Positions 1 through 64,000 of a DNA stretch of 64,000 bases are shown here, piece by piece. A model generated the notes under the pieces. It was not told the DNA's origin. It made no database searches and saw nothing but the letters and a program-made list of their open reading frames with translations. The position numbers and the translations under genes are program-made. Numbering within the stretch: position 1 is the first letter of the stretch; each line of letters begins with the position of its first letter. The stretch comes from Perkinsus chesapeaki ATCC PRA-425 (Eukaryota > Protista > Perkinsozoa): the NCBI GenBank assembly GCA_013115145.1, contig JAAPAO010000121.1, positions 6,392-70,391 of the forward strand, in the 5' to 3' direction.

Positions 1-1025
1 GAGTGATGATGGCTTCTGGATCTCCTCGTACTTCTACTTCGGCTCCTATGACGCCTATGCGAGCGCATCGAACTTTCATGGTCTCCACGTCGGCGAGTGT
101 CGTCATAGTCTCGTGAGCCACGACGATGATAATCATTGCCACGAGAAGATGATCTAATATGGTCTCCATGGTGATGTCGGTGGTCATGATGACTTGAGGC
201 TAGTCTGGAGTCGTCGGGGGGAGAGGGGCGACGGGAGGAGGAGGAGGACTCAGGACCCTTACGATCATAACTGCTGCCTCGGTAACTGCCGCTTGGTCTT
301 GATCGATGATTGCTGCTGTCGTAGTTGTTGTAGGAATCACTGCGTTGTGCTCTGCTGCTAGACATAACGTAGCGAAGAATGAAGGCCAGCACGGACACTG
401 AAAGCTCAAAGTGAGAACAAATGCACAGCAATACACGAGCTTGATCTATTTTGTATCAAAAGCGAATCAACCTAAGATACGCGGCTAACCCGAGCCATTT
501 TCAACACTACCAATGAACTCAAATCCGGATAGGAAGTGGCATCCGGTTCTTCACTCAGGCACCCTTCGGCGCATCATGCTGCTCTCGTGGTTCAAGATGA
601 TGATCAATAATAACCTATCATTAGTACAACGACAATAACAGTATAGCCGATAAGGCCAGCTTTAAGCCAGGATGCACCTTTTAGGATGTCTTCTCCGCCG
701 CTGGTATTAGCAGGGGCAATCTCCGAGGCTGCTCTTATCTAAGGGAAGGTATCCCAGGTGTCAATCCTCCACTGAAAGATTCAAAATAGGTTAGTTGAGC
801 AACCTTAGAGGAGCCCACAAGGGAGATATGAGACCCGAAGGATGGAACTATTGGACCACTTCCCGCCCTACAGCGGTCGTACAGTACAAGATTACCAGAA
901 AATCTTCAGAGTGCGATTAAGATACAAGATACGGAATAGATCAGTAGGGAGACCACTTCTCGACCATTGCTTACGATTAAGGTTCCTTTCCAATCCCTCA
1001 AGGGAACATTACCCTCAAATTTCAT
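1..1025 (-). CDS. Spliced gene, partial (runs off window start), encoding an Arg/Ser/His-rich (RS-like) low-complexity region
   Basis: Minus-strand exon 357..1 after a tctAG acceptor is open: SRAQRSDSYNNYDSSNHRSRPSGSYRGSS...RRHRSRSRSTRRSRSHHH. An upstream mini-exon VDSLLIQNRSS joins in phase. The candidate ATG at 1025 (MKFEGNVPLRDWKGTLI followed by gtaagc) is tentative. Confidence 0.55.
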
Positions 1026-1144
1026 TTTTACATAGCAATAACATGCAGCACGTGAAACCACCGATACATTAAGGAAACGCAAGATCTTACAAGATTGCAA
1101 GATTTAATGAGCGCGCCCTCCCAGTGGCTTCGTTGAGCTCCACG

Positions 1145-3087
1145 ATGCTGTTTTACTTTTCATTGGCGATACCCTTCTTTGGGTTCTTCGCCTTTGTCCT
1201 CTATGCTGGGCTCCTCCTTACCTTCTATGCTCTCACCTACTCTCATCCTCTCCCAGCTAGCTGTGCCGATTGCCTAGAGTGCGGCAACTACATCCTTCAA
1301 GCCGGTGTCTTGAAGTGGCTCTGGAACCTATTCCTTCTGTTGGTTGCTCTATGGGCCACCTATTACATCCGTACGGGCCATTCCACCCCGAGGCTCCAGT
1401 TCTCCGATAACATCGCATGGATAGTTCGCAGGTGCCACACCCTCCGCCGAGGCTTCTGGCCAAGTTTCGCTGCCTTCGATGGCCACAGTCAATCAGCCAT
1501 GTTCGCGGTCTGGCCAGGCATGAGTTTGGCCTTAAAGAAGGTCTCTGTAGAGTTCGCCCGAGAAGATATCATTATGGAGGACGGCGGCACCATTGCGCTG
1601 GACTGGGCTGTCGAGACCGAGGCCGTCCCGGAGGACGCTCCGATCCTCGTCATGCTGCCCGGAGTGGTCGGCGAATCCCACAATCCTTACATGAAGTCTC
1701 TCATCCACTATTGCCGTTCTAGACGCCAGTGGAGATTTGTTTGCAAGAATTGGCGGGGTTTCGGTGGCTCCGAGCTGACCGACGAGCGTCAGGTTCCCGA
1801 GGCATGGGACGCCCGCAGCGTTAAAGACCTGTACGAGTGCATTCAACACATCCATCGAAGGTATCCCGAAGCCAAAGTCCTTGGCTGCGGCTTCTCCTTG
1901 GGAGCCAGTATGATGTCATCGCTGGTCGGCCACTACAAGGACCAATTGAACGGTCTCGTGGCCGGAGTGGTGTGCCTGTCGGGACCGTGCTCTTATGAGA
2001 CGGCAATGAACAGGATGTATCATCTGAAACCCTTACCGTACGATTGGATCAACATGGGTGTGCTGTGGAAGAATCTTCGCAAGTACGTGGAGAGCCCAGA
2101 GTCCCGGTGGAGGGAGACACTCGGCGATAAGCAGCTGATGCTCGTCGATGAGGTGATGTGCCAACGGCAAAGTCCCAAGGAGTTCTACAACATGCTCATG
2201 CCGGCCAACGCATGGGTGTGGCATAATTTGGTCACTATTAAATTTCTGGGGTACAAAACGGTCGAAGAGTACGCAAGGGAGATGAGCCTCTACGGTCTGA
2301 AGGCGCTCTCTATGATCGAAACTCCGACGCTGTTATTGTACGCCGATGATGATCCTGTAGTGCCACCGTACTCTACATGGGAATATGAGGCTGAAGCTAA
2401 GGACAGCCCTGGGTGCGTGGTGGCTAGATGCCCTAGAGGAGGCCATTGCGGGTTCTTCAGCGGTAGTAGTAGGGGGGTCAATGGGGCTTTGGTGTGCATC
2501 CGAGGCCTGTTGGCCAAGGTGAATGTCTGAACTTGTCAATGGTATTTAGTGTTTCGTAATAATAACTCAACATTGTGGATATATTTAATCTTTACGTAGT
2601 CGCTGGTAGTCGAGATTTGATCACTCATCGAAGGGGTCAACTTCAAAGGGTTTCCAAAAATTGGTCTTCTTTCCAGAATGGTTAATCCACTCCACTGGCA
2701 GTGTCTTGCTTACTTATCGACTAGTAAGAGAACAGATATCTAAAATGATGATACGACACACTTACGCAGCTGGCCCATGCTGTGTGGTCTCTACTAGTTT
2801 CCTTCTTCTCCCACTTCTACGTGGATCCCAGGGCATACTGGACTTTGGTCTCGGTGTTGCGTATGTTGGTCTATAATATCGATAAGGCTACTATCCTCAT
2901 TATAACCCAGCAGCCCGCCGTCCATATCTCCCTTCGTTCAGGTCCCTTGTGTCGTAGTTGGAAGAACCGTGTTACGTTTGAGTTCCTTGCCAATGCATTA
3001 GATGGCCCAGGAGCAGCCGCCAAGGCCTCCAAGGACAAGTCCCCATCCTCCGACTCCACGGCCGCCGCCCCCGAGAGTCCAGAGTGA
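1145..3087 (+). CDS. Alpha/beta hydrolase, ABHD1/2/3-YheT (LACT) type, N-terminal membrane anchor, 2 exons
   Basis: ILVMLPGVVGES, nucleophile elbow GFSLGAS, acid DDP and GGHCGF. Splicing 2462^2942 (GT..AG) gives GGHCGFFSGPLCRSWKNRVTFEFL, the usual family C-terminus. First ATG is at 1145. Confidence 0.85.
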
Positions 3088-3493
3088 AATCTGGTTATAT
3101 TGCAATATTTGTATAGTCGGAGGGACGGGCGGTGGCGGCGGCGGCGCTCCTCCCTCCTCTGACAGTTGCCTCGATTTGTAACCGTTACTAGTGTTATTGG
3201 TTCATTGCGTACTGTATTGTGTTGGGTGAAATATAGTGCTTGATATTTCTTATCGTCGTGGGGGATAGCTTGAAGATATTAACGCTCGTCCTTCGAGAAG
3301 CTGTCTGAAAAAGACGCTTTTTGTATCATCATCATCGTCATCATATATACATATCTTATATTCAATTAACTATTATTGGTTGGTGATCTCTACCCTGCTC
3401 GCCAGAAAGGCATGATGCCTGCCAGTCGTTCAACACATATGTTAATCACCTCATCGTCATTGTCCTTGTAGTGTTAGAGCCTTTTCTCTTTTC

Positions 3494-6199
3494 ATGTCCA
3501 GCAGTAGACCAGGTCAGCAGCAACAACAACACTACACCGACATTAACGTCACAATGCGAAGAGGTTCATCGAGCTATCGAGCTGCTGCCAGATCGACAAA
3601 AGCCTTACAGCCTCCCGACGACAGTCAGCAGTTGATCGACCCTATCACCGTTGAAAAACGCGGCACTGCCAGCACTATCGAGGATACGCCTAGTGCCAGG
3701 CTCGACCCTGTGCCGGGTGATACAGGAGGACCGGCCTCGACGGCAGCAGCAGCAAGCACCATCCCGCAGAAGCCTCCGGTGAAGGCCGAGAAGCTCCTGA
3801 ACGTCCTGCTGCAGCAACTGAGTTGCGCGGAGCATGTGGCCTTCAACCTGCTCGATGGTGTCCGATGTGATGCCAATCATGTATCCTTCTTCTGCCGGGA
3901 ATACTTCAACACCGCTGCGATCGACTCTGGCATGACCATGTCGAAGTACTCTACTGTGGCTGCCGTGGAGCCGAAGCTGAAAAAACAAATTAAAACAGCG
4001 ATGGTTATCGAGATGTCCGCAGTCGCCCTGTGTAGTGTCATTTGCGGTCTGTCCTCCCAGTCGTCCGAGTGGGCTCAGGTGGTGCCCTTGGTGGTGAAGG
4101 CGAGGCTCAGGGCCCTCCTCCAGCACGTCCATGAGAACGTACTGCTTCTCATCGACTATGTCTGCCAGAAGGCTGTAGAGTTCCCCGGTGACTTCGAATC
4201 CAACCCCTACAGCATCGCCAACTTCGATCTCAATATTCTCTATCTAGCCAAGCGCTACCGCGCCATGGGCAAGGTCGGCCATGTGAACGCGTTGACCCAG
4301 AACAACGAGGAGGCGGAAGGTCTCATCGGGCAACTTTGCAAGTCCCTCTCGGCTACCACTACCAGTAGGATCCGCGGGAGCACTCTCGGCGATCAGATCA
4401 GTGGCCTGGTCACTGAGGTCCTCGGCAATGCTCACAAGACGTCTCTTGGTGTCATTCGTGGGAGGTATCTGCAAGGCCTCAGATTTAGACCGGTTGAAGG
4501 GCAGGTCTACGAAAGATACGAAAAGGTTGCGAGTGACCAGAGTGCTGCCTCGCCACTACCGCCCCCGCCAATCACAGTGTGCTTCGAGCCTCTACCGCCA
4601 ATGCTGCCCCATTTGATAAGGATGAAACCGCTCCTGCCAGCTCACCACAGCGGAGCTTCGGGCTACACAGCTGTCATTGACTTGGACGAGACCTTGGTAC
4701 ACTACTCAGAGGTTGAGGGTGTCGGCGGGAGGTTCGAGATGCGCCCTGGATGCGTGGAGTTCCTGGCGAGGCTAGCTTTTATCGGATGCGAGGTTGTCAT
4801 CTTCACTGCGGCCACACAGGACTATGCCGACTGGGTGGTGGATCAACTGGAGTCCCTCAGAGGAGTCCGAATTCACCACCGACTGTATCGCCAGCACGCT
4901 CTTCCTTGGGGGCCTATCTTCGTCAAAGATCTCACCAGGCTTGGAAGGCGGCTCGACCGCACCATCATTGTTGATAATGTAAAGGAGAATTTCATGCTCC
5001 AACCAGACAACGGCATTTTCATTTTCCCGTGGTACAGCGAGCGAGATGACACAGCTTTATTTGACCTCTTGCCGGTCTTCGAGGAGCTGGTTGCCACCAG
5101 AGTGTCGGTGCCAGTAATCCTGAACAAATACAAGGATGAAATCCCCTCCTGGGCTGGCTTTGATGGCATCGATGTTGAAGAGTGCGGCGTGGCCAATCAG
5201 TTGGCCCTGGCAGCAGCGACCATTCCCGAAGACGGTGGTGTCCTGGCCGCTGGCAACAAGATCACCGGTGCGTTCCAGGCTCCCCCGCCTCCACCAGCGG
5301 CCCACCATGACCACCCTAAGGCGGCGGTGCCTGAGTCTCAGAGGTTCCCTGGTACTCCTATGCGGGTATACGAGAAGTCTGCTGCCAACAACGGTGGTAC
5401 AGGGGCTCGAGTGCAGGCGGTGGGCATGGAGAGTGCTGCCACTAGCCATCGTGTTGTCGTGATGAACATTGGTGAGCAGTCGGCAAAGTTGGATTATAAT
5501 ACAGTAGAGAGTACACCGGTGGCGAGGCCGTATAGTGGGAGGATAATATATAGTGGAGCAGGTGAGCCTGCAGACATGATGCATTGTGTGATGCTGTCTT
5601 GTTCTGACTCTCTTTCAGCTCAAATGACACCGTCAGTGATGAGCACTGGTCACGCCCCGCACAGTGCTGCAGTTTATGGTAGCACCTCGGTCCCCCAGAC
5701 ACCGATGGTTGCTCACCGTCAAGTGTTCCAAGTTGGTCTACCCCCTCTTCAACAGAGTCTATTCTCGCCCTATTACCAGCCTTATCAATACCAGCAACCG
5801 TCGCAGCTCTCCACAGCCGGCGTCACGGCGTCACAGCCCTTCACAGTGAGGGTCCAGGCTGCTACCAGAGCGATCGGGGCGATGCCGGCCAGTCCAGTGA
5901 TGGGCACTCGAATGATAATGAGCGCAACTAACAGGGCGGCGAACGCAGCAGCGCCGCCACCACCACAGCACCACTTTGCCCATTATGCTCCGAGCCCTCG
6001 CCAGGTTAGTGTGCTGCTATGCCGACTGTTTATTTATCTTTGTTGTTAGGTTGCATCGTGGCCTTCGCCATCTCAAGTTATACCTCCATCGCCTTTGGTG
6101 AGCAGTAGGATTATAACCACCCACCAGCCCAACGTGATGACCTCACCATCATTCTGGCACCAATCGGAGCAGCAAACCGCAGCGGTGATTCGTCTCTAA
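3494..6199 (+). CDS. FCP1/SCP (NIF domain) HAD-family phosphatase with long low-complexity flanks
   Basis: DLDETLVH (DxDxT motif), VIFTAATQDYADWVVD, HRLYRQH, FVKDLTRLGR and IIVDN..QPDNGI. A phase-0 intron at 6005-6049 adds a terminal exon ending TAA at 6199. Confidence 0.88.
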
Positions 6200-6663
6200 T
6201 AGATCCCTCGCTGAAGTTGTTTATTAGTATCGCAGCTGAAGTACGAACTTGCCGTCTCTGCACTCCACGTTTAATGTCCGTGTCAGGTCATCACTGTAGT
6301 CGCCGTATCGATACAAGGCCTATTAGTCTTAACAAATGGGTGACTAGCAGCAGCCCTCGATGACGCCGCTGCTACTGCCTCCTTGCCGTATTCCCCATCA
6401 CCACTGTTATGATGTGGGGTACTATCAGTACAGTATCGTCACCGTCATCCTGCATCATTATTATTAAGTGCATGTCTATCTGGTGCGTGCTGATCGTTAG
6501 ACGACGACGTCCCCTAGTAATCTCCTTCTTCTGAGGAAGGAGCGGTATGTTAATCGTACACAAGTACAGCAAAGCATGAAACATGTTTAAGCATATTCCC
6601 TCTGACTTGTGTTCGAGTCAATTCCCGTCAATCCTACCGCCCGCAGTACCTGCTTGCCTCACC

Positions 6664-8043
6664 ATGCATCGCGGAGCCTTCCACGACCGTTTCGGTGACA
6701 CCAGCTGCATCGTCCTTGTGGTCATCCACTGCAGGAGCACCGAGCAAGCTGCTGAGCAGGCAAAGATAGCCCTGGCCTCCGGTGTGCACGGTATCCTGCT
6801 CATCAACCAAATTGAAGGCCCTGAAGGGTCCGTGTCGACCCTGCCACTTGAGTCTGATTTTATCCCAATCATACTGGCCGTTCGCAAGGCCGTTGGTGAC
6901 AAGCCCTTCCTTGGTATCAACTGCCTCGCCGTTACCGCTGATAAAGCCCTTCCCATCCTGGCTGAGCTACTGCCCGACTGCAAGATCGATGCCTACTGGG
7001 CTGATGACGCCAGAATCGACGAGAGACAGCCTTCCCATGCCCAACGTGAAGCTTATAATATCTCTGAAGTCTGGTCACGGTTCCCACAGTTCGGTCTCTA
7101 CTTCGGTGGTGTTGCCTTTAAAAAGCAGCGTGAAGTGGCCGCGGATGACTGGGCTCGAGCAGCCTGGTTGGCGGCCCCCTTCATGGACGTCATCACTACC
7201 TCTGGCGTGGCTACTGGTGTTGCTGCAGAGGTGGAAAAACTTATAAGGTTTCGTCGATCGGCCGGAAACAGCGCCATTGCTGTCGGGTCCGGTGTCACTC
7301 CAGACAACGTCGACAGTTATCTGCCATTTGTGGACTGTCTCATTGTGGCTACAGGAGTGTCAAAGTCATTCCACCAGCTCGACGTGGAGAAGCTTAATAG
7401 TCTCATGGTGAAGTGCCGACGCTATCCTTGGTATGCTAGTCTAATGCAACCCCGTACGCGACGGCCACCCTCCGAGTTCGCCTGGCTGGACCCCTCGGCA
7501 ATATACGGCGACAAGCACGGTTGGTCGGCCCTGCTGGGTGATCTGCGCAGCAGGATACAAAATGAGGTCGGTGAGCACCGCGTGGCTGCCATCGCGGGAA
7601 TTGATGCAACTGGCTTCGTCACTGGCGGGGCCCTCAGTGCCCTCCTGGGCGTCCCCTTCATAATAATGCGGAAGGCGGACAAGCTTTGTGTTGAAACTGT
7701 TGGCATTGATTACACTGACTACTCCGGCAAGCAGAAGACCTTGGAAATCCGTACGCCTTTGATGGTCGCTACTGATGACGACAGGGACGGTGTCGTTGTG
7801 GTGGACCAGTGGATAGAGACAGGTCACACAATGCGCGCTGCTGTCGAACTACTCAAGACCGTCGGTCTTCGGGTTATATCTACCGTCACTGTGGCGGCCG
7901 AATCACAGGGTCGGCCGCTGGTGGAAGTAGCTCTGCTCGAGGGCAAGGTCATCACAGCGCTGAATGGTCCTGTTATCCAGAAGGAGATCGATGCTCACTT
8001 CGTGGAAAGTTTCAAAGGCCATGCCGGCTTTAAAGATCGATAA
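6664..8043 (+). CDS. Intronless fusion: BtpA/SgcQ-like TIM barrel + type I phosphoribosyltransferase (APRT-like)
   Basis: N-half VLVVIHC...GVHGILLIN, FGGVAFKKQR, DVITTSGVATG, AVGSGVTPDNV, LIVATGVS resembles the BtpA family. C-half IAGIDATGF..GGALSALLGVPFIIMRKADKL and VVVVDQWIETGHT resembles APRT. Single uninterrupted ORF; likely start MHRGAF at 6664. Confidence 0.8.
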   Translation: MHRGAFHDRFGDTSCIVLVVIHCRSTEQAAEQAKIALASGVHGILLINQIEGPEGSVSTLPLESDFIPIILAVRKAVGDKPFLGINCLAVTADKALPILAELLPDCKIDAYWADDARIDERQPSHAQREAYNISEVWSRFPQFGLYFGGVAFKKQREVAADDWARAAWLAAPFMDVITTSGVATGVAAEVEKLIRFRRSAGNSAIAVGSGVTPDNVDSYLPFVDCLIVATGVSKSFHQLDVEKLNSLMVKCRRYPWYASLMQPRTRRPPSEFAWLDPSAIYGDKHGWSALLGDLRSRIQNEVGEHRVAAIAGIDATGFVTGGALSALLGVPFIIMRKADKLCVETVGIDYTDYSGKQKTLEIRTPLMVATDDDRDGVVVVDQWIETGHTMRAAVELLKTVGLRVISTVTVAAESQGRPLVEVALLEGKVITALNGPVIQKEIDAHFVESFKGHAGFKDR

Positions 8044-8188
8044 CGGCGGTGTTTGCTTGACGTTCGAGGAGCGGCATCAAATCTTAGTAGCGTGATTCTT
8101 ACTTGTTACCTTCTGAACTTTACATAATTTTTTTCTTTGCTGACGCTGTCTAGTATGAGTGCAAAAATAAAACCTGTTGGCAGTCAAC

Positions 8189-9000
8189 ATGCCGTCAACA
8201 GCGACTGCTGCTGCGAAAGAGAAAGTTGTCGAAGGGGAACTGCCACCTTCGGGAGCTCTGTCGGCCAGGTACTGGTCAAAGTACAGGCATTCTAGAAACT
8301 CTCGGAAGCCTTGCAAGATCAACGTAATTCCGCCACTGCACAATCGGGCTCGGTTTTGGCACCTTTCGACAGATCAAGACTGACGATCCCCCGGCTGACC
8401 ATAAAGGTCTGAAGGCTTTTGCGTACCGGGAAAATGAAGCAAGGTAGCCCTTGTAGGTCGCGTGTGCCGTGAAGCTTGTTGTGACATAGGAACCTTGGCA
8501 AGCCCGAGTACACCGTAGTAGAGGGTGTTACGTCGGTACAAGTATTCTCAAAGATACCCAACTTCACGGACTTCACCGCGGAGCTGGTGCAAATCCAACC
8601 GGTGCGTCATCATTGACTGCATCAGACTCCAGGTCCTCTGCTCATTTACTCTTAGGGATTCTCGGTGCCGACAGAGCGGTACGCTTTGGGCGACATTTTC
8701 GTGATTGTCCTCGACTGTGCGGATGGAGAGCTCGAGTGTCTGATGGGGAAGGACACCAAGTCGGTGGATGGGGAGCTGGATGATGGAGCTACCGTTCTCT
8801 GGCAGAATCCCCTGCAGTCGGCATGCAATGTTGGTCATTCCGCAAGGCATCCGATATAGCTTCTATAATGGATCAAGAGAAGTAGATGCCATGCTGAAAG
8901 TGAGGCGGTATTGAGGGCGCACTAATATCGCTCTGTGCTCCTGCTGGATCGAAGTGGCCAGAATACCGACTGGGGAAGTTGCAGTCTGATAGAACTCTGA
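8189..9000 (+). CDS. Spliced cupin-fold (RmlC-like) protein; 3' end uncertain
   Basis: Phase-consistent exons give VQVFSKIPNFTDFTAELVQIQPGFSVPTERYALGDIFVIVLDCADGELECLMGKDTKIPCSRHAMLVIPQGIRYSFYNGSREVDAML. The spacing matches cupin motif 1 (PG) and motif 2 (iPxG..Y...N). Confidence 0.5.
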
Positions 9001-9404
9001 CTGCCTTTGGATTCTCCGTCGCTGAGAGATGTCAAGGTTTGGTTTGAGGACTAGCACGCGCATTATCACTCTTAAGAGTTTCTGTGCGAGGCCGTAGGTG
9101 TGGTGAAAATATTCGCCTTGCTGAAAAGGTTACTCAAAAACACCTTTTCCCTGTGACAGCCTGCAGTCGGTAACGTATTGTTCATACTCGACTCTTGTTG
9201 ATCAGATACTAAAGGCAACCCCTTGTCAAGCATGATAGCTCAACTTAATATCTGTACTCTGTATCCTACTACTACTGCTGGCTCTCCTCATAATAATATT
9301 ATAATTGCATGGACCGTCTCAAGCCGACAGAGTTTAGTTATATATCGAACTCCAAGCCAACTCGGAACCTACCAAGTGTGTCGCAGCCCTAGCTGTTCAC
9401 CAAA

Positions 9405-11150
9405 ATGGTGCGGTCTTCTTCGGACCCAATAGAGCAGCAAGCCAATCGCGAAGGCGCTGTAACGACTGAGAGTCCGCCGTTCGACTATATCGTACCGGCA
9501 TTGATGGTGTCTGTGGTCGTGCTTGGAGCGTTCAATAATCTCCTAGGTCGAATGAGAGCTGTAAGCGTCGACATCCGGCCACTGTATCAACCTTTCAACC
9601 TTACGCAGGTGCCGTTGGGCCAGTATGATTTCTTCACAGCTGTGCTCAATGCAATTATCTACGTCATAGTCTGGAGCAGTGTAAGTCTTCCAGCCGCCCA
9701 TCTCATATGCAGGTCGGCATTGCCGTTATCTATTCGGCTCCGCGAGTTCATAGGTTTACGATCCACTTGCAACTAATGTCTACAGCACGTTTAGCGGAGC
9801 CTAGTGGGGATGGCTTCTCCTTGGGCAGGTCTTCCTCTCCCGCCGATATGCTCTAAAAGTTGTCCCTAAGGAGCAAGCAGCCTTCGTATGGTCGGCCAGA
9901 GGGAAGTGGCTCATCCTCATGTTTGGTGGCCTTGGCGACGGTGACCTTCCAGTTCCTCTATGATAATATCATGTTCGTATTTCAGCCATCGGCGGCCTTC
10001 TCGGCTTCATAGGCCAGCCCTACGTCAGTGGTGTGATGTACTCTTTAATGAACCAAGCTATCGTAACCGCCTCACTCCGCAGTGCTGCTGCTGCGTAGCA
10101 TCTCCTCTCAGGTCCCATTCACCGTTATCTTCTCCCTGGTTATTCTTGGCACCCGATACATCAGCCTCGAACTTATAGGCGTTGTTGTTGTAGCCACGTA
10201 TGCTTGTCTGACACAGGCCGAGTTTTCCTGTTGAGGTTCTTTTGGCGGTCTGCATATCGATGCATAACTTTTCGGCGTCTCATTCGGATCCTTTCATGGC
10301 AGCTCTGATCGCCCTCAGCACCTCGGGAAATGCCCTATCCTTTGTAACTTCCTTGTCAAAGTCTTTCCCACGCTATAAGCCAGGTTCTCAAGGAGAAGGT
10401 CTTTCGGGACTTCATCGCCAAACAGACCACAGCGATCGAGGAGCCGCTACTTGTAGAGCAAAGGTAAGCAACATATGCTATGTTGAGTTTATCTTACTTA
10501 TCTCTCATCAGGCCAGGAGCTATTCCCCGTAAGCTTGACATCTTCGTTGTCAACTGCTGTGTATCAGTCTTCCAAGTTGTCTGGCTGTTGCCTGTAAGGA
10601 GTGTTTGTATCCCGCCATACCGCACTTTCGAATTTCAGTTGCTCGCGATCGGTCCCGCCATCGGCAAGACCCACGGCTTGGGTCTGTTCGAGTATCTACA
10701 GGAGGCAGGTAGCTGCTTTATCGAGGGATGCCCAAATGCCTGGCAATTGTGAGAACTACTTGGCGATTCTTACTGACCATCAATTCGTCAGATACACGGC
10801 GTACATCTCGCTAAATCTCCTCTACAACGTGGCTCTCCTGTTTCTTGTCCAGAGGGGCTCTGCGCTGCTGGCCTTTGTTAGTCTCAAAGCAGTCACCCCT
10901 GCCTCGGCCGTTTTGTTCTCTATCAAGTACGTACACAACCCCGATTTAAGTGGGATTTCCACGAAGAGAACTCAGTCCGGTTTTTATGACTTCCGCTTTC
11001 AGTTGGCCTATACTCGGTCCATCAACTGTGAGCTGGTTGGACTGGGCAGAAGTCGGCCTCGTAACCATCGGCATAGTAGCATTTCGAGCCGGCAACATCA
11101 GAAAGGAGCAGTACATTAAATCTGGCCAGAGGAAGATCTGTCTTGCTTAA
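9405..11150 (+). CDS. CRT-like (PfCRT/CLT, DMT superfamily) multi-pass transporter, multi-exon
   Basis: Exons LGAFNNLLGRMRAV-PLGQYDFFTAVLNAIIYVIVW, GLGLFEYLQE..CF..GCP and YISLNLLYNVALLFLVQRGSALLAFV resemble CRT/CLT segments. The last exon WPILGPS...KICLA ends at 11150. Confidence 0.72.
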
Positions 11151-11695
11151 GTTGTTCAACTCCGATTCTCATCATACTTATTCAATTCTGTCAGAAACCA
11201 TCATCGATTTTTTCAAGTACTCACAATTAGTTCCTGTTGCGTGCATATAAATGAGACCATCATCTCCCTGCACCACAGTCTACTCTCGGAGGTCACAACC
11301 ACACAGTGGTTGATGTCAATCAATAAGCATGACATCTGTTTTCGAATCGTGGATGAGAGCTCGGCGATTCCAGCTCTTTAATTAAAAGAGTGAACCAGCA
11401 CCCGGGTGAATATTCACCAAGTTCGGGTATCTCTTCGGTGACATGATACTCCGCTCGATGGATGATCATAAGAGCGCGATGTTAGACTAACTAGCAATAA
11501 CGCAACACATGCAAAGTATAAGGCCAAGAGGAAAAGTGGCCACCAGCAAAAGCATACCGTACTGTTTCATGAAAAGTTTTCCTATAAAGGTTATACTCTG
11601 ATTACAAATAAATGCAACAGCACTTTGTGTGAGCAAAGGTGTGGTTCCGTCGAGTATCGGATGGGCACCGCTCCGCGCATCAAGTGCTATCAATA

Positions 11696-12727
11696 CTACT
11701 CGAGCACCGTAGTTCTCCTTGATAATATTTTCTTCACGGCCTCTTCAGCATTGATGCGTCCGAAAGGGAAATGTTTCTGTCCACTCTTGTCGGTAATTCC
11801 CATCGTGGCGGTTCCCTTGAGTATGTTCTTGGCATCACCAGGAGTTAGACCAGGATTAAGACTGTAGAGCATCGCAGCCACACCAGCAGTTATGGCGGCA
11901 GCTGAGGAAGTGCAGGCCACATGATCAAATTCTCCTCCATTCAACGTAGTTACAATATTCTCCCCGGATGCGGCAACGTCCACGTAGTCTGCATAGTTAG
12001 ACTCGTAATCGAGCTGCATGTTTGACGTGCCTGTCGCAGCGACGCAGAGCAGGCCGTGAATATTGTCACTGAGGGCACATGGGTAACGCTTGTCGACGCT
12101 GATGTCCTTGCCCTGATTCCCAGAGCTGGCGATAACCAGCAAACCGGCTGCGTCCGCCTCCTTGAGTCTATCAATGAGATGCACAGGACATGAGTCGGCT
12201 GAACCTGCCATCAATATGATCTTTATGTTATCCTTCTCGTGATTTTTAACAACATAGTCAACAGCATCGATCAATGCCATGAAGGTGGGCGATTTACCCC
12301 TGGAGATGGGCATGATATTGACAAGATCCATCACACCTGCTAGGCCAAATCTATTATTGATAGTAGCGCCCAAGATGCCAGCCATTTGCGTCCCGTGCCC
12401 GGTTTGGTCATGAGTGTCAGTGCTACGGTCGACTACATTATAGCCTTTCACAACATTAGAGACCAGGTCAGGGTGCTTGGAGTCGACTCCACTGTCGATG
12501 AGAGCCACAGTAACTCTTTCCCGCTTATTTTCAGTGGACCATAGAAGACTCCATGCATTTGGTACTCTGATAGCCTGTAAGTATCCTAGCTGGTACTTAT
12601 ACAGTGGGTCATTAACGATGGGGTTGCCAGCGAAGACGATGGGTTCTGATGTATTCTTGAGGCCCCCTACCAATAATAGTAAGCTGCCGAGTGAGAGGGA
12701 GTGATGTAACATGTTCCACTGAGACAT
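11696..12727 (-). CDS. S8 subtilisin, short (type A), intronless, signal peptide
   Basis: Catalytic motifs VALIDSGV (D), GHGTQMAG (H), SGNQG (oxyanion N) and ACTSSAAA (S), with a hydrophobic N-terminus. Confidence 0.9.
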   Translation of the reverse strand: MSQWNMLHHSLSLGSLLLLVGGLKNTSEPIVFAGNPIVNDPLYKYQLGYLQAIRVPNAWSLLWSTENKRERVTVALIDSGVDSKHPDLVSNVVKGYNVVDRSTDTHDQTGHGTQMAGILGATINNRFGLAGVMDLVNIMPISRGKSPTFMALIDAVDYVVKNHEKDNIKIILMAGSADSCPVHLIDRLKEADAAGLLVIASSGNQGKDISVDKRYPCALSDNIHGLLCVAATGTSNMQLDYESNYADYVDVAASGENIVTTLNGGEFDHVACTSSAAAITAGVAAMLYSLNPGLTPGDAKNILKGTATMGITDKSGQKHFPFGRINAEEAVKKILSRRTTVLE

Positions 12728-12981
12728 GCTCCTAGTGCGAACTAGGATCGTGAGCCCCCGGTGCTCTCTCGGTCACGCACGCCTACACAAGGTGCCGGTC
12801 ACGCTTTTGTCGACGAAAGAAGTCCCGGCAATAGATGGGTATGAAACGGTTGATCGATTTAGTGTCATGTTTTCGATTCTCGTTCTAGTACTCGTGTTTT
12901 GAATTTCGTTCGATAATACTCCATGTTGAGTGAGAAATCGAAAGAATAGGAAATATTCTATTTCATTGCGTCGGGCCGTAT

Positions 12982-14300
12982 TCATAACACGGAGAGCTGT
13001 AAGCTTCTCTCCGCCACTCTTGATCTTGACCTGGCTGCAGTGGCCGTGAATATGATGGATTTGTCACAAAAACCCTCCAGGACTGTAACTCAGCAACAGT
13101 TACTTTAAAGATTGATAAATTGCTTAGCCGGGGCTTCCGACTCACGTGACATGATATAACAACGAGTGCGTAAAGCAGTGCGATGATTTCGCATAAATGT
13201 TTTGCCGAAAACGGTCTCGGCTGTCTGCCCAGGGACGAACCTGACGAACGTCTACACATAAGTCGGCTCTCAGCATACCCCATGTATCTCGGAATCGCTC
13301 TGCCGTAAATGCTTTGTGCAACTGCCGAGTTCCGGAGAGCCCTGAGAAAGTTACTCCATGGCAGGCTATGCTTCATTGACTCACTCTCGTCTATCTCCCA
13401 TACATTCTGCAGCGTCCCGTGAACGAGCCACATGAGATTCGGCTTTGAACTGAGGAACGAGCTTTAACTGACATTGTTTGGTTAATAACCCACTCCGGGC
13501 ACAGCGCCGGTATACCCCGGCACGCCAGGGACAGAGAAGGACCGCTGTAAAGCTGGTGGGACCTGATAGGAAATACTCTTTTGAGTGTAGATATTCCTCA
13601 CGGCGTGGTCCTTATGCAAATTCGTGCCACTGTGTAACCCGAGTTGCTGAGCTGTGAGACGAGCATTCCCATAATTGGTGCTATGTCTCAAATCGGTACC
13701 TGAAATGACTGCCTTTGGATGTAGTCTACCTGTCGGTTACCTCTGACAATTTCGCAGAGGCCTTTCTTTCCCTGTACAGCCTCGTGCACAGAGCTGGCGC
13801 TTTCTGAGAGCACAAAGCCCTTTTGCATGCAAATAATTCCAGCGACATTTGTCATGGTGGCAGTGTACTTGCCAGAACTGTTAGAGATGGTTAGACTGGG
13901 TCGTTGTGTAGACGGAAATCGAGTCAGGACTATGCGTTGTCTGTTCCTCGTGGAGTTCTACCGCATGATCACCTGCGTAGGCTGGCTTTCCCGCCTTCGC
14001 CGTCACTTCATAGTAATCCCGCTGGTCTGATGCAGTGTTATTAGCTTCGGCAAATCGGGCGCCAAACACCTTGTTAATAATAACCAATACGGGATATCAT
14101 GGATTCGGTACAGTCTCTGATGTCTTGGCCGGTATATACCCCCGATATCCAGGGAGCGCCGTCCGTGTGTACTGCCCGACCGGAGCCGCCTCATCCCGAG
14201 GCACCTGTTGGAGGCTGGCACACCTATCTTGACGTTTGGTAATACAGCTTTTATGTGACGACAATCTTCGACACGCCAGAGAGATGGATGAGAGGCTTCA
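12982..14300 (-). CDS. Spliced PGY-repeat protein (FAM166/CIMIP2-like putative microtubule inner protein); ends approximate
   Basis: Three repeats assembled across phase-consistent introns: LPGYRGYIPAKTSET^VFGARF, VPGYTGAVPG^FKAE and IPRYMG^FVPGQTAETVFGKTF. Confidence 0.62.
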
Positions 14301-14450
14301 CCGCTGGATGGGGAGCCTATCACGAGGAGCTGTTAATCATGTTGATGGGGGGTGGCATACAGTTCGCGTTGGCTATAAAGGAAGAGGGTTTCCAAGTACC
14401 ATCGAAGCAATAACTGTGAGTGTAGCCTGAAAGTGACATAAAGTATCCCA

Positions 14451-14544
14451 AAAAATGAGCTTTTTTGAAAAACTTTTTCAGAAAGGCGAATATTTTGGCG
14501 ACACGTGCGGCACTCGAAAGCTCTTACGAGTGTCTTTCTAATGG
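14451..14544. repeat. Dispersed repeat copy A (homologous to 48535-48627; partial extra copy at about 14623-14666)
   Basis: aaaaatgagcttttttgaaaaact...ggcgaatattttggcgacacgtgcggc...tctaatgg aligns by eye with aaaaatctgcttttctgaataact...ggcgaatatcttggcgatacgtgcggc...tctaatgg. Confidence 0.65.
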
Positions 14545-16046
14545 TGTGAGACCCAGGATGTTATTCAAAAAACCACATTATGGGGGCACCCTATAGTTGG
14601 ACATCAATAGATGTACAACAGCAAAAATGTGCTTTTTTGAATAACTTTTCCAGCAAGATGAGTATTCCCCTCTATCAAGAGCTTCCAGAAAATTCGGAAA
14701 ACGCCTTTTGTCGATCACCATGTAGCTTATGTTTCGTGGGATGCATCTTGTATATATTAAGGTACTTGAAATATGTTAGCACTATCAATTTAATACTGTC
14801 AATAACAGTTATTTAATATTGTTAAATTCTTGTCATTATCACTTAGTGCCGTCCAGTAAGCTGGAACGTACTGTATATAACGTGGCAACGTTGAAGGTCT
14901 GATGTATCGCTATGCATGAATGTTACCTGATCTTCTGACCTTACAGTCAACCTCGTCGCGGTATCCAGCTGCTGAGACAGTAGCCGACATAATTCCGGGA
15001 GCGGGTCCGATTTCAACTATTATTCAACTACGGGCTCGCAAGGCGTGCCTTCCTTGTTGCCGTATCGACTTTCTGGGCGAGCGCCTCATATGACAACTTG
15101 CGCGCACGCCTTTGTGATCGACTATCGGCTCCGTTTGCTAACGTGAGTCAAGACCCTTCCGATATGTTAACTTGACTCTTCCACCTCCAGGCGCTTACCC
15201 AAAAAGAATCATGATTGAGGTGTGTTTTCTGAATTAGTTTGGCAACTTTTCCATGCCGGCTTCGCAGTTCTCATTGAGAACTTCTCAGTGCCCAGTAAGT
15301 GTTATACGCTGGAGCTGAGGTGGCATATTGAGGAGTACATAATAACAAAAAACGCTGAGTCACCAATTGGCCAGACAGGAACGTGATATTATCAATTTGG
15401 AGGACTGCACACTGTAAAAGGCAGCTCACAGTAAATGGAAAACATTCAGCCACGTATCTCGATTACATAGCGAGAGCAATATTCAGAACAATGATTACTC
15501 ACTAAGGACGTGTCACGCACACGACACATCGTGCGTTACGAAAGCGCCGCTCACTTACCGTCGGAACATGTTGCAAGCTTTATTATAAAGTGATACGGCT
15601 TTGAAAAGGCCTCACTTAGTGAATGGTTGTTGAAGACGTCACCTGCCGCTGCCAATCTGCGGGTTGCCCTTCTGAGTCGTTGATAAGCGAAGGCTCTTTT
15701 GTTGAGCTGCTCAATCTTGGCCAAGTGAAACTGCCAGCTTCACTGACTCTGAATACTCTACTAGCATCGAGACTTTGGTTCTATACTGCATTAAATTGAT
15801 ACCAGTGTGTCACTGAATTTCTGAACCGCCATTCAGCAATCCTGATAGTACTTATCTCCATGAATGATGCATTTGAGTGCCAGGATAACAGCCTAATCAT
15901 TGCATTTGGTGGCGTAGAGAAAGCTGTTACGTTGAGTAGCCTGTGCCACTCAAAATAGGCAGAGATTGTCTGTTTCTTTCTGTATTAGTGGCTAGGAGAT
16001 TTCGGGAACAAACCGCCAAGTAGAGTGGTGTACATCCTTCCTCGTG

Positions 16047-19000
16047 ATGGCCCCTCCCGACAGCACCCGACGAGGCTCATCTTCCTTCAAGCAAGCGGCA
16101 AAGAAGGAAGTTGATGGAGGTAGGTGAAGATGGTCTATCACTGAGGTGTGAGGGCACTATCTAGTAGGCAAGGGACCTAAAGCGAGAATGATGGGAGCAC
16201 CACCGCCTCAGCGGAGACGGAGCTCGTCCGGCGCTACTTATACCGGTAGTAGAGGAGATTCATGGGCTTGGCTCATTGCCTACCCAATGCTATATAGCGG
16301 CTTGAACGATAGAGAGCTGAAGGTCATAAGGACTAAATAGTAGTTTAACACATTATCAATTATTATCATATCAATTTATCAACATTAACAATCATCGAAC
16401 ATCGTGCCATTTGAAAGATCTTGTAATCTTCGTTGTAAAAGGTAATACTTTTCCAGGCGGGGCAAAGGAGTATGATACTAATAACAGAGAGCGCATGGTT
16501 GAGATGGTGGAGCAGCGAAAGAGGATCGATATGCTCAATGATGAGATTAGATTACTAAGACAGGCAATTGATGAGAAAGATAGGATGCTGCGGGAGATTA
16601 GTAGGTAAGGAGCTTGGGGATACAAAAGGTCACGGTAGGTAGTTATTCAACTTTGCCGTATAAGGTCACGGTAGATAGTTATTCAACTTTGCCGTATAAG
16701 TTNNNNNNNNNNNNNNNNNNNNNNNNNNNNNNNNNNNNNNNNNNNNNNNNNNNNNNNNNNNNNNNNNNNNNNNNNNNNNNNNNNNNNNNNNNNNNNNATG
16801 GTCACGGTAGGTAGTTATTCAACTTTGCCGTATAAGGTCACGGTAGGTAGTTATTCAACTTTGCCGTATAAGGTCACGGTAGGTAGTTATTCAACTTTGC
16901 CGTATAAGGCTTTGAGTGCATGCCGGCTGTCATAGCATAGGATTCTGGAACCGATTCACTTCGCATTGGAGTTCGATAGGCATTTCTATATCGCTACTGT
17001 GGAAGTGTGAAGGGCCATTCATCTCCCTTTCAGTCACTACGACAAGGAGCTAGCAATACAGGCGGAAAAACATAGCGCTGAGCTTGGCCGGTTTGAGCTT
17101 GTTGTGGAGGTTGCCAGGCAAGATGCTCTTATTGAGGCTGAACGGGCCACTAGGATATCCTGTGAAAGAGTACACGTGTACCTTGACCGCAGCTGAGTAG
17201 GCTGTGTCAGTTGCGGATGACCTTGAGCGAACGGGAGAGTCGATCAAGAGAGCAGCTGCTTGAAGTGTGGAGGAGAGCAATTGAGCAAGAGTAAGCCCTT
17301 GCCGCATGTGCGGAGGTAGTGGCCCTTATGAGAGGTGCGCTATCAAGATGTATAGAGAGGAGGTGGCGTCGTTGAGGAGCTTACTGGCACACACGGCAAC
17401 GAGGCAGGTAAGCCTTTAAGTACTGCAATACCGTGGTTGCTCGGGGCTCTTAGCGTGAGCAGCTGGAGAGCTTTAAAGAGGCTACGAAGCTAGAACAGAA
17501 GGCTGAGATGAAACGATTTAAGGAGGGCTATTTCCGTCGGGTTACCACCGAACTGAGGGAGGAGCTTGAGCTGACCAGGAATAGAGCAGAAGAGTAAGGC
17601 GCAGGGAGCTGTTACGCCGAGGAGGCTGGGAAAGGTACTGTAAAGAGATTGAGAGGCTAAAGGCGGGCTGGAGGGAGTCGGAGACGGATAAATATAGGGC
17701 ACGTGATGAGTTGAGGAAAGCAAAGGAAATGAGGATAGCAGCCATGAACAAGGCTGGAAGTGCTCGACGGGAATTAGCTATTGTGGGGAAGTGGGCATGT
17801 CAACGGAGTGAACTTGAAGCTTTGGAATAATAGGAAAGTCATTTACACTTTGACTCACTCGGTCTGATATTACAACTTGGCGCTTTCTTTTTCCCCTACG
17901 TACATACATTACAACCATCGGCCGAGGGGCTAACATGTCACGCTTTTGAGCTTGGTGGCATTTCGGTAGTCAGTTTATAGGAGGTTTTATCAGGTTAACG
18001 AGAAGAATGAAGAACTCTTTAAATGCTGCCAAGTCCTTTATAAGCAACTGGGCGACTCTAGCACGATGCTCCCTGCAATAACTGATGGAAATACCGATAA
18101 TTCAGATCAGCAAGCTCTTCCGGTGCCGAGCTCGCGGGGAGGAAATACGGCTAGAAGTGTCAGAATGTGAAACCATGGACCGGAGTACATGGAAGATTGG
18201 ACGTCAGATGGTCGTCTAGGAAAGCGAGCGCAAGAGGATCGGAGGCCTCGACGAGCTGCCCACCGACTTCGAGGGAAGTCTTGCTGGAGTCTCAGTTGAA
18301 GCGGGCCAAAGAGAAGTTGGATGAGATGAGACGTACTGCAGTGATAATATTAAAGTCGAGGTAGTGGCAAAGGAATGGAGGAGGGGTGTACATTGGGCAG
18401 GTCGAAGGTTGAAGAATATCTTCACGAGGCAATAGCATCTTGTAAAGCGGAGCAGATCGGCGCTGTAGGGTCTGCTTCAGCAGCGGCCCGAGCATTGAAG
18501 GTACGTGAAAAGATGTTAAAGGTGGGATTAGTAGCGAACAACTATGTGGAATGCACTCGCTTCAATGTGGAGGAGTAGAGGCAGCAAACGGGACATTGTG
18601 ACCGTAGCTATCTGTGACGTGTAGATGAATTTTCGTGACAGATGAGTATGAAAAAGGCACGTTGAGGGAGTGTTGAAGAAACGGTTGATCGATATCCTGT
18701 TCACTTTTCCTAGTAAGAAGCATACCGTCAAGTTGTTCAAGCTGCTGGATGATTCTGGGAGATAACTGGGTTTTGACACTCGGCGTAACGCACAGTATTG
18801 GGAGGCTCATGCTGAAATAAATAGAGGCATTTGAGAGCTTGCAAATCTACAGGGTGATGCGAAAAAAAGGGCCCATGCCTCATATTCTTTTGGCGCGTGA
18901 GAGTTACGAGTGAAGTTAGGTACCAACTTGAAGCTCTTGGTGAGCTCTTTTGCCTCATGAACCATTGTGATACTCGAACTAGGCTCTGAGTAGTGGTTGA

Positions 19001-20065
19001 ACAAAAAAATCATTACATAGAGAAATGTGCTGGCAGGCTTTGATTTTGGTGTCATCCATTCAAAAACTAGACTAGTGGAGGACGGATTTCTGTTAGCTTA
19101 CTGCAAGAGGGCAGAGAGAGGAGCACGACAGCGGCGGCATGGCAGCAGCAGCAGGGAAGGGTGTGCCTGATAAAAAGGGTAATGGTAGCCGCTGCTGCTC
19201 TGCTTTGGATTCGGACATCTCCGGGAAACCATTCGTAAAGCGGGAGGGTGGATCCGTGCAGGAACGCTCAACTACTGAAGGTTCGCATGGTCGTGTGGAT
19301 TGGTAACTGGTAACTGTATTTTTCGTATGCTTCTAGGGGGAATTTTCGGAGGAGGGAAAGTTTGATGGGGTTGGTTAATAGTGGAGTATCTTGTCCAGTT
19401 TCAGCTTCACCAGTCTTTCAGCTGGCTGACAACCTGTACAACAAGATGGACGAAACTTTCCTCACTGGAGAAGTTGATGAGAGTGAGGATGATAGCAGTG
19501 GGCCTTATCAAGTCCCACTGCAGCAGCAACAGCAGCAGAACGAGGTAATGGCCAAAGTCGTTGGGAAATTAAGGCTCCTCGGAGGAACTTACTCCGGTAT
19601 ATCTGCACGATTACGCTGCCACCCAGAAGCACATACGCACTCTAAATCAAGTTGCCCGTTACAGTTGGTTGTAGTTTGTAGGCATCATTTATTTCGGTGA
19701 ACAGATCGTCAGTGGTGTTGGTTGTTGATTTGTTATGAGGCTTCCTTTCTGTAGAAGCTACCTCATCCCGAAGTGCCTCCCTTACCATTGCTCGACGGTC
19801 AAAGTGAGGAGACTGGCTTGGACGACTTGGCTGCGGCGGTCAAGAGAGCTCAGATGGGTGAGGAGATCGATATTGATGTTGCTAAGTTGACCTGGGAGTC
19901 AAAGCAGCATATCTTACGACTGGTGAGAATCTTTCCGCACGCGGAAGATTTTCCTGGCCTCAGCTATTCCGTCGAATGAACAGTGATCCCCTAGCCGCCA
20001 TCAACAACCGTGAGCGTGGCCGCCTCCGAGCCCAGTTGGCATCTCTGGGCGCTACATCCGTCTGA
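16047..20065 (+). CDS. BBOF1: BBOF1/CCDC176-like (basal body-orientation factor) coiled-coil protein, many exons
   Basis: Series of coiled-coil exons. EMRRTAVIILKSR^SKVEEYLHEAIASCKAE resembles the BBOF1 LA..IL..R.EVE.FF..AL segment. IDVAKLTWESKQHILRL^LFRRMN (intron 19923-19963) resembles BBOF1 LTWEQKEKVLRLLFAKMN. Exons at 18.5-19.3 kb are unresolved. Confidence 0.6.
16626..16909. repeat. 36-bp tandem minisatellite spanning an assembly gap, intronic
   Basis: Unit aaggtcacggtaggtagttattcaactttgccgtat. About 2 copies precede and 3 follow the N-gap at 16703-16797. Confidence 0.95.
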
Positions 20066-20802
20066 TTGGGCATGTCGTGTGAAGCTGGGTCTCCTTGGGA
20101 CGATAATTGTGTTGTGTTTGTAGTTAGTGAGGTTTCGGGTACCAAGTGGCTGGTGAGCAAACAAGTTCTATGATGGGAGTCACAGAGGTGTATCATATCT
20201 TCAGCCTTGAGAGCCCATACTGAACAGCTTGACTAGTCCCTAATGTATTTATATGGGAGATCGGTATCAAAAGCGAGAGTCAGGCCGTCGAGTATCTCTC
20301 AAGAGTCTTGACAACCGTTGTTGTTGTCTTCGAGAATAACTTCTCTAGTGTGTGCATCTCTATTACGATATATATATATTAAATCAGTATTGCTGCTGTA
20401 TAATATTCCTGTACTATAGTGTATTGTATATACTTAACTAGTCAGGAGTAAAGTACATAAGCGGTGCACTTGCAGCTTTCAAGTGTGTTGTCATTGTAAT
20501 GGCCCAGCATTCTACCGGTTCAGTCTCCTTTGCCTATTAATGAAGGGTTTTGAGCTTCTTACTTCTGTTACACAGTCCTTCCTATCGCCTATTCCCTCAA
20601 AGCTTCTCACTGTTCTTGCCCATGATGTTACTGTTGTTTTTACTATCGGTTATGTACACCCAAATGCATCTTGTTTGCCCTAGTATTCTCCCATAACAAG
20701 GTTGCTAGCAAACTGACCGACTGACATCTGTTCTATTTCACTAGCAGGGATGTTACGAGGTCTTATTACTATTTGATAGCAGTATTAGGAATACTCTTCT
20801 AA

Positions 20803-23800
20803 ATGGTCGTTCATACGGCAGCGCTCAGAGGCCGAGTCCTCTCTGGTGCCTCGTCACAGAGCTCATCTTCATCCTATAATGCAGACGATTACCTCCCCAC
20901 GCTAAGTGTCTATCACCGTTTAACTCGGCAGCCGGCTTTTGTACAGTGTGGTCGTCGAGGTGTGCTGGGGTGCAAGGATTGGATAGAGAGATATGGATTG
21001 GGATATAAACTGGAGGGACACCGTGGTTGTGTTAACACGGTACTCTGGTCTGAAGATGGTAGGTCGGGACAAGGGGACGGGGTGAGGGACGTATCTTGGG
21101 ATTCCCCCTTTACACCTCACTAACTTATCTATGCTTTATACCCCTAACTTCGTGTGCCAACACAATGACATAAGGTATAAAGTAAGAGACAAATAATATA
21201 AACAATAAAATATAAAGTGACGCTCATCGTCTCTTTACTACTGTAACGCAAGGGGAGGTCGGATGTTGAGAGTAGGGATAAGTAGACGACAGCAGCAGCT
21301 ACCTCTCACACCAATGTCTGGAGACTAACGATGGGTTACTACCCTCTTACACACATGAACAAAGGGCGCGCGTACAGAAGTGTGACAGCAGCATAACCTT
21401 TTTATACAGGCGATGGCAGCCCACACTACCGTGTCCTGGAGAGTATGTCCGGACCCTCATTTGCCTGTCCTTGAAATGCTATAACAAAACCCATCAGCGG
21501 TCCTTCTGTAATCGTTCATAGAATAAAGAAAAGAGATCATGTTCTGAAAAAGAGGTGGATTATCTGGAGGAAATGATTTGCCTGATTGCTACTACCCAGC
21601 GAATACTTATGAAGAACTTCAACGAAGCCTGACCGTTTATATAATTTAATAGCCCCTGCGTTTCCATCATCAACTTGAAGAGCCAATGCCAGGATGTCAC
21701 TTGTTTTACGGCCCTAGGAGATAAACCAGCATGTTGCTGCAGTCTTCAGAAGCCAGTCACGGTTGGTAGCTTGAGGCTACTTACTTGTTCGATGCTGTAT
21801 TGGAGAAGTCGCGTTCCGATACCCTTTCCGCGGACTGTCTCTGATACTTCTACCTGAGACGTAGTTCCCTTTAAACGCTCGGGGTTGCTCCATGTGGCAT
21901 CGGAAGCGATACCGTCTAATTACTTACCAGCTTTATCATACCGAAACGGCCCTTCTTCGCAGGATCCGACCTGAGACCAAAGATGACCATGTCACACCGT
22001 CCATGCATTATATAACAACACGCAGTGTAAATAGATCTTTCTTCCCTACAGCGTTGCTCTAATAGCATTTTCTTCCTCCTTGGCTAATTCCTCAAGGATG
22101 CCCATTGAGATGAATCCAACGACATTCTGAAGCAAATAACCTTGTTCATACACTGCAGGGAGACTGCGGGATGAACAGCTGAACTGTTCATTTGATGAGT
22201 CGGAATCGTTAAGTAATGGTTACGTCATGTCTTACATTTGGGGAAACGTCCAAGTCGACGGCTCCATAGCAGGGGATCCCCTTCTTCTTCGGGCATTGGA
22301 GCTTGAATATACGGTCAGTGAAATAGGCGCCCTTTTGGTAACTCCGGTAAACTAAATTCAGTCCGGCTGCGAGCACCAAGGATATGATGACAAGAAATAG
22401 CCTCATGAATGGCAATAGATCGCCGTAACTTGACAGACAATATTGGATATTCTCAACACAGGGAATAATGGCTTCTCATTTGCTAAGTCATGCTAAGCGG
22501 CTTTCATATCGAGCAGGCTGAGGACAATTGGGCCTCAGTTGGATCGAGCTTTTGTGGGCAAAATCGACGGTGGCGACGCGGCTTTGTGCGCCGACCAACT
22601 CTTGCGACAACGCATAATTCTCGGTGATGCTTTCACAACGACTGATTGGACGGCCCAACTGAAAAGCGCCCCGGCAAAGGGAATTGGAGATACGAACTTT
22701 ACCTTGTTCAGCAACAGTCGGAGTATTAGTGTTTATAGAGTAATGCACTGGAAAGCCTCTTCGGATACTTCTGTGTTCATGGAGTTTTGGATGGTGCAAA
22801 CTTCAACTGCATACAAGCACCCTTCCTCTAGGGTGAGTAGAAACTCTCACTGCTGGGAGCTTGGATGGTGGCTGCCATCCACGGCAGCGTAATCCTAAGT
22901 TCGAGGTTCTCCTCGGCCCAGATCTGCCTCGTGCAACGTCAGAGCATGACGTCGAGAGCCTTGGCTCGAAAGTCTGCGCTTGGCGCGCTGCGCGGCGAAT
23001 TTGGTCGATTGGAATCTAGACAGCCAGATTGGAGGCCCAGTGTGCTGAGTGCAGGAGGGCTTCGGTCGAAGCCGAAGCGTTAGAATGTAGACAAGCCAAA
23101 CCTCACGTTTCACGTCTTAACAAGTCCTCCTGGATCGATTCATTGCGCTGGTGTTTAACCCTTTTACTCTCTGCACGTAGAATGGCCTGGTCTGCCTAAC
23201 TAATCCATTTACGGAGTTGGAATGTAGCCCGATGTTTTTTAACACCGGTGGCTCACTTATCCATGCTGTATAGCCCCAACTTCTGTACGTTCCGAACGAA
23301 GGCGCGGTTATTGCTCTGCTCTATTATCCATCGCTTTCGACCCTCCAGATTTATCCGTTTTATAAATTCTCGATCAGGCTCGATGATAGTGAGCGGTAGT
23401 GACGACAAGGACGTGAGGATCTGGCGACAGTCTCGAACAGTTTTGAAAGGGTCTCCACCGTGGCAATGTAGGCGAGTTGTAACTTGTCCCGCTCCAGCAA
23501 CCCTTGCAGGTGTGCGTACCCTGGACACCGGCCATTCACATAATATATTCTGCGCCACATTCGTACCGGGAACCAACAGCAGAGAGGTGCGAAGCCCCGA
23601 GAGTTCAGCAGCAGTAGCAGCATGCTTCTGCATCTGCCTGTTTATTAGGTGGTCACTTGTGCTGGGGACGGGGAGCTTAGACACATCGATGTCGAGTCAG
23701 GTGCAACCAAGGTGAGGAGGGGTGGATGCCTTGTCCTTTGTCGTGTTGGTTACTGTGTAATAATCGTGAGCTCGATGCTTTCCCTCGACTTGGTGTTGTT

Positions 23801-26800
23801 CGCATTGCACTGTACTTCTCTGATGCATAGTGAAGTGCAGAAAAGGCGTTGAGTGATTCGTTTAGTCGAGAAGCTTGGCTAAGATTCATTAGGCTAAGGG
23901 AGAGACTGAGAACAACCCTAGACAGCTTCCGAACTATCTTATCTCTGCTAGTTCCGAGCTGGCATATACTCCTAATGCCGTTTGTCATACTGAATGGCAT
24001 GAATTCTTTAGGTCCTCCATAGCTGCCCCGGGATCTGTTTCAAACACTGTCACGCGCCATTCTGTCCATCACTGGTATTACTAACCAAACAAGATGGGGC
24101 AGTTCGGCAGGTAGGATCACACTCTCGTGGCTACCCTCTAGCGATTAGTTTTAGATCGACCTTCGCGAGGCACCCCCTCCGTCACTGGAGAATCGAGGGC
24201 GCGGCGGAGGAGTGGTGAGTTGCAGAGTCGATTTGTTCTTCGTAACACAATTTCTCACAGCTGTAGATCTTAACGCAATTTCAAGTTCAGACCACTCATT
24301 GGCGATCATTAACCGTACTTGGAGGAATGAGTTCGATATTTTTTTGACCATAAGAGCGAGCTTGCCCAAACAGTTTCTAGAATGTTTCATACTGGGAACA
24401 CGTTCAGCGAAGCGGTCGATTGTATCTCGTGCCATCTTGTCCTCAGTCACTGAGGCTCAGTGGGAAGTTGCATAGCCACTTCGCTATTCATAAAGGGAAG
24501 AAATGTTAGTGATTCCTACGATTCGATTATCTCAAGTTCGGACCGTATCTCTGATACCATTCCACCTTGGTGGAAGTTACCATCGCCTTCACGTAGCATT
24601 CGATCATAGCGAATGGGTGTGCCGAGTCTGTGAGAGTGGGAACCTGGAAGTGATATGGTCCTCACTGAACGACAGAGAACTGCGGATATCTTATATCTAT
24701 TCGGGTGAACTACATTTAACGCATTTCTTCATTTTCAGCGTCTCTTCAATGTTAATAACTTCCAAGAACCATCATCGCGAGCTGTCAACATGTCCACGGT
24801 AGGATCGACGCATCACCACGGTGTTATCACTATGGTTATGGTCTCATCTTCGAATCCTTCGCCCCGTCTGTTGTCCCGCGGTCAGTTGCATACGACAGGT
24901 TGCTCTACTAGATTTATTCATTTGTCTTCATAGCATCCACAAATTCATATAACACTACTTTACGGTGAGATTGTAGTACTAGAATAGGTACAAGTGCGCA
25001 TGCGCTGCACATACCTTCACCAACTGTGTGTTCGTGATTCAAGCGCCTGTCATTCCTTTCTCATGTCTATCAGCTGCTATTAAGATGCTGTCTTCCAGGC
25101 TATCGGATTCAATCCCGTCCAGCCTTACATCTTCGCACTTGGAGAGTGTTCCAAAGTTGTCCGCACCTTTGACATGCGAATGATAAGATCGGCCCTAGAT
25201 TCTGACATGTCACCAGATGTCAGTCAGATGGCAGTGCGGCAATTCTATCCGGAAACTGTGATGGAAGGTAGGAGCCATCAGTTGGGTCTTCCTGCACTTC
25301 TTGCAACAGATGCTACGGACCCGGAGGATTTGGCTTTGTCCGGTCTTTGGTGGTCTCAGAATGGCAGCAGTCTCCTCCTCAACTACAGAGGCTCGGAGAT
25401 GTACGAAATAAAGAATATCGACAAGGTGGGAAATGACGGTTCACAGGGCTTGCTGTATTTGTTTGGAACTTGAATTAATACAAGGTGCATTAATTCAAGT
25501 ATTGTATACCTATTGAGCTGTCAACCTGGCATGTTCATTAACTGAGAAACATACAAAGGAGATGGTGAACTATCAGCTATATGGTGGCCAGAAAACATTT
25601 ATTTCTTCCAGGGGGCTGGCAACCAAGTGCCCTGTTATAGCTATATGATACCGTATGCGCCATCTAGGACGAGGTTTCCTCGACAATCGATTTATACGAT
25701 TTATAGTACAATGAGTTTTCCTTATATTCCGAAATTCCTCTGTTATTTACCTTTGGGATATTCCCTGTCATATAATCCAAGTCCGCGAGTCCAAACTCAC
25801 AAAAATTCCTATCTGCATTTTCGAGCCACGTAACATTTCGTGGAGACTCTTATTGAACCTATCCTGACGATGATGTGTGATAATTGAACTTCGCCTAGGT
25901 TGCGCTATGTCGGCCTCGAATTTTCAATCGCAGGTGGAAGCAAGTTCATCAGCACTGTCTGGCAGCTCTGGTAGCGGTATCGTAGCCGTCGACTCGTCGA
26001 ACATTCGTGTTTATACTGGTAGACGTAACGAGGAGACCTTTGCCAAGGAGTGCTGCATGTTTAATGGAGACAGGTGAGATGGGCACCCGACCAATCAGCT
26101 GTAATGGCAACGCAGCCACGAACAGATACGTTGCGACTGGGGGAGACTGTGGCCACTTGTACATTTGGGATCGGAGGACTCGGAAACTACAGCGAAAAAT
26201 GATGGCCGACAATTTCGTCGTCAACTGTGTCGGTAAGGTTGAGCATGTGAGTTTGGTGCCCAGGCGGGCTCGATATTCCCAGAATGCTTCAACCTAAATG
26301 GAAGATTTCCCGATAACGCCACAACTCTGCGCCTGCTCGATTTTGCGCCCAAATTTGTTTCGCAAATTCAATGGTTTTGCGATGATTTTCAAAGTCCTCA
26401 GTTGATGGAAAGATTCGAAGAATTTATCTTCGGGGAACTTTTTCCCTCCGCATATTGTGCATCCAAGCAAATTCGGAAAACACTTAAACGACTCCGAGTT
26501 GATGACGTTGTGTAGTGAATGACGTACACATATGCCATACATGTTTTTGTTTCATTCGTTCTCCTCGCACTTCAGCCCCTCATCCACTCGGCGAACCCTT
26601 CCTGCTCACTGGCGGCATTGACAACGATATCAAACTGTGGCACGCTGGGGCAGTCCGACGTATACAACCTTCCATCATTTCTTCCTCAGCGGAACATGAG
26701 TAGATACCCTTGCTCGCGACTGTGGCTCTGGCCGGCTGGATGGTACACGGCCAGGCGGCCCCTTGAGAATTCGGATGTTCGGTTCGCACTCGGAGCCACA

Positions 26801-27692
26801 AGTGAGCATCTCCTTATTATGGATAAGAGTCTCTAGCATTGACGGTGGCCTTCATATCCTTTCCCTAGTAGCAACTACTAGTGCCAGGCTAGAACTCGAA
26901 CGCTAGAACAGCAGCCAATTAGAACATTGTTTCTCAAGGTAGAGTCTTTTGTAGCTAGGCGTTCTTTCGCTCAGGGTCCACCGACAATAGTCACTGCAGA
27001 GGAGGTAGAAGGCCGCATAGATCGAGCTAATGCCAAGCGACAAGATGCCAACGAGGCCTTCCGAGAATCACGGTGGTTGGCGTACTAGCTGAAACTTTGA
27101 ATACTTGCCCTGTTTAAGATACGAAACAGCATTGGTGTTATACAGCGAAGTGCTCGACCTTTTGAGGTACAGTTCGACAGAGGAGAGTGAAGATCTTGAA
27201 CGGCAAAGGTACGTCATCATTCCTCTTCCTTTTTATATTTTAAGGGAAGAATAACTTAAGTTACAATTCAGACGCGAGTGCGCCTCCATCACCTACAGTA
27301 ATATGGGTGCATGTCACATAAAGCTGTCCAGTTGGTCAGATGGTTTAGCTGCTTGTAAGTGGTAGAGCATCAATGCAGCATTTCTCCTCGTCTAGGTAAT
27401 TCTGCACTGGAGCTGGAACCGTATCTGCTGAAGGCTATCCTTCGGCGGGCCCGGTGCAAATTTGAGCTGAACGATTATAATGGATGTCGAGATGACTTGA
27501 GCATCGCAGAGCATCATAGAGATATCGGCCCCTCGGGTACCTGCGTTTTGAGGGCTTTCTTAATTCCAGTAGATCGGTTATTGTGTTTTAGGCTTGCATG
27601 AGATTAGGAAACTACGACGCGAGATTAGCAACAAAGAACGGGAGAGTCGCCGAAGAGAACAAGCCTTTTACGCGCGCATCTTAAGAGGATGA
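20803..27692 (+). CDS. DCAF6/DCAF8-like WD40-repeat protein with C-terminal TPR module, many exons, several long introns
   Basis: KLEGHRGCVNTVLWSEDG^SMIVSGSDDKDVRIW, TGHSHNIFCATFVP, VVTCAGDGELR, DGAVRQ^IDLRE, YVATGGDCGHLYIWDR, NCV^APHP..LTGGIDNDIKLW. These are followed by TPR exons (YSNMGACHIKL, ALELEPYLLKAILRRARC) and EQAFYARILRG-stop at 27692. Confidence 0.82.
21537..22406 (-). CDS. GNAT-family N-acetyltransferase with N-terminal hydrophobic leader, nested antisense in intron 1 of the WD40 gene
   Basis: Phase-consistent GT-AG exons: MRLFLVIISLVLAAG..., NVVGFISMGI, GRFGMIKL^VEVSETVRGKGIGTRLLQYSIEQ (motif A) ^GRKTSDILALALQVDDGNAGAIKLYKRSGF (motif B). Stop position assumes no further intron. 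Confidence 0.8.
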
Positions 27693-28391
27693 GCATTTTA
27701 AACAATATTGCTTGATTTTCTAATATCATTGATCCTCGTTTCTCGTTATTTGGTTTTTGCTTGTCAATCTTGCCGTATTGTCACTCCCCGGTGACACAGC
27801 CGCTGTACTACCGAGCCTGGGAAATGGAGACCTTACTGACCTAAGCGAAAATGATCTCGTCACTTAGGATCCCTCAAAGTATTCTCTTAGACAGTTTTAC
27901 TTAGGATTCATCGATTGGAACAAACTCGAGATTGTCATCGCCCGTTGTTCATTGCCTATTGCCTATTTCATCTCATTTACACTAATCTACTTACGACGAC
28001 TCAAGAGGGTGACGAGATATGCGCAGCGCCATATCAGCCGAGGCGCGGCCGTCTAACATAATGATCTGCCATGCCAAAGCATGCCATGCTATCGGCGGCT
28101 TCATAGAGGTTGCAGCTACTCCGTCGAAAAGTCGCTGACGAGCGGACTCTCCAGAACGTACAATCTTACAAAGAGCCCGATTATCAACTGCTAATGACAT
28201 AATAGCTCATTGCAGTAAGCGCCGCGGTCTCCTCACGGAGCATGGCGCCGCGCGACGTCACGTCCAAGCCGATGTCGCGTCTAAGTGGATGTCACCATTC
28301 GAGTCATCGCTCCGGACCCCTATGGGTGGTTGCAGTTAACGGAATTGTTATCTCTCTCAGCATTATCCTCTCATATTGCTCTCCATTTTCC

Positions 28392-29846
28392 ATGCAATCA
28401 CTTCTCCCTACCCTCCTCATCTGGTTCGCCATTGGTCAGACTACCCGTGGTCAACGGACTATCCTTTCGGTCCTTTCTAATGACTCTATGATAGATGTCC
28501 GCCATATTCCACAGCGCCTTTCTCTGGCTGGCATCCCAACATCTCCGAAGTCAGACAAGGTCGTAGCGTTTCTCTCTGCTGCCTCTATCGAGACCCTAAG
28601 GTTCGCCGGATGCCAGATTGCTCCGACGTCGGTTTCTACTGTGAGGAGTGACGAGCTTTGCGATTACCTGCATCTAGCTAGCCATCACATGCCGCATCTC
28701 TCGGTCGCTTGCGGCGAGGATGCTGAAGTAGTTGAGTTGGTGAACCGCGAGCGGCAACATTCCAACCAACCAACCACTACAAGTACCGCGCAGCCCACCA
28801 CCCCACGATCGACGACAACAACCACATCACAGCCTCCTCGGCCAGCGCTCGATGGTGAGCTGCATGTCAATGACGCACATGTACGGTTCCAGAAACACCT
28901 TGCACGCATGAAAATGGGAGATGTTTGGGATCTTGTGAAGCAGTATCCACGACGTAATGTGACCGTTGCGGTGATCGACGAAGGAGTTGACTTCACCGAC
29001 CCTGACCTGGCTCATTTGCGAAGTACCTTCACGAGGAGCGATGGCAGAGTTATCGATGGTGGTTGGAACTTCGTTGACAACAGCTCCTCTCTCGCACTTG
29101 ACGATTATCATGGTCAGTATATTAGTCGTATAATTGGGGCTCAAGCGAATAACTCATACGGAATAGTCGGAGTTGCACCCGACCATGTCCGCCTTGTATC
29201 TTTACAGGCCTCTGGCATTAATAATACCGGCACCGTAATCGATGTCATAGAAGCTCTCGACACGGCGATGGACATTGGAGTCGATGTTGTGTCACTATCT
29301 ATGGGCTTCCAATTCACGAATGACTCTGTCATCTCGACAGTATTTCTCACTTTTGCCTTGAGAAGGGCCGAGGATCGAGGAATAATTGTAGTATCTGCTG
29401 CTGGTAACGACAATACGGATGCGGAGCGGTACTATCCTTGTGCATACAGCACCCCAAGCTCCATTTGTGTAGCCTCCCTCAGTGATGAAGCAGCTTACAA
29501 TCTTTCCGATTATTCTAATTACGGTAACCGTGTCGATCTGGCTGCGTTTGGCGATAACATCTACGCTGGTCCTAATGCCGTCGGTAAACATTACTTGGTC
29601 TCTGGTACATCCTTCGCTGCTCCAATGGTAACCGGCGCAGCTGCCATCCTACTGTCTATGGGAGCTGAGCGATCCGTGGTTAAACGTTTACTACTTGAGG
29701 GAGCTGATCACTTCGATTCTCCTGGTCGACCACTAAACCAAGCTGGTGGCGCTCTCAATATTTTAGAATCGGTTAAGCGAGTGATCGGCATGTATAGTCT
29801 CCGTCCTATAAATGAGCAGGCGCTCAATCTTCGCGGCCGGGTCTAG
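28392..29846 (+). CDS. S8 subtilisin, long (type B: signal, about 100-aa pro-region, Thr-rich linker), intronless
   Basis: VAVIDEGVD, YHGQ, AAGNDN and SGTSFAAP motifs. Likely ATG (MQSLLP) is at 28392. Confidence 0.9.
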   Translation: MQSLLPTLLIWFAIGQTTRGQRTILSVLSNDSMIDVRHIPQRLSLAGIPTSPKSDKVVAFLSAASIETLRFAGCQIAPTSVSTVRSDELCDYLHLASHHMPHLSVACGEDAEVVELVNRERQHSNQPTTTSTAQPTTPRSTTTTTSQPPRPALDGELHVNDAHVRFQKHLARMKMGDVWDLVKQYPRRNVTVAVIDEGVDFTDPDLAHLRSTFTRSDGRVIDGGWNFVDNSSSLALDDYHGQYISRIIGAQANNSYGIVGVAPDHVRLVSLQASGINNTGTVIDVIEALDTAMDIGVDVVSLSMGFQFTNDSVISTVFLTFALRRAEDRGIIVVSAAGNDNTDAERYYPCAYSTPSSICVASLSDEAAYNLSDYSNYGNRVDLAAFGDNIYAGPNAVGKHYLVSGTSFAAPMVTGAAAILLSMGAERSVVKRLLLEGADHFDSPGRPLNQAGGALNILESVKRVIGMYSLRPINEQALNLRGRV

Positions 29847-32059
29847 TACTCGTATTTACTACAACATGCCATCTTAGGATGTTAAGCAGACTGGCGTTTT
29901 GGCAGGAGATGCCGCAAGGCCTCTAGATCCCGATGAAGGGTAACTTACCCTACTTATTTTTCTAGTATAGTATTTCCCGTCCATTTAGGTCGGATAGTAC
30001 GACGAATCCTCGATATTTTTTACTGCCATTCTGTCTTCATCGAATGAGCTTTTCGTGTTGTTGGTAAATACCGGCCGTGATTGATGAACAGTTCTAATCT
30101 CGAGTTGATACCCTCGTTGAGTACTTTTTTAGTATTAGTAAAGTAAAAGCACTCATACGATGTACGCCTTCACGTGGCGGCTCTTTCAAGGGTTTTTGCC
30201 ATTTCTAATCCCGATTCAAGCTTCCCAGCCCACCAAACTCGCCTCTTACGGCTCCGAGACTCTGGTATTAGAACTACTTACTGTATTTTCTGTAAAGGAT
30301 ACCATATCTTCCAGCCTTTTCCAAAGTGCGCAAGTCACATACCACCAGCTGCAAGTATCTACTTCCCAAGTTGAGAGATATGAATTCCGTATTATGAAAC
30401 AGCAGTGCCAGCATGTCCGAGCTCGTAATTTTTTCTCCACGCCGCCTCCTCGGAGATTGTACATCTCACCCGATGCCAAATGGTGGCGATCGCGGCGATC
30501 TGATCGCCCCAGCGTCGGCTATCATTTCTAACAGTGCTGTGCCTTGCGATCGCTTATTTTCTCCTTCCCATCACATACGCGCTCTCTCAGTCTCTTCAAG
30601 AGACTCTCTTGCAGTGAAGACACTGAAGTAGTTAAATGGGAAAACCGTCAATGACACTACCACCAAGCCACTTTCGACTACTACGACGGTAAGATAGCCA
30701 GAGAAGTCACGGTCGGCATCTACAAAAGCAACTACAATCCTTTACTAAGAGGAAACGCTACTACACCACCGTGCTGTCACCACGCATAACGACTACCGAT
30801 GATAAGCTGTATTTCGGTGATGCACGTGACGTGTAGCACATTCACAGCTCATCACTTACTCCATTCGACTGGCTTTGCCGATCCATGATGAATCATCCAT
30901 CCAGTCAGGCGGCCGGACTCCGGCCCTAGGAGACACATCGGGAAGGCTGCGCAGGACTGAGATAACGCTGGTGTTCGAGTCTGGAACCATTGTTATGTGG
31001 GTATCGAGGATGATAAATTCCGGAACACCCGGGAGTATTGCAGCTTCATTGTGAACTTCACAATGTGACGCCTTTCACTCACCCAGATTGGGTGCCAACT
31101 ACTAGCCATCTGCTCCGCCGCGTTAACCCGTCAGTGAGAGCCTCGGTAGACGGCTCCTCGGTCAGTAGCCAATTAGACTCTCTCTGTCTCGGACGGTCCG
31201 AGTCAGACCTCTGGTGTGTGTAGTATACGAAGGATACTGACCAGAAGTTCGAGACTTGAAACTTCGAGTTGCTGAATTACTATGGTCTGCTCCACAAAGA
31301 CCCGCGTCGCTGCTCCGGCGACTGGCGGACCGGGATGCCCGCTTGTCGCGGTATTAGTTGATGAACTCTGAAGAGTAACACAACAAAGGAGCTTGAGCCA
31401 GAATACCAATACTACGACCCTGGGACAATAGTTATAAGCGCACTGACTACACATAAGTTCTGTACCAAACAATGTGTGCGCAAACACAATTACTCCGCGC
31501 AATTAATCGATATTGGGCTCGACAGCTATAAAGGGAATGGCGAAGGTTTAATCCATCGGACAACTCTCCAGTATATAGTAATACCCTTCGGGACATAAAA
31601 AATTGTGGGAGGATCAGCACTATAGCAAGAGGGGATCAATCTGGACCCACAACACGCTCCAGCTTCAGCATAGTGGCGCGTCTCAGTGACGCCATCGGGG
31701 ATTTCGAAACGCTGCAGCGTTATTGTAGTAAGCCTGCAGTATTGCCTTGCCTTTATCATCGGTAAGGCTCTCACCGTAAGGGCATCGAAAGGGTCCATAG
31801 CTGCACATCCGGTAGCGAGTGATGGTGTGCCCAACACACTGCGCAGAACCCCCTTAGATTCCTTGCAGAGAGAAGCGGCTGTTTGTGATGCGCTGGCTCG
31901 CTCTAGAAGATGCCAGTAAGGTGCATCTTGTGCTTTTTAAATGTTCTTTTTTATTTTCCCCACATCATAAGCATGATATCTGTGTGTAAGGCTTCTCCCT
32001 TAACCTCTTCTTCTTGGCAGGGCTGTTTTATCCCCTTTTTCCCGCTCACGCGAGCCTTA

Positions 32060-33586
32060 ATGCAAGCCTTTCTCCCTATACTCCTCATCTGGTTCGCCGT
32101 TGGTCAGACTACCCGTGGTCAACGGACTATCCTTTCGGTCCTTTCTAATGACTCTATGATAGATGTCCGCCATATTCCACAGCGCCTTTCTCTGGCTGGC
32201 ATCCCAACATCTCCGAAGTCAGACAAGGTCGTAGCGTTTCTCTCTGCTGCCTCTATCGAGACCCTGAAGTTCGCTCGATGCCAGATTGTTCCGACTTCGG
32301 TTTCCACTGTTGAAAGTGACGAGCTTTGCGAATACTTGCATCTGGCTGGCCATCGCATGCCGGGTCTCTCGGTCGCTTGCGGCGAGGATGCTGAAGTTGT
32401 TAAACTAGGGAACCGTGAAAGACGTGATCCCCCTACGTCTCGATCGACCACTACGACTACACCTTGGCCAATGAAGCAGCGATCGACCACTACAACGACC
32501 CCTCAACCTACCACACTACAAGCAACCATTACAACACCAACACAATCGATCACGTCACCCGCAAGGGTTGCACCGGCAACGCAGCCTCCTCGACCACAGG
32601 GCGACGATAAGCTGGATGATCCACGTATACATTTCCAGACCCTAATGAGACGCATGAAGATGAGTGATGTCAGGCAACTCATCAAGCAGTATCCACGGCG
32701 TAATGTTACAATTGCGGTGATAGACGACGGGGTTGACTTCAGTGACCCAGGCCTGGCTCCTCTGCGGAGCTCCTTCACCATGAGCGACGGCAGAGTGATT
32801 GATGGTGGTTGGAACTACGTAAATGACAGCTCGACTCTCTCGTTCGATAGCTATCATGGGCAGTTCATTAGCCGTATAATTGCAGCAAAAATGACCAACC
32901 CATATGGAATGGCCGGAATTGCGTCAGATAATGTTCGCCTTTTATCCTTACAAATTTTCGAAGGCAAAAAAACAGGTTCCGTTGGCAACCTGCTGAAGGC
33001 TCTCGATATGGCTATAGATATCGGAGTCGATATAATCTCGCTATCAATGGGTTACCGGTTCACAGCCGATTCTTTGGGGCATTCAAGGCAGCTTATGTTT
33101 ACTATGAGGAGGGCCGAGGAGCGTGGCATTATTCTTGTTTCAGGAGCTGGTAATGATCATCAAAATGCAGGTCGGGTCTATCCTTGCTGGTTCGAAGGTT
33201 CGAACTCTATCTGTGTAGCTTCACTTAGTAACGACGAAGTTTACAATCTTTCGGATTTTTCTAACTACGGTAACCGTGTCGACCTTGCTGCCTTTGGCGA
33301 GAAGATGTACGCTGGTCCCGATGGCGATGGTAGCCTCCCACTGGTCTCTGGTACGTCGTTCGCAGCTCCAATGGTAACCGGCGCAGCTGCCATCCTACTG
33401 TCTATGGGGGCTGAACCATCCGTGGTTAAACGTTTACTACTTGAGGGAGCTGACCATTTTGATTCTCCTGGTCGACCACTAAACCCGGATGGTGGCGTTT
33501 TGAATATTTTTGAGTCAGTTAAGGATGTAATTGGCACGTATAGTCTCCGTCCTATTGATAAGCACACACGCTCTCTCCGTAGCTGA
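32060..33586 (+). CDS. S8 subtilisin type B, tandem paralog of 28392-29846
   Basis: IAVIDDGVD, YHGQ, GAGND and SGTSFAAP motifs. Near-identical N-terminus and a longer Thr/Pro linker. ATG (MQAFLP) is at 32060. Confidence 0.9.
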   Translation: MQAFLPILLIWFAVGQTTRGQRTILSVLSNDSMIDVRHIPQRLSLAGIPTSPKSDKVVAFLSAASIETLKFARCQIVPTSVSTVESDELCEYLHLAGHRMPGLSVACGEDAEVVKLGNRERRDPPTSRSTTTTTPWPMKQRSTTTTTPQPTTLQATITTPTQSITSPARVAPATQPPRPQGDDKLDDPRIHFQTLMRRMKMSDVRQLIKQYPRRNVTIAVIDDGVDFSDPGLAPLRSSFTMSDGRVIDGGWNYVNDSSTLSFDSYHGQFISRIIAAKMTNPYGMAGIASDNVRLLSLQIFEGKKTGSVGNLLKALDMAIDIGVDIISLSMGYRFTADSLGHSRQLMFTMRRAEERGIILVSGAGNDHQNAGRVYPCWFEGSNSICVASLSNDEVYNLSDFSNYGNRVDLAAFGEKMYAGPDGDGSLPLVSGTSFAAPMVTGAAAILLSMGAEPSVVKRLLLEGADHFDSPGRPLNPDGGVLNIFESVKDVIGTYSLRPIDKHTRSLRS

Positions 33587-34650
33587 GTCTATTGCACTCA
33601 TTAGACAACTGCAGTCTTGCTTGATAAAGCGTTTTTATATTTTTCCGAGCCTGAGTGGGACTCTGGCATTCTTATATCCTCGGGTGCGATGACGATCGTC
33701 CGCTTGTTAAAACTGGTAGCTTCGGTGGAGTTGCTCCGCAGTTCTCGAGTATCATGGTAATACTTCTCCATCCATTTGAGTCGGAGTATGTGGAGAATTA
33801 TTTCTCTGGAATACTGTTGCCTATTATCGTTATCGCCGCTTCGTAACTTAAACTGTTGTCATTGTTTGTTAATATTATGCCCCCTACTCGAGCTGGAATT
33901 CTCAGTAAACCTTCTAACGCGGCGCGCGGCGCTCCGCCCGCCCTGTGCTGTCTTTCTCCTTTGGAGTAGCCCGAATGGTATACGTCCTTTGTTGAGGGTC
34001 AGTTTGCGAGGGATAGAGCTTGTCTCGCTCTATTCAACATCCAAACATCGACAACTTGCCGATGTCTGTGGCCCGCCGATGAAAGACCACCGATGAAACC
34101 TGCCCAGAAAGAGAAAATCGTCATAACAGTGGGACTGACGCACTAAGCCAAGATGAAGTAGAACTACCGTTGACCACACTGACAGAGAGGCACTGTCGTG
34201 CCGCACGTCGTGTGCCTCCACTGACAGCATAGAGGCTAGCATATCAGCATGGCTGATACTCACAATGGGAGTCAGTGTGAATCTCACAGGCCTGCAGCTC
34301 AGGATGCTGCGAGTCACAGATTGTGACATCCTACACAGTTCCCGGCCCCCTAAATTTCGGGGCTTGTTATGTCACATAGCTTAGGTGGGGTAAACGAGAA
34401 GAAGTGATAGTACGAGGATTTATCACTCACGAAAGCGTTGCTGCTAGGATCATCCATGATGGACAATCGTAGAATCAAGGATGATCGTGGATGATCCATG
34501 GCCCATAAGTATACAACATCGGCCATGAGATGATAATCTCACGCCCCACGGTGGCCAATTAGCCCCTGCCATAATGTCAGAAGCCATGCTTTGGCGGACT
34601 ATCTGGAGCATCTGGCGATGTTGGTGCCTTAGAGGCTGCTGTAAGAATTG

Positions 34651-34678
34651 CTAGAACCAAACTGCAGTTTGGTTCTAG
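34651..34678. repeat. Perfect 28-bp palindrome
   Basis: ctagaaccaaactg followed by cagtttggttctag, its exact reverse complement. Confidence 0.9.
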
Positions 34679-37600
34679 GGATTGTTCGAATTGCTTGCCC
34701 GCACTCTGGTGTTTCGGTTTTCCTGCTGCTTTGTTAGTCTGAACGCAACAAGATCGATTGAGCGAGACTCGCTAGTGAGAAATAGCGCGGAGATATTTCT
34801 ACAATAGACGCTACATACACTCGAGAATGCCATAACTTATGGCCCATGAGGCTACAACAAAAGGCTACCACAAAGGGTATACATTACAACAACAGAAATT
34901 TGTAAGGTGGATAAAGCCTTATTATGGCTTGGGACTCAAGAGGCCTCAAATAAGCCAACACCGAGTATCAGACTGGATACTAAGCAAGTTCACTGAAATT
35001 GAAAGACTAGACCCTCTCGAACAGAGGTACTATAATAGTACTACTATTCTTCAGGGCAGTAGCAGGCCAGGTAGAACGGGGTCGTAGTGCATTTGCACGT
35101 GTCTCTACACGGGAAGCATACAGAAGTAGACCCCTGCATCCCTCTCAGAGCACGGTTAGCTTCCAGTTGTAGACTCTGGCCAGGGTTAGGGAAGAATAAT
35201 GCTGCGCAGATGTAGAGGAGACGCATGTGTGTGCAACAGTTCAACAGCTATAAAGGCCTTGGTATACAAGCCTTAGTGAGCGAGGTATGTGATAAATCAT
35301 GTGCCTCGAGGGGTTTGGAGTTCAAGACGCGAGCAAGATGCCTAAGCTATTTCTATCATCGGTCACGACTCGTGACATTTCATGTCACAGTTTGCAACCC
35401 AGCAAGGCGGTAACATGTTCCAAGCTGCTAGGTGGTGGGCTTCTTAGGCGACATAGGGAGAGAATTCGCTGTGGTGCGGCTTATGCCACAGGCTTCCTGA
35501 GGCATGGTAATCTTAGAATGCTCGAAATTGTTAAATCCAAGACTTGCATTGCAAGTTCAAATGAGACAACAGCAGCAACAATGACAAGGTTGCCGAGTCT
35601 GGCACGGTGATGTGGGCTTGGTGACATAGTTCGGAAAGTACATCTGCATTCACATTTACGTCGGTTATTCAAGTACAGCTGTTAGGGCCGTAATCAGCTA
35701 CCTAACGTACCATACCTCCCTACTACAGAGTTCGTATTTATGGAGGTACGTGATAGCCAGGTGAGTTGTCCCACCAGCTGGTGGATTTTCTCGACGTGCC
35801 ACTGGCGTGAGTAGGGGTGTGACACCATCGGTGTTAATGTGTTATACGCTTGCTCTACGAACGAATCATGAATCAGTGATTCTTTGATGGCGTACGATAT
35901 GACACTAACATGAATTATGCTGTACGAAATAAGCTTGTACCAGTTTGACCGCGTACGAGTTTAACTCTGTACCAGCTTGCACTGTACGATGTATTACTCA
36001 CCCTCGATTCGTGCCTTGTGTGTGACAAGTTGTCAGCGACAAACTGTCTGTGCTGGTATCGTGCACGATATGGTGATGGCTCACGCGATAATGTCGTTGT
36101 ACGAATTGTCTGTTTCGGTTGTTGCTACTTTGTGTTTGGGTACTGCACCGGCTTTATTGCGGTATGCTTGTGCGTCACCGTGACACTGTCACGTGTCTCA
36201 CTTGCTGTGTGATTTTACCCTTGTCGATTACCTCCTGACAGCAGGCTGCTGTGAAATCACTGCCATGATGTGTTCATTTTTGTCATAGTCATCTTGGTGT
36301 ACATCTAACGGGAACACACCTCCAACTCTGTACATCGATGATAAGATGAGAGACTTTGAAAAGAAACGTGAAATACTTGCGTCATCGTTTGCCCGTATCA
36401 TGCTTGCGGTGAGAGTCTCACGGTGAGAGCCACGCAGAACCCAGCGGCCGGGAAAATTTAAACGCTTGATAATCAAGCCATGATTGTCTGTTCTTTGCAG
36501 GCATTAATAGTTAAGGCTTAATTTGGCGTGAGTTCCGTAATTCGAAGCTGTACTAAATGGTTTTATGCCAAGGAAATGTTGCGCTTTAAGCGAAGCGATG
36601 CAAATGACGTTCCCATTCCCGGGAACACAAGAGCGTTGAGTGCGAAATTGTTCTGGAGCTACGATCCAATGTTCTGGAAGCCTTCCAGAAAAATATCGGG
36701 AAGCCATTATTTGAGCACGACTGAAGGTATGGTTTTGGAAAGCGATCTTCAATAGCGGTCCTGGGGGTCCTGTTCAACATAATCGGGTCGTTCAATAGAC
36801 TAGTTTTGAAACTCACAACCGGTTCTGGAACTGGTTTTGGGTAAACCGTGGTCACAGAGCCAGTTCCGTCAAAGTTTGATGAACGAGCCGAATGCATCCA
36901 ATCACTGGAATCGGCACAAGCGTGCTAGATCGATTAGAATGGCGCGCGCGCCGAGAAGAGTCGCCACGGTCACCAGAAAGTACCGGACGTTGACCTGTTG
37001 GTAACGATTGCATTGAGCTGCGGTACGGCTACTCGCCTCCCGAGGTTATAGGCTAACGCCAGTTGCTTCCAGAAAGTGTACGCCACTAACTCGCACATCT
37101 TTTCAAATATCTTCGAAGTTTCAAGGATGAAGGCTATTCTGAAGTTGATTAATATTTTTAATTTTATGGGCTCCTCGGAGATGGCAGCTGAAAATTCAAG
37201 GAGAGAAGCCAATCCAGTTGCGGCTCGCTACATTACTTCTTACCAAGAGTACTTTCCATTCTGGCGCTCTCTCGGCAACAGCCACACTGTGGAAGGCCAC
37301 AACGTCCCGACAGTCAGCCAGGTGGCAGCAAAATCTATTTTACACTGGAAATTTCCTCTCGATAGGTTCTCGAGAAGAATTCGGGGTCGCGGCTAGTGCA
37401 GCCACCGATGAAGCTGAAAATTGATATGAGGCAGTTCAAGATTTTGGACGACTTCAGACGAGTAACACGGCCGGTGATCTCGTGGTGGCAAGGGTTGCTT
37501 TAGGCTACACGGGAGAGGCAGGCGGAGAGGATACTGTCGGCCCATACCATTCCCAGTAGTAGTCATGCTGATTTACGTGACTCACTGTAACGTATTCAGA

Positions 37601-38096
37601 GAAGTTCCCGGTTACCGAAAATGACGTGTCGGGGCATGTTGACAGTAGGATTAAGCAACATCCATTGTAGTAGGCGGAGCGGGTTTAGAGGGTCACGTGT
37701 GGGACAGGTACGCTACAACTAGTGCTCTTGTAGGGAAGGATCGACCAATGCAGCATCAGCTAGCGGAGCGGTAATACGGGGAGGGGGCTTGGAGATATGG
37801 AGGGATATTATACAGATACTTCCCGATGAACAATGATTTTACTAATAAATTCACGGACCTCCGGCCGAGGTAGCGCTGCGATTGGGAAGCATAATTTTTA
37901 GCATTTTTCAAGGTACTGTGGGCTAAATACCAAACCACGGCCGAGTAGGATCCATAAGGACTTGGATGAGTTCTATTAACGGTTCTAGCGGCCATGTGCG
38001 CAGTAATGGTGTTATAAATATAACAGCTTTTAGTTAACTAATTCGGGAAATGATTTCCTTCAGGGGGCATTACTGTGTTAATATTTTTCCTTCCTA

Positions 38097-40690
38097 ATGA
38101 AGCCCTCAGCTGGGCTAATGTCCCCCTTCCATCTTACTGTACTGTATCTATACGTAGCATATTATCTTACTACTGTACTGGTTTCTGCTGCAGCAGCGGC
38201 GTCCTTTGCTCCAGCGCGTGGTGCTGCTGGTGTGAACGGAAGGTCCGCCAAATTAAGTACAAGATCGTTGGAAGGGCGTAGAAGGAGCTTGCATATTATT
38301 GTTGAGAGGGTCGTCGATGCCGGCGATGAAGTTTCGCTGAATTTCGATCTCACGGTCGAGGCGACTGCTAACGTTGCAAACGAGTATCTTTGCCAGCTGC
38401 CCAACTCGACCGAGTTGTTCGCCCAAGCTGGTTATCGGTTCCTTGCTATTGATGAGACTCAGTCCATGGAGAAGGTGCAGGTTACAGCTTGTGAGCGATC
38501 GGATGCGGATGGTTCTGGAACGGTCCCGCCGCTTCCCGAGCAACCAGAAGCGTTGGCATTCGGTAATAGGGAAAATGGGACAGGTTCTAGCATATTAGTC
38601 GCAAGTATGATATAACAGATAGGGTAGCTAGTGTATAATATAACAGATAGGGTAGCTAGTGTATAATATAAAAGATAGGGTAGCTAGGGTATAATATAAA
38701 AGATAGGGTAGCTAGGGTATAATATAACAGATAGGGTAGCTAGGGTATAATATAAAAGATAGGGTAGCTAGGNNNNNNNNNNNNNNNNNNNNNNNNNNNN
38801 NNNNNNNNNNNNNNNNNNNNNNNNNNNNNNNNNNNNNNNNNNNNNNNNNNNNNNNNNNNNNNNNNNNNNNNGTATAATATAAAAGATAGGGTAGCTAGGG
38901 TATAATATAACAGATAGGGTAGCTAGGGTATAATATAACAGATAGGGTAGCTAGGGTATAATATAACAGATAGGGCAGATATGTTGAATACCGCAAAACA
39001 ACACCCAGTAGGGTTGCGAGGAGCGGCGTCACGAAGGCGTCACGGAGGCGTCATGTCACCGCCTGCCACTGTGGGGTATAATATAACATATAGCGTACAA
39101 AAGATATTGTAGAGAGTAAACTGTATAATGTTAAACCGGACAAGCCGAGAGTATTAAATTCACAACTGCAGATATTGTCTGCCGGCTCCTTGCCTTTAGG
39201 GTTGTTGTCAGTACTGGTTTCATTTCTGCCCCTTCCCTCACAAGTGTTATATAAAGGGCAGATGTGACTGGGGACTGTATTTAGGTTGCAGCGCTTTCCA
39301 GGCTAACTCTGCAATGGGCCCCAATGAGCTGTGTATGGCCGAGGGGAGGGAAGCTTATGACTACTTCAAGTCACCGGTGCCGGCAGGCTTCGATAGCCAA
39401 TGCAACTGCGCTCAGGCGACCAGGTGATAAGAAGCGGATCTTAGGTTGAAGAGCGCTTTTGCTTAGATGCAAGGACGGCGTATCGTGGCCTGTAAATAAG
39501 GAGGGTAACACCTACCCCGGCACGACTGCTGAAACGGCATGGTGGGAAGCTACTAGGGATAATGAGTGGAAGTATGAGGTACGTGTGTAGTTTTGGGGCG
39601 CAGTGAGAAAAAGCTTATCACCATCATCAGACGGCGGTTTGTACTATTACTGGGTGTTCTTGTTGGCTGGCGTGCACCAGTCAGGAGTACGATCCGTGCA
39701 AGAAGGAGTTCCTTGGAGATGGCGAGCTGACGGTTAACCAGATGAACCAGTACCTTTATGAAGGCTACCCACTGCCGCCGACCCATGAAGACACTGGCTC
39801 ATCGAAGGACGTCAGTGTTAAGCCGGATTATAGGGTTCGGTACAAGGTGACAGGGTATGCTGACATGAAGGCAGCGGTAGCAGACGCCGCACGCATCCGA
39901 AAGCTGGCCCCGGATTTGGGTGCCTCGGTGCAGATGGCTTTTGATACGGCGGCCAACGTGAGCTTGACAGAGGAGAACTCCATCGAGATGCTGCAGGTGG
40001 ACAGCCCGATATCCAGCGGAGATTCACAGGCCATGCTGGGGACCTTCAGCTATGTGGGGATACTACCATCGACCTTCCAAGCCTGCGCTTCGAACGTCGC
40101 TATTAGTGCCTTTGCGAGGGAAAACCGGAACACACAAGTGGCAGTGGAGAGCGATACGAGCGAGGTTAAGGTGTATACGGAAGTGCCGGCTGATGGGGAT
40201 GGGCAAGGGTCGGAAGAAGCCATGGAAGGATTGATAACGGGTAAATTACTGAGGAGCTGCGCCAGCCCGGCTAGCATTAACAAGAACGATATACCTGTCA
40301 TCGAGATGGAGAAGGCGCCGGAGCCAACGAATCCACCGAGCAAAGATAGTTCGAGTTTGCCATGGTAGCTCGCAGCTGAGGGATCATCGATGAACGTCCT
40401 GCTGTGATAGGTACGCGTGGTTCTTGATAGCCATTGGCATCGTACTGGTGATAGCTGCCGCGGTGTATATTTGGTGGGTTCTTTCATCAAGACGGAAGCA
40501 TAGGGAGAGCCGCATTAAACTGGCAGAGGCCGATGAAAGTGGCAGCGGAGAGGGCGGTCTCATCGCACCCGCTACGGGATATATTGATGACGATGCTGAC
40601 ATGGCCACGGTTACTGGCATTGGGGTAGGTGGGAGGCCCTTGCTTCAAATAGAACCTTCCCATTTCGTTAGTAGCAGCGAGAAGCAATGA
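38097..40690 (+). CDS. Cys-rich type I membrane protein (signal, extracellular Cys modules, TM, acidic tail), paralog 1
   Basis: Phase-consistent exons: leader..ENGT^GCSAF..LCMAEGREAYDYF..QCNCAQAT^RCKDG..WKYE^TAVCTITGCSCWLAC...^WYAWFLIAIGIVLVIAAAVYIWWVL (TM) followed by SSRRKHR. Confidence 0.7.
38611..38975. repeat. 28-bp tandem minisatellite spanning an assembly gap, intronic
   Basis: Unit gtataatataa(c/a)agatagggtagctag(g/t), at least 9 copies around the N-gap at 38773-38871. Confidence 0.95.
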
Positions 40691-41149
40691 CGGAGATGAT
40701 CTCTTTGGCCTTTTCTGTCTCTTTTTTATGATTTTCTTCCGCGCCACGTCACGGCTCCGATATGCGCCTATTCCACGCTACGCCGCCGGCTGCATCTTCC
40801 CTTTCAGAGTATTTCCACCCATGCTCGCCTGCCGTCATCAAACACTCAACGAACTTCCCCGGCAGTGGAAGTCCCGACGGCGGTGGTTTCCGTTAATGCT
40901 GACGGTTCACTGTAAGAAATGGAGACGTTGACGTGTCACCGCTGCCCTTAGGACGCCTCGACTGCCGCTAGCCCCGAAGAACCCCCAAATGAAGTCCCCT
41001 AGCTCTCTGATAATGATGACGCCGGACTCGCACTGCGGTCAATGGGATCGGCTACGGTCGCATGAGGCGCCTTACTAATTACTACCGCCTTAGCCTTGTT
41101 ATTATATAATAGATGTCTAGAGCTTTAGAAGCTCTAGGTTATTTAGATG

Positions 41150-41620
41150 CTGCCAAGTGTGATTATCCTCCTCATGCTTCGCCCTCCGCGCGGCGTCTCA
41201 TCTGTCTAGTATCTCTGTTACTTACTGCTGCTGCTGCTGCTGTTGCTGCAAATCTTCCATGGTTTGTCCAGCGGTAGCCAGTATCCCTAACTCTCCCTCC
41301 TCCGTTCACTAAAGTGTGTATTAACCGCAACTCTCCTGTGGATGTAAATTTTTGACTGTCGTTGTCAAGCTATTTCCTCTTATCAGTTGATGATGATCTT
41401 CATGTATCTGATTCTTCGTGTCACATAATCTCCAACTCTGACCCTCTCCCCAAGGCCGGGCGAAGAGGCTCCTCAGTAAGGCTTAGACGACGTTAGGCTT
41501 CTTTGAGTGCGGCTCTTGTCTTCAATACTTCTGCTGTGCTGCTGCTCAGTCAACGGATCTATTGTTCACGCCCCTTATCTGTTCCGTTTCACAACCCTAG
41601 CCGCCGTGAGAGGGCTTTGA
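41150..41620 (-). pseudogene. Degenerate coiled-coil-like coding relic with in-frame stops
   Basis: Minus frame reads DKGREQ*IR*LSSSTAEVLKTRAALKEA*RRLSLTEE with splice-like signals nearby. No homology assigned. Confidence 0.3.
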
Positions 41621-41709
41621 CGAACACTTAGGCGGGTGGCAGCAGTGCTCTGTCTCTTTCATTGTACTTTTCTCGGCGTACCTCTTTTATTGTGTTACGC
41701 CGCGACAAA

Positions 41710-43219
41710 ATGCTACTTCCTGTGCAGTTGTTTATGTCCCTTTTGCGGTCATCATCGTCATGCTTGGCGATGGTGGTGCCACTTTTTATGGTGATTAATA
41801 GTAGCCTGTCGATAATAGTGCGCAACGAGGAGAGTAGCGGAAGTTTAGCCAGCCTTCAGATCGAGTTGAGCATTGGCTTTGTTGACACGGGCCCGGAGGC
41901 CTTCTGTGGCTGGGCGCCTCAATTGATTGGTTCACTCTTGAATGAGAGCAACGCCTATGATATGAGCGTCTGCAGCCGGACGGGATCGGTCCTGCCCAGT
42001 TCGGCCAAAGCTCTCTTCGATGCCTGTCAAACACAGTGGGTGCCAGGGAGACTTTTAACGAAGGAGGGGTACTGCGCCGCGCAATGCACTGCCGCATACG
42101 ACGCACTTCATATCAAACCGCTGGGGTTCTATTCTCTCGGGGAGTGCCAATGTGGGAAGGCTGCCCAGTGAGTAGAAAAATAGCTTTGCTCTTGCATGCT
42201 GTTGTTAGGTGTGTCGATGGTGAGTTGATTCCAAAAATCCCCAAGTTGAGCACGGACACCGGCTCCTTGGACATGTGGGCGAGAGCTATAGCCTCGCCAG
42301 ACTGGCGCTTCAGGGTAAGGGATCATTGCTGCTGCTGCTGCCATGGCAACCTGTCTCTTCTCAGACCGCCACTTGTGAGACATGCGGATGCTCTTGTTGG
42401 ATAGCATGCACTCCCGCGAAGCTTATGTGCGACACAAATGGCAAGATGGTTCCGTCAGAGAACTTAACCTACAATGACGTATCAAAGTACATGTATGCCG
42501 ACCAGCTCGCTATCAACGAAGTCCCTTCTAACACCAGATCTGGCATTTACACTATAAGGGCGCAGAAGCCCGTTTCCGACTTCTCTGTCGGCACGCAAGA
42601 TGGCACCTTCATTATTGACTGGGCGTCGACTAATTTATCAGATAAGGTCCTCGATTCTTTGGCATCACCCGGTAGACCGCCGAGTGTTCTATTTCGAGAT
42701 GACAGTGCTAGATTGACAAGCGTGATACTGCAAGAGCAGAATCTTCCCGACGATCAGCTAGTCAGAATCATCTCTGCAGTAGGGTACATTGGCATCGCTC
42801 CCGAGTCATTCGTCACATGTGCTCAAGATTTTATTACGTCGGTGGTGCCTTACTGCGATGAAATATCTGTATTAATAGACTCGAATTCAAGCATTAGAGC
42901 CGGTATCACTTGCAGTTCTATTCGGAGCGTTTATCTTCTAATAAAAGCGGTCAGCATCAGTGACGGAGGAACTATTTTCACGCAGTGCGGAGGCAGCAGT
43001 GGTATCTTTTGGAATTCGCATGCTCCTTTAGCTACAATAAGATCCAGAGGGAAACGTAAGGACGTACCGGCAACCTCTGGTTTGGGGTGGTGGGCGTGGA
43101 TGCTCATAGGCCTATGTATATTGTTATTTATTGGCTTGATCCTATCGGTCTTCATAGGAAGGTATTGGCGCACCCACAATAAAGGTTCCACGGTGCCACT
43201 TTTCAATCCCGTAAGATAA
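41710..43219 (+). CDS. Cys-rich type I membrane protein, paralog 2 (cytoplasmic tail may splice on to about 43500)
   Basis: YCAAQCTAAYDAL..ECQCGKAA^QCVDG..WRFR^TATCETCGCSCWIAC..GYIGIAPESFVTCA..TM WWAWMLIGLCILLFIGLILSVFIG. Motifs and two intron positions are shared with 38097-40690. Confidence 0.72.
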
Positions 43220-43792
43220 CCCTTCCTACAGCTCTGGCTAATGAATCTTTGTCAGGAGGACACATCCTCGGGAGATGGGGTCCACCGCAGTAGCAGTAAT
43301 CTGGTAACACCGACTGCGGCCGTTGATCCAGAAACGGGGTAAGGCTTCCTTATTGGAGATAATGCAGCTTCTTCCTATCTCAGAGTTCCGGTGTTGCCCT
43401 TTACTAAGAAGAATCCTACAACGCCGAACACTATAAGGTCTCTCAGCCAACTCTCCAGCGGTACATCATCGATAAACCCTCGCCCACTTCGCGTGGCTCA
43501 GGAGTCCCCGTTCTAAATCTGCTCTCGATAGTGTCGTATGAAGATCGTCTTCAGACGTTTACTTGCAAAATATAATAGCTTTCGATTATAACTTTATTTG
43601 GAGTGCTCAGGCTCGCTTAGTAGGGCTCCGAGCAGGTCAGCTTGCAGAGGGCTTTTACTGTAACAACAATGGTGGCTCTGAGGTATTACCTTTATTGCAA
43701 ATCATTATCCTTCTTATAGTCATAGGACTTGGGTTTGCCGCAGTAAATTTGGAGGCTAATAAAAGTTGCCCGTTCACCATTCACGTGCTCCT

Positions 43793-45198
43793 ATGCAAAC
43801 AGACTTTGATTGCTACGAGACTCTCGGAATAGCTTGGTCCAATCGACTGCATGAGATTGTCGTGGTAGACCCTGCCAAGGTAACCATCGAACGACATAAA
43901 CTTTGACAATTGAACACGCGAATCACAGGTCCGTCAGTTGTACTCGCACAGTACACTGTCGACTGCCCTGCAACAACGGAGGAAACTTGTAGGCAATCCT
44001 CTCCCATCTGTAGCCATACACATTCGACAGGGAAATATTCAGCAGCAGTTTGAGGAACTCATAGAAGCACTTGGAATGGGGAGCGCAAAAGCACAAGTAC
44101 CACACGGTATAAAATAATGATATACATCACACACCTGCCTGCAGGGCCTGCGCGCACCGATAACAACAGCGATGCATCTACGGACGTCAGAGTGTCGCGT
44201 GTACCTGTATGTGGAGAAGCGTCGTGCGCTAGGCCTCCTTAAGGCACCGCGTGGTCTCGAAGCGCGAGTCCATAACTTAGACCTTATCAGGTTGGCTGCA
44301 AAAGGCTGTTCGTCGCCCATGAAGACTCTCCGCTCATTGAGATCCTCCCGCTTTGTGTAAGAGAGGCAACGATCGAACGCGAGCTCGACACTCAGGTTTT
44401 GGATTTTTACGTTCATGAGAGCTGTCAAAGATGTGGTGTTGGCCTCGCATTATTTCAAGCTATGCTAGATCGGGAAGGAGTCCATCCGGCAAGCATCGGT
44501 AACTCCATCGGCGAGTAGATGCCAATCACCGTATGGTCTGGCCAGCGTATGACAGGCCCTCACCAAAACTGCTCAGCTTCCTTTCTAAACACTATCGTCT
44601 GGATAAGTATTCCCCACAAGCTAATAAGTTCGTCATTTTCTCTGAGTACGTCGCCCGTCGTATCGCAACCTACAAATGGCTGATTGAGGTACTTTAAGAA
44701 AGAGCGCAAGTTATACTTGAAGCAAGAAGTCAGAGCATGCGTTGATGCCTTCTCGAAGCCCTCACAGTCGGACTTTGCGAAGAAGCGCGTAGACGCTCCT
44801 ACATACCAAAGCACTCATAACGAACTGCTAAACTTCGAACCTACGACAATGGCTTTAAAGAAAGGGGACGGGAGTGAAAACGAAGAAGAACTGAACACGC
44901 AAGATGCTCTCAGCAGCGTCGCACAGGTGGGGCTCACATTCGCGAAGCTTGTATTGTCGCCGGCAACAGGTGATAGCTGATGTACCGAGCTTAGGCAGGG
45001 CTGCTCTCTCTGGTTGCGAAAGGCAACACCAACTGGAGATGATAGCCCTGCAGAGAAGCCTCAACGAGTCTCAGAAGAAGCTGGATTCGATGAAAGCGGA
45101 GAGTCAGCAAAATTCGGCTCAGGTGAGGGAGACGTCTCATCACACCGGAGGTCTCTTTGTTCTAGGTTACAACCTATACGCTACGACGGCCATTCTGA
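43793..45198 (+). CDS. ATAT1: Alpha-tubulin N-acetyltransferase (MEC-17/ATAT1) with coiled-coil C-terminal extension; 3' end approximate
   Basis: Spliced: [12 protein letters not shown].., GMGSAKAQ^[12 protein letters not shown]^[14 protein letters not shown]^[22 protein letters not shown]^[23 protein letters not shown]. These are diagnostic MEC-17 motifs. Confidence 0.92.
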
Positions 45199-45439
45199 AG
45201 GAGTGAGCAACACGCCGATTGAATTTCAGCAATAACGGAGTCACTCAGCGTGTTCAGTGTTGAGTGATGAGGAATGCCAAGAGTGTAGCTTTCATTGGTA
45301 TTTTGGGGCACAATGAGTGGCGCTAAAGATTATCCTTCGACTACCGTCAGCTTGCTCTCAATAGGACTTCAGTTACATGGAGATGGGATTTTAAATAAGT
45401 AGGCCTCTTGTCTATAGAGCCATAGTTATTAGAGCTATA

Positions 45440-48000
45440 TAGACGGCAGATGAGACGTTTCGTGGGAGCTTCTGCCAAAGCAAGTGGTCCACAGGAGTCG
45501 TTAATCGTGAGAACCCCGCATTAACCGCTCTCCCATTTGGAACCCTCCATCTCATCAGCTCTGGGAGAATACCATTCTTGCTATAATTATGGTACATAGC
45601 AGCCAAATGCAAATTCCTCTAGATTGGGGAGGTAGTGCACGCACAGCCCGGTCCACCGGTTATCGGTGACAGATATTCAAGGCAACCATCCAGGAATCGA
45701 GGAACACATCGTAAGCTTTCTGCATTTCATCACAGGTTTGAAACCTGGGGTTCCGTATCGTTTTCCAGACATCTGCATTTCCATTGGAGGGGATACCGTC
45801 TGAGCCTCGAAGTCCTGAGACTCTGAGGTTGTCCGAAAGACTTGAAGCTCGATCTTAGCCTGAGCTTCTCAGGCACGCTGCGAGATTCCCGCGTTGAGAA
45901 CCTTAGCTTCTTTATTGCTAGACATTAAACCACACTTGTGACAGTTGCATAACGAAATCGCACCCTGGGGCGCTAAGGTCCTCGCGCCAAGTATTTACAA
46001 TGAAACGACCCGTAAAATAGCTGATCTACATATCATTGAGTCTCGCCATTTGAAAATGCATCTACCGCTCAATTCTAGTCTCGAGGGGCACCCCAAAGCA
46101 AGAGATGATGAGGAGTTTGTAATTTGCGTAACAATTTTGCACACACTGTGTGATTGATCCCAAAAATAAGTCTTTGTCATTATATTATGACTCTCGGTCA
46201 CAGCGTCATGGCACAGCGTTTGCTGATAGCTTATCAGTGATAGGCCTGAACAGGATTAGCTGGGCCGCCCAGCCTGGGCGTACATACCGATCTCACAAGG
46301 AATTTCGAGCCTCTCAATCGTAAGTCTCGTCAATGTCACGTGGAGATGTTAACCATTGCACGTTAAATACTCCTTTTAAATTGACCACAACAACATTGTA
46401 ATCGTTTTGTAACACTGGCGTTAGAATACTCGAACTAACTATCGCCGGAGAACCGTAAAGGGCCATGACGTGCCAATCTATCCCATTGCTGAGACAAGAC
46501 CTGGCTGATCTGAGACAATATGACATTTCCGACATGCGACAGCTTGCTATATGAGACCAAATAGCTGTGGTACCGAGGCTTATGACGGGACACGCTTAAA
46601 AATAGCGCTATCTTGGTATTAGCGTCGCAACGGCCTTGTCGGCATCAACTCGTCCGAATGGGAGAATGACCTTCCCTTTTGAGTCTTTGAGGCTCTTCCG
46701 GGAAGTACTCTAGAGGATCTTTCTAACATCGGCAGGGGTTAGACCCGGAGCCAGACTGTAGAGCATAGAAGCCACTCCAGCGACGATCGCGGCTGCTGGT
46801 GAAGTACCGGTAAACTTTGTATAGGGGTAACGAATGGCCGTAGTTATAATACTATTGCCTGGAGCGGCGATATCCACATAGTTTGCAAAGTTAGAGAATG
46901 TTCCTAACCTCATCTTTGATTGCTCTGTTCCAGCAACACACAGCATACCCGTAAGTTGCTGGGTTAAGACGCATGGGTATCTTTTGTCGACAGTCACATT
47001 TATGCCATAGTTCCCAGCAGTGACGATAACAAGCATTCCGGCCTGCACAGCTTGTCTTATCTTCTGGGCAACCTTCGGTCTGAGGATATTTCCGGAGAAT
47101 GCCATTAAGATGATTTTGATTCTTCTTGTGTCTTTGGTTTCAATGGCGTATTGTAAGGAAGCGGCCTCGGGCTCATCCACAAAATTTTCTTCCAAAGAAA
47201 TAGGCATGATGTTAACAAGGTCCATCACCCCAGCTATACCGATAGAGTTATTAATAGTAGCACCAAGGACACCAGCCATCATCGTACCGTGCCCAGCCTT
47301 GTCATCAGTATCAGTGCTATTCCGAATCACATTGTAGCCGGTGACGAGGTTACCGACTAGGTCAGGATGGTTGTACTTAACTCCGGTATCGATAAGAGCT
47401 ACGGTAACCTTCTGTCTCAACACCCTCGTCGAAGTCAGGCGTCTCCATGCTTTAGGGATGTTGATAGCATCAAAGTAGGGTGCTTGGTGCTTGTAGTCCG
47501 GATCGTTCACGGGAGGAACACCTGTCTTGCCCACGGAGCTTCTAGTGGCTGTTGAAGAAGCGATGAGGTAGCCGAGGGTGAAGAAGAGGCCCAACATTTG
47601 GGAAGAGGGAGGTGCTTGAATGAACACTTCGCAGACAAATTACTCAATTGCTAATCACTAATCCAGGATCGCTCACTTTGTTGATACTGTCTCCTGCGCT
47701 CCATCAACGACATTTAACGTGGTGGAGCATTGGTGGCGACATCTGGCCAGTCGTGGTGACACAGTGCATAATATTAGGCTTACCGATGTTGCCCCTTACA
47801 CATATATGGGGTAGAAGTGCCCGCCATACCTCGTGTGACATGACTACATGTACGGGATAAAGTGCTATGACCTGTGTAATTGCGAGGGAGATCAATTTGC
47901 AAGGGCAAGGAGTTTGTGCTGGTGGGATAAGTCTTATGAGTTGCACGGCGCAGGCGCACAAGCCCGTCCAGTGTTACCCAAACGAGTGTCATAGTATCTG
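45440..48000. repeat. Tandem segmental duplication unit (subtilisin plus flanks), homologous to about 49260-51500; boundaries approximate
   Basis: Flank blocks align by eye (ccattcttgctataatta at about 45572/49379; gcctctcaatc.taagtct at about 46309/49828), with a gene offset of 3492 bp. Confidence 0.8.
46608..47597 (-). pseudogene. S8 subtilisin type A with premature in-frame TAG (46710-46712), 33 codons before the conserved stop
   Basis: ALIDTGV, GHGT, AGNYG and GTSPAAA are intact. KIL*STSRKSLKDSKGKVILPFGRVDADKAVATLIPR* continues in frame and matches the paralog C-terminus. Confidence 0.8.
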
Positions 48001-48534
48001 TTACTGGGGGTATGTGTTGTATACTTCGAGTAACATACTGTGTAACTCGTCTGCGAAGCCGCTCCGCACCTGATGTCATAAGCATTGGGGCGGTGGTACT
48101 TGTGGAAGGATATCTGCACGTCATTGACCGCTATATTGGGCTCACGGATACGTGGATGCTGGGCTGGCAGACCAGGCGTGCTTATACCTAGTTGACACTG
48201 ATAACTCGTTCGGGATTCTACATTCTTGGTAAAATTCGGTGTAAAAGAACCGTGTGTTATCTTATGTTTTGATCGCTGCGCACCGGTCCTTAAAGGACAG
48301 TCCTTTCATGCTCCAATGACTTCTTGGAGCTGGATACCTTGACACCTATCTTTTCCTCATTATATGAACCATGCAGCATTCGCTAGTGAGCATGACAGAT
48401 AGTTCGATTATCTGTAAGCCTGCAGGAAGAATCGTTCCGGTAAGTATCACACTCGCGAGAACTATCGGGTTTAGAGTAGAGCAGGTGGATGACACAGGGA
48501 TCCTCAGGGTTCGACCCTGCTAGAGGGTGCCCCG

Positions 48535-48627
48535 AAAAATCTGCTTTTCTGAATAACTTCTGAGGAGGGCGAATATCTTGGCGATACGTGCGGCCTTGGT
48601 TAGCTCTCGATAGTGGCTCTCTAATGG
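48535..48627. repeat. Dispersed repeat copy B (homologous to 14451-14544)
   Basis: Visual alignment as for copy A. Confidence 0.65.
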
Positions 48628-50099
48628 CATATGGTGCTAGTAAGATACTCGCTGGGGTTGGCGAAACGCAAACTCTGAAATTCCGAAAATGGTGCGGTTA
48701 TGATGGAAGAGGTCAGACTCTGCCGTTCAATTAGAGTAACACTGGTGCTGCGTGCTAAGTAGGATACAATTTCAGAGACAACTCCAGTCGTCTATCCTGC
48801 ACGGGAAGCCGAAAAAGTTCTCTAAATGATTGCGATCCGCTTGAGCCATTCTTCACCACTTGCCACCGATATTCGGAGCTCGAGCTGCCGCGTAGATGAA
48901 AAACAACTTGTCGAGAGCCGAATGAGACGCTCTTTGAGGAAGCGAATAATACCTTAGTGTGGATGTGAAAGTCCGTTGACAGGGTAAAATAGTTCGTCGT
49001 GCCGGACAGGAACTTGTACGGTAGGATCATCCTATCGTAAAAGCATCCTATTGGGATGCGAAAACGAGTAGGATAATGTGAGGGCCAGTATCATAGACTA
49101 TGATTCATAGTCGTCAGAACGATAAGGCGAGCATGTAGAAGAAACTACTACATAACAGCCCTTCAATTTGATGGGAGAATGGAACTTTAGAATGAGTAGG
49201 CCGCTAACAATATTTATGCCAATCTTCGTAGCTGATAGAGCTTTGTACAGTGCTGCATAATATGTTTCATGAGACTCTAATGATGAGAGCTTCTGCTAAA
49301 CCAGTCATTAATTGTGGTAACCTCGCTGTATGTCCTCGCTCATTAGGAGCCCTCCCTCTCATCGGCTTTGAGGGTGTGCCATTCTTGCTATAATTACGGT
49401 AGACAGAAGGCGAATGCAGTAGCAAGCAGTGTCTCAAGATTGAGGGGGTAGCGCATGCACGCGCAATCCACATAGTTGGCCCACCGATACTACAGGCATG
49501 CATCCAAGAAGCGGAGCATTTCTTGATGTCCTCATAGTTCTTGATGGTCCTACACGAGACCAGCACCTATATTCCCATGTCTGAGACCATCAGCCAGACG
49601 CTGGCATACAGAGAGTACCACTGTGGTACTACTACCACTCGAGGTTCAAAGGTGTACAAGCTTCACTCGCAGGCATGCCGCGGTATTCTCGCGATGAGAT
49701 CCGTAGCTTGGTAATTGCTAGACACTTCACTATAGTTGATTCGAAATATCAGCTTTTGTTATTATACATGACATCGTTATATTTGTTTATAGGCAGACCT
49801 TTTTTAAGACCCCACGAAAAATGCCAAGCCTCTCAATCATAAGTCTTGTCAATGCAACGTAAAAATAATTACAATTGCCCGTTAAATACTTCTCGTGTAT
49901 TGAAACACAATAATAATAGCGTTAGTTGGTAACACTGCCGTTAAGATACTCAGCAAAATCACAGCCCAAGCGCCGTAAAAACCGGTGAGGTAGCAATGCA
50001 AACCCAGCAATGATTATAGAAATCGCTGAGGGAAGAAGGTATTTTTCGGCAAGTGGATTCTTGTTATCTGTGCTCAATCCAACATGCCTAGTTATAGCG

Positions 50100-51089
50100 C
50101 TATCTTGGTATTAGCATCGCCACTGACTTGTCGGCATCAACTCGCCCGAATGGAAGAGTGACCTTCCCTGTGGAATCTTTAAGGCCCTTCCGGGAAGTAC
50201 TCTTGGGAATCTTTTTAACATCAGCAGGGGTTAGACCAGGAGCAAGACTGTAGAGCATAGCAGCCACTCCAGCGACGATCGCGGCTGCTGGTGAAGTTCC
50301 GGTAAATTGATCATAGGAGACAAGTGTGCTGGTAGTTTCGATTTTATCACCGGGAGCGGCGATATCCACATAGTTTGCAAAGTTTGAGAATGTTCCTAAC
50401 CTCATCTTTGATTGCTCTGTTCCAGCAACACACAACATACTCGTAAGTTGCTGGGTTAAGGCGCATGGGTATCTTTTGTCGACAGTCACATTTATGCCAT
50501 AGTTCCCAGCAGTGACGATAACAAGCATTCCGGCCTGCACAGCTTGTCTTATCTTCTGGGCAACCTTCGGTCTGAGGATATTTCCGGAGAATGCCATTAA
50601 GATGATTTTGATTCTTCTTGTGTCTTTGGTTTCAATGGCGTATTGTAAGGAAGCGGCCTCGGGCTCATCCACAAAATTTTCTTCCAAAGAAATAGGCATG
50701 ATGTTAACAAGGTCCATCACCCCAGCTATACCGATAGAGTTATTAATAGTAGCACCAAGGACACCAGCCATCATCGTACCGTGCCCAGCCTTGTCATCAG
50801 TATCAGTGCTATTCCGAATCACATTGTAGCCGGTGACGAGGTTACCGACTAGGTCAGGATGGTTGTACTTAACTCCGGTATCGATAAGAGCTACGGTAAC
50901 CTTCTGTCTCAACACCCTCGTCGAAGTCAGGCGTCTCCATGCTTTAGGGATGTTGATAGCATCAAAGTAGGGTGCTTGGTGCTTGTAGTCCGGATCGTTC
51001 ACGGGAGGAACACCTGTCTTGCCCACGGAGCTTCTAGTGGCTGTTGAAGAAGCGATGAGGTAGCCGAGGGTGAAGAAGAGGCCCAACAT
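50100..51089 (-). CDS. S8 subtilisin type A, intronless, signal peptide
   Basis: ALIDTGV, GHGTMMAG, AGNYG and FTGTSPAAA motifs. ATG (MLGLFF) is at 51089. Confidence 0.9.
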   Translation of the reverse strand: MLGLFFTLGYLIASSTATRSSVGKTGVPPVNDPDYKHQAPYFDAINIPKAWRRLTSTRVLRQKVTVALIDTGVKYNHPDLVGNLVTGYNVIRNSTDTDDKAGHGTMMAGVLGATINNSIGIAGVMDLVNIMPISLEENFVDEPEAASLQYAIETKDTRRIKIILMAFSGNILRPKVAQKIRQAVQAGMLVIVTAGNYGINVTVDKRYPCALTQQLTSMLCVAGTEQSKMRLGTFSNFANYVDIAAPGDKIETTSTLVSYDQFTGTSPAAAIVAGVAAMLYSLAPGLTPADVKKIPKSTSRKGLKDSTGKVTLPFGRVDADKSVAMLIPR

Positions 51090-51630
51090 TTGGGAAGAGG
51101 GAGGTGCTTGAATGAACACTTCGCAGACAAATTACTCAATTGCTAATCACTAATCCAGGATCGCTCACTTTGTTGATACTGTCTCCTGCGCTCCATCAAC
51201 GACATTTAACGTGGTGGAGCATTGGTGGCGACATCTGGCCAGTCGTGGTGACACAGTGCATAATATTAGGCTTACCGATGTTGCCCCTCACACATACATG
51301 GGGTAGAATTACCCGCCTTACCTCGTGACAGGACTACGTATACGAAATAAAACGCTATGATTTGTGTAATTGCGAGGCAGATCAATCCGCAAGGGTGAGA
51401 CGTTTGTGCTGATGGAGTAAGCCTTATAAGTTGCACGGCGCAGGCGCACAAACTCATCCAGTGTTACCTAGACGAGGGTCACAGTATCTGTTACTGGGGA
51501 GTCCCCAGTACCTCCAGTGAGGGTATCATACGCGATGCTCACTCCTTTTCAATCACACAAGTGTCGTCTTTCATGTCTGATGGTCAAGTCCATCTCCGCC
51601 AGGGAGATGGGTTCGGCCTCTTTATAACTA

Positions 51631-52400
51631 TCAGCAACACAAACATCGCATTTTTTCAGTGGACAAGATGCGCATCAACATTCTGTCAAGCCAATGGTCG
51701 TGAACGAATGACTTGCTGGTTGAAGCACCAACCACCCACGCTTGGTCTCCGTGCATCACAGTGTTGCATACATGATAGAGCCTATCACTGGCCAGTCTAT
51801 CTGATAGTCCAGTCGCACACCATGCCATCATAACCACGTAACGAATACGACACTTGTCTGAAAACAACACACAACATGTTGTTTCGGCCTTTATGTACGA
51901 GAAAGTACCATCAAGTGGTTGGACTAATCGGAAATTGCTGGAAAGCCAGCTGAAACGCGGGGCAGATACGCAGCACATCCCATAGCACGCCGAACATGGC
52001 TCTCGATCTATTGCACGCGTCCATAGGTTTTTGAAATCAGGCAAGAAATAGCCGATCATGAGAACAAACCTCAAGCATGCAAGATGCTTGCTGCTCAACG
52101 AACAAATGTCTCACAGCAGCTGCCAGGGTGCCAGTCGGCGGGTACTATAGCTTCACTCCATTGAACAGGTTTCTGCATCAGGTTGTTCGCGACCGTCGTG
52201 CCCTGTGTAGCCATATCGACGATCCATGCCGGCTGATTGCCTGCCTTGTGAGTCGCTAATAGCCGGCCTCCAAATAGCATAGGCATATTCAGGGACTCCC
52301 ATTCGTATGCCTGATTCGGGCGAACTCCCACGGTCCCCTTCCTAAAGGCTATGTTTCGGCTCAAAGGTACCCTTCTCAAACTGGCGTCTCCCGGCAACTA
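51631..52400 (-). mobile_element. Degenerate pogo/Tc1-mariner (DDE_1-like) transposase relic
   Basis: Across a stop and a frameshift: GDASLRRVP..FRKGTVGV, GNQPAWIV, DWHPG..ETFVR*(W), FLPDF and RLVQPLDGTFSYIK. QPLD is at 51910-51921, as in DDE_1 transposases. Confidence 0.45.
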
Positions 52401-53016
52401 CTTCGAAGCGTGCTATGAGTTCCTGCACGGAATATCAGTAGCACGAGTAGAATTCCATTGTTGCTTCGAGTTGAAGCCTGCAGAGCTTGTGCGCTAGTAT
52501 GGCTCGTGCTATATGGAACTCCAATACCCAAACGAGTCGAGACATTACAACAGCCTGAATATGCGAATGAATCCGAGGGCACTATACTTAAAATATTGAA
52601 ATCTGTAACGGGAGCATTATTTCATAACAGAAGTCGCACGCAAAGACTTAGCCTTCGACGACGCGAGAATCTATCTCAAACGAGTACACATTGTGTACAA
52701 CACAAGCAAAACCCAAGACGAAAAATACCATCAATTAAGACTCTCGTTGAAGGGCAACATGTTATTACAGAGACGCGACAGTGCTCTGACAACTCGAACT
52801 CTTCAGGTATATGGCTTGGAGTCTGTGGAACCTAAGGCTCCGAGCCCTAGATTAATGTTACAGTAGTAGCCTTAGGCTACGTAGTTAGCTAAGCTAAGGC
52901 AATTCCAGTTCATCAGCTAAGCATGTTTGATGCATCCAGGTACATAAGATGATGAGTTTGACAAGGGTTTTAATCAATAGCCTCCTTAGCTTACAACTTT
53001 TCTGTTAACCTATTAT

Positions 53017-53763
53017 ATGTCTTCGTATCTGACTATACTCTACGGACTTCTGTTGTCATGTGTTTATACGCAGACGATCAGGAAGCCACTTGGAAAATAC
53101 ACCCCGAGAGACTGGCATACAAGCACAGTCAATCTCGAGCTTGAATTTTTCGACGACGGTTCTGCTAAATACAAGATCTATTCTCCTCAGCATGACATTT
53201 GGAGTATTGAATCCTTCCCTGTTGTGATGCGCGGCCCTGCTGTTGTTGCCGTCAAGATCCCCCAATTTCGAGTGAACTATTGGTTGGACGAGCTCCCAGA
53301 TAGGTTCGAAGAATTGGGGCTGCGGGTCTTCTTTTATGACCCTTTGCTCGACATGATTACCGTAAACGCGGCTGGACGTACCTTCCAGATCGCACATGCT
53401 TCGGACCCAGTGGAAAAGATCGCAGTCATTGACCCCAAGCAACCGGATGGTATCTATCAAAGTATCGAAGCCGGGTTGGAAGTGACTATGAAATTCGATT
53501 CGACGAGGAGCCGTGCCACGTACCACTTGGTATTACGAGATAGGGAGTACGACTTCCCCTTCGACGTTGACTTTAGCATGCTGAGCACCAGTTTGATTCG
53601 GGTGTGGGTGCCACAACATCAGCTTCATGCCCTCCATGGAAGATTTCCCGGCTTATCACACGATTACTTCTATCTCAATCTCGGCTACGACCCTGTGAAT
53701 AACGAGATAACATTCTTGCTCGATGAACTCCGCCAGGTAACGCTAAAAAAGGTTCAACCTACA

Positions 53764-53818
<55 letters not shown>

Positions 53819-54378
53819 GCACTAATGCTCCTACTACTACTGCTTTTGATACGACTACTGTCACAACCACCACCACTACCACTACCACTGTATCTACCTC
53901 TCGCAGTCGTTGTGGGGAACATTGCTGGCCGTTCGGTCAATTCTGTGTAGATTCGAACACTGCCAAAATGTCAGTGCGATTCGAGAATCATCACACTATG
54001 ACTTTTACTGCTCATCACCAGAACATGCATTTGTTAGCTCGTGATGCGAGGTACGAGGTCCACGAAGAGGTTAACAACATTATCGTATCAATAGATGTTG
54101 TCAACTCTGACCTCAACGCCGAATTGCGAAGGATAAACTGGCTCGGTTTCACCCGTCTGAATCTTACTTTTGACCCTTACGATAATATTGTGATGCTTGA
54201 AGAACGTGGGCTTATCGCTCGCATGCACCTTCAACTGGGTTGTGCTGGTGCTATTGAAACCCCTCCGGAGCAGCCTCAAGTTGAGCAGAGTGTGGCGGAG
54301 AGTCACTGGGCTACTGACGATGAAGATGGCGGGGATTTCCATAATCTACTCCTCAGTATTCTTCGTTCTCTCCGTTAG
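53017..54378 (+). CDS. Secreted protein with three about 105-aa repeated domains and a poly-Thr mucin-like linker
   Basis: Signal-like MSSYLTILYGLLLSCVYT. Each domain starts P.G.Y/F and ends Y/FDP..d.i. The Thr tract lies between domains 2 and 3. Intronless 453-aa ORF. Confidence 0.75.
53764..53817 (+). repeat. (ACT)n coding microsatellite (poly-Thr)
   Basis: Pure actactact run in frame within 53017-54378. Confidence 0.95.
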
Positions 54379-55512
54379 TCACCAACGACCTCCATCAGCA
54401 GCTGATGATCAGCTTTTTTGTAAGGAAATACTACGTTGATGATCTGAGGATATATCCTACTATTATCCGAGTATTTATGTCTTGATGTACTCTTGGGAGA
54501 TCGAGTGACTTGAAGTTTTGTGAAAGCCAGAACGAGTAGCTAGCATGTTACGTGTCTTAGGATGAATGTGGTGTTGCCTATCCAGCTCTCGTTGTTTCAT
54601 TTCTGTAACTGTGATGCCCTGCGTATCCACAAATCCCGCTTCAGTTCGCATCAATGTCTTTCGTTCGAACTTAATAAACATAACAACACTAGTGTCAAGT
54701 GAGAGGAAGCAGTAGCGAGAACTGCAAATCTCGACCGGAGAGATAATCCGGCGAACTGTGCCATACGATCTCTGATAACCTCTGCCTCCAATGATAGAAG
54801 TTATGTCCTATAGTCTATAATACAAAGTCTCTGATAGAGACTCTCTATATCTGTTTGTATTCAAACTGTATTTAAGTCCATAATGACGACCCCCAACGTC
54901 GTTGGGCCAACGACACCTACGCTGCTCTCGCGGAATTCCGAAACGCTCCGGGCTTCGGTTCTTGTGATTGCTGAAGGGTAGGAAGAACCTCCGAGCTGGA
55001 AGCTCCAAGCCCATGCGAGCGTAGAATAGCTAACGTATGAGTGCAGCTGTGAATCACAACTATAATCATAGCGGCGCTGATCGAGAATAAAAAAGTCCCT
55101 AACAAATTTCCCAGAAGCTTTGTGGGTAGAGCTACCCTCCAGTTGCGAGCCGTTGGCAAGAGGGCTTTATTCCTCAAGGGTCTTCGTGATGGGCCAGTTA
55201 CTTACATAGGCATCTCTCATGCTGACTCTCGGACATGTGTGTTTCTAGGTCATTACGTCCCAGTTCTAGCCGAGCAAGTCCACGGGTCGGGTTTGAACCA
55301 GGGTTTCACTAATGGGTTGGTAAATATTATGGTGTGAATATTTCTTGTCGGAAAGTTTGCAAGAAATAATTGAACCAGAAATAGATAACAATCTAAAAAA
55401 ACTCCTGGCTCCGCTTGGGGCGGAACCTCCGCCGCGGGAGACCGTCAATGAGTTACAAGACTCGGACGCACAAGCCTAACCAGTGTTCCCGAAGCTAGAG
55501 TCATAGTACCTG

Positions 55513-55553
55513 TCGCTGAGGGTACCTAATTCAGAATTAGATACCCTCAGCGA
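55513..55553. repeat. 20-bp inverted repeat (1 mismatch, 1-nt spacer)
   Basis: tcgctgagggtacctaattc a gaattagataccctcagcga. Confidence 0.9.
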
Positions 55554-57733
55554 ATTATTAATTCTGCCCCCTGTCAGAGACCATCATAAGAGCTGCGCTT
55601 CTGGTGAACATATTCGTATGGTTTATTTGTATGGCCTCTCTAGCGCGGAACTGCAGAGCTCCGCTGTGGCAGCCTATTCCAAAGCTGCATTATAAATGCT
55701 TTGCGTAACCAGTGCTTACTAACCACTTTCACCTTTGACTTTCCGTTGCTGGCTCTCTTTTTTATATACTCGAGTCCCCCCAAAATGAGGGCCTCATTTC
55801 ACACATAATGGGATTGTTTCACGTGTGAGGACGAGCACTACAGGGAAAATCACATGTTTAAACTTATCACTGGTTTACTTTGCTTCTAATATTCTTATTC
55901 AATACTGTCTTTCGTCCATAGTAGTTGCTTCGAACAGTTGTGGTTATTTCTGCAACTATTACGTATGGAGACACTTGCAGGCCGTAGTTCCTTGGTCAAG
56001 TGTGGTTTGAGATACCGTGTAGTGTTGCATCGTCGTTATACTTTATGCTCGGCAATGAAGCCACTCTCTCCTGTTCGCACTTTAAACTCAACATGATTGC
56101 CGGTTTGCTAAAGCTCGCTTACGCCACTTGTGGGCAATGAAAAAAACCGTGAAGCGGCGGGGATCGAACAAGTTTAAGCGTCGCCGCTGTTCCTAACCAA
56201 CTACATAGAGAAAGGTGAGCACTACGAAGCTGAACAGCAAGCCAGGAATACTGACCTGAGATCAAATGGTTAGCATTCCTCCGTTTATTCCACCAACTCT
56301 GCGCCGAGCCCTCGCTCGACTTTCTCTAGGATAAAGCCTACCTGAGCGTCTTGAGTGACACTAGAGATCCCTAACGCTGTTGATAAGCCAAATATGAGAA
56401 GGCTGTGGGCCGATGCCTGGTCAACGAACTTGAAGTTCTCATCAGTCTCGGGGGTGAAGCATACAAGGTTACTGAGGCATGATATGAGATTCGAAAACGC
56501 GTGATAACAGAATTACAACAACTAGTGATGACAAACAAGCATGAAACGCTATTTTCATTCATATCTCTACTTACATCAGCCATAACGATCTTGGTAAAGC
56601 GGCCAAGGTGAGCAAGAAGCCATAACAGCTGTAGTGGATAGCTACCCATACAGATATGAGATGTGCTCCAATTATAAGCCCGCCAAAGTATCTAGTCAAA
56701 ACTGATATTCGAAGAGTAAGACTGAGATCGTCTAATATACGAAATCAATCCGTTATCACAGTAACGAATTCTGCGATGTTAGTAGTAGGGCCGGACCCTC
56801 GGTACATTCGACTTCCTTTCGTGCCAAGCATTCCTTCTAATGTATAACAGCCAGCCTTCCAGTCACATTTCATATCCCTGATATTATTGGCGCTCAGTAT
56901 CTGAAGAAGTTTATCAATATCTTTCTTGCAGAATTGTCTATTCCTTACCACTGTAACCATCATGGCCACTGGTAAGGTAAAGAGGAGTAATTCGGGTATT
57001 TTACCGGAGGATTGGGCCGAGTCGGTCAGACTTAGCACGAAGTGCATAACGTTGAGGGGCCCGAAGCAGAGGAACCTATTGAGTAGGAATGCCACAGACT
57101 TGAGCACTTGTATTTGAACTTACACTACTGCATTCCCAAGACCGATATACTTCAATGGTATCGGAGCTGCTGTGTAGGTGATCTATGAAGAAGCTCCTCA
57201 GGCTTTGCCCAAACACGCATTAATTACGGCGAGAATGGCCCCAATTATGATTATCATCTGTCGGCATTGTAGAAAGCTGCGTCGATGCCACGGATGTAGT
57301 GAGCCGACAGAGATAAGAATATGGTCAGCAAAGCCACCGAAGATACCATCTGGTGTAAAAGTAATCAGGAATAGTGAAAGCTAGAAGGACCTTACAATAG
57401 CTTTTATAGAAAGGCGGCCGTTCAGGACTGTCATATCCGAGTTGGCGAAATCTGCCTTGTCTACGCCATTTCGCCAGTCAGCTAGTGAGTTCACTTGGTT
57501 CGCTAAGGATTGCATTACGACCATCGATAGAATCTGAGGAGTTGGTTGAAGGGAGTTTACTTCACCAAACGGGACTCGAACTCACCAGTTCACTAGCACG
57601 CTGAGCCGATTGTATCTCAATTCCATACCAAACGAGTGATGCTGCTGTAACAGCCAGTGGAAGTAGTGAAGCAGGGAAGGACCAAGGGCGAGTCGTGATG
57701 AACTATCATTGAAGTTGAGGATCCCTACTAACA

Positions 57734-58286
57734 CTTTCGTACCCAGTCCAAGAACTTCGATGCACCGTCATTGCAAGGGGCAGTTTGTGCAACAACTTTC
57801 ATGGCAATCACAAATACCGTACAATTGAAAAGGTTGAAGAAGGCGGGACCTGATGGAATAATATCGTCGAGGCATCCTAGGTACCTTAACATAAGAAAGA
57901 GCTAAAACGGTCATTGTTAGTTCAGGATTTAGCGCAGAGTACATGGCGATGTCTGCTGACCACTTGAGTCGAGCGCCTCTTTCCAGGCATTACCGTTGGC
58001 GGCCGCGTCCAAGACTGTACTTGAAAAAGCCACTATTGCCATTAATAACGTTCCTGTTTTCAATAGACCTTTATTGCCTAATGACGGTAATACAGATATT
58101 AATGTGCTTAGAATACCCAACAATCCAGCTATGCATAGGCTCTGAATAGAGAGGGTTCTATTGTATACCATTACGAGGAGGAGCATAGGCTACCCAATAT
58201 AAAGAGACGCAAATAGGGCGAGGAAGCCAATCTCCGAGGGATATCTCAAGATTATCTACTCCTTTGGAAAAGTCCCTGACATTGAG
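57734..58286. repeat. Degenerate direct repeat copy 1 (homologous to 61576-62119), coding-like relic, possibly TE-derived
   Basis: Shared blocks such as cattaccgttggcg, ttgcctaatgacgg.aatacagatattaa, tacccaacaatccagctat and gaaa.gtccct.acatt. Many differences fall at third positions. Multiple stops and frameshifts. Confidence 0.75.
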
Positions 58287-59852
58287 ATATGAAGCGCTAT
58301 CTACACGTCTTGTCTTACATCGTGGGATTTATCCCTTATATCGCCATGAACCAAACACATGATACTGCTGCAGCTAAAGCCCCGAGGAAGAAGTCTGACA
58401 TCTCGCAGAAAAGTGAATCTACTATCTGAGAGCAAATGATGACATTACTCAGAACTGCCTACGGAAGTTAAACCGATACCTAAAGATCCGAATGACGCTA
58501 AGCCGCTCAGAAATTCCTATTTGTCTGAATATTTCTTGTAGATTACCGTCACTAAGCGGCGCCGCCCTGGTGCCACAGGCTCCTGGGGACGTCCGAGGGG
58601 CTTCTTGGCGCCGTCAAGTGCTTGCGCCACGCGGATCAGCAGGTAACAGGTCACCACCGCTCCCGCATGCCTCCTCGAGGGGCTGCAGAGAGGGTAGTCG
58701 ATGGGTATACGTGGAGCATTCACAACATTAGGTTGGCGTTACGAACTCAGTAATAATGAAGGACCATGTGCATGAACCATTTCTGTGTGACTCTTGTGTG
58801 GAGGGAGGCCTCGGGGCCTCAGCGTAGATGTTCCTTGCACAAGAATGCGCCACTCACCTCTGGGAGTCGATTGCAATCACAGGAAGCTCCGAAGTCTGAC
58901 ATTCTCGGCGTATCCGAATATCGAGTCGGGAATTCAAAATTTCAGGTCAAGTCACTTGAATCAAGTGGACCATACGATCCCCGAGGGCCCCGAGTCGGGG
59001 AGACTGTGCTGAGACGTGGATAGTCGCAGTCTCAACGCCCAGCGCCCGCCCATGGGCAGCCGCTGTCCCGGAGGGAGGGAGCGTAGCTTGCCTCGTTATG
59101 AGTTTGAAGCCCAAGGTGAGAGAAAGTCACACCTATATTCTCAAGGCACTATTCGACAATCTGAGTTTTTTGTTCTGTAACAGAAGTCTGTTGTGTTCGT
59201 GGATCTGCACTCAACCGATCTGTCTCCAGGAGGCACAGGCCCTGTGCCACAGGGTGATAACTAAACGCACAGTGCAGATTTATAGCTCTCATCTATGTGT
59301 AAAAAACGCCAAAAACGCTCTATCTATCCAAAAAACGTAAACTAGTAATCGCTTTTCGGACGAAGCTTTCTTACGAGTCACCCCGGACTGGAAAGTTAAT
59401 CTTTCTTACTGTATTTTTTCGAGCTACACGGGAACCAGATATGATACAATATCAGAAACTACTACTCTGTGACGAAGGGTCTGCGTCATTTTGATGGAAA
59501 ATCGGAACTGTTTCTCTCCGAGTTGGTGCGATCTGCTTGAGTCCCGCAAGACCGTTCCCAGTGATCAAAGCTGTAACCAGCGCACAGATAGAACACAACG
59601 CGTTCAGAGCAGACGGAGACGCTCTTCAAGAAAGCGAATGATACCTTACCCCCGTTGCCCGGTTCGTAGCGAGCTTGCTCGAAAGCAAGTAATAATTGAA
59701 AAACGTTTAAGACTCTTAAATTGAGAGTAAGGTTCTGAGTTGTTAGAACGTTCAAGCGATCAGGTAAAAATACTATCTAAAAACTGTAGGGCTTGGGAAG
59801 CCGGGTGAATCAGATTTCGAGGCTAAAAAGGGTAGCTAAAAATGATACTGCA

Positions 59853-61181
59853 TCAAAGGTGTGAGTTGTAGCGGAGGTTTCTCTGGGTATTACTTGGACG
59901 AAGGTTGTACATACTTATAGCTCTTTTGATAGATGATAAGATATTCAAAGCACCACCACCCGGCCTCAGAGGTTTATGGGCGACTTGGAAGCGATCAGCA
60001 TCAGCGAGAAGTATACGTTTGACCATCAAAGGCTCGACACCCAATGATAGGAGTATAGCAGCAGCGCCGCTCACCATAGGAGTTGCAAAAGAGGTGCCCG
60101 AGGACCATTCGTGAAGACCCGAGAAGCCACGCCCAGTATATACGTCCTCTCCGAAAGCAGCGATGTCCACACGGTCACCGAAATTTGAGAACCCTGCAAG
60201 ATTGTAGATCGGGTCGTTATTGAGGGCGGCCACGCACATAGCGTTGGGACCACCATACCAGCACGGATAGCAGTCGTGGGCATCTTCGTCGTCATTACCA
60301 GCTGCGGACACCAGCAGAATATTACGCTCCTGTGCTCTCAGCATCACGGTCTCCAAGAGGGCTCTCTCGGCTGAATAATGACTGATGTGATATCTCAGGG
60401 ACATAGAAATCACATCAACGCCGATATCCATTGCCATTTCGAGGGCCTCTATGAGCTCAGACAATCCTCCACTAATTTGTAAAGATACCAAACGGACATG
60501 GTCTGGAGCGACTCCAACCATGCCGGCAGAATTATTGCCACGAGCCGCAAGGACACGGCTAACGCGCTGACCATGATAAAATGGCGTGACGGTGAGAGTC
60601 GAGCTGTCACCTATGAAGTTCCATCCACCGTCGATAACTCTACCATAACTAGTATTAAATGTGCTCTTCAGCGGTGCCATGTCCGGATCAGTAAAGTCAA
60701 CTCCTTGATCGATGACGGCCACTGTGACATCTTTCCTCGGATATTGCTGAATAAGCCCCCAGACGTCTCCCATTCTCATACGGTCTAATTGGGTCTGGAA
60801 CTTTGTATTCGGGTCATTAACATGCAGACTGTCATCAAGTTCGGTCATTTCGCCGTTGATGTCCTTCCCGCAGGTGACAACCAGGTCTGGTAAATGTCGT
60901 TCAGCCTCATGTAGGTAAGCGCAGAAGTCAGCATTGCTCACAGAACCAGTCGATGTCGGTACAATTTGAGTTTGAGCGAATTTCAGCGTCTTGATGCGGG
61001 ATGAAGAAAGAAAGGAGGTGATCCTTAGGTCCTCTTGAACACCAGCCTGAGAGAGAAGGTCCGGAATAGTATTGACGTCAACCACCGAGCCACCAGAGAG
61101 GATAGAAGCAATGGTTCGCTCTCCATGGACATCTTGAGGAGCTGCCTGGCAGGCGAGTAGGAAGGCAGAGACAATACGCAT
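59853..61181 (-). CDS. S8 subtilisin type B without Thr linker, intronless
   Basis: VAVIDQGVD, YHGQ, AAGNDD and SGTSFATP motifs. Pro-region RTIASILSGG..IP..LSQAG is homologous to the 28/32 kb pair. ATG is at 61181. Confidence 0.9.
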   Translation of the reverse strand: MRIVSAFLLACQAAPQDVHGERTIASILSGGSVVDVNTIPDLLSQAGVQEDLRITSFLSSSRIKTLKFAQTQIVPTSTGSVSNADFCAYLHEAERHLPDLVVTCGKDINGEMTELDDSLHVNDPNTKFQTQLDRMRMGDVWGLIQQYPRKDVTVAVIDQGVDFTDPDMAPLKSTFNTSYGRVIDGGWNFIGDSSTLTVTPFYHGQRVSRVLAARGNNSAGMVGVAPDHVRLVSLQISGGLSELIEALEMAMDIGVDVISMSLRYHISHYSAERALLETVMLRAQERNILLVSAAGNDDEDAHDCYPCWYGGPNAMCVAALNNDPIYNLAGFSNFGDRVDIAAFGEDVYTGRGFSGLHEWSSGTSFATPMVSGAAAILLSLGVEPLMVKRILLADADRFQVAHKPLRPGGGALNILSSIKRAISMYNLRPSNTQRNLRYNSHL

Positions 61182-61575
61182 GGTAGGCAATAAAAGTTAA
61201 ACCTGAGATGGAGGTCGAATTCCGTAAGGAAGAGAATCCTTCCGAGGAGCCACCATTATTTATAGTTGTTCAGGAGTGGATTAGGTGACATATCATATGT
61301 CTCTTGGTGACGTTGACACGTCACCACGCTGCCAGGCGCGTCTACAGGGCCTGGCGCAACGACGTCACAGCCACGCTGTTGAGGGAGTGTTAACCATCAG
61401 GGAACTCAAGGAACCAAAGTGAGGCAAGAATCTGAAAATCTAATCTTAACTTCGTACATTAATAGCAGTACTAGCGTCGAGCTGAGCTTAAGGCTCCATT
61501 GTTGTGCAGTTGCACAACAACAGGGAGACTGTCGCCGATGGGGCGGAGTTGGATAAAAGAGGGAATCTCCGCCAA

Positions 61576-62119
61576 CCTTCGTACCAAGTTCAAGAACTTA
61601 GATTCGCGGCATTACAAGCGATAGTGTATGCTCATTCTCTCGTGGCCATCAGCAATACTGTACAATGGAAAGATGTTGAGAAGGTGAGACCTGATCGCAT
61701 AAGTACGGCGAGGCATTCCAGGCACCTCCAGATATGGGAGGCCAAAATTCGTTTAGGGTTAGCACAGGGGACTCCGCACAAGAGCCTCTCCGGGCACTAC
61801 CGTTGGCGATAGAGTCGAAGGCTGCACTTAGAGCAGCTACTCTTGCAATTTCTAAGTTATCAATACGTTATTAATAATAACGCCCCTGTTTTCAGTAGGG
61901 CCTTGTTGCCTAATGACGGCAATACAGATATTAACTTTCTTATAGTACCCAACAATCCAGCTATACACAGGCTCTAAATAGAAATGCGCCATTACAAGGA
62001 GAAGCATTCGCTACAAAATATTACGAGACACAATTAGGACGTGGGAGACCGTTTCCGAGGAACCTTCCGAGGAACGTTCCGAGATTATCTTCTCCTTCAG
62101 GAAAGTCCCTAACATTAAG
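61576..62119. repeat. Degenerate direct repeat copy 2 (homologous to 57734-58286)
   Basis: Visual alignment as for copy 1. Contains a small internal duplication (ttccgaggaa three times). Confidence 0.75.
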
Positions 62120-64000
62120 GGTTCAAAGCATATATATGATTCTCGTCGTATTATACGGAAATATACGACTCGTATATTTCCGGGATTATCCCGGATACCA
62201 CCATAAACCGAATCCTTGATACTGAAGCAGCCAAAGGCCTAAGGGAGTCTGGCACCCTGTAGAAAATTGGCTTTCTATTAGAGAACAAATCATGAGATTG
62301 CTTGACGCCTGTGTGCACACCTGCAGCGTAGACCCGAGTGACGGGAAAACGGTGCATAATTTTCTAGTTCTTGAAAGCTCTTTGGTCTGGGGAGCTTCAC
62401 CAAGCACCTGTGTGCGGACCAAGGCGCTTGCGGGGCTTGTACAACAATGCTTCCCGCATGCGACTTTAATGGCAACAAAAAGGCAACTCGGAATCCGAGT
62501 CTCGGATACATGGTTGAAGGAGAAAAGGCCGATACAGCATCGGCGATACTATCATATCGGTCCGATATTATCGGACATATGTTGCAGCGGTGGCCGGTGG
62601 AGACGGATATATTATATTCGATACAATTTCACAATACTAGTTCTTCCTATTATAGGTGTTTTGCGCATGCGTGCGTCTACGCCGGACCGCTCGAGGATTC
62701 AAAAGGGACACAGTACCCGCCAAGTCTAAAGACTGTATTTACTTTCGTGGGTTTCACGCATTTATTTTTCCTAGTTCGCCTTTGAAATTTTAACACAGAG
62801 GTTTTATACTATGACAAGTGCATTACGCGCGCTAACGTAACCGTTTCCCGTGTACGGGACGACTTAGATTAATAATTAAAGAAGCCGTAGAAGATCTAGG
62901 GTTAGGGGTTGTTCTAGATGATGGTGTAGCGTCGTTAGACGGAGGGGGTGCAGAGGGAGTTAAACCTGTTGAATCATGAGAGAAAACAGAGCGATTGAGA
63001 GTAGATCATTTCGTCCCAGATCTAAGTAGCATCCCGTTTGGCTTGTAACACGACTAAAAGAGGCAACCAGATATAGTAGAGCGAGTGGTTAGACGAGCTC
63101 AAGATACTAGTTAAACGCAAGAGTTTGGTTATAACTAGATTAGACTATAGATGCAGATACTAACGAGTAGATACCACAGCTAATAGATTAGAACAGACTA
63201 AATAGGAGTCCAACTATATCGCAAATAGTTCAGATAGAACTCAATATAAGTTCCCTAGAGAACTCAGTGTAAGTTCTCCTAGTTTTTAGGTTCCTAAGAG
63301 GAACTGTAGAACAGTTATCTTAGAACCGTTGCAGATATGGCAGTTTCAGGCGAGCGATAAAGAAGTAGCGCTGTCCCTCGGACGGCACACCCGAAAAAGC
63401 GGGCGAGCCAAATTTTCAGAGCACCTACTGTGACAGGACTTTGTGCATGTACTTCCCGACCAATGTGTACTCACTAGTTAGTGCCAAGCTCCATTAAAAA
63501 GCACTCAACACTATTTCAGTATGCAGCTATACCTCGAGCCTGAACTAAGTCCTATACTAGCCCCTAGTAACTAGAGTTGGTTGAGGCCGGAAGTCCTCGC
63601 TGTCATTCAGGTCTACGAGCCCTTCGTGCCCTAGTCCAACGGCTGTTTCAGCTTAATGCATTTGTCATAGTGTAAAAGCTCTATGTTTGAATTTCAAAGC
63701 CAAATTCGAAGAGTTAAATGTGTGACGACCGCCAAAGTATATACGGTCTTTAGATGGCGGCCCGCCTTTGGCGGGTACTATACACCGTGATAACTGTACT
63801 CACGGTATAGAGTTGTGGGACCTACCATGTAAACGGTAACTCGCCATTCTTCAGGATAAAAGATGTGACAACTCGTCACTAACAAGCCACCTTAGACAGG
63901 AAAAATTTTCTACCTCATTCGGTTGAGCTGCAGCGTCTTGTGGCTCAAGAACAGTTCTTCCCAGTGACAACTCGGCAACTTCATAAGAATTTGAGTCATT

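What the first reader, a model, noticed from the sequence alone, without database searches (positions are those of the whole stretch)
6664..8043. BtpA/SgcQ TIM barrel fused to an APRT-like phosphoribosyltransferase: Rosetta-stone clue to an uncharacterised salvage step
Seen: one intronless ORF with a BtpA-like N-half and a type I PRTase C-half, among intron-rich neighbours. Known: BtpA/SgcQ proteins are phosphate-binding barrels of unknown reaction, and UMP synthase likewise joins a barrel of this superfamily (OMP decarboxylase) to a type I PRTase. Inference: the barrel makes or consumes the base/nucleotide handled by the PRTase, giving a two-step salvage enzyme, possibly acquired horizontally.
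Basis: partly seen in the sequence, partly recalled or inferred. Interest (0 to 1): 0.72.

Follow-up and report, generated by a model that had tools for sequence, protein, structure and literature searches.

The report
Barrel-phosphoribosyltransferase fusion enzyme, function unknown
One uninterrupted gene in this Perkinsus-like genome joins a BtpA-type phosphate-binding barrel to an adenine-phosphoribosyltransferase-like domain; it belongs to an uncharacterised enzyme family of marine bacteria that sits beside a nutrient importer and cytosine/uracil-handling genes, so it probably processes a nucleobase in two steps.

Summary
Window 6664-8043 (+) is one intron-free ORF of 459 aa: a divergent BtpA/SgcQ (beta-alpha)8 barrel, a short linker, and an APRT-like type I phosphoribosyltransferase (PRT). 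AlphaFold gives pLDDT 91.

The architecture is not unique to this genome. At least 511 marine alpha- and gammaproteobacterial species carry it, as do Perkinsus marinus and Diplonema. It is fused in about two thirds of bacterial loci. In the rest it is two adjacent same-frame genes, so it is a genuine Rosetta stone.

In bacteria it lies beside a PotD-like ABC importer in 51 of 52 long loci. In 75% it lies beside cytosine deaminase, of either the yeast or the E. coli type. UPRT, URC1/URC4 uracil-catabolism genes or a PRPP synthetase paralogue are often nearby.

It is not a plain APRT. It scores far below the APRT cut-offs, residues that matter in human APRT are replaced, and host genomes keep a canonical apt.

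My best reading (about 0.5) is a PRPP-dependent two-step enzyme for a pyrimidine-type base. The substrate is unknown.

Horizontal origin is unresolved, because the eukaryotic copies cluster together. This includes PRT-only genes in fishes and amphioxus.

No RNA data covered the gene, and I found no literature on the family.

The parts
6664..8043 (+). Complete coding sequence of the two-domain protein (459 aa plus stop), without introns
   Evidence: ORF list. Identical to the called protein P0001. Colinear with bacterial homologues over residues 1-453. Single copy in the genome.
6583..6663 (+). In-frame upstream extension of 27 codons, not conserved; probably 5' untranslated leader rather than coding
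   Evidence: All homologues, including the P. marinus and Diplonema proteins, start at the position of the ATG at 6664.
6664..7428 (+). N-terminal (beta-alpha)8 phosphate-binding barrel (aa 1-255), a divergent branch of the BtpA/SgcQ family
   Evidence: PF03437 at 30.2-32.7 bits against cut-off 30, and 35 of 35 relatives hit it. hhalign to canonical BtpA gives 96.9%. AlphaFold pLDDT is mostly above 90. VIA-align Z is 15-18.7 to TrpF, KDPG aldolase, GGGPS, TrpA, RPE, ThiE, HPS and OMPDC.
6997..7023 (+). Family signature WADDARIDE (aa 112-120) after strand 4, an acidic cluster on the catalytic face of the barrel
   Evidence: Translation. W112, D114 and E120 are invariant, and D115 and D119 nearly invariant, in 69 sequences. 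This motif replaces the canonical BtpA motif F[IV]R.N.
7114..7131 (+). Family signature AFKKQR (aa 151-156) after strand 5, a basic cluster
   Evidence: Translation. A151, F152, K153, Q155 and R156 are invariant. It replaces the canonical BtpA motif DV.VKH.
7429..7473 (+). Inter-domain linker (aa 256-270), the place where bacterial split forms carry a stop codon, a ribosome-binding site and a new ATG
   Evidence: This is the lowest-confidence stretch inside the model (pLDDT 64-72). Split junctions are shown.
7474..8040 (+). C-terminal APRT-like type I phosphoribosyltransferase domain (aa 271-459), beginning with the hood motif FAWLDPS
   Evidence: PF00156 E 5e-11. phmmer to human APRT E 3e-10. 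Foldseek TM 0.79-0.85 to APRTs. Translation of the hood motif.
7792..7830 (+). PRPP/5'-phosphate-binding loop VVVVDQWIETGHT (aa 377-389); the family consensus is VDQW[IV]ETGGT
   Evidence: Translation. V377, D381, W383, E385, T386, G387 and T389 are invariant in 69 sequences. The G-to-H change at 388 is specific to Perkinsus.

Best explanation
The gene encodes a bifunctional enzyme. A BtpA-type phosphate-binding (beta-alpha)8 barrel is followed by an APRT-like type I phosphoribosyltransferase (PRT). It is the Perkinsus-type copy of a conserved family found in marine alpha- and gammaproteobacteria. There the two halves are either fused or encoded by two adjacent genes. They are nearly always next to a PotD-like ABC importer and mostly next to cytosine deaminase.

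Most likely mechanism (inferred, not shown): the PRT half couples a nucleobase of the pyrimidine/cytosine group, either imported or made by the neighbouring deaminase, to PRPP. The barrel then binds the resulting 5-phosphoribosyl compound through its standard phosphate site and converts it further. This conversion could be an isomerisation, or ring or substituent chemistry. The logic matches OPRT followed by OMP decarboxylase, or TrpD followed by TrpF. In bacteria the product would feed uracil salvage (UPRT) or nitrogen-yielding catabolism (URC1/URC4). In the protist the enzyme stands alone.

Shown here: the architecture, fold, family, conservation, split/fused states and gene context, and that it is not the housekeeping APRT.

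Inferred: that it consumes PRPP, that the substrate is a pyrimidine, and the order of the two steps.
For: Architecture and fold. pTM 0.89 for the whole chain suggests a fixed packing of the two domains.

Conservation: 55 invariant columns across 69 sequences lie in both halves. They include the base-stacking hood (W274, D276, P277), the ribose/5'-phosphate loop (D381, T386, G387, T389), and the polar residues of the barrel's catalytic face (H22, N48, N86, D114, E120, K153, R156, S180).

Functional coupling of the halves: 48 loci are fused and 26-27 are split but adjacent. 26 of 27 split pairs are in the same frame, and the tree needs at least 4 changes of state.

Context, in 52 loci of 15 kb or more:
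- solute-binding protein (SBP) 51, ABC ATPase 52
- cytosine deaminase 39: 26 of the yeast Fcy1 type (E 4e-38 to solved Fcy1) and 13 of the CodA type (NF005748, 727 bits against cut-off 438), never both
- UPRT 15, URC1 11, URC4 11
- a PRPP synthetase paralogue directly downstream in the Roseobacter group

Profile across 151 Roseobacteraceae genomes: the barrel is in 10. The SBP orthologue is in 10 of those 10 against 6 of the other 141 (Fisher p 6e-12). Fcy1-type deaminase is in 4 of 10 against 4 of 141 (p 6e-4).

Not the housekeeping APRT: a canonical apt above cut-off lies elsewhere in 4 of 5 carrier genomes.
Against: - No biochemical, genetic or expression data exist for any member in the libraries searched.
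- The base is unknown. APRT models are the best-scoring named families, so a purine cannot be excluded.
- A dedicated UPRT and cytosine deaminase already account for simple cytosine-to-UMP salvage, so the step filled by this enzyme is not obvious.
- The equivalents of human APRT R67 and E104-Y105 are replaced. This could mean altered chemistry, or binding without catalysis.
- Each half also occurs alone: the barrel in huge phages and the PRT in fishes and amphioxus. The halves therefore need not always act together.
- The barrel's structural neighbours are many unrelated enzymes with tied Z scores.
- Relatedness of genomes inflates the Fisher tests.
Confidence: 0.5

Rival explanations
1. It works inside URC-type uracil catabolism on the ring-opened intermediate. 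The PRT half would run in reverse on 5-phosphoribosyl-urea, releasing urea and regenerating PRPP. Alternatively, the TrpF-like barrel would isomerise that ribosylamine.
For: In 11 of 52 long loci the gene lies in one co-directional operon with URC1- and URC4-like genes, next to UPRT. The steps between UMP and ribosylurea are described as uncharacterised (PMC7530994). The best single structural match of the barrel is TrpF, which acts on a phosphoribosylamine (Z 18.7). Some members also reach the PRAI model.
Against: Five carrier genomes of the Roseobacter, SUP05 and Acidiferrobacter types have no URC1 or URC4. No match for either was found in the window's own genome in a six-frame search. Most loci lack both genes. 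In yeast, URC4 is already assigned to ribosylurea breakdown.
Confidence: 0.15
2. The PRT-like half no longer catalyses. It senses PRPP or a nucleotide and controls the barrel enzyme, as the PRT-like domains of PurR and PyrR control other functions.
For: Pur operon repressor chains appear among sequence and fold matches (E 0.002; Z 16.4). The equivalents of human APRT R67, E104 and Y105 and the second acidic residue of the PRPP loop are replaced in the whole family.
Against: The base hood, the ribose-binding Asp and the 5'-phosphate loop are invariant. Other active PRTs, such as UPRT, also lack the second acidic residue (own knowledge). A PRPP synthetase paralogue directly downstream in Roseobacter-group operons suggests that PRPP is consumed. 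The PRT half persists alone as a spliced gene in fishes and amphioxus.
Confidence: 0.12
3. It is simply an adenine phosphoribosyltransferase for purine salvage, with an inert or merely structural barrel, as database names suggest.
For: The best NCBIfam and PDB sequence matches are APRTs. Several homologues are auto-named 'adenine phosphoribosyltransferase'.
Against: It scores 65-67 bits against APRT cut-offs of 125-243. Carrier bacteria keep a canonical apt at 215-228 bits, while the family's own PRT scores 94-98. The window's genome has a second, spliced APRT-like locus. The barrel has about 40 invariant residues and is kept as a separate gene in split forms. The gene context is pyrimidine, not purine.
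Confidence: 0.07
4. The two halves have unrelated roles and are joined, or adjacent, by chance or for co-expression only.
For: Each half exists alone somewhere: in phages and in chordates.
Against: Adjacency or fusion was found in all 75 bacterial loci where both halves could be located. The state changed repeatedly without separating the halves. The predicted interface is confident (pTM 0.89).
Confidence: 0.05
5. The ORF is bacterial contamination of the assembly, or a decaying pseudogene.
For: It is intron-free and its closest full-length relatives outside protists are bacterial.
Against: It lies on a contig of about 70 kb with eukaryotic genes (NIF phosphatase and subtilases). GC and codon usage match the neighbours (cosine 0.92 against 0.85-0.94). 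P. marinus has orthologues at 61-65% identity. All family-invariant residues are kept.
Confidence: 0.02

Closest known systems
UMP synthase of kinetoplastids (OMP decarboxylase barrel + orotate PRT, PDB 3qw4)
   Same: The domain order is the same: a phosphate-binding (beta-alpha)8 barrel, then a type I PRT. Foldseek aligns 479 columns over both halves and VIA-align 367 residues. In that enzyme the PRT makes a ribotide that the barrel converts.
   Different: Neither half belongs to the OMPDC or OPRT families. There is no Pfam hit to them. The barrel match is no better than to a dozen other barrels, and the overall rmsd of 13-15 A shows a different domain arrangement. Here the substrate is unknown.
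Adenine phosphoribosyltransferase (EC 2.4.2.7; TIGR01090, human APRT 1ore/6fch)
   Same: It has the same fold (TM 0.79-0.85, 22-28% identity), hood motif, RK pair and 5'-phosphate loop.
   Different: It scores far below the family cut-offs. By the alignment, R67 becomes T/M/A, E104-Y105 becomes Y-S, D127-D128 becomes D-Q, and A131 becomes E. It carries an N-terminal WYL..MAPN.KG extension and coexists with a canonical apt.
BtpA/SgcQ family (PF03437, TIGR00259), phosphate-binding barrels without a known reaction
   Same: It matches at profile level (96.9%). It shares the strand 6-8 region with the TSG..TG and SGV phosphate-binding motifs.
   Different: It is only marginal against the Pfam model (30-33 bits). 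A six-frame family search misses it in a carrier genome (G004). The canonical motifs after strands 4 and 5 are replaced by YWADDA..DE and AFKKQR. It is linked to a PRT, which canonical members are not.
TrpD/TrpF and HisG/HisA logic (a PRT followed by Amadori isomerase on a phosphate-binding barrel)
   Same: TrpF is the top single structural match of the barrel (Z 18.7, rmsd 2.7 A, 194 of 200 residues). A few members reach the PRAI Pfam model. A PRT stands next to the barrel.
   Different: There is no sequence-level membership in PRAI for the window's protein. The PRT is type I APRT-like, not TrpD or HisG. The resemblance is a lead only.
URC pathway of uracil catabolism (URC6 = UPRT, URC1, URC4; Lachancea kluyveri, PMC7530994)
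   Same: Bacterial homologues of URC1 and URC4, together with UPRT, share an operon with the family in Arenicellales and relatives. Both use PRPP-dependent activation of a base.
   Different: The family also occurs without URC1/URC4. No match for either was found in the window's genome. It has no counterpart in the described fungal pathway.

Membership tests
BtpA/SgcQ family (PF03437) | Score at or above the Pfam gathering cut-off (30 bits) | tested here: met
   It scores 30.2 bits as the whole ORF and 32.7 bits as the N-half alone, covering only profile positions 173-249. All 35 relatives' N-halves hit, best E 6e-12. The match is marginal but consistent.
BtpA/SgcQ family (PF03437) | Profile-level homology to canonical members over most of the barrel | tested here: met
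   hhalign of 35 N-halves against two canonical BtpA (266 and 253 bits to PF03437) gives probability 96.9%, E 1.6e-10, over 195 columns.
BtpA/SgcQ family (PF03437) | Conserved motifs of canonical members after strands 4 and 5 (F[IV]R.N; DV.VKH), as read from two canonical sequences | tested here: inconclusive
   They are replaced by YWADDA..DE and AFKKQR. Only two canonical sequences were compared and the family's reaction is unknown. I therefore file the protein as a divergent sister branch, not a typical member.
Type I phosphoribosyltransferase (PF00156) | Gathering cut-off, PRT fold, and a PRPP loop (hydrophobic strand, acidic residue, then T-G-x-T) | tested here: met
   It scores 42.6 bits against 26.3. 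Fold TM is 0.79-0.85. The loop is VVVVDQWIETGHT, with D381, T386, G387 and T389 invariant. The second acidic residue is Q.
Adenine phosphoribosyltransferase (TIGR01090 / NF002636 equivalogs) | Score above the curated equivalog cut-off | tested here: not met
   It scores 65.5 against 185.85 and 67.1 against 125. The bacterial family PRTs score 94-98 bits, while true apt genes in the same genomes score 215-228.
Adenine phosphoribosyltransferase (TIGR01090 / NF002636 equivalogs) | Residues important in human APRT (R67, E104-Y105 loop, D127-D128). Their roles come from my own knowledge of the APRT literature. | tested here: not met
   The alignment to human APRT places T, Y-S and D-Q at these positions. 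The replacements are family-wide.
UMP synthase (OMPDC + OPRT) | Barrel belongs to the OMP decarboxylase family and PRT to the orotate PRT family | tested here: not met
   No Pfam or NCBIfam hit reaches OMPDC. pyrE scores only E 0.028. OMPDC barrels reach Z 15.4-15.6, below TrpF, aldolases and GGGPS. Only the architecture is analogous.
URC uracil-catabolism gene set | Obligate co-occurrence with URC1 (GTP_CH_N + GTP cyclohydrolase II) and URC4 (DUF1688) | tested here: not met
   They are together in 11 of 52 long loci. Both are absent from 5 carrier genomes and were not found in the window's genome (the DUF1688 search had no positive control).

The most novel reading that the evidence does not exclude
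The barrel and PRT pair catalyses a reaction sequence not yet described. One example would be the first phosphoribosyltransferase for a cytosine-type base, followed by a TrpF-like or OMPDC-like conversion of the ribotide. This would define a new PRPP-dependent branch of pyrimidine use in abundant marine bacteria (Roseobacter group, SUP05, Arenicellales, sponge symbionts). The branch would be retained in perkinsids and diplonemids and, as the PRT half alone, in fishes and amphioxus. It would also give the first reaction for any BtpA-type barrel.
Probability: 0.3. Interest if true: 0.8.

Novelty: new variant of a known kind. Interest (0 to 1): 0.6.

Why it matters
The BtpA/SgcQ barrels are an old family that has sequences and a structure-genomics entry but no known reaction. 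Here one branch is tied, by fusion, by repeated fission without separation, and by operon context, to a PRT, a specific ABC importer and cytosine/uracil enzymes. That turns 'unknown barrel' into a short, testable list of substrates.

The carriers include ecologically dominant marine bacteria, so the pathway could matter for the turnover of dissolved nucleobase nitrogen.

For the parasite Perkinsus, and for Diplonema, a bacterial-type nucleobase enzyme would be a distinctive piece of nucleotide metabolism. No full two-domain homologue appeared in any animal among the proteins listed; only the PRT half did.

The PRT-only relatives in fishes and amphioxus are an unexplained second APRT-like gene in vertebrates.

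Tried and rejected
- Folding the N-half alone without an alignment gave an unusable model (pLDDT 43). I used the full-length model for the fold searches instead.
- RNA evidence: no listed run holds the stretch. The two tiny runs of the same species label put contigs only at 8501-8586 and 8693-8759, downstream of the gene. Transcription and unit length remain untested.
- Literature: searches for BtpA with phosphoribosyltransferase, SgcQ/PF03437, URC terms, cytosine transporters and zgc 174895 found nothing on this family. 'BtpA' hits were the unrelated Brucella TIR protein.
- Sequence search of solved structures with the N-half profile found no relative.
- The ORFs next to the phage barrels are not diverged PRTs.
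- I rejected the idea that the family is an obligate URC component.
- I rejected recent contamination or recent transfer.
- I did not run the big representative search, because the word searches and family scans did not leave the family open.
- Ccm cytochrome-biogenesis genes and an ArgD-type transaminase next to some loci were judged bystanders. They are lineage-specific and on the opposite strand.
Full report
**Observation.** The + strand carries one ORF from 6583 to 8043. The gene as called in public data (P0001, 459 aa) starts at the ATG at 6664. Every homologue begins there too, including Perkinsus marinus and Diplonema. The 27 codons upstream are not conserved.
- Pfam finds a type I phosphoribosyltransferase (PRT) domain in the C-half (PF00156, E 5e-11). 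It finds BtpA in the N-half at the edge of significance (30.2 bits, cut-off 30).
- NCBIfam ranks adenine PRT models first, but far below their cut-offs (65-67 bits against 125-243).
- An AlphaFold model built on 69 relatives is confident (pLDDT 91, pTM 0.89). It shows a (beta-alpha)8 barrel at aa 1-255, a linker at 256-270, and a PRT fold at 271-455.
- Foldseek matches the C-half to solved APRTs (TM 0.79-0.85, 22-28% identity). It lays Leishmania UMP synthase over both halves.
- VIA-align gives the barrel Z 15-18.7 to TrpF, KDPG aldolases, GGGPS, TrpA, RPE, ThiE/TenI, an uncharacterised phosphate-binding barrel (4ml9), HPS and OMPDC, with no clear winner.
- The BtpA assignment is firm at profile level. 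All 35 N-halves of relatives hit PF03437. hhalign against two canonical BtpA proteins gives 96.9%, E 1.6e-10, over 195 columns. The canonical motifs after strands 4 and 5 are replaced by YWADDA..DE and AFKKQR, so this is a divergent sister branch.

**The host genome.** The nearest proteins are from Perkinsus marinus (61-65% identity).
- The assembly has 41.7 Mb in 3544 contigs, and the gene is single-copy.
- The window also holds a NIF-type phosphatase, an alpha/beta hydrolase and three subtilases.
- GC (0.558), GC3 (0.60) and codon usage (cosine 0.92 to pooled neighbours, which themselves score 0.85-0.94) are indistinguishable from the surrounding genes. The gene is therefore resident and compositionally settled.
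- It is intron-free, because it is colinear with bacterial proteins. The adjacent NIF gene is also one long ORF, whereas UPRT and a second APRT-like locus in this genome match exon by exon. First-stage notes on spliced neighbours were not rechecked.

**The family.** A word search found 294 relatives, almost all about 453 aa with both domains, on contigs up to 8 Mb.
- A scan of one genome per species found it in 511 bacterial species. The best 80 are marine Alphaproteobacteria (Phaeobacter, Sulfitobacter, Shimia, Leisingera, Roseovarius and others) and Gammaproteobacteria (Granulosicoccaceae, Arenicellales, Acidiferrobacteraceae, SUP05 Thioglobus and sponge symbionts).
- In a sample of 151 Roseobacteraceae genomes, 10 carry it, so it is an accessory gene.
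- Both halves are strongly conserved, with 55 invariant columns in 69 sequences.
- In 48 of 75 bacterial loci the halves are fused. In 26-27 the barrel ends with a stop codon (TAA, TGA or TAG) in the linker and the PRT restarts a few codons later. In Phaeobacter italicus the 12-base spacer is a textbook ribosome-binding site before the ATG.
- 26 of 27 split pairs are in the same frame. On the tree the state changes at least four times.

**Gene context.** I clustered neighbours, named them by family scans and recounted by tblastn. In 52 loci of 15 kb or more:
- A PotD-like binding protein occurs in 51 and its ABC ATPase in 52.
- Cytosine deaminase occurs in 39. It is either the yeast Fcy1 type (26 loci; E 4e-38 to solved Fcy1) or the CodA type (13 loci; NF005748 at 727 bits, cut-off 438), never both.
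- A PuuE-like deacetylase-family hydrolase occurs in 22, UPRT in 15, URC1-like and URC4-like genes in 11 each, DUF1989 in 10 and a creatinase-like M24 hydrolase in 8.
- Arenicellales and relatives have one operon: two Fcy1-like genes, this gene, the importer, URC1 and URC4, with UPRT divergent.
- The Roseobacter-group order is barrel, PRT, a PRPP synthetase paralogue, LysR, importer, deacetylase-family hydrolase, Fcy1-like deaminase.

Across the 151 Roseobacteraceae genomes:
- The binding-protein orthologue is present in all 10 carriers and in 6 of the other 141 (Fisher p 6e-12).
- The Fcy1-type deaminase is in 4 of 10 carriers against 4 of 141 (p 6e-4). Shared ancestry inflates these values.

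Two unrelated deaminase folds at the same place argue that deamination of cytosine, or a close analogue, belongs to the pathway. The PRPP synthetase argues that PRPP is consumed.

**What it is not.**
- It is not the housekeeping APRT. Four of five carrier genomes have a canonical apt at 215-228 bits, while the family's PRT scores 94-98.
- By the alignment to human APRT, R67, E104-Y105, D128 and A131 are replaced by T (M/A in bacteria), Y-S, Q and E. The roles of those human residues are from my own knowledge.
- It is not an obligate URC component. Five carriers lack URC1 and URC4, and no match was found in the window's genome. The URC pathway description is from PMC7530994.

**Mechanism.** The PRT half keeps an aromatic hood (W274), the ribose-binding Asp (D381), the 5'-phosphate loop and the RK pair. 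A planar base plus PRPP is therefore the simplest substrate pair. The barrel keeps the standard phosphate site on strands 7 and 8 and has an acidic cluster and a basic cluster on its catalytic face.
- I take the pair to act in sequence on one phosphoribosyl compound, by analogy with OPRT/OMPDC or TrpD/TrpF (confidence about 0.5).
- The base is most likely of the cytosine/uracil group because of the context. No data fix the base or the order of steps.
- Rivals are a role on phosphoribosyl-urea within URC (0.15), a sensing rather than catalytic PRT (0.12), a plain APRT (0.07), unrelated halves (0.05) and an artefact (0.02).

**Evolution.**
- In full-length trees, Perkinsus (two species) and Diplonema form a clade (SH-aLRT 99-100) on a long branch opposite all bacteria. 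They share indels.
- A fused copy on a gene-sparse 1.4-Mb metagenomic contig (L002, possibly eukaryotic) sits next to them.
- Searching the PRT half alone found split bacterial PRTs. Unexpectedly, it also found stand-alone homologues with the full family signature in teleost fishes, amphioxus and one bird.
- The fish gene has five exons on a 36-Mb chromosome. No barrel lies within 10 kb.
- In a PRT-half tree rooted on canonical APRTs, all eukaryotic rows group together (SH-aLRT 81) and bacterial monophyly is unresolved. The root branch is very long.
- Transfer between domains is therefore likely at some point, but its direction and number are open. 'Acquired horizontally by Perkinsus' is not shown.
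- Stand-alone barrels also occur in two huge uncultured phages (42% identity, E 3e-40), one near a nucleoside deoxyribosyltransferase-like gene.

**Limits.** No RNA run covers the gene. The single-sequence fold of the N-half failed. No paper on the family was found.

Noticed in passing
P0124, P0136, P0148, P0161, P0166, P0167 (fishes), P0172 (amphioxus), P0168 (bird, partial); loci L089 10001-16105, L090 10001-12171: These are stand-alone homologues of the PRT half carrying the full family signature (WYL.LMAPN.KG..FAWLDP ... VDQWIETGGTM). They exist as spliced chordate genes, named 'adenine phosphoribosyltransferase(-like)' or zgc:174895. The fish gene has 5 exons over 6.1 kb, and no barrel lies within 10 kb. 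It looks like a second, unexplained APRT-like gene in vertebrates.
   Followed up: partly
L087 6824-7693 (LR745208.1, 485 kb) and L088 6989-7894 (LR756502.1, 642 kb): Two huge uncultured phages encode a stand-alone barrel of this branch (42% and 32% identity to a bacterial member) with no PRT beside it. In LR756502 a nucleoside 2-deoxyribosyltransferase-like gene lies two genes downstream. The ESM Atlas also lists a 224-aa barrel cluster that is 56% viral.
   Followed up: partly
L002 7869-9323 (protein P0015): A fused copy lies on a gene-sparse 1.4-Mb metagenomic contig (GC 0.46; neighbours have no Pfam hits). Its PRT half is the closest relative of the chordate genes (50-55% identity). In trees it sits between the protist clade and the bacteria. 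The organism is unidentified and may be a eukaryote.
   Followed up: partly
L057, L075, L078, L079, L065, L047, L013 (for example L075 16843-18069 for URC4; L057 7751-9016 for URC1): Marine gammaproteobacteria have compact operons. They combine two yeast-type (Fcy1-like) cytosine deaminases, an ABC importer and URC1- and URC4-like genes, with UPRT divergent. This looks like a bacterial counterpart of the fungal URC uracil-catabolism gene set.
   Followed up: partly
Split loci, for example L038 7500-7580; 26 of 27 split loci: Where barrel and PRT are separate genes, the two ORFs are almost always in the same reading frame. They are a few codons apart and use all three stop codons. This suggests fission of a fused ancestor by nonsense mutation, rather than independent adjacent genes.
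   Followed up: yes
window 11696-12727 (-), 28242-29846 (+), 31910-33586 (+): Three subtilase (Peptidase_S8) ORFs lie in one 64-kb window. A NIF/CTD-like phosphatase (3494-6049, single 851-aa ORF) and an alpha/beta hydrolase (1124-2530) are also present.
   Followed up: no
P0002 (379 aa) and P0004 (280 aa), Perkinsus marinus ATCC 50983: The two public P. marinus models are incomplete. P0002 stops inside the PRPP loop. P0004 has an unrelated N-terminus joined to the end of the barrel and lacks part of the linker. P. marinus probably has one or two full-length fused genes that are mis-modelled.
   Followed up: no
G000:C1175:10437-10803 (L097, L098): The window's genome has a second APRT-like locus that matches the apt model in two exon-sized pieces (44 and 42 bits). 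It is probably the ordinary spliced APRT.
   Followed up: no
P0181, P0184, P0214, P0243, P0287 and others: Stand-alone barrel proteins of 243-255 aa that contain no PRT domain are named 'adenine phosphoribosyltransferase' in public records. The name was evidently copied from the fused forms.
   Followed up: no
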